The notes: generated by a model not told the origin, from the letters alone. DNA of 58,528 bases, filler included, from Ionaspis alba (GCA_964255285.1; 4 parts of 4 records of this genome joined end to end with filler, not necessarily neighbours in it); one strand, 5' to 3'; counted from the first letter of the whole stretch, positions 1 to 58,528 are shown. Numbers and translations: made by a program.

Positions 1-1824
1 GAGTTTATGTGGCAGGGGGGGAAAGGAGGCGGGAGGACGATTAGTATGGCGGGAAATGGGTTCTCGGTGGATGTGGAGTTTGTGGAGGGGAGGGTGATGG
101 GTGTGGTGTTGAGTTTTCCGGAGGCGAAGGAGGCGGAGACGGAGGGGACTGCGGTGGTGGGAGCGGAGGTGCTGAGAAGGGATTTGTTGGGCAAAGACGG
201 GGAAAGTGGGTATGTGGAGTTGGAGGCTTTTGCAGGGAATTTGGGAAGATTGGCGAGGATGGGACAGCTTGGGACGGAGGGAGTTAGTTGTTTTGATGCT
301 GTCGAAGGGGTCTGGAGTGCGTTGAGGAAGATTTGGGTGTGGGAGGTTGGGAGGCACAGAGGGGATGGGCAGGCGGAGGAGGAGGTTGAGAGGGAGGTTA
401 TATGTCGGGGGAGTGGGAGACCGAGGATGCATGGGAGAGGGATGGTGGGGTTGAGGTTGGAGTATTGGATGGAGAGGAGGCTAGTCTCCGCTGGGGCGAG
501 GAAGGGCAAAGAAGCCGAAAAGAAGACGGATGGGAAGACGAAGGATAAAGAGCTCGAGGACGAGGAGAATGAGAAGGTTTGGTCAATGCTGATCGATTGC
601 GAGGCCTTTTCCGCTACGGAATATCCATGCATTCGGGTCTCGGACTCCTGGGTCTCGGAAGCTATCGAGAAGCCAATGCTCATGGACGACAACCTTTTCA
701 CTGGCGATAATTCAAGCATTGATTGGCAAGAACCTCCTTCTACATTCACCTCCCAGGCAAGCAATACAGATCCAGAAGCCATGAACATCGACTCCGACCT
801 CCTCCTGTCCGGAAAACTTCCCAATGTCCGCTTCGTGGCTCGCTTGGATCCACCAGTCACAGTGCCGCTGCAAACAGCCATCCAGATCTTCAATTCAGTC
901 GGGACTCCATTAGGTCCTGAGTTTTACCAGACAACTACATACATGAGTTTGCTTATTCCCTCTTCTTCTAAGCAGCCGAAATCTCAGTCGAAGAAACCCA
1001 TACAGGAGGATGTCCTTACATTCCGCCGGACCCTCGATTCATACAAGGAAGATGGCAGTGCAACCTCACACCACCACCTCTACAATCTCACGATACATCA
1101 AGGTAGATGGGCGCGCACAATCACTGATATTCCCTTCTCCCATCCAAAACAGCTTGTGATGATCTTGCCAACACTTCGACAATGGGCTTTCCTAGACAGG
1201 CTTCTCCAACGGACTTTTGCGGTAGACTCTCTATCCGCAGTCTCATCCTCGTTGTCAGCTCAACCATCCACATCAGATACCATCAACGGAACAGGAAGGA
1301 ATCTCTTAAACAACGGCCTTCAGAAATCTTTGCGTCAAAGGAGGTCGAAACAAAACTCCAAGTTCCACAAACACGCTCGTCCTCCTACGCCTTCGGATAC
1401 AGAATCTGACTCCGATCCTCCTCGACCACTACCTTCTACCCCGAAGTCCAAGAAGCCGACCAATTCAGCGCAGTCCGTCGAAAGCCAGCCGGACACCACA
1501 GCCCAGAATCTCGATCCACCCACACGCAAAATCGACCTCTCTCTCAACCTAGCTCTCCTCCCCCGCGTCGAACTCACTGTCAGCGTGCCTCCAAACAGAT
1601 CTTATCCAGGCCATTATAAGCGTGAAGGTTCGAAGGTTCATTTCCATATCACGCCAGGCGCGGAAATTAGTGCTGTATGGGACAAGACCGGTTGGAATAG
1701 TTCGGAGGCCACAGAGGGTGAAAATCTGGAAAGGGAGGATCAAGAGAGGAAAGCTGTTCGTCTCTTGAGCTTGAGTGAGGATTTGGGCATTGTGGGTGAG
1801 TGGATGGGGAAGTATAGAAGATGA
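1..1824 (+). CDS. MED1: Mediator complex subunit Med1, 5'-truncated by the window edge
   Basis: Long ORF with motifs recalled from Pezizomycotina Med1 (RTISMAG..VDVEF, GRPRMH.RG.VGLRLEYW, RFVARLDPPVTVP, IPFSHPKQL..ILPTLRQWA); stop TGA 1822-1824. Confidence 0.8.
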   Translation, partial: EFMWQGGKGGGRTISMAGNGFSVDVEFVEGRVMGVVLSFPEAKEAETEGTAVVGAEVLRRDLLGKDGESGYVELEAFAGNLGRLARMGQLGTEGVSCFDAVEGVWSALRKIWVWEVGRHRGDGQAEEEVEREVICRGSGRPRMHGRGMVGLRLEYWMERRLVSAGARKGKEAEKKTDGKTKDKELEDEENEKVWSMLIDCEAFSATEYPCIRVSDSWVSEAIEKPMLMDDNLFTGDNSSIDWQEPPSTFTSQASNTDPEAMNIDSDLLLSGKLPNVRFVARLDPPVTVPLQTAIQIFNSVGTPLGPEFYQTTTYMSLLIPSSSKQPKSQSKKPIQEDVLTFRRTLDSYKEDGSATSHHHLYNLTIHQGRWARTITDIPFSHPKQLVMILPTLRQWAFLDRLLQRTFAVDSLSAVSSSLSAQPSTSDTINGTGRNLLNNGLQKSLRQRRSKQNSKFHKHARPPTPSDTESDSDPPRPLPSTPKSKKPTNSAQSVESQPDTTAQNLDPPTRKIDLSLNLALLPRVELTVSVPPNRSYPGHYKREGSKVHFHITPGAEISAVWDKTGWNSSEATEGENLEREDQERKAVRLLSLSEDLGIVGEWMGKYRR

Positions 1825-1954
1825 GCTGTGAGACCGAGGCTATTTGATGTCGAANNNNNNNNNNNNNNNNNNNNNNNNNNNNNNNNNNNNNNNNNNNNNN
1901 NNNNNNNNNNNNNNNNNNNNNNNNNNNNNNNNNNNNNNNNNNNNNNNNNNNNNN

Positions 1955-2877
1955 TCCTCTACCAGGTCCGTCACGAACATGCCCACCACCTTTTCCACGA
2001 TCTCCACAAGACGCGCTACACCTTCCACACATTTGCAACAAACGCATACAAATTTCAGAGAAATCCCAATAGAAGCACCATACAACTTCCCATTATGACA
2101 AGTGAACATCAAAGCCTGGCAGTTCCTCCTCACACCTCGAAACCTAACTTCGGCTGGCCACAACTCCTCTCCATCCTACAAGCAAATCCCATCTTCGAAC
2201 CAGACAGATTCATGGAAGAGCTCCCAACCATGACGACCTCCCAACTAACCCGAGCTCACCTCCTCATGAACCACCCGGTCTACCGCCTCTGGAACAGCTC
2301 CATATTCTCCGGCCCACTAGCCATCCAAGGAAATGAGACAAACGAAAAGCAGAAACTCATCTCTTGCACAAGCTACTTTTGCAACGAGCTCCTCGGGGAA
2401 CAGCTGGACAAGCCTGACATTTTGCCTCTAGCCTTCTTTTGTAGCATGCATGCCGATCCCGCGGATAAACTACACAGCGCTGGAGGAATTTTGCGGAGTC
2501 TGATCTCGCAACTCGTGGCCTTCTATCGCGACATTTTGGATCTCGGATTCATCGAGGAAGAAAGCCTAAAACGAATCCAGGAGTTTGACCTTCACGCTCT
2601 CAGCGATCTGCTGAAAGGCCTGTTGCAGCAGGTGGGTGAGAAGGAAGTTTTCTGTATTGTGGATGGGATCTCGTTGTTCGAGTCTGAGGCAGGGAGCGAT
2701 GACATAAGTTTACTGATACGACTTCTGGCGAACTTGAGACCGAGACGGGGAAAATCTGAGAAGGAAGTCCTTTTCAAGTTGCTGGTGACGAGCTCGGCTG
2801 AGGATGAATATGTGAGAAAATGGATTCCGGCAGACAGGATCCTGGCGTTGCCCAGCGAGACTGCGGGAGGAGAATAG
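1955..2877 (+). CDS. Fungal protein with degenerate NACHT/P-loop-like C-terminal domain; 5' part in gap
   Basis: Open frame from the gap to TAG 2877; LAFFC, LRSLISQL, FCIVDGISLFE (Walker-B-like) and FKLLVTS strands resemble fungal NACHT-associated domains; no GxxGxGKS. Confidence 0.55.
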
Positions 2878-4347
2878 GTGCTTTAGTAGGATGTAAACGA
2901 TGGAGGTCGAGACCGGGCTTCGATGAGGACTAGGATTGGTTTTGAGAAGCATGCGCAAATGTCATTAGTTGGAGGAGGCAGCTTGAGAGTAGGGGTATCT
3001 AGCAGGCGTCGGTAGAATATTTCAATAGACCAAGCTCTTCTCTCACGATTCCATGATCCAAATAGACAATCCCCGAGAAGCCGGTGTCACATTGAGGGAA
3101 GGGGAATAGACATTTCTAGCAAATCAAATCAAACAATTATTGAAATACAAATGAATGGAAATTTCAATGCTACCAGTCGCATTCTGTGGTCCGCACTGGA
3201 ACAGTCCGTGCAGTCCGTTTCCCTTTGTGCATCTTCAAAAATCCCGGATCCATTCCTCGATTGGGGTGAAGTCTTACGGATGAGATCAGTAAAGGATCAG
3301 GCTCAAGACCTGTGCCATTATTCGAAAGAGCAAGCTGTACGAGTAAATGTGGAAGACTGAAAATCCACATGTATAACGGAGAGCCATTGCAAGATAAGTT
3401 AATCACCCCATGAGGGCAGTCGTTCTGATCGCCTACAAGGCAAGCCCATATAGAGCCTTGTTGGACTTCGACATACTTGTCCGCAGAAGAACGAGGCAGT
3501 TTGTGCCTTGGCTCTCAGAGGTGTGAATAATAATACGGCAAGTTACAGATGTGACCCCCAAAGCGACCTTTTTTACTAATCTGGCCCCCATTTTACAATA
3601 ATAATAGATCATATCGGGCCGGACCCTCGCTTCCTGCTACTTCCTGCGACGCTAGACGGAGAAAGGAAGCACGAGGAGTGCGGCTGAGTCGATATCCTAA
3701 AACCCAGCCTCTCAGCGTCTACGCCCGGCGAAGGAGCTTAATTCGGAGACTAATGTGCCTCTTCTGCAGCCATTCATTTCCAGTATCACACATCCCAATT
3801 TACCACATTCGTCAATCCTGCATTATTGTCAAGATTGGACATCCAAATTTGCCTGACTTCGAATGGTGTTGCAGTTGAGCTTGAGTTGAAACATTGGTGA
3901 TGAGACAGTAAGTGATGATGCTTCGTGAACGATGAGTGAGATACACCTGTGCTCCACCTTCCAATCCAATTCCCTCCCCGAGACCAACAGGAGGAGGCTC
4001 AGTGGGGATGAATTCATGGGACCAGAACACCACTAAGCCCAGGTTCAGCCCCTGAGGCTTGTACTTCGCACCGTGATACACGTGTTGTGTCGAACCAACA
4101 GCATCTCCTTCCTTCTTACTGGCTCCTTCGAAGGTTGGCGCACAGGATGAGTCTTGTAATTAGCATAACTCACGCAGTGCACCATCCCGTGTTGACGATA
4201 GCCGACGATCCTACACCAAATATACTATCCTCCTGCTTTTTGTCTTTTTCCCGTCTTCGCGAACCTGTGTCTCTAAACTTCGATCTCCTCTTTTTGTTCT
4301 CATCTTCTGTCGTATATCTAGCGCGGTACATATTGGTCTTCTTCATC

Positions 4348-5259
4348 ATGCGGTGTTGGTTCTTGCTCGTGCAACTCTTTGTGTCCTTGTGCACAGCTCA
4401 GAATGGAGGGGAATTTTTCAATCCCGTGGGTCCTGGACCCGTGAACGATTATACCAAGAACCCAACCTACACGATCGGAGATACAGTTCAAGTAAGATGG
4501 TCTACAACATGGGATAGAATTTCTTTGGTGCTGTGGCAAAATGGATACAATGAATTTGAATATCTTCTCGGTAGGGTGCATTGATCACAGCTCCAAGATC
4601 TTCGTACCTAACCACTGGCAACAGCAAATGTGTCAAACCCAAACAACTATGACTGGAAGGTTACCACAAACAGAGACATATCCCATCCAGGCGACGTCAA
4701 CGGTACTGTTTTCTTTCTCAATGTCTTCAACTTCGGGACCGACAACGCTTTCGGCAGCCATTACTTCAACATCACCCCAGCCGCGACTACTACATCCTCA
4801 ACCACTATGACCACCTCTTCCACATCCTCGACCGCCACCAACGCGATAATCACAACCTCCACTGCTACAGCCGGAACAACGCCACAGGCAGCAGGTGCAT
4901 CTGCCGTTGCCGACGGTGGACTAAGTACAACAACCAAAATCGGTCTTGGCGCCGGTATTGGTGTCGGTGTCCCAATCTTGGTTGCCCTTGGAGTTATAAT
5001 CGGACTTCTGCTACGGCGGAATCGCAACAAGGGAGGCAATACCTCTGCACCTCCTTACGCACCAGTACCCACTTCGAACCAGCACGGAGCTGCACCAATG
5101 CATCAACATGGTGCAGAAGGTTACTATGCAGGTCCGGAGAAGATCGGGCAGGAAGGGTACAGGACAGCACACGAAGCACCGACGGATACAGAGGTCCGTC
5201 CAGAACTTGGTGGGTCGCAGGGAGTGTACGAGCTGCCTCACGATGAATCACGTCGATGA
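4348..5259 (+). CDS. Single-pass Ser/Thr-rich cell-surface membrane protein (Mid2/Wsc-like architecture)
   Basis: Signal peptide MRCWFLLVQLFVSLCTA; intron 4571-4624 (GTAGGG..CTAAC..CAG) joins two ORFs in frame; T/S-rich stalk; TM IGLGAGIGVGVPILVALGVIIGLLL then RRNR; cytoplasmic tail with PPY and ELP motifs. Confidence 0.8.
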
Positions 5260-5525
5260 GTCCGATCTTTTGAAATAGTATTTGCATAGCGTAGGAGCAT
5301 TTTGGCTTATTTTTGTCATGTAATTATTTTGGAGGAAGCGAGGCGCTCTTCTGTCTANNNNNNNNNNNNNNNNNNNNNNNNNNNNNNNNNNNNNNNNNNN
5401 NNNNNNNNNNNNNNNNNNNNNNNNNNNNNNNNNNNNNNNNNNNNNNNNNNNNNNNNNTGGATAGAGTTGAAATCTTGGAGACTACATCTCCAAACCCATC
5501 CCAGCCAAACTCCGACAATTTCTTC

Positions 5526-6584
5526 TCAATCAAATTCATTCGCCTTCTCACCGTTCCCTTCCTCCAGATGCTCTTCAGCAGGCGGAAACCACTGGTTCTC
5601 GCCTTCCTTCGGATGATCACCTTTCCAAGAGCCTTTGAAGAGATGCTGAACGAAGGCCTCCTCATGGTCCGGCGACTGCGCATTCGAATGACCTTGACCG
5701 CTCCCAAAAGCCGTGATTGGCAAAATAACAATATCGTCCACAAGCATCGGATGACGAATGCCGGTGACGTTCAACCAAGTGAAGTTGGTCCCGGTCGACG
5801 TTGACAAGATCTCGAAGACGGCTTCACTGAAGATGCCTGGTCCGGTGGTGTCTAAAACTTGCTTGAACGAGGGCTTTACTCCGGCGAGAGTCGTCTCCTG
5901 CTGTAGTGCAAGTCTCTTCAGCGCTTTGATCACTCGAGCCACCGTCAACTCCAGCAACGGATGTGCTGGCATCGCCAAGATAGCCCAAGTACAGAATTGC
6001 AAGTCCAGCGTCCAGTCATCCCATCGATCGCCATCCATCTTATCATACTCGACGCCAACAACAACCTTAGCCCGGCTCCTGAACTCCGTCGGAATCCAAT
6101 CATCAATCGGCTTCAGCAATCTGGTATCCAAATCACTATAAACCCCCCCATCACCTAGCAGCACCAAATAGCGAATAAGATCCGACCTCAAAATGGGATC
6201 CTGCAAATCCACAAACGCCTCCACAATCTCCCACCGATCCGCAAACCGCTCCCTCACATAGCTCTCAGCACTATACTGCGTCACAATCTCATATCTCCAC
6301 TTCTGATTGATCTTGGTCCAAGACTGCACAGCCTGGCGATCGCCGTCATCCATGCCCGCCGGCCCGGTCTTGGCCGTCTGCCAGATTTTGCGCGGGAATT
6401 CAGACTTGGCGAAGGAGGAGGAGGACGTGTTAGGGAGTTTGGGGGGCGCGGACCAGTGGTAGGGGAGGCTGGTGCTGCTGTGGGCGAGGTAGAGGAAGTG
6501 GAAGATGAAGATTGCGAGGAAGCAGGAGAGGAGGAGGGTGGTGCGGGAAGATTTGGGGTCATGGGTGGAGGTGAGGAAGCCCAT
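5526..6584 (-). CDS. GT32 alpha-1,6-mannosyltransferase (OCH1-like)
   Basis: Type II N-terminal TM, FPRKIWQT, RSDLIRYLVL..GGVYSDLD (DxD motif), QFCTW, TTGPGIF, HLFKGSWK. Confidence 0.9.
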   Translation of the reverse strand: MGFLTSTHDPKSSRTTLLLSCFLAIFIFHFLYLAHSSTSLPYHWSAPPKLPNTSSSSFAKSEFPRKIWQTAKTGPAGMDDGDRQAVQSWTKINQKWRYEIVTQYSAESYVRERFADRWEIVEAFVDLQDPILRSDLIRYLVLLGDGGVYSDLDTRLLKPIDDWIPTEFRSRAKVVVGVEYDKMDGDRWDDWTLDLQFCTWAILAMPAHPLLELTVARVIKALKRLALQQETTLAGVKPSFKQVLDTTGPGIFSEAVFEILSTSTGTNFTWLNVTGIRHPMLVDDIVILPITAFGSGQGHSNAQSPDHEEAFVQHLFKGSWKGDHPKEGENQWFPPAEEHLEEGNGEKANEFD

Positions 6585-6852
6585 TGTGGAACTTTGCTGG
6601 AAGTGGGTGGATGTGCGCTNNNNNNNNNNNNNNNNNNNNNNNNNNNNNNNNNNNNNNNNNNNNNNNNNNNNNNNNNNNNNNNNNNNNNNNNNNNNNNNNN
6701 NNNNNNNNNNNNNNNNNNNGCGCATGACGTACCCGCCAACTCCCCTGCATACCGCCCTTACCCGTCAACTAAACTTTCAGACCCGAAAACCAGCTATCAC
6801 AAGCATCATGACAATCCCTCCTCCACTCTTATGGCTCTCTATCTAAACAACA

Positions 6853-8958
6853 ATGTCCTCCCTACGCCGCCGCATCCTCGGCGACCCCTCGCCCTCTCCC
6901 CTCCCCTCTCGTGAAGCCACCCCAGCCGATGGCGAAGAAGTGCGGCTCGTCCCACTTTCCAAGCTGCGGCGTCTGACGACGCGGAAAAGAAGCAAGCGGC
7001 GGAATGGGATAATCTTTGGGCTGGGAGGGCTGTTTGGCATTATCGTGGCGGCGTTCTTTGCGAATCAGTCGGATGTGATTAATCTGGAGGGGCTGCTGGA
7101 TATTAATTTGGAGAGCTTGCTGGATGTGATTCCCGCTGGGATTGTGAGGGATGCGAAGGAGCTTACTGTAGGGTTTTTTTGAGCTGGTGGTTTATATGGA
7201 AGGAGAGATGCTGATGGGTTGTGTGAGGATAGCAACATGAGCGTGATGCGGTCAACTACGATTCCTTTTCCGTAGGACTACATCTACAATCGCAGGGCGT
7301 AAAGGCATTGCACCCCGTCATTATGATACCCGGCGTTATATCTACCGGACTAGAAAGCTGGGGCACGGAGAACGCGTCAAGACAGTACTTTAGGAAGAGG
7401 TTATGGGGGAGTTGGAGCATGATGCGAGCTTTGGTTCTGGACAAAGCTGGATGGAAGAAACATATTATGCTGGATAAGATCACCGGCTTAGATCCTCCTG
7501 GCATCAAGCTTCGAGCTGCGCAGGGCTTCGACGCGGCAGATTTGTGAGAGAGTCTGCTCCGGTCCGGACTGCTTGAGCTGATGGTTTGGATTCGCAGCTT
7601 TATCACGGGGTACTGGATCTGGAATAAGATCTTGGAGAACTTGGCTACTATCGGTTATGATCCTGTGAGTGATTTCCGTTGTAAGAGAGGCATGATAATG
7701 TCGCTCACGTGTGCCCAGACGAATGCTTTCACGGCTGCTTATGATTGGCGACTCTCATATATCAACCTAGAAAAAAGGGACCAGTACTTCACACGCCTGA
7801 AACTGTACATCGAGCTCGCTTACGCCACCTCGGGCCAAAAAGTCGTTCTCGTCTCCCACAGCATGGGCTCCCAAGTCCTCTTCTACTTCTTCCACTGGGC
7901 CGAAGCAGAAGGACATGGAGGCGGTGGTCCGAACTGGGTCGACAAGTTCATCGAATCCTGGGTCAACATAAGCGGCTGCATGCTCGGAGCACTGAAAGGT
8001 CTTCCAGCCGTGCTCTCCGGAGAGATGAAAGACACCGCCCAGTTGAACGCCTTCGCCGTCTACGGTCTCGAGAAGTTCCTTTCCCGTGAAGAGCGTGCCG
8101 AGATCTTCCGCGCCATGCCAGGAATTTCCAGCATGCTGCCCAAGGGCGGCAATGCCGTTTGGGGCAACAAAACATGGGCACCTGATGATCTCCCAGGTCA
8201 GAATGTCAGTTTCGGCACGTTTATCAATTTCAAGGAGAGCAACTCGTCACAATCACCCGCCAATCTGACTGTCGAGGAGAGCTTGAAATATCTCTTTGAC
8301 CACAGCGACGATTGGTACCAGGACCAGATCAAGGAGAGCTACTCGCACGGCGTGGCGCATACGGCTGCTGAGGTCGAAGATAACGCGAAGGACCCACGGA
8401 AATGGATAAACCCACTCGAGACGAGGCTGCCACTCGCCCCCAATCTAAAAATCTACTGCTTCTACGGCATCGGTAAAAGCACCGAACGCAGTTACTTCTA
8501 CCGCGAGTCGCAGTCGCCTGGTGCCAAGCTGAATGTAACCATCGATACGGCTCTCACGACAGGGGGAATCGATCATGGAGTTATCCCAGGTGAAGGCGAT
8601 GGTACGGTACCGCTGCTCAGCAACGGGTACATGTGTGCGAGGGGTTGGAAGGTCAAGAGATACAACCCGGCTGGCGTGAAGGTCAAGGTGTTTGAGATGC
8701 CGCATGAACCTGATCGATTCTCGCCGAGGGGTGGGCCTAATACTGGTGAGTGCTTCCCCATGAAGTCCTGGTATATATATGCAAGCCGGGGACTAATGGA
8801 CCGGTTGTATAGGCGATCATGTTGATATCCTCGGCCGGTCTTCGCTCAATGACCTGGTCCTGAGGGTTGCTGGAGGGAAGGGCGAGCAGATAGAGGAGAA
8901 TATTGTTTCCGATATACTGGAATACTCTGCAAAGGTCAAAATTTACGATGACGAGTGA
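6853..8958 (+). CDS. LRO1: Phospholipid:diacylglycerol acyltransferase
   Basis: HPVIMIPGVISTGLESW, AAYDWRLS, SHSMG nucleophile, GEGDGTVPLLS, HVDILG; predicted introns 7168-7232, 7544-7597, 7664-7718, 8746-8813; stop 8956-8958. Confidence 0.95.
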
Positions 8959-9542
8959 ACGACACNNNNNNNNNNNNNNNNNNNNNNNNNNNNNNNNNNN
9001 NNNNNNNNNNNNNNNNNNNNNNNNNNNNNNNNNNNNNNNNNNNNNNNNNNNNNNNNNNNNNNNNNTGGTACTTGCAGGAGTTCATGCAGTGGCGGATGAT
9101 GATCACAGTCGTGGATGAAGTGTTTCAGCGTTGTCCGCTAGTGGTGCACATCGTAAATAGCCCTAATGCAACGAGAAGAAGAAGCGGATAGCATGGATGT
9201 CGCTGATGAGGTTATCTCACGTTTGTTGCATCGTGCAAGACAGGGATCTGGATATGATGTATTTCTGGTGCAGGACATCCGGTGAGGGTGTGTCTGGCTG
9301 GTCGGAGGTGACTCCGACCGTTCATCGATTGTAACAGGGTCCAACCAGCCAGAAGCCGGTCATACTTGGTCCCACTCGCGCCAGTGACAGAGCTGGTGAT
9401 CTTCATGACCTGCTTTTCACCGTGCCATCTTCGACTCTTTAACGCCGAGGAGTTGGCTCACATTGACTAGGCTTGCGGCGAAGATGGTGATGGGTGCCGA
9501 AAGCTGGATGACCACCGAAGCGATGATTCATGGGTGGCTGGT

Positions 9543-9573
9543 CACTAAAGCATCACTAAAGCATCGCTAAAGC
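9543..9573 (+). repeat. 11-bp tandem repeat (CACTAAAGCAT, ~2.8 copies)
   Basis: Read directly from sequence. Confidence 0.8.
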
Positions 9574-10755
9574 CAACTATGGAAGTCAACTAGCACATGA
9601 TCTTCAGCGGGATACAAGAAAAGGGACGAAAGGTACAAAAGAGAGGTACCTGACAGCACCCCTTGCAGCATATGCGACCAGCTGAAGGAGGCCTCCGTAG
9701 CGCAGCTTGTCTCGACGAGTCCACACGAAGCCACAGGATCATCCTTGCTTGCAACGCACACAAAGTCTACTGGGACATCCTTTTGCATTCCTTTTCTGTG
9801 GTACAAACTCTGCCGCAACGACAAGCACATGCAACAGGAATCATCACTGAATGGCGGTGAGTAAGAGCATGAGGCAGTCAGACGGCGGAACGGTCGCTTC
9901 GGCTGTATTTGAGGCATTTCAGGCACCGGAAGGAATGGATGATACCTTCAATTCAGGGCGCGCATTCTCTCCACTCTCCACTCTCCATGAAGCGGTACCT
10001 GTTACTTCACAGCTGCCCAGAGGACAAGAACGAACGAGATGCAGCTAATAGGTGCCCCACTATTCCCCCTCCATCCTCCCCTTCCACAGCACCCCACCTT
10101 ACCTGTTGACGCCCACGACGCCCGTCCTCGGGGCAGGCGAATAGGACGATCCGAAAGTCGCCTCCTCGCATCCTTCCTTTCTCTAGTCTTCCCAGGTCGA
10201 GGCAGTTCTGGGCAAACAGAGGGCAAACCACGACAGAAGCATGTGATTCTCAAGTCCGACCTGCGGTACCCTAACCAGAGAAATGAGCCGCACCAGAACC
10301 TTATGGGTCCCCCAGTTTTCACCTGGTCCGGTTGAGTCTAAGGTCTAGACCAGTCACAGGTATGGTATTGAAGATCGAAGAGCCAGGGAGGCAGTTCGTT
10401 GGAGGGACAGAATTTGGAGAAGCTGTTGTGAGACGTTATGCTCTGAATACTCTATTACCATGAAGCTTTGTCCATTTTAAACGCAATCGTTGCCGTCATC
10501 GTCTACCATTATTTCTCCATCCTCCAGATACACCATGTGTATATATCTGGAGGAATAGAACAGCAGCACAAGTTACTGCCTCGATAAAAGACCAATTCAT
10601 GAAGTCGAAAATAGGAAGGATCCGACAAGGCACACGAAGAACAATCACGGATCTTGTTTCCCCTTGTTGCGATTGCCCCCTATGCTCTGCTCTAGTCGCC
10701 AAACTATACCCCGAAGTGCCAGCAGTAGTCAGCCCCAGAGGGTCCCCAATCATCA

Positions 10756-10782
10756 GCCATGTCTGCCATGTCTGCCATGCCT
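10756..10782 (+). repeat. 9-bp tandem repeat (GCCATGTCT x3, last copy imperfect)
   Basis: Read directly from sequence, upstream of the nsdC-like gene. Confidence 0.8.
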
Positions 10783-11503
10783 GGGGGCAGCTAGCGAGCG
10801 AACTAGCCAGGGAATCAAGAGATCTCCCTGCGCGCTCTAACTCTTCCGATTGCGACACCCCGCCGCACCCGAACTCTCGATTCGACTCGACTCGACTCCG
10901 ACACCAACAAGGCCAGCCTTCTCACCTTCCCTAGCCATCTCTCTTCATTCCAACTTCCATCATCACCACGGCGCGCATCCATCGCCGATATATCCATATA
11001 CCGTACACACTATCTCTCCCCGTCGACAAAGACCCGTCATCTTCCTGAGGTCATCCCGTGCACAGCCTGTCGGCGATCCTTCTTCTTATCGAACACGCCA
11101 TCCCACCTGAGGCGGCTACCAGCAGCAGTGACCCCTCTGCGACCGCATTTCTAAAGACCTTCCAATGCACCGAGTCTCCATCAACTGCTGAGCATTCAGA
11201 AGCTGTATCTCTAAGCCCTTCTCATACACCTCGTGCATTCGTCCGAGCGAAGCACGTCCCGGACAATCTTTGAGGCTGAAGATCGTTGCATGTCTGATGA
11301 CAAATAAGAGAAGGGATATCGATACTACGAAAACAGATTCGATCAGATCCTCGTGCAAAGCGGCCAACTGCATATCAGTATTCGCCGAGTTGACAGTTGA
11401 ACAACGTTGTGGATTTTGTTTGTGATACCAATCCACACAGAGCCTGCGCTGCCAATTCAAGGCTCCCAGCCCGTCTCGAATCTAGCACCAAGACGACGCA
11501 GAC

Positions 11504-13839
11504 ATGACCACTTTTCAATCAGTAAATGTACACCTTGGCAGCAGGGACCATGCGAGCGATGCAACTACACCAACTACCCCTCGGGGTTTTCTCGACCATA
11601 TCCCCCTCCCACCGCCGCCTACTCAGCCCAGGGTAGATTCGACGGCCACGACACCCACAAGAAACAGCTTCTCTGCAGCGGCAAGTGCCAAACGAGGCCT
11701 ACCAGTCTCACCGTTCGCACCCTCGTTCCCTCAACAGCAGCAAACTTCCGGCCCAAGTCCACCAAAGACGCTGACACGTGAAGATTCCAATCGATCTGTG
11801 AAATCGACTGGATCGCAGGATGTGGAGATGGATGAATCCGATGAAGGTGAGGACGGCTCGGATGGGGAGAGTATAGACGGAGAGACTGGGAGACCGTCCA
11901 AGAAGAAGAAGGGCCAGAGGTTCTTTTGCACAGAGTTTCCTCCTTGTAGTCTCAGCTTTACTAGAAGTGAGCATCTTGCTAGGCATATTAGGTTCGTTAA
12001 TAAGAACAGATTTGGGACACTATGCGAAGGCTAATCCTATTATTCAGGAAACATACGGGGGAGAGACCTTTTCAATGCCATTGTGCTCGAAGATTTTCCC
12101 GACTTGATAATCTTCGACAACATGCTCAAACAGTGCATGTGAACGAGGAGATACCTGGAGATTCACTGGCGGCTACTGGGACCAGGTTTCAGAGGCAGAT
12201 TCGAACAGATCGTGTTCGCCCTCCAGGACCAAGATCACGAGCGTCTACAGCAAGCAGTCAGGGTGGTCACAGCAGAGGTCATAGCAGGAATCTATCAGCT
12301 TCAAGTATTAGCTCTACCGCCTCGAACATCAGCAGAGACGATGGTCGACGTCGTCCTCAACCCTTGATGATGGCTCATGATCCATCCAATCGGGCAAGGC
12401 TTACTATCGACACCATGAGGAGTCAAGTATCCACACCTCCGAATTCATACACTTACGCGAACCAAGGGTCGGCAGGTCCGAGCACTCCCACGTCAACCAC
12501 TTACTCCAATGGGCCAGGAAGTCCCTATGGCTCTTCTATAGGATCACCAATGTCCACAGTATCACGAAGTGTGGGGATGTGGAGCGGGCAGCCCTCAGCT
12601 CGTCGGCTGTCAGTACCATCTGGCGCGAATCCTTTTCAGGGTTCTCAGGTCAACATTCACGGTCCTCAATACTTCAGTCCACTATCACCTACCAATGCAT
12701 CCAGCAATTCGAGCAATACTAGTCTTTTTGCTAGTCCAACAAGTTCCACCTATTCATTTTCCAGGCACGAACCACCAAATGCTGCCGAAGCTGACTGGAG
12801 ACGGCGAACATGGCATCCGAGCACTTACTCCAACTATCCACGACCTGCCACGAGTGGTCTGAGCTTCTACAGAACTCCCGACGCTCCTCAACCAGCATTT
12901 GCACCACAAGCTAGCATAGCAGCTGGACAATCTCAACGACTCCCCGGAATCGAGACCTTCGATCAGATCTCGAACCGTCCCAAGACACCACCTCGCACAG
13001 GAACCGGTCCCATGCAGATCGAAAACAGGCCGCCTCTGTACTCAGCAACATCAGAGCGAAGCATCGGTGGACCCATCGACCGACGTGGCCACGCTTCGTG
13101 GGACATGTCCTTGCACACGAATCTGACCAAACTCGATATCGCGAACGGCACACCACCAAAGGACGTAGGAACCTGGGGGAAACAAGTCCTCGCCGAGATC
13201 CAGCATGCAGGATCTGTATCCGCCTTCCGACCGACCTCGCAACAACCGTCTTCGCAGTCCTCATCCTCGGGCCCTTCGCAAGAATCTCAGAAGCGTCCCA
13301 CCGAAGTCGACCACTACCCACAACCACCCCAGCCCCAACCACAACCCCAACCAGCAACGCCCAACAGAAGCAAGCGCAACGGCTGGTACAACGGTCCTCT
13401 CCCAGCATCCCAACAAGTGCACCTCACGCAACGTCCCTCCCCCGAAGACTCCAGCAGCAGCGAAGGCGTCCCCACGCCCTCCGCCTCATCCGCAGAATAC
13501 CACCCCTCGATCGTGCACGCAAATGGCTACATCGAGACTCTGAGCACCGCGCCCAGGCCCACGGCTGCCTACAACCACAACACCACTACCAACAACAACA
13601 ATAACCCTGCGAGCACTTCTTATCATCCCTCCGTGAATCCTGCCCTCCAGGCTTATGCCACGACGACGACGACGCAGCAGAATTACACGTTTGCAGCGAC
13701 GCAGCAAGCGGGGTATCCGCTCCTGACGGAGCAGAGGAGCGCGATGCAGATCCCCAAGAACGCGGATATGAGTGGGCTTGAGGCGCTGGTTGCCGTTGCT
13801 ACTAGTGAGGAGAAGGCGCCGAGAGCTACGCATCGGTGA
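11504..13839 (+). CDS. nsdC: C2H2 zinc-finger transcription factor, NsdC/Usv1-like
   Basis: [54 protein letters not shown] across intron 11992-12047; [17 protein letters not shown] and C-terminal [12 protein letters not shown] motifs. Confidence 0.8.
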
Positions 13840-14599
13840 TGGGGGTTGGGGTGTATTTGCTGTGTTGTAACATGGCAACGACCTTCGAAATTCTAGCGAC
13901 AGAAGGAACAGAACGATTGAGTAATTTTTTTTTTTTCCACTCGAAGACTTGCATTATTTCCCATGCTTTGGCAAATTCGGTACACGAGGTTTTTTTTTTC
14001 TTTTCGACGACGGTGGAGCTATGATATCCTACAGACTGAAACGGCTTCTTTTCTTGATGAATTCTCGACGAGTGTTTATGTTTCATGGTTATGGTTACGG
14101 TTATGCTTATGAGAGCGCGGTAGAGGAGTGAGTGGGTCATGGACGCATATTCGATACCCGTGACGGCTGCTTTTCTTCGTTATCCTTTTCCTTGCAGCGT
14201 TTTTCCTTCGTTCTTGCTTTCTTGGGTCGGGTGGTCATTTAGCGGTGTCTGTCTGTGTTCAGCGAGCTATAGTGAGGATGGGAGGATGGGAGGTGATTGG
14301 GACTTTTGCAGGAGTGGGCTTGCAATGATGTAGCTTACGCTTGATACCATCGTTTTTGTTGCGGACCGTGCGCTTGCTCTCGCTGGAGGTAATGGTGGAG
14401 CTTTGAGTGGCTTTGCGGCGGAGGTAGATAGGGAAATGGAATTATGTGATACCCCTTACGGCTCTGACGTGGTGGTCGTGATGCGCTGATCGCTGGGCTG
14501 ACTAATCCCTTATCTTCATGCTCTTGAAGCTGAGTGATATTGTTGTAGAGAGATTCGACAGTCTTGTGTATTCGTACCCATGCAGCGAGTGGGATCATA

Positions 14600-14699
14600 N
14601 NNNNNNNNNNNNNNNNNNNNNNNNNNNNNNNNNNNNNNNNNNNTTAATTAATTAANNNNNNNNNNNNNNNNNNNNNNNNNNNNNNNNNNNNNNNNNNNN
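14600..14699. other. Artificial scaffold linker (N-TTAATTAATTAA-N)
   Basis: 100-nt spacer containing a stop-in-all-frames 12-mer; same design as at 29267 and 43930. Confidence 0.95.
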
Positions 14700-14957
14700 C
14701 CGTCGAAATGGAAGCTATCGCGCATATGTCCCACAAATTTTGACTCGTACCGCCGAGTTACCCTAGCTGGCTAAATCTATACTGCTCCATATCACTGGTC
14801 ACCCGTGTCTCCGGTCTTCGAGCTCAGCCGCCTCCAGCTTGATCTCGCGGGCGCGTCAATTGCGAGGAGTCGCTCTCCGATCTAAAATAGTACTGTTAGA
14901 CTTTATGCTGAACCGGAGTTCTCGGGTCTAATGTTTTTGCCTTACTCGAAGCGTAAC

Positions 14958-15464
14958 TCATTTCTGGCTGATGCTCGTAGGCTGAGCTTTGGCCGCCTCT
15001 CCGATGGCTGGACTCCGGATGCTGCCGCCACAGTGACGTGGTAAGGGTTCGCTCTAACATCGGTCGGGACACGCTTACGCCTCTTCCTCGACAGACTTCG
15101 CTAGCTCTGTGGCCATCTCCAGCAGATCTTTCCAGATATTGATGAGCTGGTGGCAGTAAGGCTTTGTCAACTTGGTCAATTCTCGGTTATGGAAGTCCTG
15201 GAGACTACGGATCGGAAGGTTCTGCTGGCTTGCGAGCTTGGAATCGGTCTCAGCTAACCATTCAACCGTCTCTGCCCCACACGCTTTGCAAATACGGATC
15301 AATTCTTTGGAATTTTCGGGCAGTAATGCAGGAAACCCAATGAGTGAGCTGCGCACGGTAGGAACGATAGTCTTGACATCCTCTGTCTCTGTGACCATCC
15401 TACATACGTAACTGAAGAGCGCGGTAGGGTCTCCTGCAGATGGCTGGAAATCTTCCATCGGCAT
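14958..15464 (-). CDS. Orphan helical protein, tandem-array copy 1
   Basis: 129-aa first exon ends at GC|GTAAGC; 57-nt phase-2 intron 15022-15078; short exon 2 to TGA ~14958; a second canonical intron at 14882-14945 (GTAAGG..CTAAC..TTTTAG) makes the 3' structure uncertain. Confidence 0.55.
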
Positions 15465-16089
15465 GTCTTCACGCTGTCTTATTGTTTGGGTATTCTTGCC
15501 GAGTCAAGAGAAGCGTTTCGAAGACCTTGAAGTGGAGCGCGATGTTGTTCTTCACACCAAATACTGTATAATGTTAGCATTTGTATGCTAGGTCCGTGAG
15601 TCTCAAGGATCATCATATTACTGCTCTTTGTCCGGAGTGGAAGCAATGGCCGAAGATTGTCTGTAAAGAAGAAACTGTTAATGTTGTAGGGAGTTGTTGT
15701 TTCCCATAGGTATGGAGGCTGCACGAGATAGCAGAATGGGCGTCAGCTAATACTCAACACAATATTATCGTCAACAACTTTCGTGTTCAGAGTGATCTTT
15801 ACGAGTTCTCTGTCAATATCTCACCCTTCTTCCTAAAACTAAGCAGTCACTAACACAAACCACGTGTATATCAGCGAGCGACAATCTTGTCATTTTATGT
15901 AGGGTTAGAGGCCGAACTCTCGGTGTCTGTGGCATCAAAATCTCTTTGCCTCTTACAAATTATGAAATGACTTTCTTACACGTCGGGCACCATACCATGC
16001 AAGCCCTCGTTGGATTGAAAGCGCAGCCTGCAAGAAAGCCGATGACCAACAAAGGAGACCCTTGCAAAGCAGTCAGGTCATCTTGTCCT

Positions 16090-16635
16090 TCCTCATGCAT
16101 TACCTTCCGAATCTGTTTTCGCCCGAGCTGAGAGACTCCTCTGGCTCAATTGACCGATTCCAGCTTGATTTCGGGTTCGAGCTCGGGTGGAAGGCTGTGC
16201 TCATCGCCGGCAAGATGCGTTAGTCGTTAATCACATACTGTTTACCGGCTTTAATCTCCTTCTCTCGCTCTTTGCAAGGGTCATGAACTCTCGATAGTCT
16301 TTTAACTTCTTTGTGCACATGTCTCTCTCCTTCTCCCACTCAGGCACTGAGATCTGCCACCCCGGCGTGTTGGCAGGTAACGGATGCGTGGCCATATTAC
16401 GGATCTGCCCTTCAAGCGTATGTATGGGATCATGGTTGATTTGATAGCTCGTCATGCATAGTCTGATCATCTCTTTGAAAATGTTAATTAGGGTTTTGGG
16501 ATGGCGGGAAAAGGTGTAGCAAACTAAAGCGGCTGGAAAGCGGTACAACACAGCTTTGCGTTCGACATCAGCTCTTGCCACTCTTTAAGGTCCCCTTCTG
16601 TGCTTGACACGGCGATTGTCCGTGGTCAGAGACAT
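16090..16635 (-). pseudogene. Tandem-array copy 2, probably disrupted
   Basis: ATG 16635 followed by in-frame TAA 16585-16587, then a 116-codon open frame; intron 16195-16245 (51 nt, GTAAAC donor, or GTATGT donor at 16238) with GACTAAC branch; 3' end approximate. Confidence 0.45.
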
Positions 16636-17108
16636 AGCGAAGCTAGGGAAAGCGGTGGGAGCTGCGGAACGTCTGGTGAAACGGTTTAGTCTTGCGGCTA
16701 TTGGCTTGCTAAGTGAGATTATATCATCAGTATGAGGCCAGCGCGGGGAGTCTGACATACCTCAAGCTCAGTACAACAGTTCACATTTACATAACCTGGC
16801 CAACTGGTACAATGTGATTCCGATTGATGGACGGGTATTTGGTCGTTGAAGTGGTCTGGCTAGTTTGGTGTTTACATAGTGATGTTAGACGAAGCGATAG
16901 TCGCGTGGAGTAGGGCAAACTATTGAGGGGAGCCTCATGTCATACTTGCTCGAATTTAACAAGAGGCACTACCTGCAATACGTACGCCTCAAGTCTTCCT
17001 TCACTAGCACTGTCACCACGTTGGCTTACGTCTCGAGAATCACCTCAACTTGAGTCTAAGAGTCCTGCTTTCCGGCCTAAGGGAAAGCTTAGCTGCTATA
17101 GGTCACAA

Positions 17109-17723
17109 TCAAAGCCGGGCGACTACCTGAAGTTTAGAGTCCAACTGGCCACCCGCACTGAAATCGCCATTCCCCTCTTCCTCCGGGCTCTGATGCTTGG
17201 TCTCGTCAAGCAGCTCTTCTCCGTGCGTGCTCCCAGCCCTATCAGGCTCTATGAGGAAATGGCCGACGCATTATGAGCGGAGACCTTACCTACAACCCTT
17301 CTCCATCCTGTCTTGCACGTGCTCCATCACGCTGTAGTACCTTGGGACCACCTCTCTCTTCTCCTCAACCCAGAGTGCCAATGCCGCAGCATTTTCCTTG
17401 AGGTCTGTAAAGCCGGCAACTCCAAGGTCATAGTTCTCGGTTGTAATCCTCATAGACTGTTTGTCGTCCTCAAGCTCGTCAAGAATGCTGTGACAGGTTC
17501 GATGGGTTCCTTGAGCTTGTTCATAAGTGTCCGAGAGTTTGGCAGAAATTGCCTCGATGCTCATACGGACTGTGTCCAAGATGGAAGGCTGAACCTTGTA
17601 CAAGAGACCGTGAAGCATCGTCTGGACACAGTTCAGCAAATCGTCAATGGTTGTGATTGTTTCAACCTTGGCTTCACGAAATTGGGTCACAACAGCAAAC
17701 AGCATTTCAGCTCTGTCAGACAT
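17109..17723 (-). CDS. Orphan helical protein, tandem-array copy 3
   Basis: ATG 17723 (MSDRAEML...); 51-nt phase-2 intron 17239-17289 (GTAAGG..TGATAG); exon 2 reads RAGSTHGEELLDE...VARL* in frame. Confidence 0.7.
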
Positions 17724-18213
17724 CGCGGGGTAATAGACGAGTAAGAATTGCAATTGTTATCCTGAGAAGTTTGTGACGTGGGATTTTGCTGTTGTTGAAG
17801 AAGCTAGCAGCTCAAAGTGAGGTGGTAAAGCGTCATAAATCAGCCGAACTTGAGGGTTTGCGGAGCTCAAAGATGGCGACAGTTCTTTGATCCATCGCAC
17901 ACTTAGTGCTGTAGAGTTCCTATAACAAAAAGTCAAAGATGGTGAGGCAGTAGAAAAAGCCTTGATTAAAAGATATTTCCCGCAGACAAGTGGCACAACG
18001 CAAGGTCGTCGATGCTCCCTGAGGCCAACTTGTCAGATAGAATTGACCAAGACATAAGCAGATCTCACAACACACGAGCTTCGAGACGTAGCCTACTTTA
18101 GGTTCATCCCTTCTTCGACGTGATTTCCTCCGTCCTAGCAACAGAAGTATGGCAGGTGTACCTTGATATCCAAAGCCCATCACCCTGATTCTAGGAGTAT
18201 TTCCATCATCAAG

Positions 18214-18243
18214 ACCGCCGTCACACCGCCGTCACACCGCCAC
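18214..18243 (+). repeat. 11-bp tandem repeat (ACCGCCGTCAC, ~2.6 copies)
   Basis: Read directly from sequence; between array copies 3 and 4. Confidence 0.8.
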
Positions 18244-18560
18244 AAGACTTGGAACACCACATTCCAGCAGTCTTCTGACAAAGCATCAGTTTATACGTAT
18301 GCCACATAGGGTTAGTTCAATCAGTATATGCGGAGCCAAACAACGATGGGACAGTTGGGGACGAGGAGGACAACACGGAGGGCAAGAAGAATCAAGCAAT
18401 TGCTGATAAGGTGGGTTCGAGGCTGTACAATCCATGTTCTCCACAAGATTCAACGATCAGACCATGTGATTCTGTTCCTATTCGCAAAGAGTCAATCTAC
18501 ACCTTGGGTTGTAAGTCCCATATCCAGCCGACGAGCAGATGTCCAATCCTAAAAAAATGG

Positions 18561-19322
18561 TCAGCTACTGGAAGCCTCTCGGGATTGATTCATTCCGTAC
18601 GCCAGGATCAAAACCACGATCCAAAAGCTTCGGAGAGATTGTGGCGCCCTTGATGCCGTGACCAAGATCTTTCTATTCGTTCTCTCGACCAATATTTCCC
18701 ATTCCTCCGCCGCCACAACCGTACCCTCCTTGCCCTCGAACCCATGTTTATGGCCTGGCCTGATAACCACCACATCTACCTCTAAAGGCGCAAGTGCTCT
18801 CTGCTTTTCCCCCGTAGTGGAAGCATTGACGGTAGGCTCAGTCAAAGTGTGCCTTTCCCTATCATAGAGCATTAGGTGTGAAGACTCAGACCACGGCGGA
18901 TAAACGCACTGGAGTTTGCATTCCATCACTGCCTCAACTTGTTCAGCTAAAGCCCTGTACTTGATGGCAAGCTTGCGTTGTTTGGCGACCCAGGCGGCCA
19001 AAACGTCGATCTCATGCCTCAGTTTCACCAGAGTTTCGGCCCAAGGGTCCAATTCTTCTAACAACTCATATTTGTAGGTTTGAACTTCTCGAACCGTTAG
19101 ACAGAAGTCCTTGACGAATCGAACTCTTCGGTCAACTCGTTCCAATGAACTCTCAATACAGGCCGTAAGCCTATCGACCAATAAAGATACCCATATGTGC
19201 CGCTCTGCGGAGTGTTCGCGATGTCTAGCGTTAACAGGAGGTAAGAGTTCTATCAACTTGGTTTCGAGATTGGCTTGTTGCTCCTTCACATCGTCCAGGA
19301 ATCGTAGGTAGTGATCGGCCAT
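18561..19322 (-). CDS. Orphan helical protein, tandem-array copy 4, with KOW-like segment and hydrophobic tail
   Basis: 253-codon ORF containing an in-frame 51-nt phase-2 intron 18859-18909 (GTGCGT..CTAAT..TGATAG); WVAKQRKLAIKY aligns with copy 3 WVEEKREVVPRY. Confidence 0.75.
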   Translation of the reverse strand: MADHYLRFLDDVKEQQANLETKLIELLPPVNARHREHSAERHIWVSLLVDRLTACIESSLERVDRRVRFVKDFCLTVREVQTYKYELLEELDPWAETLVKLRHEIDVLAAWVAKQRKLAIKYRALAEQVEAVMECKLQCVYPPWSESSHLMLYDRERHTLTEPTVNASTTGEKQRALAPLEVDVVVIRPGHKHGFEGKEGTVVAAEEWEILVERTNRKILVTASRAPQSLRSFWIVVLILAYGMNQSREASSS

Positions 19323-19843
19323 TGGGGAAGTCGTTGTTATACAAAGAATAGAACAGCGTAACGGGTGATTCCATTTAGATGAAGGCTTTCAAACCGGTGT
19401 CTGTGAAGGTCAAGATCCAGACCGAGTAGAACCACGAGTCAGTTACTCAACACAACTACTAGAAGTAGAACCCTAAGCTCATTTTCAGTAATGCACCTAT
19501 ATGCATTGTGCTAATTATTTCGTCAGCCTAAGCATTTCGATCTTAGCTACTGTCTGTGAAAGGCGACATTGAGCTTTTGAATGTGACCATAACATACTCA
19601 TGATATGTCAGGTGGTGGCATAACACAACGAGAATGATCTCAAACCTGCAAGCACCTACGCAATGAAAATTCTCATATTCTACGCTAGAAAAGATCGCAA
19701 ACCATCCTCGATGACACAGCTTTGGAGTCTATTGCGTTTTTCATGCCGCCTTCAGAAGCACCCATCTACAATCCGACTGTATTGAACATCCAACCAAGAA
19801 GCCTGTGTCCTATCCTAGAGCGAGGTTAACTGCCATAATACTA

Positions 19844-20553
19844 TTAGATTGCATCGGCATCGTACCTCAAGACCAACACGACAGCCAAAAACCGAGTCCA
19901 GAATAATCTAGGTCTTTTAGACTTAATCACGATCCCACGATAGGGGAATTTGACCCTCTCATGTCCCTTCATTATTGTCGCTATATCATCTCGCTCCTTC
20001 GATTGCAACAGAGCCTGCTTCTTTTTTGTAGCACGCTTCTTGACCAAAGGTTCTGTCGAAGTGATCCCGATCCTAAAAACCTTTGTCAGAATTCGAAGCA
20101 CGGCAGGAACTAGAGTAGCATGCGTTGGAATTTGATTATTAGCCTCGAAACGTTTGATCAGCTTCTCGTAGTTGCGAATAAGATCCCTCTTCTCCTTGGA
20201 GAATTCCATCCATCTTTCGAGCTTGTTGATCAAATCTTAGATGGCGTCTTTCTCAGCCTTAACTTCTCTGAGCGGGACGGCGTGGATAATGTATGTTCAG
20301 TCAAGAAGAAGCATTCGTTAGTGAACGACCTGCGTCATGTTATCATATTCATCCAATTCGGCCACGACACGACGTAGAGCGACTGTCGACTTGTAAGGTG
20401 CATTCTGTCCTTCGTGATTGAGACTTTCCGAGCGAAGGAGGCAAAGATGAAGACTATGACTATGATATGGAGCCATCCTTCGAACTCAGACTTTAGGTTT
20501 GGATACGGCTGCTGAACGTCGTGAGCCATCGTAGCTAGGTTTGCTGGTGGCAT
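19844..20553 (-). pseudogene. Tandem-array copy 5, paralog of copy 4, disrupted
   Basis: Frameshift at ~20390-20490; in-frame stops at 20318-20320 (TAA), 20297-20299 (TGA) and 20237-20239 (TAA); 51-nt phase-2 intron 20073-20123 with GC donor (GCATGC..CTGAC..TTTTAG); C-terminal exon aligns with copy 4. Confidence 0.6.
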
Positions 20554-21125
20554 TTCGACTCTGATGGGAATCAACGACGAGAAGAGCGAGTGGAGTTTGT
20601 GAAGATGTGAATTGAACGTGGAGTTGAGTTTCCTTGAAGGTAAACACTGTACGAAAAGAGCGCGCGTATAGACAATCGCATCAACACCACAATATTACCA
20701 ATCATCATTGGACCAAGATCGAGCACTCGTAGTCGCACGATCCAGGACAGTCAGTAGTTGAGTAGTTCAACACTTGAATTCTGATGCCGTCCTCCCTCGC
20801 GTCGATATCGAGATGTCATTCCCAACGTGAGATTCTCCAAGGCGAACCCGAGCATCATGAGCAAATCAATACAGCCAACGCAGAGTGACCAGATAAAATG
20901 AGATTAAGCCTCAAACCTGCAAGCGCCTAGAAAACCGGAAAGCCTCACCCTCGACACCTCAAGCACCATCACAAGCCATTCGCAACATCACAGTATCCAC
21001 GCTTGTAGTGGTACATTCCACATCACAGTCTCGAGCCCCGAAATCAGTAAGTCATAAGCACCGAGTATCCACCAGTGGCATTGTGCACAATCATCACCCC
21101 ATTCCTTCAATTCTGTACTCATTCC

Positions 21126-24100
21126 TTACGTCCTCTCAGCATAAGCCTCCCTTTCCTCCTCAATCAGATCAATTGCATCCCCTAGATTCCCTTCGGCCGC
21201 CTGCGCATAAACAATCAGCCTCTCCACACCCCCATCCTTCTTGCTGCCAAATCCCAATTTTTTGAGCTCCTCCACACAAGTCTGCACAAGACCTACAGTT
21301 TTCGGGTCATGGTGAGCAGGCACGTTACGCTCGCGTTCGTCGTCGCTATTCTGGACGCGAGGAGGCATGCTAGTGCGAACCGGGAGACGGCTTTGCGGGC
21401 GTGTGGCGGTAGGTACTTCAGGCGCTACACGTGGAATTCTGCTTGACGATGCTCGAGCTGGTGGAGGGGCAGATTCGCGTAAGAAAGAGTCCCATTCGAC
21501 GCGGCCACTGCCATCGAAGTAGGCTGAGTAAGGACGACGTGGCGGTCCGGCAGCGAAACGATCATGCAGTCCGGAGACCGTAGCGCTGCGGCGAACACCT
21601 TCCATGAGCTGATGGCGGTGGATGGTGGCAGTCTCGGCTTGTGGATCGAAGGGTCTCACGAGGCGTGCACCAGGAGCCGCTGCACCAAGGCGCATGGGAG
21701 AGACCGGAGAGGGCGGGGACTGACCGAGACCAGTCATACGACGGAAGAAGTCACCGGATGATTCAGTGTCTGAGGAACTGTTACCACGCTGCAACCAGGC
21801 GCTAGGGTAGACCTTTGGCTGGGTGGGGTCCATGGCCTTGGCGAAGGGCGCGGAGTCTTCCTGATTTTCCGGTACTTTGGTTTCAGCCTTGGGAGCGTTG
21901 GGGCGCGAGGGGACAAGAGGCTCCATGCTTGGGAGTGGAGGGAACTGTGGTGCTGCGGAAGACTTTTTATTCTCGAATTGTTCCAACGAGGGAAGTCTGG
22001 CCGTAACGAGAGGCGACTTATCTTGACTTCCGTCAAAGCGGTTGAGGTCTTCCGCGAAGCAGTCAGCGGCCAGCTCGGGATTCTGTCCTGGTTGATAGGA
22101 AGCTTTGACCCCTACGGGATTTGATAGCCTCTTGTTACGTTCATCGTATGTTCCGTGCGCTTTGTTCTCTTCAGTAGTCATGGGGCGTGTTGGAAGCTTG
22201 CGAATGGCGCTCATGGATTTGGAGTGCCGTAATAGAGCAGCCGCAGCTGTAGGAACTCTTGTCGCATGAGGTTCCGGATAAGTACTGAAAGTGTTAGGCG
22301 TTTCGTGAGAACCCCGACGAAGATCGTTGTAAGATGGAGAATGCCAGATACTTGGTTGATTGAACTGCCGAGCCGTTGGACGCTCAGCAGCAGCGCCGTA
22401 CGACCTTAGCTGGGCGTAAGCTTGGCGTCCAGGGGGGATGCTACCATAGCCCGGATTGTCTCCACGTTCTGGATTCACGGCCTCAGGAAAAGCTTGGACA
22501 TCTCTAACCTCTGACTTTGAGGTTGGTCGGAAGGATCGTTCTTGCGGAGGAACATAAGAAGCTTGCGGCTGGGACTTCGGAGGCAAAGGACGATGAAGCT
22601 CAGAACTCCTTCGCGATACATGTCGAACTGGTGACCGACTTCGTGAACGACTATGCCAGCGTGGAGCAGCCATAGAAAATGGTCGAGATTTGGGCTGACG
22701 GTATGCTGGCGGAACATACACGTATGGCACCTTTCTGTGGGATCGAGAAGTCTCGTGTCCTTGGCTGCGACCTCGAGCCTCCGGGTCACAGGGCAAGGGA
22801 CTGGGGATGTGCCTGAAGCTAATACCGGGACTGGGACGTTTGGCCTGTTCAAATTCTTCCTCGAGCTTCTTGGCAAATTTCTGAACTTCAGCAGAACTCT
22901 CTTTCTCCTGGGTCGGCTCATCAACGAATCTGACGGTCCGTAGCGTTGGTTCCGGTAATGTTGAGATCACGCGACTGGGTGGGCTGCGAGAACTAGGCTG
23001 ATGAGCAATGTTGGCTCTTTCGGACCCAGCTCCGTTTGGACGCGGTACTTCTGCAACGGTAGGATTGATTTGAGCATGGTCTTCGTGGTTGTCAGATCTT
23101 ATTGAAGCACCAAATCGCCATTCTGAATCACGACTTGGCTGAGGTTGCTCCGGGACAGTGCCCACAATGGCGACGTATGGGCGACAGCCCTCCCACTGCC
23201 GGCGACTAAGCTCTTCTGCAAAAATGATGAGTGATGTTCAGGCGGATCGAGAGCTCTTTGACTCACTAATTATGAGCTTGACTTGTTCATCTTCCCCTCG
23301 CAGGCTACAGATGGCTGTTCGAGGAGCGTTTGGCTTCATGCTGTATATCGATACTCCGCTAACACTGCATCTGTCCCCAACCACATCGAAAACGACTTGG
23401 TATATATGATCCTTAATATCTATCCAGTTGGCATTGGCAGGTATCTGAAGTTACTATCAGCACAACCGACACTGCTCTATCGATGATTAGCTGAACGTAC
23501 TGGACTGATATAGATACAAACGTCCGTACGACCCCCAATTGAGGAATCCTTGGCCTCGTTCAAAATTTTCCGCGCCTCATGAACAGGCCTTACGTGCTCT
23601 AAAGCATCCACGGATGAGAGGCCTCGGCTCAATTTATCGAAGCAGCTCGTGAGCTCGTACAAACTGTTCACAGCAGCACCAACAGCTTGATTGTCAGGTT
23701 TCAAAGGCGCCCACTTGATATTCTGCTCGTTTGAGGAGCTCTCTTCAAGCGTGTTGGCGAGCTGGGTCACAGATCTTTCGAATCCTGCAAGAATGCCCCT
23801 GAGGACATTCTCGGCATTTTGGGGTTCTTCAGAGGCCTGAATATCCAAGGCAAGCTTGTTGTCCGTTATCATCTTCGTAGTGACGTGGTCGCGGATCTGA
23901 GATGTAAGGGTCGTTGCATTGCTGATAATTGATGTTATTGATTGCAACACCAGCTTTCGGGTAGTTGCCTGGAGATAGCCGTCGGGTAGTGTAGACTCCT
24001 TGGGCAGATCGGCTTCTAGTTTTTCAGTCAAGCTCTTCTTTGGTACATGTTGGCTATCTGGCCGAGTAATTTTGGCCAATTCAGCACGGAAAGTCTGCAA

Positions 24101-25384
24101 CAAAGACCCTTCAGCTTCGTGATCGATCTTGGGAATTTCAATTGGCTCCTGTGCTGGTACTGGGGCGGGGTCAACAGGGCGACTGTTTGGTGTAGTAAAT
24201 GCGGACGTAGGTCTGGAGTTGTAAGAAGCCCAGCGGTTGTGATCTTGCATATTTTGTGCTTGGTGCCTGGCCTCTTTGACAGTTTTGAGAGATCTAGAAT
24301 GGCGTATTGGATTGGTCCTGAGCCGCATTCTATTTCCTGCCTCCATAGCCTAGTCCACGAGGTTAGAACTTTCTGATGGAAAGCTGCACGAGATAGTCTC
24401 ACCTGACGCCTTCCCTCCGCGGTGAGATTACCTTCGTGAAAAGAGCCGAGCAGGGGTGCTGCCTCATTGGCCGCCTGTTCTGGCTCGACATCATTCAGCA
24501 CGTCCGATAATCTCATACTCTTTTTATGATGGGATGCATTCTCCGTATCCATGGCGGGTTCTGAAGGAAGCTTTGGGGGATTAGAAGCATGAAACCAGTG
24601 GGTCCGCATGTCGTCCATCAGCCCTTCAATGGAAATGTGGGCTCCGGGAGTGCGGCGGTCACGGTCTTCCCTCAATTCCTGAAGCCGAGAGGTGTCATCG
24701 GACTCATCCATTTGCACACTCAGGTCATCGTCTCTCAGGTAATCAATTTGTGGTTTGGGAAGATACTTGTTATGGAGTTCAGGACGATGGTTATGTTGTT
24801 CCGCCATCGACTCGACAGCATTTGCAGGTACTGAAGACTCTACTGTCACAGCTGATTTTGTCGTCTCCACTTGAGGAAGTAGTGCTCGGGTACGATCTTC
24901 AATTTCTTCCCAGATCTTGATAGAGTCGCCTTCCCGATCAACCTCAAAGACGTGCATTGTTTCAGCTTTAGAAAGATGGCTGAGAGGATTGTAAGATCTG
25001 TTGCTATGATCTCCAGATTCATATTGGGCCGTCCTGCACCGTGGGTACGCAGAAACAGGTTCCTGGAGTCTTTGTGCGAGCTCTATTTGCGAGCCAACCT
25101 GTTGCAAGAAAACATTAGAGCTCTGGCCAACGAAGGCCACGTTGAGGTGAAAAATTTGGGAGACAAAGAAATGAACGAAGGACAGGGAGTCTACATACCG
25201 TGATTACTTCTCCATCATCCTGATCCAGATACTTCAACTTGCTCTCCGGATGCCGATAGACGTTTCTGTCGTACTCCTGTCCAGTAAGACTGACGACAGC
25301 GTCGTAAGAGCGTATCTTTGCCGAGGAGGGGTGACTTGGAAGCAGAGGGCGGCGGAGGTTTCGGATACGAAAAGGACCTAGCAT
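21126..25384 (-). CDS. Large disordered protein with N-terminal PB1-like and C-terminal UBA-like domains
   Basis: LKYLDQDDGEVIT|VGSQIELAQRL (acidic OPCA-type PB1 motif) across intron 25099-25198; intron 24350-24402 joins the next ORFs; C-terminus CVEELKKLGF...AAEGNLGDAIDLIEE is UBA-like; exons at 23200-23530 not resolved. Confidence 0.65.
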
Positions 25385-26289
25385 GACTGCAAAAGACCAG
25401 ATGGTAATTTAGATGCTTGAGAGATGTGGAAGGATATTGTTATCCGGATGCTGCACAAAGTAATCAAGATAGCGAGTATTGTAGTGAATTCTTGCGCAAG
25501 CAAGGCTGCCTGGCTGTCTGCGTCACGTAGCTGCGTACGCGGCTTGGCCTGACTACCAGATGATGATAGCCATGAACACAAAGTCAGTTTAGATGCTCCT
25601 GCTCTATCGCTTGCTTGGTATTATTTCCTAGGTCATATTCGTCGCTGAATGAGGTGGAGCGCAGACGGGGAGACGAGTGTCGTGAAGTGGAGTAGGCAGC
25701 TGAGTTGACGATGGCGGGGAGTTGCCTGCCAAGCTTACACTGCATGGAATCGAGGCACTACGGAACTGTGAACGCTAGTCTATATTGGGACAGTTATCCA
25801 GAGAGTGACGGATTGAATAGCCTAGTCCCAGAAGACTAAGGGATATTTATGTGTAAAATGTTCTAATAATGTTACAGAATCGTATTGTCACTAGTATTCC
25901 TGTTGCTAATGTTACCCAGAAGACAGGCCTCTATCTAATTCCTTACCTATAATTCGGAAGTGAGATAGTTCATCATCGACTATCATTCCCCACGCCTCCA
26001 AATGTCAGTCGAGCTGTAATGCTGGCCTGATAATTATGCCTCCAGGATTCTGGTATATCATGGCTGGGTAGGCTTTTTCGTAAAGTTCCTGGAAAGGGAC
26101 ACTGGGCAGTGACGATAGCCTGCCTTCGTCATGTCAAGACACATCTGGGAAAAGACGACCAGAGTGAACCCCCAGAGTTGGGTACCGAGCTGTAAGCTTG
26201 CCCCATGACAGATCAGGAAGGCCGGAGGTCAATGTTGACACCCGATATCAAGACTGTAGCATTCCTGGATATGGAGAAGGTCGATCGAT

Positions 26290-28884
26290 TTACCGGTAGA
26301 CCCCTTTCTCAAAGTAGTTGCCATAGCAGTCAACATTTCCTTTAGTAGAACCACTGCCACTCTGGTGCCTGACAACCTTGACCTCTCCAGGCCAATACCC
26401 ATCGACGTATTTCACTCCCATATTGACAGCATTCTCGTACGCAGTCTTCCTCTTCTTCCGATATTCCGCAAGTGCCTGCACCACATCCACTCCGGTGGGT
26501 TTCATAGCGTCTGGCTGCTGCAGTGTTGGTAGCTGGCTAGATTGGAGGCTTTCCATAGGAAGGACCATCTTCTCCGAAAGAGAAGACATTGGAAAATGCA
26601 TGCCTGGTTCGTCAGCTGGTAGCCCACATTCTTCTTCACCAAAGAACGAAAAATCGTTCTCTGCAGCGGCCCAGAAGGCTGCTGTGTCGGGATCACCTAT
26701 AGAAGAGCTATGTCGTTGGTGCTTCCAGCCACTGAAGGTTGGTGTACGAGGAGATAGAGAACCCTCCACCACAGAAGAAGGCGCAGATTTCTCGGCTGCC
26801 ATTTCCAAGACGATCTGTTGAAGTGCAAAAAGCTCTTTTGTTCGGTATAGATGATGGGCAGATCTTGGTCTTCCGGCAATATGCGTATTTGCATTTTCCA
26901 GGCTGGCTTGGACGGCCGCTAGATGAGCCTCCTCGGCACAATTTACAATAAAAGATTTCAAAGAGTCGACCACACGACCGTCTTTGTCAATAAGAGGGAC
27001 ATCTGTCAGAACCAGAGTCTGAAGACTGGGAATTGCGCCAGGTATAAGCCCTCGAGGAAGATCTGGATTTCTTGCTCGTAGTTCGCGCCGCTTCTCCTCC
27101 AGGATTCTTATCCTTCTTGATGAGTCATTTGTACTATTGGTTGCGCTCGAAGAACCGGCTTCTTCTGGAAGAGATGTATTCGTCGGGGCTTTTTTGAAAG
27201 GGCCGCTGATGCCGTTCACAGCTTGAGCCATCGGACCGAGCCCGGTAGCGCTGAGAATCACAGGTTCCTCGTCGTCCACAAAATCCGACGCCATCTTTGA
27301 CAGATCGACTTCTGGGGCGAACACAGGCTCCCGTTTGATCTCATGATTTTCTTGGGTTTCGAAAGATCGCCCATGAGCGTTGTCGACGGCAGGTGATATG
27401 ATGAAGTGCATGGGATCACCAGGGAGCTCGTTCCGGGGTGTTGTATATCCGTCAGGCAGTTCGTACACAGGCGCGGTATCATCCATCTCATATCTGCCAG
27501 CCTGTAAGTTACCAAGCTCAGGCCGCGCTGCCTGTTCCGGAGGAAGCTCGCATGGTGACGGTATATCATCCTTGAGAAGAAAAGCTTCTGTCACCACGGA
27601 GTGGTGGATTCTCAGGGACGTCAAATTATCTGATGCGCACCGCTCAAGAAAAGGCGTGAGCTTCTCTAATCCTGGTAGCAGATCCGAGACCTCTAGTAGT
27701 CGGGAGACTGAAGAGCGGGTCCGAGGTCTTCCCACAGCCTTTGCAGTATCAAGCGTTCCAGCATCGAGGACATGCAGGCTCTTGCTCTTTACAAGACTAG
27801 CAAGCCCTTCTACAGAAACGAAGTTGTTCGCGATGTAAAGGTGAGTTATCCCAGCGTGTGGCAGATCTTCACTCGGCAGTCTGCTAACAACGCCACGGGT
27901 CAGCCGCCTCACAAATCGTTCGTCAATATCGTCTCCGCGAAATTCATCCATGATATGAAAGTCATGTCTTGGAACACCCGATGGCCAATCATCCTGCGCT
28001 ACGCCAGACAGAGATCTGTCTTGATGTCTTTGAAATGCTGGGATACTACTCGAGTGGTGGAAGCAAGTGCTCAGGAGTGTCCTCACAGCTGTATCCGTAA
28101 TCCTGTTGTCTCTGATATCAAGGCTTCGCACACGGATACCAATAGCAGGGGCAAGGACCTCGATATCATCGTCTCGTAGATGAACATGGCGCAACTTCAA
28201 GACTTGTAGCCCGTGCATGCACTGGAAGGTCGCTAGAACCGAGTGATCTCTTGCGGCAAGGGTGTTTGAGAGGTCAAGAAAAACAAGATTTGGCCAGAGC
28301 AAGAGCGCCCCAGCAAGACTTGCCGAGGTGGTATTGGAGCAATAAGCCGCGATGAGCAATCTGAGATGGAAAGTAAAGGTTATAGGTCGAGACGTGGAAG
28401 GCTGCTCGGGTGCGCTTCGCCGCAATGCAAGCAAAGCAGAATGGTCAAAGAATGGGAGCTCTGAGACCACTAGGGATTGTAGATTCGGAAGGTGTTCGAG
28501 TACATCTCGAAGCCACTCCGGATGTGGTCCATCGTACAGTTCTGACTGTGCTGGAGGAAGATGCAGAGTATGCGTAAGCTGGCGTACTCTCAAGCGTGCT
28601 CGTGGTAATGTTCTTTTGAACCTGGTCAGAGCCACTAAAAGATATCAGCTCACGTAGATACCTCAATTGTGTAAGAGACGCAAAACCCTACCATAGACTC
28701 TGTCATTCTCAGTCCCAAAATGGGATGCTGGGTTCCCCCAAAGACAAGGCCCAAATATCTCGTTCCATCTTCTACATACCAGTGAAGCTGCACAAAGATC
28801 TGGACTTGGTATGTATTGCGCGACAATCAACCAGTAGTCTCTCGTCGTCGCTTCCTCATAGCTCGGTGGCACCATGGACTCCAT
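26290..28884 (-). CDS. F-box / leucine-rich repeat protein
   Basis: Exon 1 (PPSYEEAT, YIPSPDLCAASLVCRRW) is F-box-like; intron ~28636-28690; LRR units LVFLDLSN, LQVLKLRH, VRSLDIRDN, ITHLYIANN; C-terminal DCYGNYFEKG. Confidence 0.75.
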
Positions 28885-29213
28885 GATGGACTCATGAAGC
28901 TGGTCTTTGTGCTTTCATGGTGGGAGATAAGGGACACGCAGCAGGCACAGCATTCTGTGATCTTCGAAGAAGATCACGCCTTATGTTTGGACGTTCGGTG
29001 CCTGAGAGGGCGCAGTCTGCCTCACAGAACAGAATGTTTCATCTGTGGCGTCATAGGTTGTCGATGATAAGCCCTAGAAGAGCCTCGGCAAAAACAGCCA
29101 TATCAGAAAGCCATCTCGGTATAGAAATACGTTTAGTTCAATTATCTTGACAGGAACAAAAGTGCTAAAAACTGCCATACAACCTCACTCAGGTACTGCA
29201 GAACCCCGCCTCA

Positions 29214-29266
29214 TCACCAATCCCTCGCCCTCAACCCCTCCAAATCCACACTCTCCACATCCACCC
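29214..29266 (-). CDS. Possible C-terminal tip of an unidentified gene (…VDVESVDLEGLRARDW*)
   Basis: G-rich coding-like frame running from the linker to TGA TGA; too short to identify. Confidence 0.3.
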
Positions 29267-29366
29267 NNNNNNNNNNNNNNNNNNNNNNNNNNNNNNNNNN
29301 NNNNNNNNNNTTAATTAATTAANNNNNNNNNNNNNNNNNNNNNNNNNNNNNNNNNNNNNNNNNNNN
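29267..29366. other. Artificial scaffold linker (N-TTAATTAATTAA-N)
   Basis: Same spacer design as 14600-14699. Confidence 0.95.
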
Positions 29367-29448
29367 CTTCGGGCATTGCCAATGAAATACTGAAAAGCAA
29401 AAGAAGCTATACATACAAGAGATGCTATAATCATGACAGACATGCCAA

Positions 29449-30701
29449 TTAGAACATCTTTCTCATGTTAGCAAGGAAGGCTCTGAAGGGGAGCTTCCAA
29501 TCCCTTCTTCTCAACTCTTCCCGGAAGATGTCGAAGTCAAGCTCCTCCAGTCTTTTGAGCCATAAACTCGTACTTACTGCAGGCATGAAAACTCCAAATG
29601 CCCGCTCGCTTTCAGCGTTCCGCGTGATCGTCGCTGTTGTATCAGTCGCTGGGCTGTATTGATGTTCTTCTTCCTCTGCATGCTCAAAAGCGTGGCCAAC
29701 ATCATCACCACGCTTGACGTTCTGTAGCATAGTTCTAGCGGTAATTAGATGGTCGCTTGCTCTGGTGGCAACAGCGAACACTGCATCCCTCAGCCCTTCG
29801 GCTTCTCCGCCTTGTCGAAGGACATCCTCTTCCCGAACCCCATGTTCGGCCATTATCTCGAGAGGCAAGGTCACAACGCCTTGTTGAGATCTTCCTCTTT
29901 GATCTTGTACCATTCCTCCGAGTCTAGTACTGTTCGAGTGGTGGTTGGGAGGTGGAGGGAAGGCAAGTAGGGGAAGACCACGCAGAACAGCAACGATACC
30001 GGCCGCTTTACCGATATGTGAAGCAATGTGATCGGCAGTCAAGGAGTTTAGCGGAAGGGACTGCAGTGTTAGATATAGCAGAGTCGAGTATGTACTCTCT
30101 GCGTATTTCTCCAATGCTTCTATAGTTGGGTAAGGAGCATTGGTGATATACTGCTCCCTAGCTGCAATGACGCGCATGAACCAGCTCTTGTTCAGCTTCC
30201 CTCGGCCCTCTGTCCTAGCCGCAAGGTCGTCGAGGGCGTGGGAAAGAAGTATAGAAACCGGCTGTTTGGGCGGAGTACCTTCGAAAGTCTTGGTTACATT
30301 GTCTCGCCAAAATTGAAGACGCAGTGCTCCTACGTGTGGTGTAGAAACGGTATCTGCTACTCTTGCGATTTCGAGATTGAAGGCACGGATGGCTAGATAG
30401 GCTGTCTGTGCTCTTGGTGGGATAAAGGGGAGGAGGGTGTAGGAAGGCGAATCATATTTCCTTCATTCAGGGATGCTTAGCTGGCAGTACTTTGAGCAAT
30501 GGAGAACTTCCTTACCTACCGGAGGAGGTCGGAGCAATATGTTTTGGCAGAGCGTACTTCAGTCGGAGAAGCACCACTTGACGAGGTGGGACTATAGCTC
30601 AAGGAGCTTGTGGAAAGCTGCCTTTCTGAACTTGGAATCGAGAAGCGAATTGACCGTCCCAAGCTTCGGCGAATAAAGGCGCTGGCTGATAAAGATTGCA
30701 T
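29449..30701 (-). CDS. NDUFAF6: Squalene/phytoene synthase-fold complex I assembly factor
   Basis: Mitochondrial-type leader; YCSDLLR|KYD across intron 30461-30519; AIRAFNLE, RLQFWRD, LEKYAESTYSTLLYL, HIGKAAGI..VLRG, LEELDFDIF. Confidence 0.88.
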
Positions 30702-30914
30702 TACTCGCAAAATTAGGACAGGAATGACAGGATACCACCCCCGCTCCTAAGCAGCCGCCGTTATAACGAATCAGGTGCTTCAGTATGTAGTGTCCTGCAC
30801 ATGATGTCGTAAAAGGACCAGGACCAGAAGACTTTGGGGAGTGATAACAGATGTATATGATAGGCACTGTTGACTTTGACAGAATAGATTGATGACGTTC
30901 TAAGTTCTCTTAGC

Positions 30915-30985
30915 TCTGCGCGTGATTTCGCGCGGCCCAAAGTTCACCTCGCGTCTCGAAGTACCGGTCGAGAGGGGCGCGAGTT
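30915..30985. promoter_or_regulatory. Cluster of CGCG (MCB-like) cores in the divergent NDUFAF6/RAD5 promoter
   Basis: Four CGCG clusters within ~65 bp upstream of the RAD5 ATG, including ACGCGA on the minus strand near 30949-30954. Confidence 0.45.
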
Positions 30986-31010
30986 TTGCAACAAGCAGTA
31001 AAGGGACAAC

Positions 31011-34000
31011 ATGAGCGCTCCTGACGTGGAACATCGTCCCGCAAAGAGAAGGCGTTTCTTCGTCGATGACTCTCCTCCACCAGAACGGAAGAAATCAGTC
31101 CCAGTCACATCTCCAGCGACAAACAGTGGTCAAGAATCTAGAGATGCTGCTCCCACTCCTTCTGGTCAGACGGACGTCAGCGCTGATGGTGCTGCCTTCG
31201 GAGATTCCAAGAGCACAGCCGAAGCTTTCGACGAAGGCTTATTCAAGGCAGTCGTCGGCGATGCTGTGCCCGACGACACAATACAGATCCTACAAGAGAT
31301 AGCAGGAGATAGTACGGAGCGAGCCATTAATATGTATCTGGATGGTTCGTGGCGAAGCTCAGCAGCTCCCCTAGTGTCTACGCCAGATATTTCGAAGGAT
31401 GTTGATAGTCTTGTCACGCACCGAGAGAAACTTTCGAACAAGCCCGTATCTCCCTTTGGAGCGAGTGATTCTGCACTCAAAGGGCGTTTGCTGTCCATGC
31501 CTAATGTCCGTTACATTGGTGCTTTCGGAGTTGGTGCCTGGGCAACTCGGAGTGGAAGTCTAGTCAAGCATGGAGATCCTGTCAAGATTGAGCGAACCCG
31601 TGGGAAAGTACCAACCAAAGTCCGACGGGATAAGCAGCGCGCCGATGTTATCGTGCGATTTACCAATGGCAAGGGAGAGGAAGTGGGGAGACTGCCGAAA
31701 GAGGCAGCCACTTGGGTATCATCGCTCATAGATCAGAAGGTCTGCCATTTTGAAGGGACATGCGTGTATGCACCAGAGAGGCTACGCATCAACGACACAG
31801 TTTATCTGCAACTCAGGTGTTTTCTGTTGAAGAAGACCTTCGAGAGTGGAGGACTCATTAAGCCCACAGACAACAATCGTAAAACTGGCATATTTGAAGA
31901 AAAGGAAACATCGGAGGAGCAAGACCTTCGATTACGGCAGATCGCTTTGGTAAAGCTTTTTGATGAGATCAATCTGCTTCCTACCACTCGCAACGAGGTT
32001 ACCGAGAAACACAAAAGACAAGGTTTGTTACAAGCTGCGGAGATCGCAGAGCAGTACGAGAACAAGGAACCCAAGGAGAAGAACTCCAAGCAAGCAGAAG
32101 ATGGCACATCAACAACTTCTGAAGATGAAGAGGCAGAAGACGGTAAGGAGCTTGAGCAAGATCAGTTGGATACGCTCTACAAGAAGGCACAATCATTCGA
32201 CTTCAATACTCCTACACAGGAGCCGGCAGATAATTTTGTCATGAATTTGAGGAAATATCAGAAACAGGCTCTATATTGGATGACGAAGAAAGAGAAAGAC
32301 GAGAAAAGTGACAGCAATGAACTGTCTATGCATCCCCTGTGGGAGGAATATACTTGGCCAGTAAGAGATGTAGACGATAAAGAGCTACCAAGGGTTACTG
32401 ATCAGGACTGCTTCTACGTCAACCCATATTCTGGAGAGTTGTCGTTGGATTTTCCTGTGCAAGAGCAGCACTGCCTTGGAGGAATTTTGGCAGACGGTAA
32501 GTTCACTGGGTAGAACGCCATTTGATGTCTACTAATGCGAGTAGAAATGGGTCTTGGAAAGACAATCGAAATGCTCAGTCTTATGCATTCTCACAAGTCT
32601 GAGATTGCCACGCAGGCCTCAGAGACAGGTCTCTCATCAGTCAACAACCTTCCCAGATTACCGAAAAGCTCTTCAGCCGTTGAACAAGCTCCTTGCACAA
32701 CTCTAGTTGTGGCTCCAATGTCACTGCTTGCTCAGTGGGAGAGCGAAGCAGTCAAGGCATCAAAGCCCGGAACAATGAAAACTCTGCTATACTATGGTTC
32801 CGAAAAAGCTGCTAATCTTCAAACCCTCTGCTGTGAAGCAAACGCTGCTTCAGCTCCGAATCTGGTGATCACTAGCTATGGTGTCATCCTCTCAGAATTC
32901 AATCAGGTTGCTGCTCGCGGAGGTGATAGAGGTTCCCATGGTGGTCTATTTTCTTTGGAATTCTTCCGCATTATCCTTGATGAAGCACATTTTGTGAAGA
33001 ATCGACAATCTAAAACCGCCAAAGCCTGCTATGAACTCAGTGCTCATCATCGTTGGGTTCTCACGGGAACTCCTATTGTCAACCGACTCGAGGACTTGTT
33101 CAGTTTGGTCCGTTTCCTGCGGGTCGAGCCTTGGTCGAACTTCTCCTTCTGGAAAACATTCATCACTGTTCCTTTCGAATCTAAGGACTTCCTTAGGGCA
33201 TTGGATGTCGTTCAAACAGTCCTCGAGCCACTCGTCCTACGCAGGACAAAGGATATGAAGACTCCGGATGGTCAAGCACTTGTACCACTCCCACCCAGGA
33301 CCATCGAGATCGAGGAGATTGAGCTCTCGAAAGCAGAGAGAGAAGTTTACGACTATATTTATACTCGTGCCAAGCGAACATTTGCAGCCACTATGGAAGC
33401 AGGAACTCTCCTCAAATCCTATACCACCATCTTCGCGCAAATTCTTCGTCTTCGCCAGTCCTGCTGCCATCCCGTACTAACCCGCAACAAAACGATCGCG
33501 GCGGAAGAAGAAGAAGCGGCCACAGCAGCAGACATAGCAAACGGCCTAGCAGACGACATGGATCTGCAAGAGCTAATAGAACGCTTCACTTCATCCGAAG
33601 GCGAACAAGATGCCAACAAGTTTGGCGCCCATGTGTTACAACAAATCCAATCCGAGGCCAACAACGAATGTCCCATTTGTGCAGAAGAGCCCATGATCGA
33701 ACCAGCCGTGACTGGCTGCTGGCACTCGGCTTGTAAGAAATGTCTTCTAGATTACATCGACCACCAGAAAGACAAGCATGACTTGCCTCGCTGCTTCAAT
33801 TGCAGGGAACCAATCAACCAGCGTGACATCTTCGAGATCATCCGGCACGAGGACGACGATCTCTATGACGCTACTCCTCCTAATGCTCCAACAGCGAATG
33901 AAACAAGGATCACTCTCCGCCGTGTCGGCTCGGAGGGCTCTGCCAAAATTGCTGCCTTAGTCTCCCATCTCAAGATTCTACGAAAAGAAGACCCGACCAC

Positions 34001-34405
34001 CAAGTCCGTTGTCTTCTCCCAATTCACCTCTTTCTTAGACCTCATCGCTCCGGCACTCTCACGCGAAAACATCCCCCACCTCCGGTTCGACGGTGCCATG
34101 AGCCAAAAAGCCCGTGCCGCCGTCCTTGCCGACTTCGCACTCCCTGCCTCTCACAAATCCAAACAAGGCTGCGTGCTGTTGCTCAGTTTACGAGCAGGCG
34201 GTGTAGGACTGAACTTGACGATGGCGCGCCGTGTTTTCATGATGGATCCGTGGTGGAGTTTTGCAGTGGAGGCGCAGGCGATCGATCGGGTGCATCGCAT
34301 GGGACAGGAGAGGGAGGTCAAGGTCATAAGATTTGTGGTGGCTGGCAGCATTGAAGGGAGGATGTTGAAAGTGCAGGAGAGGAAGCAGTTTATCGCGGGC
34401 AGTTT
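31011..34405 (+). CDS. RAD5: DNA repair protein Rad5 (HIRAN, SNF2 helicase, RING); last codons in gap
   Basis: HIRAN (YIGAFGVGAWATRSG..EVGRLP); GGILAD|EMGLGKT across intron 32497-32544; ILDEAH; C3HC4 RING CPIC..CWHSACKKC..CFNC; QAIDRVHRMGQ. Confidence 0.96.
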
Positions 34406-34505
34406 NNNNNNNNNNNNNNNNNNNNNNNNNNNNNNNNNNNNNNNNNNNNNNNNNNNNNNNNNNNNNNNNNNNNNNNNNNNNNNNNNNNNNNNNNNNNNNN
34501 NNNNN

Positions 34506-36680
34506 GTCATACCCGACCTGTTTCACAATTCCCAATCCTTTCGTTCTCCCTTCACGGAACAATATTCGGTCGTCCACAGCTAAGTACTCTGGGCGCTGGA
34601 CGAAGCGAAAAGCAACGAGAGCTTTGTCCCCTGTGCGAATGAAGGCACGGTCAATATCGATAATGGCGCAGGTTTGAGAGACGGGGCCGACGTGCAGCAT
34701 GGCTTGATACTTGGTTTTTATAGTGGTGGCGTGAGAAAGAATGAGAACTAGAAACGACGACGTCAGATGTGCACAGGAGGGGCGCTAGAGCTACGTTTTC
34801 ACGGACTGGGTGAACTGAACGGGGTCAGGAAGAGACCTACCTTCGGCGACGAATTCCCGATAGACTTTGGGCGGAGTGTCAAGTTTTGGAAGGACGACCA
34901 TGCCTTTGCGAACTTCTTTCCTTCGGACTCGCTTCAGTGCAAAAGATGCAGATTGGCCCGCAGAGCAGACAGGTACAGGTATTCGTTTCCGTTCGATCGA
35001 GCGAATGTGGGTGGTTGTGAATTGGCCAAGAGAGTCAGGTCCGATTAGTACAGGGTCGCCAGAGTGGATTACACCTAAGCATGAGTAAGTAACATGTGCG
35101 AAGGGACCAAACCAGTCTGTTCAGTCATACCGCTTTTGACGACCCCAGATACTACGGTACCAACGAAAGGGACAGAGAAGGTGTCGTTGACATGGAACTC
35201 GAAGGGAGCGTGGGCATCATAATGGCCATGATGAGGTAGAATATTAAGGAAGGTCCTAACCAGGTCAAGACTCTCGCCAGTCACGTTGGAAACTTGGAAG
35301 ACCGGGCATATACGCTGACTAACGAACTGGGTTGCAGTATTTATCGTATCCTCGCGATTCTTGATGAAGATTGGGATTTTCCTCGCGCCTGGAGATTTGA
35401 GTATTCTGGTAAGCTGGGTGATAGTGTTCTGCAGGATTTGTGGCGGACAGATATCGATTTTCGTGATAACGACCATGACTGGGACATTCAATGCCAAAGC
35501 AATGCCAAGATGCTCTCTAAAAGTTGTCAGACTAGATGGCTATCATACAAACGTAGTTGACTACTCACTTGCTCATGCCTATCAACCCGTTGTTCGCAGC
35601 CACCATCAGCAAACAGTAATTTGGGCTGCTGCTAAGTAGTCCAAAGACAGTGGTACGGAGATATCGTTCATGTCCCGCTAAGTCAGTGAAGCTGATGACT
35701 TTGGCCTAAGATGATCAGCAAGTCCTCGCCACAGGGACAACAAGGACATACTCACGGATCGGTTCCCAATCTCTTCCCAGGACAGTTTCCTACCAGGCAC
35801 GTTGGATGCTACCACATCTCCGAACGTGTCAAACCCCATGATCTCCATTCCTACAGAACTGGTTCGGCCACTCTCGATCTCGTGCTTGTGGCGGAACAGG
35901 TTCACCCGAGCTTTACCTCGTCCATCGTCAAGATTGCCCTTTACCAGAACTCCAAGCATAGTACTTTTTCCGGCGTCGACTAGGATCCGTAAGCCAGTGC
36001 TTTCGTCAATAGATTGGTGTTACTACCATTGCCTACCACCGCTATTCGAGTCTCGATGACATCGTCCACCGTCTCTGGTCGTCGCCGTATCATGACTTTC
36101 CCACTTGCCCCTTTGTCTTTGTCATTGAGTGGTCCAACTTCAAGATCTCCCCCCACATTCCGAGTCATTAGTAGGCGGCAGTCTGTCTTGAGCATGGCAG
36201 CAGCCTTCCGTATCCTGTCCAACGCAATATCCCACTGCTCTTTCGAAAATCCCATAGACTCTCCATTGTCCTCCTGTCCCAAATCGAAGAGAGTTTCTCC
36301 ATGCCCCTCCAGTATTCGGCTCTGCAGCACCTCACTTAGCTGTTTCAGGGACTCCTCTCCGTCAGCATCCAGGAGAACCTCTTTCAGTCGTATTTGAGCC
36401 GAGGTCTCTGCAAGGTTGAGGGTATCGAGGATGTCGAGTTCGGCATGCTCCTCGGTAGCAGTGCTCTGAGTAGAGTAGCCACTATCGCTAGGCGTGACGG
36501 AGACTGCTCGCGCAACAGCATGCGGTCGTCTAGCCTGCTGCCTCTCCACGTAGTCGGCAAACTCGCTCAAGGCCTAGCGGAGGAGCTTAGCTTCAATGAC
36601 TTCAGCGAACACAAGAGGGGATATACCGACTCGCCTTTCCGGCGCTCCTGGAAGGTCTGTTTTTGGTTACCAATAGTCAT
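34506..36680 (-). CDS. GTPBP1: GTP-binding protein 1 (translational GTPase family); 3' end in gap
   Basis: [70 protein letters not shown] 36680; several introns. Confidence 0.93.
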
Positions 36681-37208
36681 GACGAGGGATCGAGAAGTAT
36701 GGCAGCGGTGGCTCCGTTAGAAAGGGGCGTAATGCTTTATTGTATTCGTAAGATCATTGGTCCAAGATTTCAGGTTAAGGGTTATTCATAGGAGGTCATT
36801 TGGTTCATGTGAGGTAAATGATAAGTGCGAATGGTTAATTATATATTGACACAACGGCGGAGGTGAGGGCGTGCGCCAGGGTGTGTTTATCGATAGCGAA
36901 CTATGACGCATACGTTTGGAGCGTTTGATGTTGACTCAATCTCTTTATTTAGGGTCTAACAAGCGCGTCACATGAACGGCTTCGATCCATGAACTAATTC
37001 AAGTAGAGTCATGGAATTGATCGTCCACGACCGACTTTTCTTTAGAGTATTCTAAGGTCTGAAGCCCACAGAACCGGCGTTCGCTACTGGAGGTTGAGCT
37101 ATACACATTCTCCGCATTGTAAGCCTGATCCTCCTCGGTCCTCATGCTCCATTGGAGCGCTGGGAATACTGAAACTGGTGAAATGTATACGTCTAGTCTC
37201 GTGAAGCT

Positions 37209-37671
37209 CTAGGTGGCTGCTTGGGGTGATATCAAAACAACTGAGTCGCCTAAAGCTCCTGTTAGAGCAAAACAACACCACCTTGCTCTGGCACCAAGAC
37301 TGACCTCGGACAAACAGCATCTCTGATTGTTTCTTGATAGTCTGTTATTATGTCAATAACATGAATCAGAAGTGGCACTTTGGTTTGCAGACCTTTACAG
37401 TCTCCTGCTCGTCTTCATCTTCCTCCACAACATAGATAGTCTCTTCCACTTCGCCTAGAACAAGATTACAGTGACTGTCATATGCCTGCGCCTTCATATC
37501 AATACCGCAGCGCAGGATGGAAGCTGTCTGTAACATCTAGCGTACATGAAGTCTTCCTTTGAGTTCCCGATCACCACGTAGTTTCACAAATACAGTCTCG
37601 TCGAGAGAGAGACGAACCAGGTCCAACGGTTCCGATACGGGGGTAGAATCGACATCCCCACTATCTGCCAT
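37209..37671 (-). CDS. LSM3: U6 snRNA-associated Sm-like protein Lsm3 (4 exons)
   Basis: Spliced translation [98 protein letters not shown]; three GT-AG introns; absent from the ORF track. Confidence 0.96.
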
Positions 37672-37862
37672 TTTGTTGTCTCCTAAGGGGTTGATTCCTA
37701 GCTGCGAACAATTCAAACTGTTAGCGACAAGGTGCGACTTGATAGAGCTTCAATGCCTCGGAACCTGTAGGGCTAGCCCTGCGAAAGAGAAAGCCCGGAA
37801 ATTTTTGACGAAAGACAACATTTTGATTGTTACGAATATGCCACGGGAGCCCACGGCAATTT

Positions 37863-39968
37863 ATGCTCCTTCTCCTCGCTAGACATGGGGCATTGAGGTC
37901 TCAATTTGGGCTCAAGCCTCGAAAGTTTCTTGAACCACAGCAATGCGTGCTCCCGCGCCACAAGTGGAGCTCCGAAAGGGCTTTGCGATCTCGCCGACAT
38001 CAAGCCAATCTGTCATCGATTGTCGATACTCCCTCAGCGTCCTCCAACAACCATCAAAAGTTTCGGACGTCTACGTATCCTGAGGGACAAGAAACGAAGC
38101 ATGGCTTGGCTCGAGAACCGAACAAAGAGCAGGTAGACGAACTTGTCGACGTGGATGAAATCCTCGACCAAGACCAGCCCGAAAACTGCCCTCCCACTAT
38201 CAAAACGAACGGTCGTGCTCTTGACAACAACCCCTTTGGGCGGAAATCTACGCCACAGGAACGGGAGGCAGTCTGCGACGCATTGCTTAGAGATGAACCT
38301 TTGACAGTCCTCCGTGCTTTCATGGTAGCATCGAAAGACCCAGAATATCTCAGATCCCTACCTGCAACCACCGTTGCCGAGATCCTGCGTACAATTGATC
38401 CAAAGCACTTTATCGATCCTTACAAAGTCATTTACCGTGATCTGCACCCGAAGCAGATTAGCCATCTCCGTGATGGCACTCGCCAGCTACGCGAATTATT
38501 CCTAGACTATTCGAAGTCAATAGAGGTGCTTTTGACAAGATGGCGCCAGATCGGAGGAAGGCTTGGGTTGTCCGAATACAGGATTCTCTTGAACGTCGCT
38601 CGCGTTGTTGGAGATGGCAAAACCGCCAAGTTTATACTCAATGCACTACGTTTGGATGGTCTCGAACCCGATTCCATCTGCTACAACCACTACTTTGAGG
38701 CACGATGTTGGGACAACGCGTACGATCCAGTTGAATCGAGGAAACTTCGGGTAATTCCGTATCACTTGGCCATGAGACGATCTGCCAAAAGAGATAATTA
38801 TCGTAAACCTGGATTCCGGGGCTATCAAGTTGGAGAGCGTGGTCTAAAGCAAGAAGTCGTGAAAGTCTTTGAGTTCATGGTCAGTCGAGGTGTGATGGCA
38901 GATGTCAAGACCTTCTCCATGCTCATGCAAGCTATGGGAAGGGAGGGAGACATGGAAGGAGTCAAATCCATACTCAATCGAGTTTGGGACGTGAATGTGG
39001 ACGCCATTTTGGCAGAAGATGATAGTGATCTCTTGTTCAAGAACGATCTACCACCAGACTCTCCTACTTACCCTGACAAGGATCTTCTCTTCACCATCGC
39101 TCACATCTTTGGAGCCAACAACGAATTATCCTCCGCCTTGCGAGTTATCGATTACTTCTCCCGGAAGTACTCAATCGAGATAGACATTGATACCTGGTCC
39201 CAGCTACTAGAATGGACCTTCGTTCTTGCAACACCTAGATATGGACCGAGGAAAACAGATGGCGCTCAGTTGGGACAGCTCCCTCTAGCAAGTGTAGAAA
39301 ATGTGTTTAATACCATGGTCTCCGAGCCCTACAATCAACAGCCGACGATGCCAATGCTTGATATCCGAATCCGTACACTCCGGAAAAGGCAAATGCTCAA
39401 CCCAATGCTAGATGTGATGCGTGCAGGCCAAGCATTGCATAGGAAGAATGTAACTCGATACCACGGTCCTGACCAGATTAAGTCAAACGCTGAGGAAGAA
39501 GCCCCTCCTGAAGATCTCGAGAAAGCCTCTAAGCAGATCTTGATTTCAGCGCGAGAGGAGCAGAAGTCAGAGCTTTCAAGGCTCTATAACTATCGTGATT
39601 TCCTTATGATTAGCCGATGGACCCGACTCCTCGTGGCAGGCTATAATTGGGGAGAGGATCGCGATCACTGCCTGTGGTGGCAACGTATAGGTGTACCGAA
39701 CGCTGTTGAGGAATTCTGGGACTATCGGCCCAGGCCTGGCTTCGGCTATAATATTGCTGCAGCAAGACTTCAATTTCACCCCACAACGGTGACGATGACT
39801 TTACGTATGGGGTCAAGCTCTCTCCAAGGGGTCTCCATCATCAGGGATGCCGAGAAATACCGTGGAGATGCTTATGCGGTTAAGACTAGATATCAGCGCC
39901 TGGTGACAAGAGCTGTGGGGCATGAGTCAACGGCCAAGCCGACATGGTATCAATACCCCGTCAATTAA
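37863..39968 (+). CDS. AEP2: Mitochondrial PPR-like ATPase expression protein (Aep2/Atp13 family)
   Basis: Mitochondrial-type leader; PPR-like repeats (PDSICYNHYFEA, ADVKTFSMLMQAMGREGD); YPDKDLLFTIAHIFGANN..ALRVIDYFSRKYSI..WSQLLEWTFV. Confidence 0.75.
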   Translation: MLLLLARHGALRSQFGLKPRKFLEPQQCVLPRHKWSSERALRSRRHQANLSSIVDTPSASSNNHQKFRTSTYPEGQETKHGLAREPNKEQVDELVDVDEILDQDQPENCPPTIKTNGRALDNNPFGRKSTPQEREAVCDALLRDEPLTVLRAFMVASKDPEYLRSLPATTVAEILRTIDPKHFIDPYKVIYRDLHPKQISHLRDGTRQLRELFLDYSKSIEVLLTRWRQIGGRLGLSEYRILLNVARVVGDGKTAKFILNALRLDGLEPDSICYNHYFEARCWDNAYDPVESRKLRVIPYHLAMRRSAKRDNYRKPGFRGYQVGERGLKQEVVKVFEFMVSRGVMADVKTFSMLMQAMGREGDMEGVKSILNRVWDVNVDAILAEDDSDLLFKNDLPPDSPTYPDKDLLFTIAHIFGANNELSSALRVIDYFSRKYSIEIDIDTWSQLLEWTFVLATPRYGPRKTDGAQLGQLPLASVENVFNTMVSEPYNQQPTMPMLDIRIRTLRKRQMLNPMLDVMRAGQALHRKNVTRYHGPDQIKSNAEEEAPPEDLEKASKQILISAREEQKSELSRLYNYRDFLMISRWTRLLVAGYNWGEDRDHCLWWQRIGVPNAVEEFWDYRPRPGFGYNIAAARLQFHPTTVTMTLRMGSSSLQGVSIIRDAEKYRGDAYAVKTRYQRLVTRAVGHESTAKPTWYQYPVN

Positions 39969-40207
39969 GGCCTGTCGAACCGTTGTATTTTCGTACCATG
40001 AGGATAGGGAAAGGAATGGCATAGCTTCGGGCACGGCATCATAATTATATGGAGTTCACAGTTGTACATATTTAGTCTTTATATACCCTCACTCAACGAC
40101 TGACTCCTTTCAATACCACGTATTCATCGCCTTTATTCTGCTCGGACTGATGCTTTGCCCAAGACCCAACAGCCATGGCTCGCAGAGGCTCCCACCACTC
40201 AGATCTT

Positions 40208-41185
40208 TCACCCAATCTTCTCCCTCTTCAAATCATTTACAACCATAAACCTACCGACTCCTACCCATCCCCAACGGAACCACCTCATCTGGCTCTTGTG
40301 GCCCTGCACCATAGCCTGCACCCCCCTTGCCCACCCTGCGATGTCACTTAGAAACATAAGCCTTTTCGGCAACTGTCTCTTCTCCTTCCTTCCCGCTTCC
40401 CTCATACTTTGGATTACACACCTGAGGATAGTAAATGGTGCATCAAATATCCCCATATACTTCCTGGCCACATTCGTCGAAGAGAGCGTATACAGCGCCA
40501 CTGGTGCCTCCCACCCTGTCCGTCCCTTCATCATTCCAGCGATCCATGCCGTGGCACCATGGTATAATGACACATGATTGATATGCCCCGACACTCCTCG
40601 ATCGTCAAACGTGATCAGAACATCTATTGTTGCTTTTGGTGGTAATTCTCCAGCAGCAGTTCCTTCGTTCGCCCTTTTCCTCAAAGCTGTTCCAGAGGTG
40701 GAATTGAAAGCATTAGAAAGGACTGCGGCAATCTTGGAAGAGGGCCAGGAGGTCGTCATGCTGTCCGGGAAGGAAGCATCTTCGATTATAAAGACATCGG
40801 AGTGGGAGCGCAGGCCGAGATAGGTGGCGGAGGACAGGAGCTCGGTTTTGCGGATCGGACCAAGGTTGTCGGCATTACCTGTCAGGAGATAAGTGTGTCA
40901 GTTGTCCAAAGTGCACTGGAACGGGCTGCTGAGCGGCAGGCTCAGGGAGGAATGCGATGCGATTGGGGACCAATTGTCCTGAGGGATTAGGTGCCATACC
41001 ACTGCTTAGACAGAGTATCTTAACATGATTTCCAAGCTCTTCATTTGTCAAGGCTTGGACAGTGGGCGCAAAGAACATAGCCTCGTCATCGGGATGGGCG
41101 ATTAGAAGACATATGCGTTTGTTGCGGAGGTTGGGAAAGGAAGAGCGGGAGATCTGAGCTGTGTAGAGCCATAGAGTCGTTAGGA
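40208..41185 (-). CDS. GPI12: N-acetylglucosaminyl-phosphatidylinositol de-N-acetylase (PIG-L); start in gap
   Basis: LLIAHPDDEAMFF; LCLSS|GNADNLG across intron ~40879-40998; ITFD..GVSGHINH; AMVQGHKSQMRWFRW. Confidence 0.95.
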
Positions 41186-41438
41186 NNNNNNNNNNNNNNN
41201 NNNNNNNNNNNNNNNNNNNNNNNNNNNNNNNNNNNNNNNNNNNNNNNNNNNNNNNNNNNNNNNNNNNNNNNNNNNNNNNNNNNNNTTGAATTCTCGAAAG
41301 GAAGGCGCGATGGTGACAAGGAATCTGGGGAATGCTTGTACCTGCATTAGGCTACTGCAAATCCACTACCAGGCATTGTAACTTCGTTGATGGATAATGG
41401 TATATCGCTATCCTCACGTAATGCCTTGATACAACGAC

Positions 41439-42122
41439 ATGGACGGCAACGGAGTACCTCGAAACCGCAAAGAGCGTCGAGCAGCTGAAAACAACAGAAA
41501 GACCATCCCCCTTGCGCAACCTTCTCGAGATGGGCCGAAGCACAAGACACTGTACGAGATTGCTGCAGAGCGTCAAGCAGAGCTCTCGAAGGGCCAGCCC
41601 TTCACTTCGAAGCCTCCGGACATTGACAACTCAAAAGAGTCCACCTTTGTCACCACCACCATTAATCCAGATGGCAGCCTCTCTGATATCCCTGAACCCA
41701 TCGACGAGCCAATTGGCCCCGTGGGGCAAGCAGTCTTCTTCGCCCTGACCCTTACAATGCTGCACTTCACTCTGGATGTGTTGGTACATCAACAGTACCG
41801 GCAGGCGGAGACGATTGAGTGGAGCATGATCGTCCAGCGCACACTGGTAACCTTCCCAATCCTTGGTGCCTTAGTGTATGCCCTCAAGGCTCGTGCCAAC
41901 GCTATTTGGGCCCAGGTGCTCTTCTTTGGGCTAAGTGTTGGTGCGGGATGTTACTTGATCTACTCGAGTAACGAAGAGGCGTATTTTGCTGTAATGAAGA
42001 GGGCACCTCCTTTGGGGACTTTGTGGGTCTGGAGTGTCATCGAGATGAGGTTGGAGGTTGCAGTAGGAAGTCTCGTGGCTGTTGGTGGTTATTTCTGGTG
42101 GGGAGGCTATTCGATTTTCTAA
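41439..42122 (+). CDS. Conserved fungal multi-pass membrane protein of unknown function
   Basis: Intronless 227-aa ORF; LTMLHFTLDVLVHQQY, YFAVMKRAPPLGTLWVWSVIE; about four hydrophobic segments. Confidence 0.8.
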   Translation: MDGNGVPRNRKERRAAENNRKTIPLAQPSRDGPKHKTLYEIAAERQAELSKGQPFTSKPPDIDNSKESTFVTTTINPDGSLSDIPEPIDEPIGPVGQAVFFALTLTMLHFTLDVLVHQQYRQAETIEWSMIVQRTLVTFPILGALVYALKARANAIWAQVLFFGLSVGAGCYLIYSSNEEAYFAVMKRAPPLGTLWVWSVIEMRLEVAVGSLVAVGGYFWWGGYSIF

Positions 42123-42438
42123 TGGAGGCTTTCATATCGGACGGAGGCATACCGAACCAGCAACGACGATCTCACTCCCATGGAAGTCACCAACTGCCAC
42201 CTTAAAGGTTTACGATGCTAGGACGTCCGTCGTTAGGATTTCATCTATTCTTAAAGTGGGAAATTAGAATCTTTCTCTGGATTCCTAATGGTGCTGCGAG
42301 ATTCTGCAGGATATGGACTTGCAGCACAGGGCGTTTCTGTTCGGTCGTCTTCTCTGGGGGCCAGAGCTTCTATGAAATCCAAGCGAGCACACAACGTCCG
42401 CGATGGCTGTCCAGCTTCCTTCCTGTGATGAGACCAGC

Positions 42439-43929
42439 ATGACGGAGTCTGGCTCTGCTGCCATTGCCCGCTCGGCACTGCTTTCGAATGGAGGGATCTA
42501 CAAGGTAGCAGTTGCTCTAATTTTCATAAAGACCAGGCCTCAGACCATGTCCACCAAGAGTTCGTCTAAGCAGACACACCACAATTACCCACCATAAATC
42601 GCTAACTAGTGCCTGAAGGTTGCATTCATCATATCCGTCTGCATCTTGATTCAATGGTCGAGAATAAATTATTATCAAAAGCAAATGAAGGTCACCCCTC
42701 TGGTCTTGCTGCTTGTTTAGAAGCACATCGAAAGTGTGACTCCACTATCTCAAAACTACGTGACGTTATATCCCAACAAAGAAGGGAGATCCGCAGTCTT
42801 CAGGAGCAAGCCAAACCTCGCAGGAACCTTACGCCAAACGCCAATTCCGGGCTAAAGCGTAAGAGAGTCGATGATATCGATGACCATGAGCCGGGAAGCT
42901 GGGATCATTCTGCAAGGGCTCGAGCAGAGAGTGCCCTCAAAGCGTCACAAGCAGATGCCGCAAGGATTCGAATAGTAATGGATGAGTTGGGATTGTTTCT
43001 TCCAGGCCGGAGTGGTATTAATCTTTCACTCGTCCAGGTTCGTGTGAAAATGCTAACAAAATCGCCCAGTCAGTCATTATCTGCAATGTTTCTATTCCCT
43101 TCAACAATTGCTTGTCCAACACAATTCTACGAGCGAGGATCTTACGAGCCATATCACCGAGCTTTGTCTCACAATTTCTACCTTGTTAGATGAGGTACAA
43201 TGCTCGGAGCTGCGAGCACCTAATAAACAAAGTCAGATCACCACACGAAGTCGGGCACATAGTAAGCCTACTTGTCGTGACTCGACAGGAAGGGACAACA
43301 ATTCACGACTGGCAATAATTGGACGGACCATGATATACCTCGTGAAAGCCCTTAGCAAGCTGGAGAAAGAAGCCGGAACAGGGACTTCACTAGGACAAGC
43401 GATCTACCACATAGTTGCCATTTTCCGGAAAATCATTGAAAGGATTCAGCGGCTCTCTGAGGAGCTTGTTTCGGTGACCGAGCTTCCAAGGAGGGGGACT
43501 GGTAAGTCGAAGCAGCTGTTGGGCCTATCGATGGCAACAGCTTTCGACCAGAGCGATGCAAGAGCTGGACTTAGTCGACTTTTTATTACCCTGCTCGTGA
43601 CCTGGGATACTGAAATGAATCATGCCAAGGATGTCAGGGAAGGAGCTATCTATCTCCTGCTCAATCAAGCAGGGACAGTGCTCAAAACGTTTGTATTCGA
43701 CGTTGCAGTTCAGACTTGGAACCAAAACTCACCACCACCAATATCTACGAGCCAAGGCAAGGCTATGAATCAGAAGCTTCTGGCAATGCAATTAGAAGCC
43801 CCTTACCTGGTTTGGATCCTCGAACGCACATTGGCTTTAGTGTCGAAGTCGCCGAACAAGGGTTCCTCAGTCGTATCATCCTTAGACAACAACGGCGATC
43901 AACACAATCTGCCTGGGATGCAAATGCAA
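42439..43929 (+). CDS. Hypothetical helical protein, 3'-truncated by the linker
   Basis: ATG 42439; three consecutive ORFs bridged by plausible introns (~42560-42609, ~43014-43069, each with a CTAAC branch); coiled-coil segment and KRKR motif. Confidence 0.55.
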
Positions 43930-44029
43930 NNNNNNNNNNNNNNNNNNNNNNNNNNNNNNNNNNNNNNNNNNNNTTAATTAATTAANNNNNNNNNNNNNNN
44001 NNNNNNNNNNNNNNNNNNNNNNNNNNNNN
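43930..44029. other. Artificial scaffold linker (N-TTAATTAATTAA-N)
   Basis: Same spacer design as 14600-14699. Confidence 0.95.
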
Positions 44030-44333
44030 TTGCAGACCAAGCAATAAATCCGCTGCGTTCACGGAACCATCTATCATGTGCTATGTGAGACAAAGACTGT
44101 TACTACCGCTGCCACTGTCCACTTTTCGCAGATCATAAAGTGTGTGCGGTCTCGGTATGCTGCATCGAGGCTGAGTGTGGATCTAACATTGCAGTAAGTA
44201 TCAAGGTAACCTCGTCAATATTCTCAACTGTAATAGTAGTAAGCCCGTGAAAATGCGTCCGCCTCCCAGCTCCACGGATGAGCAAAAAGCAATGCGGTTT
44301 GTCCCGACGAGGAAAGGGCGCTATCTCATCCGA

Positions 44334-44338
44334 CCAAT
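44334..44338 (+). promoter_or_regulatory. CCAAT box upstream of CYT1
   Basis: GACCAATCAG about 145 bp upstream of the ATG; CCAAT-binding (Hap) complexes are known regulators of respiratory genes. Confidence 0.4.
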
Positions 44339-44480
44339 CAGATCTAGTGGAGATTGACCCGCTCAAATCTTGAACATCACCACAACTGTCAACGAAAGTT
44401 CACCTACCGCCACCCCAACCCGCGACCTCTGTGCTCGCTTTCCTTTGTTGATCTCCAATATTTTGCGTCAATCGGTCACG

Positions 44481-45810
44481 ATGCTGTCGAGGACAGCGTT
44501 GCGCTCGACGCGCCTCGCCAGCAACTTGCGAAGCTCGGGCATTCGAACGTCAAGGGTACGCTGTGACAACCGCCCAATTGCTTGAACACTAATACTAATC
44601 CGCCATCAATGTAGAGGTCAACAGCCTCCTCAGCCAAGTCGTCAACTGAGGCCGATCGTACAGCGACTCGATTGATAGCTTCTGCTTCAGTCGCCACAGC
44701 TTTGGCCGTGGGGTCAATTGCGTGGTACTATCATCTTTACGGACAGGAATTGCATGCCATGACAATGCAGGAAGAAGGGTAGGTACAATATCCACTCTAG
44801 GCTTGTTGAACATTGTTGGAAGTTGCATGGCATGAAACAATGCTTGATGCGAGCTTTCCTCAAGGCAGATTCCAAATGCAGTGCAAATCGAAACTAACAG
44901 TCACTTTTGCCAGACTGCACGCAACTAAGTATCCCTGGGAGCATGAGAAGTTTACCAAAACCTTCGACCACCAAGCGTCAGTTTCTCAAGCCTGCCGAGC
45001 CATAATTTCCAACTAACCGTCCCTCCCCACAGCCTCCGCCGCGGCTTCCAAGTATACCGCGAAGTCTGCTCCTCCTGCCACTCCCTTTCTCGAATCCCCT
45101 ACCGCTCGCTCGTTGGCACGACGCATACAGTCGACGAAATGAAAGCGATGGCCGAAGAAAACGAGTACGATTCCGAGCCCAACGACGAAGGCGAGATCGA
45201 GAAGCGGCCTGGCAAACTCTCGGATTACATCCCGCCACCATATAAGAACGACGAGGCAGCCCGGGCGGCTAATAATGGTGCATTGCCACCAGATTTGAGC
45301 TTGATGGTCAAGGCCCGACACGGAGGATGCAATTACATCTTCTCGTTGTTGACAGGATATCCTGAGGAGCCGCCACCAGGGGCGACTGTCCCGGCTGGGC
45401 TGAACTTCAATCCTTATTTTCCAGGTGGAGGTAGGTCTAACCGTGTTCAGCTCGGCTTTCATGCGTCGCGTATGAAACGACGGCCCAGTCACTAATAATG
45501 TGTTTACTCAGGCATCGCAATGGCCCGTGTTCTCTACGACGGTCTCGTCGAATACGAGGACGGCACTCCCGCCACAACATCACAAATGGCCAAGGATGTT
45601 GTCGAGTTTCTGAACTGGTCTGCCGAGCCTGAGATGGATGTCCGGAAGAAGATGGGTCTCAAGGTCATTATCATCACGTCAGTACTGTTAGGATTGAGCA
45701 TCTGGGTCAAGCGGTACAAATGGTCGCCGGTCAAGACGAGAAAGATAGTTTACAACCCGCCAATTGCGGCACAGCCGACGCAGATAAGACATCGGAGTGG
45801 AGGTACTTAG
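44481..45810 (+). CDS. CYT1: Cytochrome c1, mitochondrial
   Basis: Bipartite presequence; [18 protein letters not shown] (CxxCH heme motif); [29 protein letters not shown]-terminal TM; four introns. Confidence 0.98.
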
Positions 45811-46114
45811 AAGGCCAGTGGCGAAGGGCCTAGAGGAAAGAGCGGACGGATCGCTGTGGGAAGGGTGTCCTCGTACAGTGCTAGTAGATTGCGAATGTTA
45901 CATTATGCATTGGTCTCTCATGTACACTTGGCTGGAAATTGTCACCCCAAGAAATATGCATTGCCATGCATTGCGATAATTATAGATAACGATTAAACTA
46001 CCCTCCCCCCGCCCTAGCTGCGTTTACGTTCGTGTGTCTAGTCGCGGAGTAAGGAAAGGAAGAAAGTACTTATAGCAAACTATATCTTGAACCGAATTTG
46101 GTCTAGCGTGCAAT

Positions 46115-46159
46115 ACGCGTCAGCGGAGCTACTAAAGTGGAACGCGCTCAGCAACGCGT
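46115..46159. promoter_or_regulatory. Two MCB boxes (ACGCGT) upstream of MCM7
   Basis: ACGCGT at 46115-46120 and 46154-46159, plus ACGCGC at 46142. Confidence 0.55.
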
Positions 46160-46331
46160 CTTGCAAGGGAGTTTAATCGCTCTTGGTCTGCGCATTACTT
46201 CCTCGATGAAGTCGCTGAAGCTATTATCATAGATTTTTTCCATCGGCCAACTGATCTAGAGCTTTCTCTAAGAGGAATGCAGCAGTGAGAAGGAGCACAA
46301 TCAGCGTCTTAGCCATTAGTGAACACAGGCA

Positions 46332-48987
46332 ATGGCCCTCCTCACTCGGCGTGCATTGGTCGACTATGAAGCTCAGCGGGGTATACAGAATCCTACAAGT
46401 TATTTGACTTCGCTAAACAGGGATTTAGCTGCCTTCGAGGACTTTTTGACGAGCTTCAAATCATCTGCTTCTGCCTCGGAAGCTTCCGCGACAAGCGCTC
46501 TTCAAGGTCTCAATATTGAGGAGGACGGTTTGAGCGACGAGTATGACTTTATGGATGACGCTGCGGATGGTGATGGCACAAGATCGAACAGAAGAGGCGG
46601 AGAAAGTCGGGATCCGAAGAAGAAATATATGGAGACACTGCAACGAGTAGCAGATCGCAAGGAAACGGAGATCTGTATAGAGTTGGACGATCTAGACATC
46701 GTGAGAGTACTTACCAGAATTGGGCGAGGAGAGAGCTAACAAGATACCAGTACGAAAAATGCTTGGGAGACGATGAGAACCTAAAGCTCGTGGAGTCAAT
46801 TGAAAGGAATGCGAAACACTACATCGATATTCTATCAGAAGCTGTGGATAAGGTCATGCCCAAAGAAACTGAGGAGATCTCGTACGCTCTCCTTCCTTGA
46901 CTTCAGCCATGATGACTGATTTGTTTCAGATTCAAGGACGATGTCCTTGACATCATCATGTCCCAGCGAGAGAGACGAAATGCCACAATGCAAATGGCTG
47001 TAGAGCACGACATTGACCCATCCCTTCCTGAATCGATATTCCCTGCAGAATTGACTAGACGATATACCCTGACTTTCAAACCCATCACACCCTCTGGTTC
47101 CAGTGGTGACCGCAACCAGAAAGCTCTAGCCGTTCGAAATGTCAAAGGAGAGCATCTGGGACATCTCATCACGGTTCGGGGAATTACTACTCGGGTATCG
47201 GATGTGAAGCCAGCAGTACAGGTCAACGCCTACACCTGTGACCGATGTGGTAGCGAGATCTTTCAGCCTGTGACGACGAAGCAGTTCACTCCCATGACCG
47301 AATGTCCCTCGCCCGAATGCAAAAGCAATAACTCCAAAGGCCAACTTGTCTCATCCACGCGAGCGTCCAAGTTTCTGCCTTTCCAGGAGGTCAAGATCCA
47401 GGAAATGTCTGATCAGGTCCCCGTCGGACACATTCCCCGGATTCTTACTGTGCACTGCCATGGAACTTTAACGAGGCAGATCAATCCGGGGGACGTTGTG
47501 GATATCGCCGGCATCTTCCTCCCCACCCCGTACACTGGCTTCAAGGCCATCCGTGCAGGGCTTCTAACGGACACCTATCTTGAGGCACAACACGTCCGCC
47601 AGCATAAGAAAGCCTACGATGATCTTGTTATAGATGCCAGGACATTTAGGCGAATAGAGCAGTACAAAGACTCCGGTCACATGTACGAGTATCTCTCGCG
47701 CTCCATTGCACCAGAGATCTATGGTCATTTGGACGTGAAGAAGGCACTTCTACTCCTTCTCATTGGTGGTGTCACGAAAGAAATGGGAGATGGAATGCGA
47801 ATACGAGGTGATATCAATATCTGTCTTATGGGAGATCCTGGTGTGGCCAAATCGCAACTTCTCAAATACATCACCAAAGTGGCACCAAGAGGGGTTTACA
47901 CAACTGGTCGAGGAAGCAGTGGCGTAGGTCTCACTGCCGCTGTAATGCGAGATCCAGTGACAGACGAAATGGTACTCGAAGGTGGAGCATTGGTTCTAGC
48001 AGATAACGGCATCTGTTGTATCGATGAATTCGACAAAATGGACGACGGAGATCGGACCGCAATTCACGAAGTCATGGAACAACAAACCATTTCGATATCG
48101 AAAGCCGGTATCACCACATCTCTCAATGCTCGAACATCCATTCTTGCAGCAGCAAATCCTCTCTACGGAAGATACAATCCTCACATCTCCCCGGTCGAGA
48201 ACATCAATCTACCAGCCGCACTTCTCTCTCGTTTCGACGTTCTCTTCTTGATGCTTGATCAGCCATCTCGAGATGCTGATGAAGAACTAGCGCAGCATGT
48301 CACCTATGTCCACATGAACAACAAGCATCCCGATACCGAGGGCGTGGTTTTCACACCTCATGAGGTCCGACAATACATCGCCCAAGCTCGCAGCTGGCGG
48401 CCCACAGTCCCAAAAGAAGTATCGGACTACATGGTTGGCGCCTATGTCCGGATGCGACAGCAGCAAAAGCGTGATGAGGGTGGCAAGAAGCATTTCACGC
48501 ACACCTCGCCGCGTACACTGCTCGGGATTTTGCGTCTATCGCAGGCACTTGCTCGGCTACGTTTCTCGTCTCAAGTTGTAACGGACGATGTAGATGAGGC
48601 ATTGAGACTGGTTGAAGTCAGCAAAGCGAGCTTATACAATGAAAGCAGGAGTGGGGGCGACCAGAGCCCGAGCTCGAAGATCTACAATTTGATTCGGGCG
48701 ATGAAAGATAGTGGTGCTGCGGCTGTTGGGGATGGGAGCAGAGGCGAGCTAAGTATCAGGAAAGTTAGGGAGAGGATTATTGCCAAGGGCTTTACGGAGG
48801 ATCAGTTCAGCCAGGCGTTGGATGAGTATGCTCTGTTGGATGTGAGTGTCGTGACCCTAAAGCTCGATAGAATCGATGCTGACTCGTGCTGTTCTAGGTC
48901 TGGCAAACGGCTGCCGAAGGCACTCGACTTGTTTTCATTGAGGCGGGCGATGATATGGATATGGATGATGAGGATGACATGTTCTGA
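46332..48987 (+). CDS. MCM7: DNA replication licensing factor Mcm7
   Basis: Zn finger [60 protein letters not shown]; introns ~46381-46428, 46701-46750, 46882-46930, 48842-48897. Confidence 0.98.
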
Positions 48988-50399
48988 GTTCCTCCATTCA
49001 ACAGAGTTAGTATAGAGTCCTTCAAGGCATGATAAAGCCTGGTGGAAGATATCCGCTGCGTTTGATTCGCATTTGATAGGGAACGAGGCGTAATCACAGA
49101 AAGATTTGTTGCAAATTTCCGCATGTCAACCGACCTCACACTCACCGAGTTAGAACGAGAGACATGCTTCATTACAGTGCAGACGTGACTACCTTCCACC
49201 ACCGGATCGTTACCACTTTTATCATATCGTAGCAATGAAACCAAACTCGGTGATCATGTTCACAGGTGGTCTATTTACGTGTTGTAAACATCAATTGCTT
49301 TCTAAGTCATCAAAGTCATTCCACGGCTCTAGTCTTTTAGGCGTCTTCTTAACTCGCGTTCCGCACATCGCGTTGCGTTTTTTACTGCAATTCGGCTGTT
49401 CCGACGCCGTTAAGATATTGCCCGCAGAGGAAAGCTCTGTTGCGCGCAATCGGCTCGTTAAATACTGGGACATTTTTCTGCTTCTTCAACACGGTCGTCG
49501 CAGATGAATATCCCTAGCGGATTGGAAATGGCCAAATCACGAATTTTTAGACGATGATGAATCCCCAGTCAGATAGACCACCACCTAAGCACGTAGCCAT
49601 TGCGGGATTGATAACGGAAGCGGGGAAAGAGGGAATAAACGTGAGGGAAAGGGATTTGTTGCAGCCGAGGCAGCAAGCAGAAAAGCACAGCGAAGGGCAG
49701 AGATTGGGACGGAGGCGAGAAGACGGAGGCTAGCGAGAAAGTAGAGGGTAAGAGATAGGGATGCATTGCAGGAGTCCCTCGAGCCTTTTAGTTATCGGGA
49801 TCTTATACTTCAGAGTATGGACGATTGTTCATGCTGTGAATCCGTTCTGTGAGGCTCGAAATAGGATGCCGGTGCATTAAGACTGCGACAGCAGAACTAA
49901 ACAACGAGTACAGTTATTCTGCACAAGAAATGCTGTGCTGAGACATGGTCTAGGACGAGGGCTCTAAAAGTTGCTTGGGATGGTGTGATGCGGCCATGCC
50001 ACGGCATATACAGACGCAAAGAATGCACAGACTAGTGATTTGGTGCTTATCAAGGGAAGACTCATAACGTATCGACGAGCAACGCAGGGACGCAGCAGTA
50101 CCGCGAACTCAATTAAGGACCTGAGTTCACAGAATCAGATCAGTGACATTATCAACGACTACGAAGCAAATTATTTCAGATGATGGTCAACAATCCTCCA
50201 AGCTTCCCAACGCCTGGGCTTCTCCTGAATATCATACATAGAATCGAGTCGGATATTAGCCGAATCCACACAGCGTATAATGGGGATGCTACCAAATGCT
50301 GAGATCGGAAGGTTATGTATGGGCAACCATACGTTATTTGAAAGTGACCGAAAAAGACCAATTAGCCGAGAATTATGGCAGGCACCGAAAATAATACAC

Positions 50400-53300
50400 T
50401 CAAGAGTTGAGCTGACCCTGTACTAGAAGTCAAATCAGTGTCGGCAACATCAATCTCAAAAGGAGCACTTACGCCTCATCAGCCCACGTAACTTCTTCGC
50501 AGCCTTGCCGGTACTTTGACTCGATTTGATCCATTCCGTCTCTCCCGCTTGTCCATCGGTTTCTTCACCCTCCTCGCTACTGCTCTCGTCCTCCTCCGAA
50601 GAGTCATTCCCGTCTGCAGCATTAGATAACGCTTTTGAAGCTGGCGTCACTGGGCTCTTCAGTGGCATCTTGTAGCCCGGGAGCTTCTTGGTCGTTTGGC
50701 CGTTTGCCGTTGTATTCGCGGCGAGAGTCGTTATACCTTGGAAACGGGAATTGGTCAAAGGTCGAGTGGCGGTGGCTGTCGAAGGGGTTTTCGGGCCACC
50801 GTTCGTGAGCTTGGGCGTGGAATGAGCTAGGTCCATTTTCTTTGGGGTAGATTGCGCTCCGGACGAGAGCCAATTTTCACGCTGAATTTGGCGTGCTGCT
50901 TCGTCTTCGATATTTTCTATTTGAGTTCTGAGTGAGTTGCGAGAGCTTTGGGAGGCAGTAGAACTTCCTGGGCTCTTTGAAGGAGTGCGGGTGTCACCAG
51001 TGTCAACTCTTTTCGTCGCTGTCTGCTTAGGAAGTGGTACTTCATCTTCCTCGGTCTCAGACTCAGACTCAGANNNNNNNNNNNNNNNNNNNNNNNNNNN
51101 NNNNNNNNNNNNNNNNNNNNNNNNNNNNNNNNNNNNNNNNNNNNNNNNNNNNNNNNNNNNNNNNNNNNNNNNNCTGTCTGCTTAGGAAGTGGTACTTCAT
51201 CTTCCTCGGTCTCAGACTCAGACTCAGACTCAGACTCAGAATCGGAGTTTGTGGCCTTGGAGCCGGACTTCCCAACGCTCGGAGTATCATCAACAGTTTG
51301 GGAAATGGTAATCTTCTTGATATCACTGCTATTCGAGAGATCTGACTTTGAGCCAGAAGGAGACTGTTTCTTTGAGCCAGACTCGGATTCAAGATCGGAT
51401 GAGGTTTCCGTCTCGGAAGCAGAGCTTGGTGAACTAGAGGAGAACACCTCTCTTGCAGGCGAGCGTGACTGCGATTTGCTATCCTTTACTGCTTCAGGTG
51501 AAGCTTCTTTGTTTCGATCTTTCAGTGTTGGGCTCTCGTCGAGAGCAGTTTCTTCTGCTGCAGGCTCAACGGCATCGGTCGATGTCTCCGCTGTGGTTTC
51601 ACCTCTCACCTTCTCGGTCGGACTTTCCTTCTGTGCCTCAGTTGGTGCTGGGATTTCAGATGCCCGGGATGCAGCCCGTTGCTCAGAAGTCTTCTCGACT
51701 CTCTTGGCGCCGGATACTCGTGAATCCTTTGAGGATTTTCTCACAGTTGATGTCACACCGAGTGAGGGCTCTGGCATTGATGGCTGAGAGCTACTTGCAT
51801 CAGCTACTGTAGAAGATCTCTTTGACTTCGACGTCGAACGACTTCTCGATGGCCCTGCTTTGCTACTAGGAAGTACTGGCACTTGCTCTGACTCAGGAGA
51901 CGACTCATCTGATTTCGAAGAATTGACAGCCTCTTTGGCACCCGTAGCTTTCCGAGGCGACGGAGGATCCCGGACAACCTGTTTACCCTTGTCTCGGATA
52001 ACGTTGAGCGTCGTTTGTATCTTTGGCCCCAGACCATTTTTAATTGCGTCTTCGAGGACTTTCCGTCGCCATGATCTGGGTGATAACACCGGCTCAGGCC
52101 TATCTACGGCTCGAGTCTCGTCGAGGCCATGCTTTGGCGTAGAGTAGAGGTTTGGGGTAACAGTCTTTACGCTGATCTGGTCCTTATGCTCCTCTGCCGG
52201 AGTTTGCTTTCGCGGGAGTGGGTCATCTAATGGTTTGATAGGATTCTTTGCGAAAGAGACATGGCGTTCCAAGGAAGGAGATGATCGAAAGGCCGTTGGC
52301 GGACCCATCATTTTACTGTCGATATTTCCGTGTCGCGAAGGGGTTTCTCGTGACGATAGCGAACTCGACCTCAAATTGGGGCTAGGTTTCTTCATTGCTG
52401 ATCGAGGTTCTGGAACAAAGGGTGTGAGCGATTTGCGGGCCCCTGTCGAGGGCTTAGAGGTGCTTAAGGAGACACTACTTGGCGGGCGATCCACACCTTG
52501 CTGTTCTTGCAATTTAGCTTCGGTTTTGATTTGTTGTTCGCTTTTGGTGGGATTGATCTCGGGCTTTGCCTTGAGCCTAGCTTGCTTTCTCTTCTTGCCA
52601 CCTTGTTCTGCTGGCAGCTTCTCTACATCGCTCTTCTTGGCAGCTGCTTTCGGGGAAGCAACCTTCTTTGCTGTTTTATTTTCAAGCTCAGAGTCGTCCT
52701 CGGTGGAACTATCAAGCTCGAGCTGTTCATGGGTACGACGAAGATGACTCCCCGAAACATCTGCAGCTTCAAAGCTGGCGTCTTTGCTATGATTACAAGA
52801 GGATTGTGAAGCCAGGTCGATGGCAGGAGATTTGCGGCCTTGAGCTCCAGTTGGGCGTGGTGGAGCAGCGCATAACCGCTCTCGATGTGACCCTGCTCCG
52901 ACTGAGGAAGGACTTTTTGTGCTCTGGTCGACTGGCGATTCCGCTCTTGAATCGTGATGCAGAACACTTTCAAGTTCACTTTTGGCAATTGGTTGCACCT
53001 TTGGATTGCCGGCTCTCTCATCCGAAAGCCCTACTCGTCCCTGGTCACTGGTGGAGGTCGTCGGATGTCGGACGTTAGGTCCTTGGGTTGTTTTTTTCGC
53101 GCTTAGTGATGTGATTTCCGAATTTTCTTTCGCAGCGTAGTGGCCCACCGATGTTACGGGGAGTAGTACCGGCTCCGCGACTCGCGCTGGGGATTCGAAT
53201 GACCTTTGGCCAGAAACAAGTACTGAATGATTGCTCTGGTCCGTGATATCATTGATCTGGTGGAAAGGTCGTGGCAGCGAAGGCGATTTCCGTACTGGGG

Positions 53301-54634
53301 AATGCTGAAGTTTGGCTTTCTTAGCTACACGCAACTGCGAAAGCTCTTGAGAACCGCCTATATCTGATTCGATCACATCATAAGGATCTCGATCCTGACC
53401 GTGTATTGATGACCCTTTGTACTTCTTGTGGCCGGGAGTGGATCTCTCGGCCTGGCCCATAGGTCGCTGTAGTCTACCATCTGATGATTTAGACTTCCCA
53501 AGTGATTGATTATGGAGGGGACCAGACAACTTTGTGGATTTTGCGCTGTGGATCGGTGTACATGGCTTTTGCTGGCAGTCCATAGCAGCGGGTATCGCAT
53601 TCTCCCTAGAATTTCCAGATACATTCTCGACACCGGGTAGTTTAGAACCACGTGGAGTACCTGGGTTCGAGGCTGGTACGCTGTATACGAGGTTCTCTAC
53701 CTCTGAAGACTCAGATTTTGGTTCCTCGTTGCCGACCGTTTGGTCCACGACCATGTTATCGAAAGGTATCGCGACCCTACAGGGTTGTGAGTTTGGTATG
53801 ATGAATCTGTATGATTCATGGTGACCCGCGATAGAATGAGAATTAGAACAGGGAAAAGAGACTGGTGTGCCATACACATTTTGCACTAACGACTTTGTTT
53901 AGCTATAGAGACCAAGTAGGGCAGCGTAGCACTTACTGTTCTTTCTTGGAGATTTTTGCGAGTCTGCAATGACATAGGACGATGGCGGTTGAGGGACGAT
54001 CGATGATTGAGCGACCTCCTCCACACTCGTTTCCAGCTCTCGCGATTGTATGGGCCTGTCTGGGTCAACCTCGCCCTGTGTGTCCCCACCACGATCGATC
54101 CTCTGCCGCTTGATTACTGGGCTATTGATCCCATTCTCTATATCATAGCCATAGCTTTTGGTTATTGCTGACCCGAGTAAGCTAGGATGCGAGCGTTTTT
54201 TAGGTCTTGCAGAAGAATCCGGAGCAAGCGAGGCATATCGGGTCTGACCAGGGTATTCGTGGGCCTGAGGAGGGAAACGAGCCACTCGTACAATCTCCCC
54301 GTCGGTGAAGCATTGATCGACAAACCACTCGTCGAGTAGCGGAATCACGGTGCCGTCCACTGCTTCAAGGTGCTTTATTTCAAGCTTGCTGTATTGATAA
54401 GAGTAGTCAGCCAATCAATGTCTAGCGCTTGACATCTGATATCATAACGACCCACCCTTTTTCGGGATGGACACTCCCAAATACTCTGACTATCTCCTCC
54501 GGAAGCTCGGTCAACAGAAACCTGGGCGGATAATGAAGCCTGAACGGCCTGATTGTCTCGTCAACCACTTTTGAATTTCGCCAATCGAGCACTTGAACAT
54601 GTAAGCGAAGAAGCTGAGCTCGAGGTGGCTCCAT
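50400..54634 (-). CDS. Large low-complexity protein with N-terminal ubiquitin-like fold, Dnt1/Net1-like nucleolar protein
   Basis: N-terminus LRLHVQV...VHPEKG|KLEIKHLE...VDQCFTDGEIVRV resembles the Dnt1/Net1 N-terminal domain; then >1000 aa rich in S/K/E/P; frame continuous once the duplicated gap flank is merged; 3' exon approximate. Confidence 0.55.
51212..51240 (+). repeat. (TCAGAC)n hexamer microsatellite encoding Ser-Glu repeats
   Basis: Read directly; the same repeat abuts the gap at 51057-51073. Confidence 0.8.
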
Positions 54635-54945
54635 GGTGCCGCGCAATTCATGTTGCCATGGTCTTGAGTGCTGAGCTACGAAATCTTCTCGAGTCGCGTC
54701 GACGTTCATTGACGACAATCGGGTTGATGCCAAGACAATTAAATTACGCGAGCTACGTAGAACCACGCGACTTTCGCGCTACAACATTAAGCTTATCGGA
54801 ACGTCTAGGGTTTCTGTCTAAGACTGCCCTTGAAGAGCAAGACTGCTCAGCACAAAAGGTATGATAGTGTGGTGCGGCCAGGTATCTCCAACAAAAGCAG
54901 CATGGAATTTTGCTCCAATATCGCATGAGCTTGGGCGAGCGACCC

Positions 54946-57650
54946 GTTAGCCGAAAAATTCTCCTTGCACTAATGTCTCCCAAGGTCTGCCGGTCTCCCA
55001 GACTTGTTCCATGAGTCTCCTGGCCTTGTGCACCTAATTCCTATCAATCGATGCACAATCTACAAGTGACAAGCACACTAGATTCACGTACCTGTGCCAT
55101 ACCACTTTTCTCCACAGACATTATTCGTTCCATAATTTTCTCCCGTTGAAAGTGGTCCTTAGCATCACACCCAGCAGTGAACATGGGAAAGAGCATACAG
55201 GCCTCTGCAGTGCCTCCTTTCCGTACTTTGAACAGAGCACCCACGATTTCTCGTACCGCTCCCTGTACCTCTGGATCCACAGACTGTTTTCCGAGTACTC
55301 GGCGATTCAGGTGCACGAGGCCAGCCCAGTGAAAAGCCTCATTTGTTGCACTGACTTCTAAAGAGTCCCACCCATCTTCGATCTCGGATGAGGCATGCCG
55401 GTGCGGACATCCTTTGTAGCGATGGGCCTGTGCAGCTTGAAGATCGGCTCGCAACTTTTCCGCGGCCAGTATGACCTGGGCTGACGGAACCCAATCTTCA
55501 CTGATGCTCCCAGAAGGGTCAATGCGCTCGCTATCGCATCGTCGTGCCAGCTCACCGATTCTAGCAAGAATACTGACACAACGACTTGTGAATCCGAGTA
55601 CACAATCAATCTGGAAGTCATTCTCTTCGACAAAATCTTCACCTTGTGACCAGAAATCGTCATTGGAAATCGGATGGTTATAGTTGCCTCCGCTCAAGCT
55701 ACCAAGGACGTCAAGGTAAGCAAACCAGCGACTTAGGAAATAGGACACTTTGTCTTCACGACTCAACGATCGAGGGCCACCTCGAACGACGATCATTCTT
55801 CGCGCGATGTTGAGGTGATCCTGCCAGGGTACGGGGACCTCAAAGGTGTTTGGAGAGATTATTTCGAGAGACGCTAGCATAATTGCAGTGGCGAGATTTG
55901 CATTCGAAATTTGTCGGCTGTTATCGTCGAGGGCATGTCGGAGGGTTGGAAATACGTCACGGACCCATGCTGCAATCCGATTGGCAGGCTCTGGATGCTT
56001 TAGGAGACGAGCACGATGACCGGCAGAGTATGCTAATAGTAAATGCATAAGATTGATGTCTCTCACCGCCACTATTGGAGATCAGCACCGGAATTGAAAT
56101 GAGCGCTGGCTAAGATCATACTCTGGGGAAGAATGTTCCGGAAAGGATTTTCGGAGCAATCGTGTGGAACTAGTATTCTAGCTGTGTGATTCAAAAAATG
56201 ATGGAAGTACATCAAGTTCATTGGGTTTTCCAGTAGAATTGGCGGTAGTGGATCAAGACTTGACGGTATAGTGACTGGAACGGGCTTTCCATAGTACCCT
56301 TCACTTGTATCACCGTTGTTGTTCCCAAAAAGGCCGAAACCAAATTCGACGAATTCGTCACTGTCAGGAACTTCCCTGTTGTCTGCGAAGGCGCTTTTCC
56401 GAAAGTCAGGGCTTTTGAGACTCAACACGCTGTCATCGACATTTCTCGGCACGTCTAGATCGGGAAGACCTCTGTCTATGCCATAAAATCTTTCAGCAGT
56501 AGGGATGAGGTCCGCGTTCATGGGAATGCTTTTGGCTGCTGAGCCAGTGATGGCTTCAGATGCATCGACTTCGCCTTTGGTAGGACTCGAGAGTAGAGAG
56601 CTGATTGAAAGTCGTCGTGCATCATTGGAGCTTTGAGTAATGGAAGGGGAAGGCCTGGTTGACGTTCGTAGGCAGGTGTCCTCTGATGTGACTGAGGAGG
56701 TCGAAGGGGTCGGAGGTGGATCACGACCTTGATTCGCTGGGCTGCCGAGCAGAGGGCTTGCGAAGTAAGATGGCTTCCGTAGATTGGGAGGCCCCATGTA
56801 CGGTCCTGGCTCATCTCGGGTGCTTGAGGTAGTGAAAGAAGGAGGCTGAAGCTCAGAAACACTACTGAGCCGTAGTCTTTTGTCGCGGTGGCCGGATAGT
56901 GTATTACTCATAATCGATAGCTGGTCGAGAGCATGTTGACGAGTTTGTGCAGGAACGCTATAGTGTATGGGGGGCAGCATCTGTGAAGAATGATAAGCAG
57001 TAAGCCTAGGAGAGTATCGTCCACTGTATGCTTGGTTCAAATCTTGAGCGACAGTGGTACTGGGTAGTCCAATCGCTCGAGACAAAGAATCTATCTCTGG
57101 TTGGTCCCTGGTAGACCATCGATTCCTCCCTGGTATCTGCGAATTGAAGTTCGAAGAAGAAGTTGCAGGTTGGCTAGAATATGAAGAGACATTCTTCAAT
57201 GCAGCGGTCTCCTGTAAGCTACTGTCTCTTGGAGCGTAAGTCCGCTTTTCAGTATATGCTACTGGAACATCATGAAGCACAGCATTTGGCTGCGGCTCTT
57301 GAGAGGAAGCCTGACGATCCGGAGCAATGGCAGCAATTGCTTGCGGAGAGGTAGCGGTACTCGAGAACTGAAAAACTCCATTCTTAGACTCTGTCAGATT
57401 CTCACTACTTCTCAGTTTTGATCGTCCTTCCCAATTCAAACGAATGCTGTAGTCACAGGCCTCTCCTTGTCGTTGACAGTTGAGACAACTCGGCTTCTCC
57501 TCTCCGCATTTAACCTTTTTGTTTTTGCACGGCCTTACATCTCTTCAATCAGCCACTTACCGTAGAAGCGTGGTGCACATGATCTTACCAGCATCCTGCA
57601 CGGCTTCTCTTCTTAGGCTCTGGTGCCCCTGGCTTCTTTGGTCTGGGCAT
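54946..57650 (-). CDS. Zn(II)2Cys6 transcription factor with C-terminal fungal-specific domain
   Basis: KKRSRAGCW|PCKNKKVKCGEEKPSCLNCQRQGEACDYSIRLNW across intron ~57534-57588; YFHHFLNHTARILVPHDC..NPF; RWFAYLDVLGSLS; LFPMFTAGC. Confidence 0.92.
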
Positions 57651-58099
57651 CCCGATCCTTATAGTGTCATGACCATGTTGGTTGCATATTCGAAAGACGG
57701 TCTGATTGCGAACGTTACGTAGCAGCGATCAATTCCAAGCCAGCAAGCAAGCCCAAATTAGTCTAGACTACACTTAAGATTTGTTAACCCTAAATTTGGG
57801 CCGTCCATAGTTTCTAGTCTTTACTAGACTAGCATGAGACAGCGTCATGGTAAACAAACCGCTGCTGCAGAAGATCACAATGGGTCGCAACAGTTCGGCT
57901 GTGATAAGATATCGGGTATCAGCCGATTTTAGCTCGTTTTTGGTCAGCCCTAGCATAGCTGCTATCAATATCTTGTTTCTTTTAATTATTATGTACGAGG
58001 ACGAGCTCACTTCTCCTCAGAGTTTCACGTAATATAATGATTAAGTTTGATCTACCGTCTATGTGTCTTCGATCTATCTCCAGCTCCCAAGACCCTTTT

Positions 58100-58528
58100 T
58101 CTCCACCTCCATCCGACTTCTGCTTCAACCCTCGCATCCAAGTCGTGCCCCTTCGCGGGAAAATTATTGTCAATTATCCAGCTCCTTCCATCTGATCCGA
58201 AGCTCTTCTCTTGATGTCGAGGTATTCCGAGCGTTCCTCGTCGTGTTCCCCTATTGGAACGACAATTCCGACATACTTGCACAGAATCGCGTTGAGAATC
58301 AGCCGACACATACGCCCATTTCCATCCTGGAACGAGTGGATCTGCACAGAGTGGAGACAGTACTTTGCGGCGAGTGCAAGCGGATCCAGACACACAGCCT
58401 CCTCGCCTTGCCGAATCTCATGGTTGAGTTGTTCAATGAAGCTAGCCATTCCGTTGGGCACAAACTTCGGACTCGTGAACATGGTATTGCCAGCGCAGAC
58501 AGGGACATTTTCGGTATCGGCCGGCGTA
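58100..58528 (-). pseudogene. Fic/DOC-domain gene, apparently decayed; 5' part outside window
   Basis: IHSFQDGNGRMCRL (Fic motif with P>S); one extra A at ~58508-58511 puts YAGRYR out of frame with NVPVCAGNTMF; TAA 58174-58176 is followed by in-frame coding-like sequence. Confidence 0.7.

Follow-up and report, generated by a model that had tools for sequence, protein, structure and literature searches.

What kind of locus is formed where five open reading frames (ORFs) without recognisable kin follow one another at the very end of a scaffold? The question arises from an array in the window, the whole stretch of 58,528 nucleotides that was analysed here, which an earlier note had read as a row of diverged orphan genes. 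The array occupies one end of a 14.6-kb scaffold that belongs to an ascomycete-like fungus. All five minus-strand units proposed there are present, with ATGs at 15464, 16635, 17723, 19322 and 20553 and a spacing of 1088-1599 bases; they adjoin one another on one strand within 6.2 kb, as the genes of a lineage-specific cluster would. The scaffold end at 14700 was confirmed as well. It is preceded by a spacer of the form N-run/TTAATTAATTAA/N-run between scaffolds, so that sequence to the left of 14700 has no true adjacency to the array. The peptides quoted for units 3, 4 and 5 were found in the sequence, as was LAKS, which units 1 and 2 have in common; units 4 and 5 do show an N-terminal DV/NL pair, but with a gap of five residues instead of four, and the label 'PB1/UBA' for the neighbouring gene was not reproduced with Pfam. 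The five units share a common layout, in which a first exon of 117-145 codons on the same strand ends in a helix and is directly followed by intron signals; the introns of all units are predicted from such splice signals (Table 1).

Table 1. Coordinates of the array features, counted from the first letter of the window
Feature	Position	Strand	Details
Unit 1	14824..15464	-	exon 1 15079-15464 (128 codons + 2 nt), predicted splice
Unit 1, candidate intron	14882-15078	-	197 nt, GTAAGC...CTAAC...TAG, phase 2
Unit 1, short exon 2	14824-14881 including stop	-	splice predicted from signals
Unit 2	16093..16635	-	main ORF 16234-16584, 117 codons, no ATG at head
Unit 2, candidate 3' intron, option a	16195-16245	-	51 nt, GTAAAC, phase 0
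Unit 2, candidate 3' intron, option b	16195-16238	-	44 nt, GTATGT, phase 1
Unit 2, possible exon 2	down to 16093	-	after candidate intron
Unit 3	17109..17723	-	exon 1 17290-17723 (144 codons + 2 nt)
Unit 3, candidate intron	17230-17289	-	60 nt, GTAAGG, phase 2, weak GAG acceptor
Unit 3, possible exon 2	17109-17229	-	after candidate intron
Unit 3, conserved helix motif	17304..17384	-	ends three codons + 2 nt before intron donor (alignments)
Unit 4	18561..19322	-	253 codons plus stop; sole complete ORF without interruption in the array
Unit 4, candidate in-frame intron	18859-18909	-	51 nt, GTGCGT...CTAAT...TAG, phase 2
Unit 4, conserved helix	18921-19001	-	aligned with units 3 and 5
Unit 5, conserved part	19844..20266	-	ORF 19844-20236, in-frame TAA 20237-20239, coding-like codons 20240-20266
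Unit 5, N-terminal ORF	20335..20553	-	from ATG 20553, 72 codons; out of frame with conserved part

With codon scores of 0.096-0.164, the main ORFs of all five units are gene-like, falling inside the limits set by 14 long ORFs from other parts of the window (0.068-0.184), and they outscore 37-39 of 39 spurious overlapping ORFs (maximum 0.101). None of these 39 reaches unit 1 (0.138-0.14), unit 2 (0.109), unit 3 (0.158-0.164) or unit 5b, and two reach unit 4 (0.096). Unit 4 in addition lies in a stop-free run of 275 codons, for which the calculated chance expectation in 6.2 kb is about 0.001. Both results speak against the view that the array holds no working gene, its units being decaying relics or transient proto-genes that drift neutrally, with unit 4 still free of stops: codon usage equals that of real genes and beats antisense and shifted frames, and so long an open frame is very unlikely to last by chance. 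Intron signals and phase, moreover, are retained in units 3 and 4. We regard this view as unlikely, with a share of the evidence, set out below, on its side.

The units differ in how much of a gene they retain. In unit 4, the C-terminal part carries the motifs T.TEP and GH and ends in a hydrophobic run of 13 residues. We considered a tail-anchored membrane protein and rejected it, since this run is too short and too weak to span a bilayer, its Kyte-Doolittle 19-window maximum at the tail being 1.23, against the usual mark of 1.6 for a membrane span. Unit 3 has no counterpart of this C-terminal part and consists of the helical half only; read without splicing, it is an ORF of 145 codons, and unit 1 one of 129 codons. 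In unit 5, the proposed start at 20553 is an ATG, but its frame is open for 72 codons only, and the part that is conserved comes after an in-frame TAA (20237-20239), which two other read sets show unchanged (the near-identical contig X1 and X2 record 7). Joining the N-terminal ORF to the conserved part would require a weak 98-nt intron (GTGGCC) and would still meet this TAA. The N-terminal ORF includes a stretch that is hydrophobic (Kyte-Doolittle 19-window 1.98); another coding-like frame is found at 20321-20485. Within the conserved part, an intron-like segment (20073-20123; 51 nt, in frame) ends in CTGAC and a T-run-AG at its 3' side and has GC, not GT, as its donor, while the C-terminal hydrophobic run reaches a Kyte-Doolittle value of about 1.45 and contains an arginine. 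Unit 2 likewise has the expected ATG at 16635, but an in-frame TAA (16585-16587) follows after 16 codons. The stops in units 2 and 5 and the shortening of unit 3 relative to unit 4 are what an array of relics would look like.

Judged by their sequences, units 3, 4 and 5 are diverged paralogues from one gene. In local alignment, unit 3 resembles unit 4 over the N-terminal half of the latter (z 4.5-4.9; 0 of 1000 and 1 of 2000 shuffles), a score that could be inflated because shuffling preserves composition and not helical periodicity, and unit 5 resembles unit 4 (z 4.9-6.4; 0 of 1000 and 1 of 2000 shuffles; 1 of 1000 in semi-global alignment); these similarities correspond to P of about 1e-3, with 10-21 pair tests per run. 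Within the array, best matches are mutual between units 3 and 4 and between units 4 and 5, and the match of the latter two is colinear over about 120 residues, non-helical region included, the C-terminal part being common to both. In the alignment, units 3 and 4 have their phase-2 candidate intron in one and the same column, and that of unit 5 is also in phase 2 and at most one codon away (a one-codon gap). The flanks of the intron align among the three units, the intron-encoded residues do not, and in units 4 and 5 the candidate intron has a length of 51 nt and stays in frame. This conserved intron would date units 3, 4 and 5 to one ancestor. In the conserved helix before it, an R and a Y are invariant in all three units. 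Similarity among the three copies was above chance for units 3 and 4 and for units 4 and 5, but a direct comparison of units 3 and 5 gave none (279 of 2000 shuffles in local and 736 of 1000 in semi-global alignment, both at chance), and the two are linked via unit 4 only. Could the units nevertheless be unrelated neighbours, their similarity a product of chance or of helical composition? BLAST within the window gave the array E-values of only 0.05-0.5 and, for unit 3, a better but spurious match (E 0.005) on the antisense strand of the gene next to the array; DNA-level self-comparison yielded nothing below E 0.01, and many pairs were tested. Against this stand the colinearity of units 4 and 5 into a non-helical region, the intron column and phase, and the mutual best matches, which together make unrelated neighbours an extremely improbable explanation.

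Units 1 and 2 make up a second, weaker pair, being colinear in the semi-global test (z 3.7, 2 of 1000 shuffles) and marginal in local alignment (z 2.0, 105 of 2000). The earlier note had placed all five units in a single family, with units 1 and 2 aligning weakly to the others. The common ancestry of three units, 3 to 5, upholds part of this proposal, but pairwise, profile and profile-profile tests left units 1 and 2 unlinked to the remaining three. All six cross-group pairs were at chance in semi-global alignment (best, units 1 and 4, 90 of 1000); a profile of units 3-5 placed unit 2 at E 54 and unit 1 at E 110, ranks 61 and 174 of 489 rows; the reverse profile of units 1 and 2 ranked unit 5 seventh (E 2.6), with two spurious ORFs ahead of it; and an hhalign comparison of the groups returned a probability of 0.06%. 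Lack of profile-profile similarity between copies had been named in advance as evidence against the family, and this is what we see between units 1/2 and units 3-5. These results count against a reading in which the array is one fast-evolving helical family that selection maintains at a conflict locus, with the links between units 1/2 and 3/4/5 erased by divergence, as do the disabling stops in two of the five units. The layout shared by all five units agrees with it, as does the phase-2 intron of unit 1, like those of units 3-5; when the units are aligned on a K/R-D/N-Y stretch, the intron is found 44-48 nt downstream in all five, which is a post hoc reading, and there is a marginal local match between units 2 and 5 (z 2.4, 64 of 2000). 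On balance, we hold a single family of this kind to be quite unlikely.

The description of the units as unrecognised was borne out by the large protein libraries, in which units 1, 3 and 4 were searched, and by Pfam. Unit 4 retrieved itself only, both among 5.8 billion clusters (1 of 1589 candidates) and in a phmmer search of 1.84 billion representatives; units 1 and 3 likewise found only themselves in large libraries, and none of 596 pattern matches in metagenome contigs was confirmed. Orphan status may partly reflect the sampling of fungal relatives in these libraries. No Pfam cut-off was reached by any of the 70 ORFs of at least 45 codons in 14700-21100, and hmmscan of the six unit ORFs against the whole of Pfam-A (E up to 1) produced two sub-threshold rows, from unrelated families and both for unit 3. 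The language-model recognition value of unit 4, 1587, is under the mark of 2300; together with the lack of relatives found, it would suit an array without a working gene.

Structure models, made without alignments for units 1 and 4 and of low confidence, are helical in both cases. For unit 1, the AF2 single-sequence model (pLDDT 65.9, pTM 0.55) consists of six short helices. That of unit 4 (pLDDT 54.9, pTM 0.25; low confidence, no alignment depth) has helices at residues 2-26 and 38-136 with pLDDT of about 60-87 and the rest under 50. It amounts to one roughly 100-residue helix, for which the fold searches gave generic coiled coils, the best at Z 7.7 and none reaching 8; unit 1 gave nothing above noise (best Z 7.0). 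In Foldseek and VIA-align, these low-confidence models yielded nothing over the noise level for helical proteins. The 'helical bundle' of the original proposal is thus supported in its first word but not in its second, with one long helix in unit 4 and six short ones in unit 1, and this difference in architecture between low-confidence models would again tell against a single family. The suggested likeness to HeLo, SesA or MLKL bundles did not emerge, neither in the structural comparison of these low-confidence models nor as a Pfam match.

The same holds for the idea of a conflict locus, be it for allorecognition and cell death, meiotic drive or germline genes, for which we obtained no positive evidence, there being no HeLo/SesA Pfam match and no NLR or HET in the scanned ORFs. 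Among the ORFs that were scanned, none matched a HET, NACHT or cell-death model of Pfam, which counts against a family kept by conflict; the long ORFs of scaffold B gave only a weak LRR_4 row below cut-off, and the other side of the array is beyond the scaffold end. A more elaborate version, in which the five units are one very fast-evolving intracellular helical family whose sequence and copy number are driven by genetic conflict (such as poison/antidote or allorecognition, unrelated to HeLo, HET and Spok), with unit 4 associating with membranes as its active member and with modulators or relics in the truncated copies, appears very improbable to us. With no tie found to cell-death or conflict systems, the array is best seen as an ordinary cluster of lineage-restricted genes.

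Variation between near-identical contigs fits such a cluster. Contig X1, which may be the very sample from which the window was assembled, differs from the array at 13 sites and one indel, within 15734-19787, and at none in the neighbouring gene (20931-23400), for which the calculated probability is about 0.013 if differences were evenly spread. Coding DNA carries 4 differences in about 2.9 kb, non-coding DNA 9 and the indel in about 3.4 kb, so that coding density is not clearly below non-coding, and all four coding differences are nonsynonymous. This agrees with neutrality and hence also with non-function; the excess over the neighbour and the nonsynonymous changes can equally be cited for a single fast-evolving family. 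The hydrophobic run of unit 4, however, is preserved in X1, with I to V as the sole change inside it, which counts against an array of non-genes. Taken together, the array appears to be under weak constraint.

We therefore consider it somewhat probable that the locus is a lineage-restricted cluster of coding units that local duplication, fast divergence and decay have made and are now eroding; one intact copy beside truncated and stop-bearing copies fits the birth-and-death evolution that had been suggested for it. The common ancestor of units 3-5 would have had an alpha-helical N-terminal half, a phase-2 intron after the conserved helix and a C-terminal part with a hydrophobic end. Decay would have left the full structure in unit 4 alone, the helical half in unit 3, a premature stop and a GC donor in unit 5, and no clean start in unit 2. 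A helical protein of the cytosol would be the product of unit 4, and perhaps also of units 1 and 3; in unit 4, the long helix is likely to be the contact surface, and the 13-residue hydrophobic end may serve in peripheral membrane binding or self-association rather than as a true transmembrane anchor. The genes of the array are probably dispensable, condition-specific and weakly constrained.

How does such a cluster compare with known systems? Like SNAREs, which are coiled-coil membrane proteins with a tail anchor, units 4 and 5 combine a helical N-terminal half and a C-terminal hydrophobic stretch with the lack of a signal peptide. Unlike SNAREs, the hydrophobic run has only 13 residues and there is no Pfam match; the segment before the tail of unit 4 is not helical but strand-like in the model, and therefore no SNARE-type heptad motif lies beside the tail. 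HeLo, HeLo-like and SesA are N-terminal cell-death domains of fungal allorecognition, and MLKL forms a four-helix bundle. The array proteins resemble HeLo and SesA in being small, intracellular and alpha-helical without a signal peptide, and some proteins of that type occur in variable regions; they differ from HeLo, SesA and MLKL in that no unit reaches a Pfam cut-off and no partner NLR gene is seen on the scaffold. The array would matter more if it were polymorphic between strains with an incompatibility, drive or toxicity phenotype, and nothing that we have seen points there.

Lineage-specific gene clusters of filamentous ascomycetes are known from Neurospora crassa, and a second study of them has reportedly been published (PMC2684829). 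The first states that more than 63% of 670 lineage-specific genes of Neurospora crassa are in clusters of 2-21, and that these clusters gather near telomeres, interspersed with HET-domain genes (PMC10684091). The present array differs from them in its position at a scaffold end and in the absence of HET-domain matches among the scanned scaffold ORFs. It resembles these orphan clusters in its small genes without domains, several in a row, and apparently without homologues outside a narrow lineage. If our preferred reading holds, it would be another case, not a surprising one, of filamentous fungi making and losing lineage-restricted genes through local duplication, and a tidy one, in which intact, truncated and stop-bearing copies stand side by side, of help to studies of gene birth and death.

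A codon-usage score, trained on an uncurated set of 14 ORFs of at least 250 codons elsewhere in the window (one of which, 3-923 on the minus strand, is antisense to Med1 and probably non-coding), assigned the main ORFs of units 1-5, the five minus-strand coding units of the array, 0.096-0.164 bits per codon in their proposed frames, compared to 0.068-0.184 for the training ORFs. The other five frames mostly scored below the proposed one; exceptions to this preference were one shifted frame of unit 2 (0.083 vs 0.109) and two upstream frames of unit 5. When 39 spurious ORFs of at least 90 codons overlapping real genes were scored in the same way (maximum 0.101), none reached units 1, 2, 3 or 5b, the latter being the conserved unit 4-like ORF of unit 5, and two reached unit 4. 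As their scores match those of the training ORFs and exceed those of most spurious ORFs, the units look, by codon usage, like coding or recently coding DNA. Successive proposed starts are 1088-1599 bases apart. Their upstream regions shared no 8- or 9-mer in at least four of the five units, and 7-mers stayed within the shuffle range. A 52-nt minus-strand segment (16709-16760) that precedes the proposed unit 2 ATG carries near-consensus intron signals (GTATGT...CTGAT...TTAG); it could represent a 5'-UTR intron, in which case the unit 2 transcript would begin further upstream. A plus-strand ORF at 16914-17273 (120 codons), which lies opposite the putative exon 2 of unit 3, is protein-like at first glance, but was rejected as a convergent gene based on its codon score of 0.023 and the lack of a Pfam match.

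Coding units of the array, their candidate introns as predicted from splice signals, and the neighbouring gene
Feature	Position	Strand	Length	Details
Unit 1	ATG 15464	minus	129 codons	
Unit 2	main ORF 16234-16584	minus	117 codons	
Unit 3	ATG 17723	minus	145 codons	
Unit 4	ATG 19322	minus	253 codons	
Unit 5	ATG 20553	minus	72 codons	separate unit 4-like ORF 19847-20236
Unit 1 candidate intron		minus	197 nt	GTAAGC...CTAAC...TAG, 14882-15078, phase 2, good signals
Unit 2 candidate intron		minus	51 nt or 44 nt	phase 0 (51 nt, 16195-16245) or phase 1 (44 nt)
Unit 3 candidate intron		minus	60 nt	17230-17289, GTAAGG
Unit 4 candidate intron		minus	51 nt	18859-18909, GTGCGT...CTAAT...TAG
Unit 5 intron-like segment		minus	51 nt	20073-20123, CTGAC and T-run-AG, donor GC instead of GT
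Neighbouring gene	roughly 21126-25408	minus		several ORFs: 21126-23237, 23477-24349, 24028-25203, 25115-25408

Kinship among the units was assessed by local Smith-Waterman alignment against 1000-2000 shuffles, covering 21 segment pairs in one run and 14 model pairs in another. Units 3 and 4 (z 4.5-4.9) and units 4 and 5 (z 4.9-6.4) stood out, with 0/1000 and 1/2000 shuffles scoring as high for either pair. The pairs 1-2, 2-5 and 3-5 were weaker (105, 64 and 279 of 2000 shuffles as high, respectively), and the remaining ones were at chance. A semi-global test, which rewards colinear weak similarity, yielded z 3.7 for units 1-2 (2/1000), 3.0 for units 3-4 (13/1000) and 4.9 for units 4-5 (1/1000). 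Independent support for the kinship of units 3, 4 and 5 comes from the position and phase of their candidate introns: each unit carries a phase-2 intron-like segment directly after the conserved helix. Units 3 and 4 have it in an identical alignment column, and in unit 5 it lies no more than one codon away, the 4-5 alignment having a one-codon gap there. Between units 4 and 5, the flanks of this segment align, comprising the helix upstream and a T.TEP motif downstream, but its own 17 codons do not; further on, both units have a stretch with GH and, after R.FW, a hydrophobic run at the terminus. Units 3-5 are very probably homologous.

For units 1 and 2, common descent is likely, if less firmly so. 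No DNA-level repeats between units were found below E 0.01; a 20-base match downstream of units 1 and 2 has an E-value of 0.19. The earlier note had placed all five units in a single family, which we consider doubtful. All six semi-global pairs between units 1-2 and units 3-5 were at chance (best 1-4, 90/1000). In searches of 791 sequences (786 window ORFs of at least 40 codons plus the five unit models), a profile of units 3-5 listed the unit 2 ORF only 61st (E 54) and unit 1 only 174th among 489 rows, and still did not recover unit 1 after unit 2 had been added. Conversely, a profile of units 1-2 found unit 5 at rank 7 (E 2.6), after two spurious ORFs, and hhalign gave the two small alignments a probability of 0.06%. 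All five candidate introns do lie 44-48 nt downstream of a K/R-D/N-Y stretch when aligned on it; as this alignment was chosen after the fact, we give it little weight.

Several units carry defects. In unit 2, a TAA follows 16 codons past the ATG proposed in the earlier note, and a 57-nt intron able to remove it has poor signals (GTGTCA...AAG). The frame of the conserved ORF of unit 5 reads on upstream through an in-frame TAA (20237-20239); the ATG frame joins the upstream codons solely by a weak 98-nt candidate intron, and the combined frame would again be terminated by this stop. Contigs from X1 and X2, two read sets of one study, cover the TAA region (X2 with its record 7, 20110-20400) without a difference from the window, indicating that the stop is not a sequencing slip. 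Unit 3 ends either directly past its helical half or, via its candidate intron with a weak GAG acceptor, past a short acidic second exon, and lacks anything equivalent to the C-terminal portion of unit 4.

Searches of the large protein libraries with units 1, 3 and 4 returned no relatives. Unit 4 found itself alone among 1589 candidates in a search of 5.8 billion clusters, and again in a word-free phmmer search of 1.84 billion representatives; units 3 and 1 each matched solely themselves in large protein-library searches. In the ESM Atlas, unit 4 had no usable match and unit 1 just bacterial 'hypothetical protein' clusters (0.93-0.95, with 123-143 of 256 features in common), which is chance level by the guidance of the tool. 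None of 596 pattern matches in metagenome contigs was confirmed. Pfam assigned no family at cut-off to the six unit ORFs or to any of the 70 ORFs of at least 45 codons in 14700-21100, three of which had rows at E 0.03-0.09 to unrelated families. Sequence-profile searches of the PDB gave best E-values of 0.057 for units 3-5 and 0.93 for units 1-2.

Models of units 1 and 4, built without alignments and of low confidence, are helical, as had been proposed; the further claims of a bundle family and of a likeness to HeLo, SesA or MLKL gained no support from fold searches. The unit 4 model (pLDDT 54.9, pTM 0.25) comprises helices at 2-26 and 38-136 with pLDDT of about 60-87, its C-terminal 120 residues falling below 50; its fold matches were generic coiled coils (best VIA-align Z 7.7, none at 8 or more), under the noise mark of the tool for helical proteins. 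Unit 1 (pLDDT 65.9, pTM 0.55) was modelled as six short helices and matched mixed, unrelated targets (best Z 7.0, none at 8 or more). Neither model had a Foldseek match with an E-value of 0.001 or lower, and HeLo, SesA and MLKL were absent among the matches listed for them. A two-copy test of the unit 4 helical half (residues 1-140) scored 0.00 and gave no answer, counting neither for nor against self-association. At 13 residues (Kyte-Doolittle 19-window 1.23 for unit 4), the hydrophobic run at the C-terminus of units 4 and 5 falls short of a classical tail anchor. A membrane-like segment (Kyte-Doolittle 1.98) is present in the N-terminal ORF of unit 5, a finding that qualifies the previous statement that no signal peptides are evident.

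The window consists of four concatenated scaffolds. Its spacers (14600-14699, 29267-29366 and 43930-44029), each consisting of 44 N, TTAATTAATTAA and 44 N, with stops in all six frames, are distinct from the plain 100-N gaps within scaffolds; as they join separate scaffolds, features across a spacer are not genomic neighbours. The array is terminal on the second scaffold (14700-29266, 14,567 bases), and the zinc-finger gene left of 14700 is therefore no true neighbour of it. The gene beside the array had been labelled PB1/UBA, an assignment we could not reproduce, as Pfam had no match at E up to 5 on two look-alike segments. On the same scaffold, a 784-codon minus-strand ORF (26293-28644) has as its sole Pfam row a weak, sub-threshold LRR_4 one (E 1.3e-4, 22.5 bits, cut-off 27). 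A fungal source is indicated by the Fungal_trans_2, Zn_clus and fungal Rad5 UBA domains of the window. Its other genes are ordinary fungal ones and encode Med1, LCAT, squalene synthase, Rad5 with a fungal UBA-like domain, MCM7, cytochrome c1 and Zn2Cys6/Fungal_trans_2 regulators; on another scaffold, a plus-strand ORF (41430-42119) strongly matches DUF7719 (E 1.4e-32) and encodes a conserved, functionally uncharacterised fungal protein. A transposon or RIP origin of the array was rejected, since no ORF of 14700-21100 had a Pfam match to a transposase or reverse transcriptase and RIP indices are normal (TpA/ApT 0.74, (CpA+TpG)/(ApC+GpT) 1.21). Pfam likewise detected no HET, NACHT or transposon domains in the scaffold ORFs scanned. 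The proposal that the array is a conflict locus found no positive support; we regard it as improbable, and its boldest form as slightly more so.

Sequence variation was evaluated by comparing the contigs of X1 and X2, the latter at low depth, with the window; a third run of the same study, X3, contributed no aligning contig. X1 could derive from the source sample itself or from a sister isolate. Its single contig of 14,614 bases covers the whole stretch and ends within about 50 bases of the scaffold on either side, so that the two assemblies are interrupted at the same points. Differences between X1 and the window comprise 13 sites (10 transitions, 3 transversions) and a single-base indel, confined to 15734-19787; the absence of any difference in 20931-23400, covering 2.3 kb of the neighbouring gene, has by our own arithmetic a P of about 0.013 (0 of 13) under an even spread. 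X2 has one difference in common with X1 and three more of its own. Main ORFs contain four of the differences, every one of them nonsynonymous: unit 2 has one, and the others sit in the final 24 codons of unit 4. These three, out of the 13 X1 differences, fall within 27 bases (18608-18634) as L230P, S232G and I239V, the sole change within the hydrophobic run being from I to V. This pattern fits weak constraint, and the counts are too few to tell neutrality from diversifying selection.

Among the accounts of the array, a birth-and-death cluster of putatively lineage-restricted genes has the best support. Its starting point would have been an ancestral gene whose helical half was followed by a phase-2 intron and a C-terminal part ending in hydrophobic residues; tandem duplication of this gene would have given rise to units 3-5, which now show 26-33% identity across their aligned parts. 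Of these, unit 4 is intact, unit 3 truncated and unit 5 disabled. Units 1 and 2 would be a second old pair, or else very remote members of the same family as units 3-5. As to function, we infer that the likeliest role is that of a cytosolic helical protein associating through its long conserved helix, with the short hydrophobic end most likely serving peripheral membrane association or self-association. Clusters of lineage-restricted genes are common in filamentous ascomycetes. For Neurospora crassa, PMC10684091 reports that, of 670 lineage-specific genes, more than 63% occur in clusters of 2-21.
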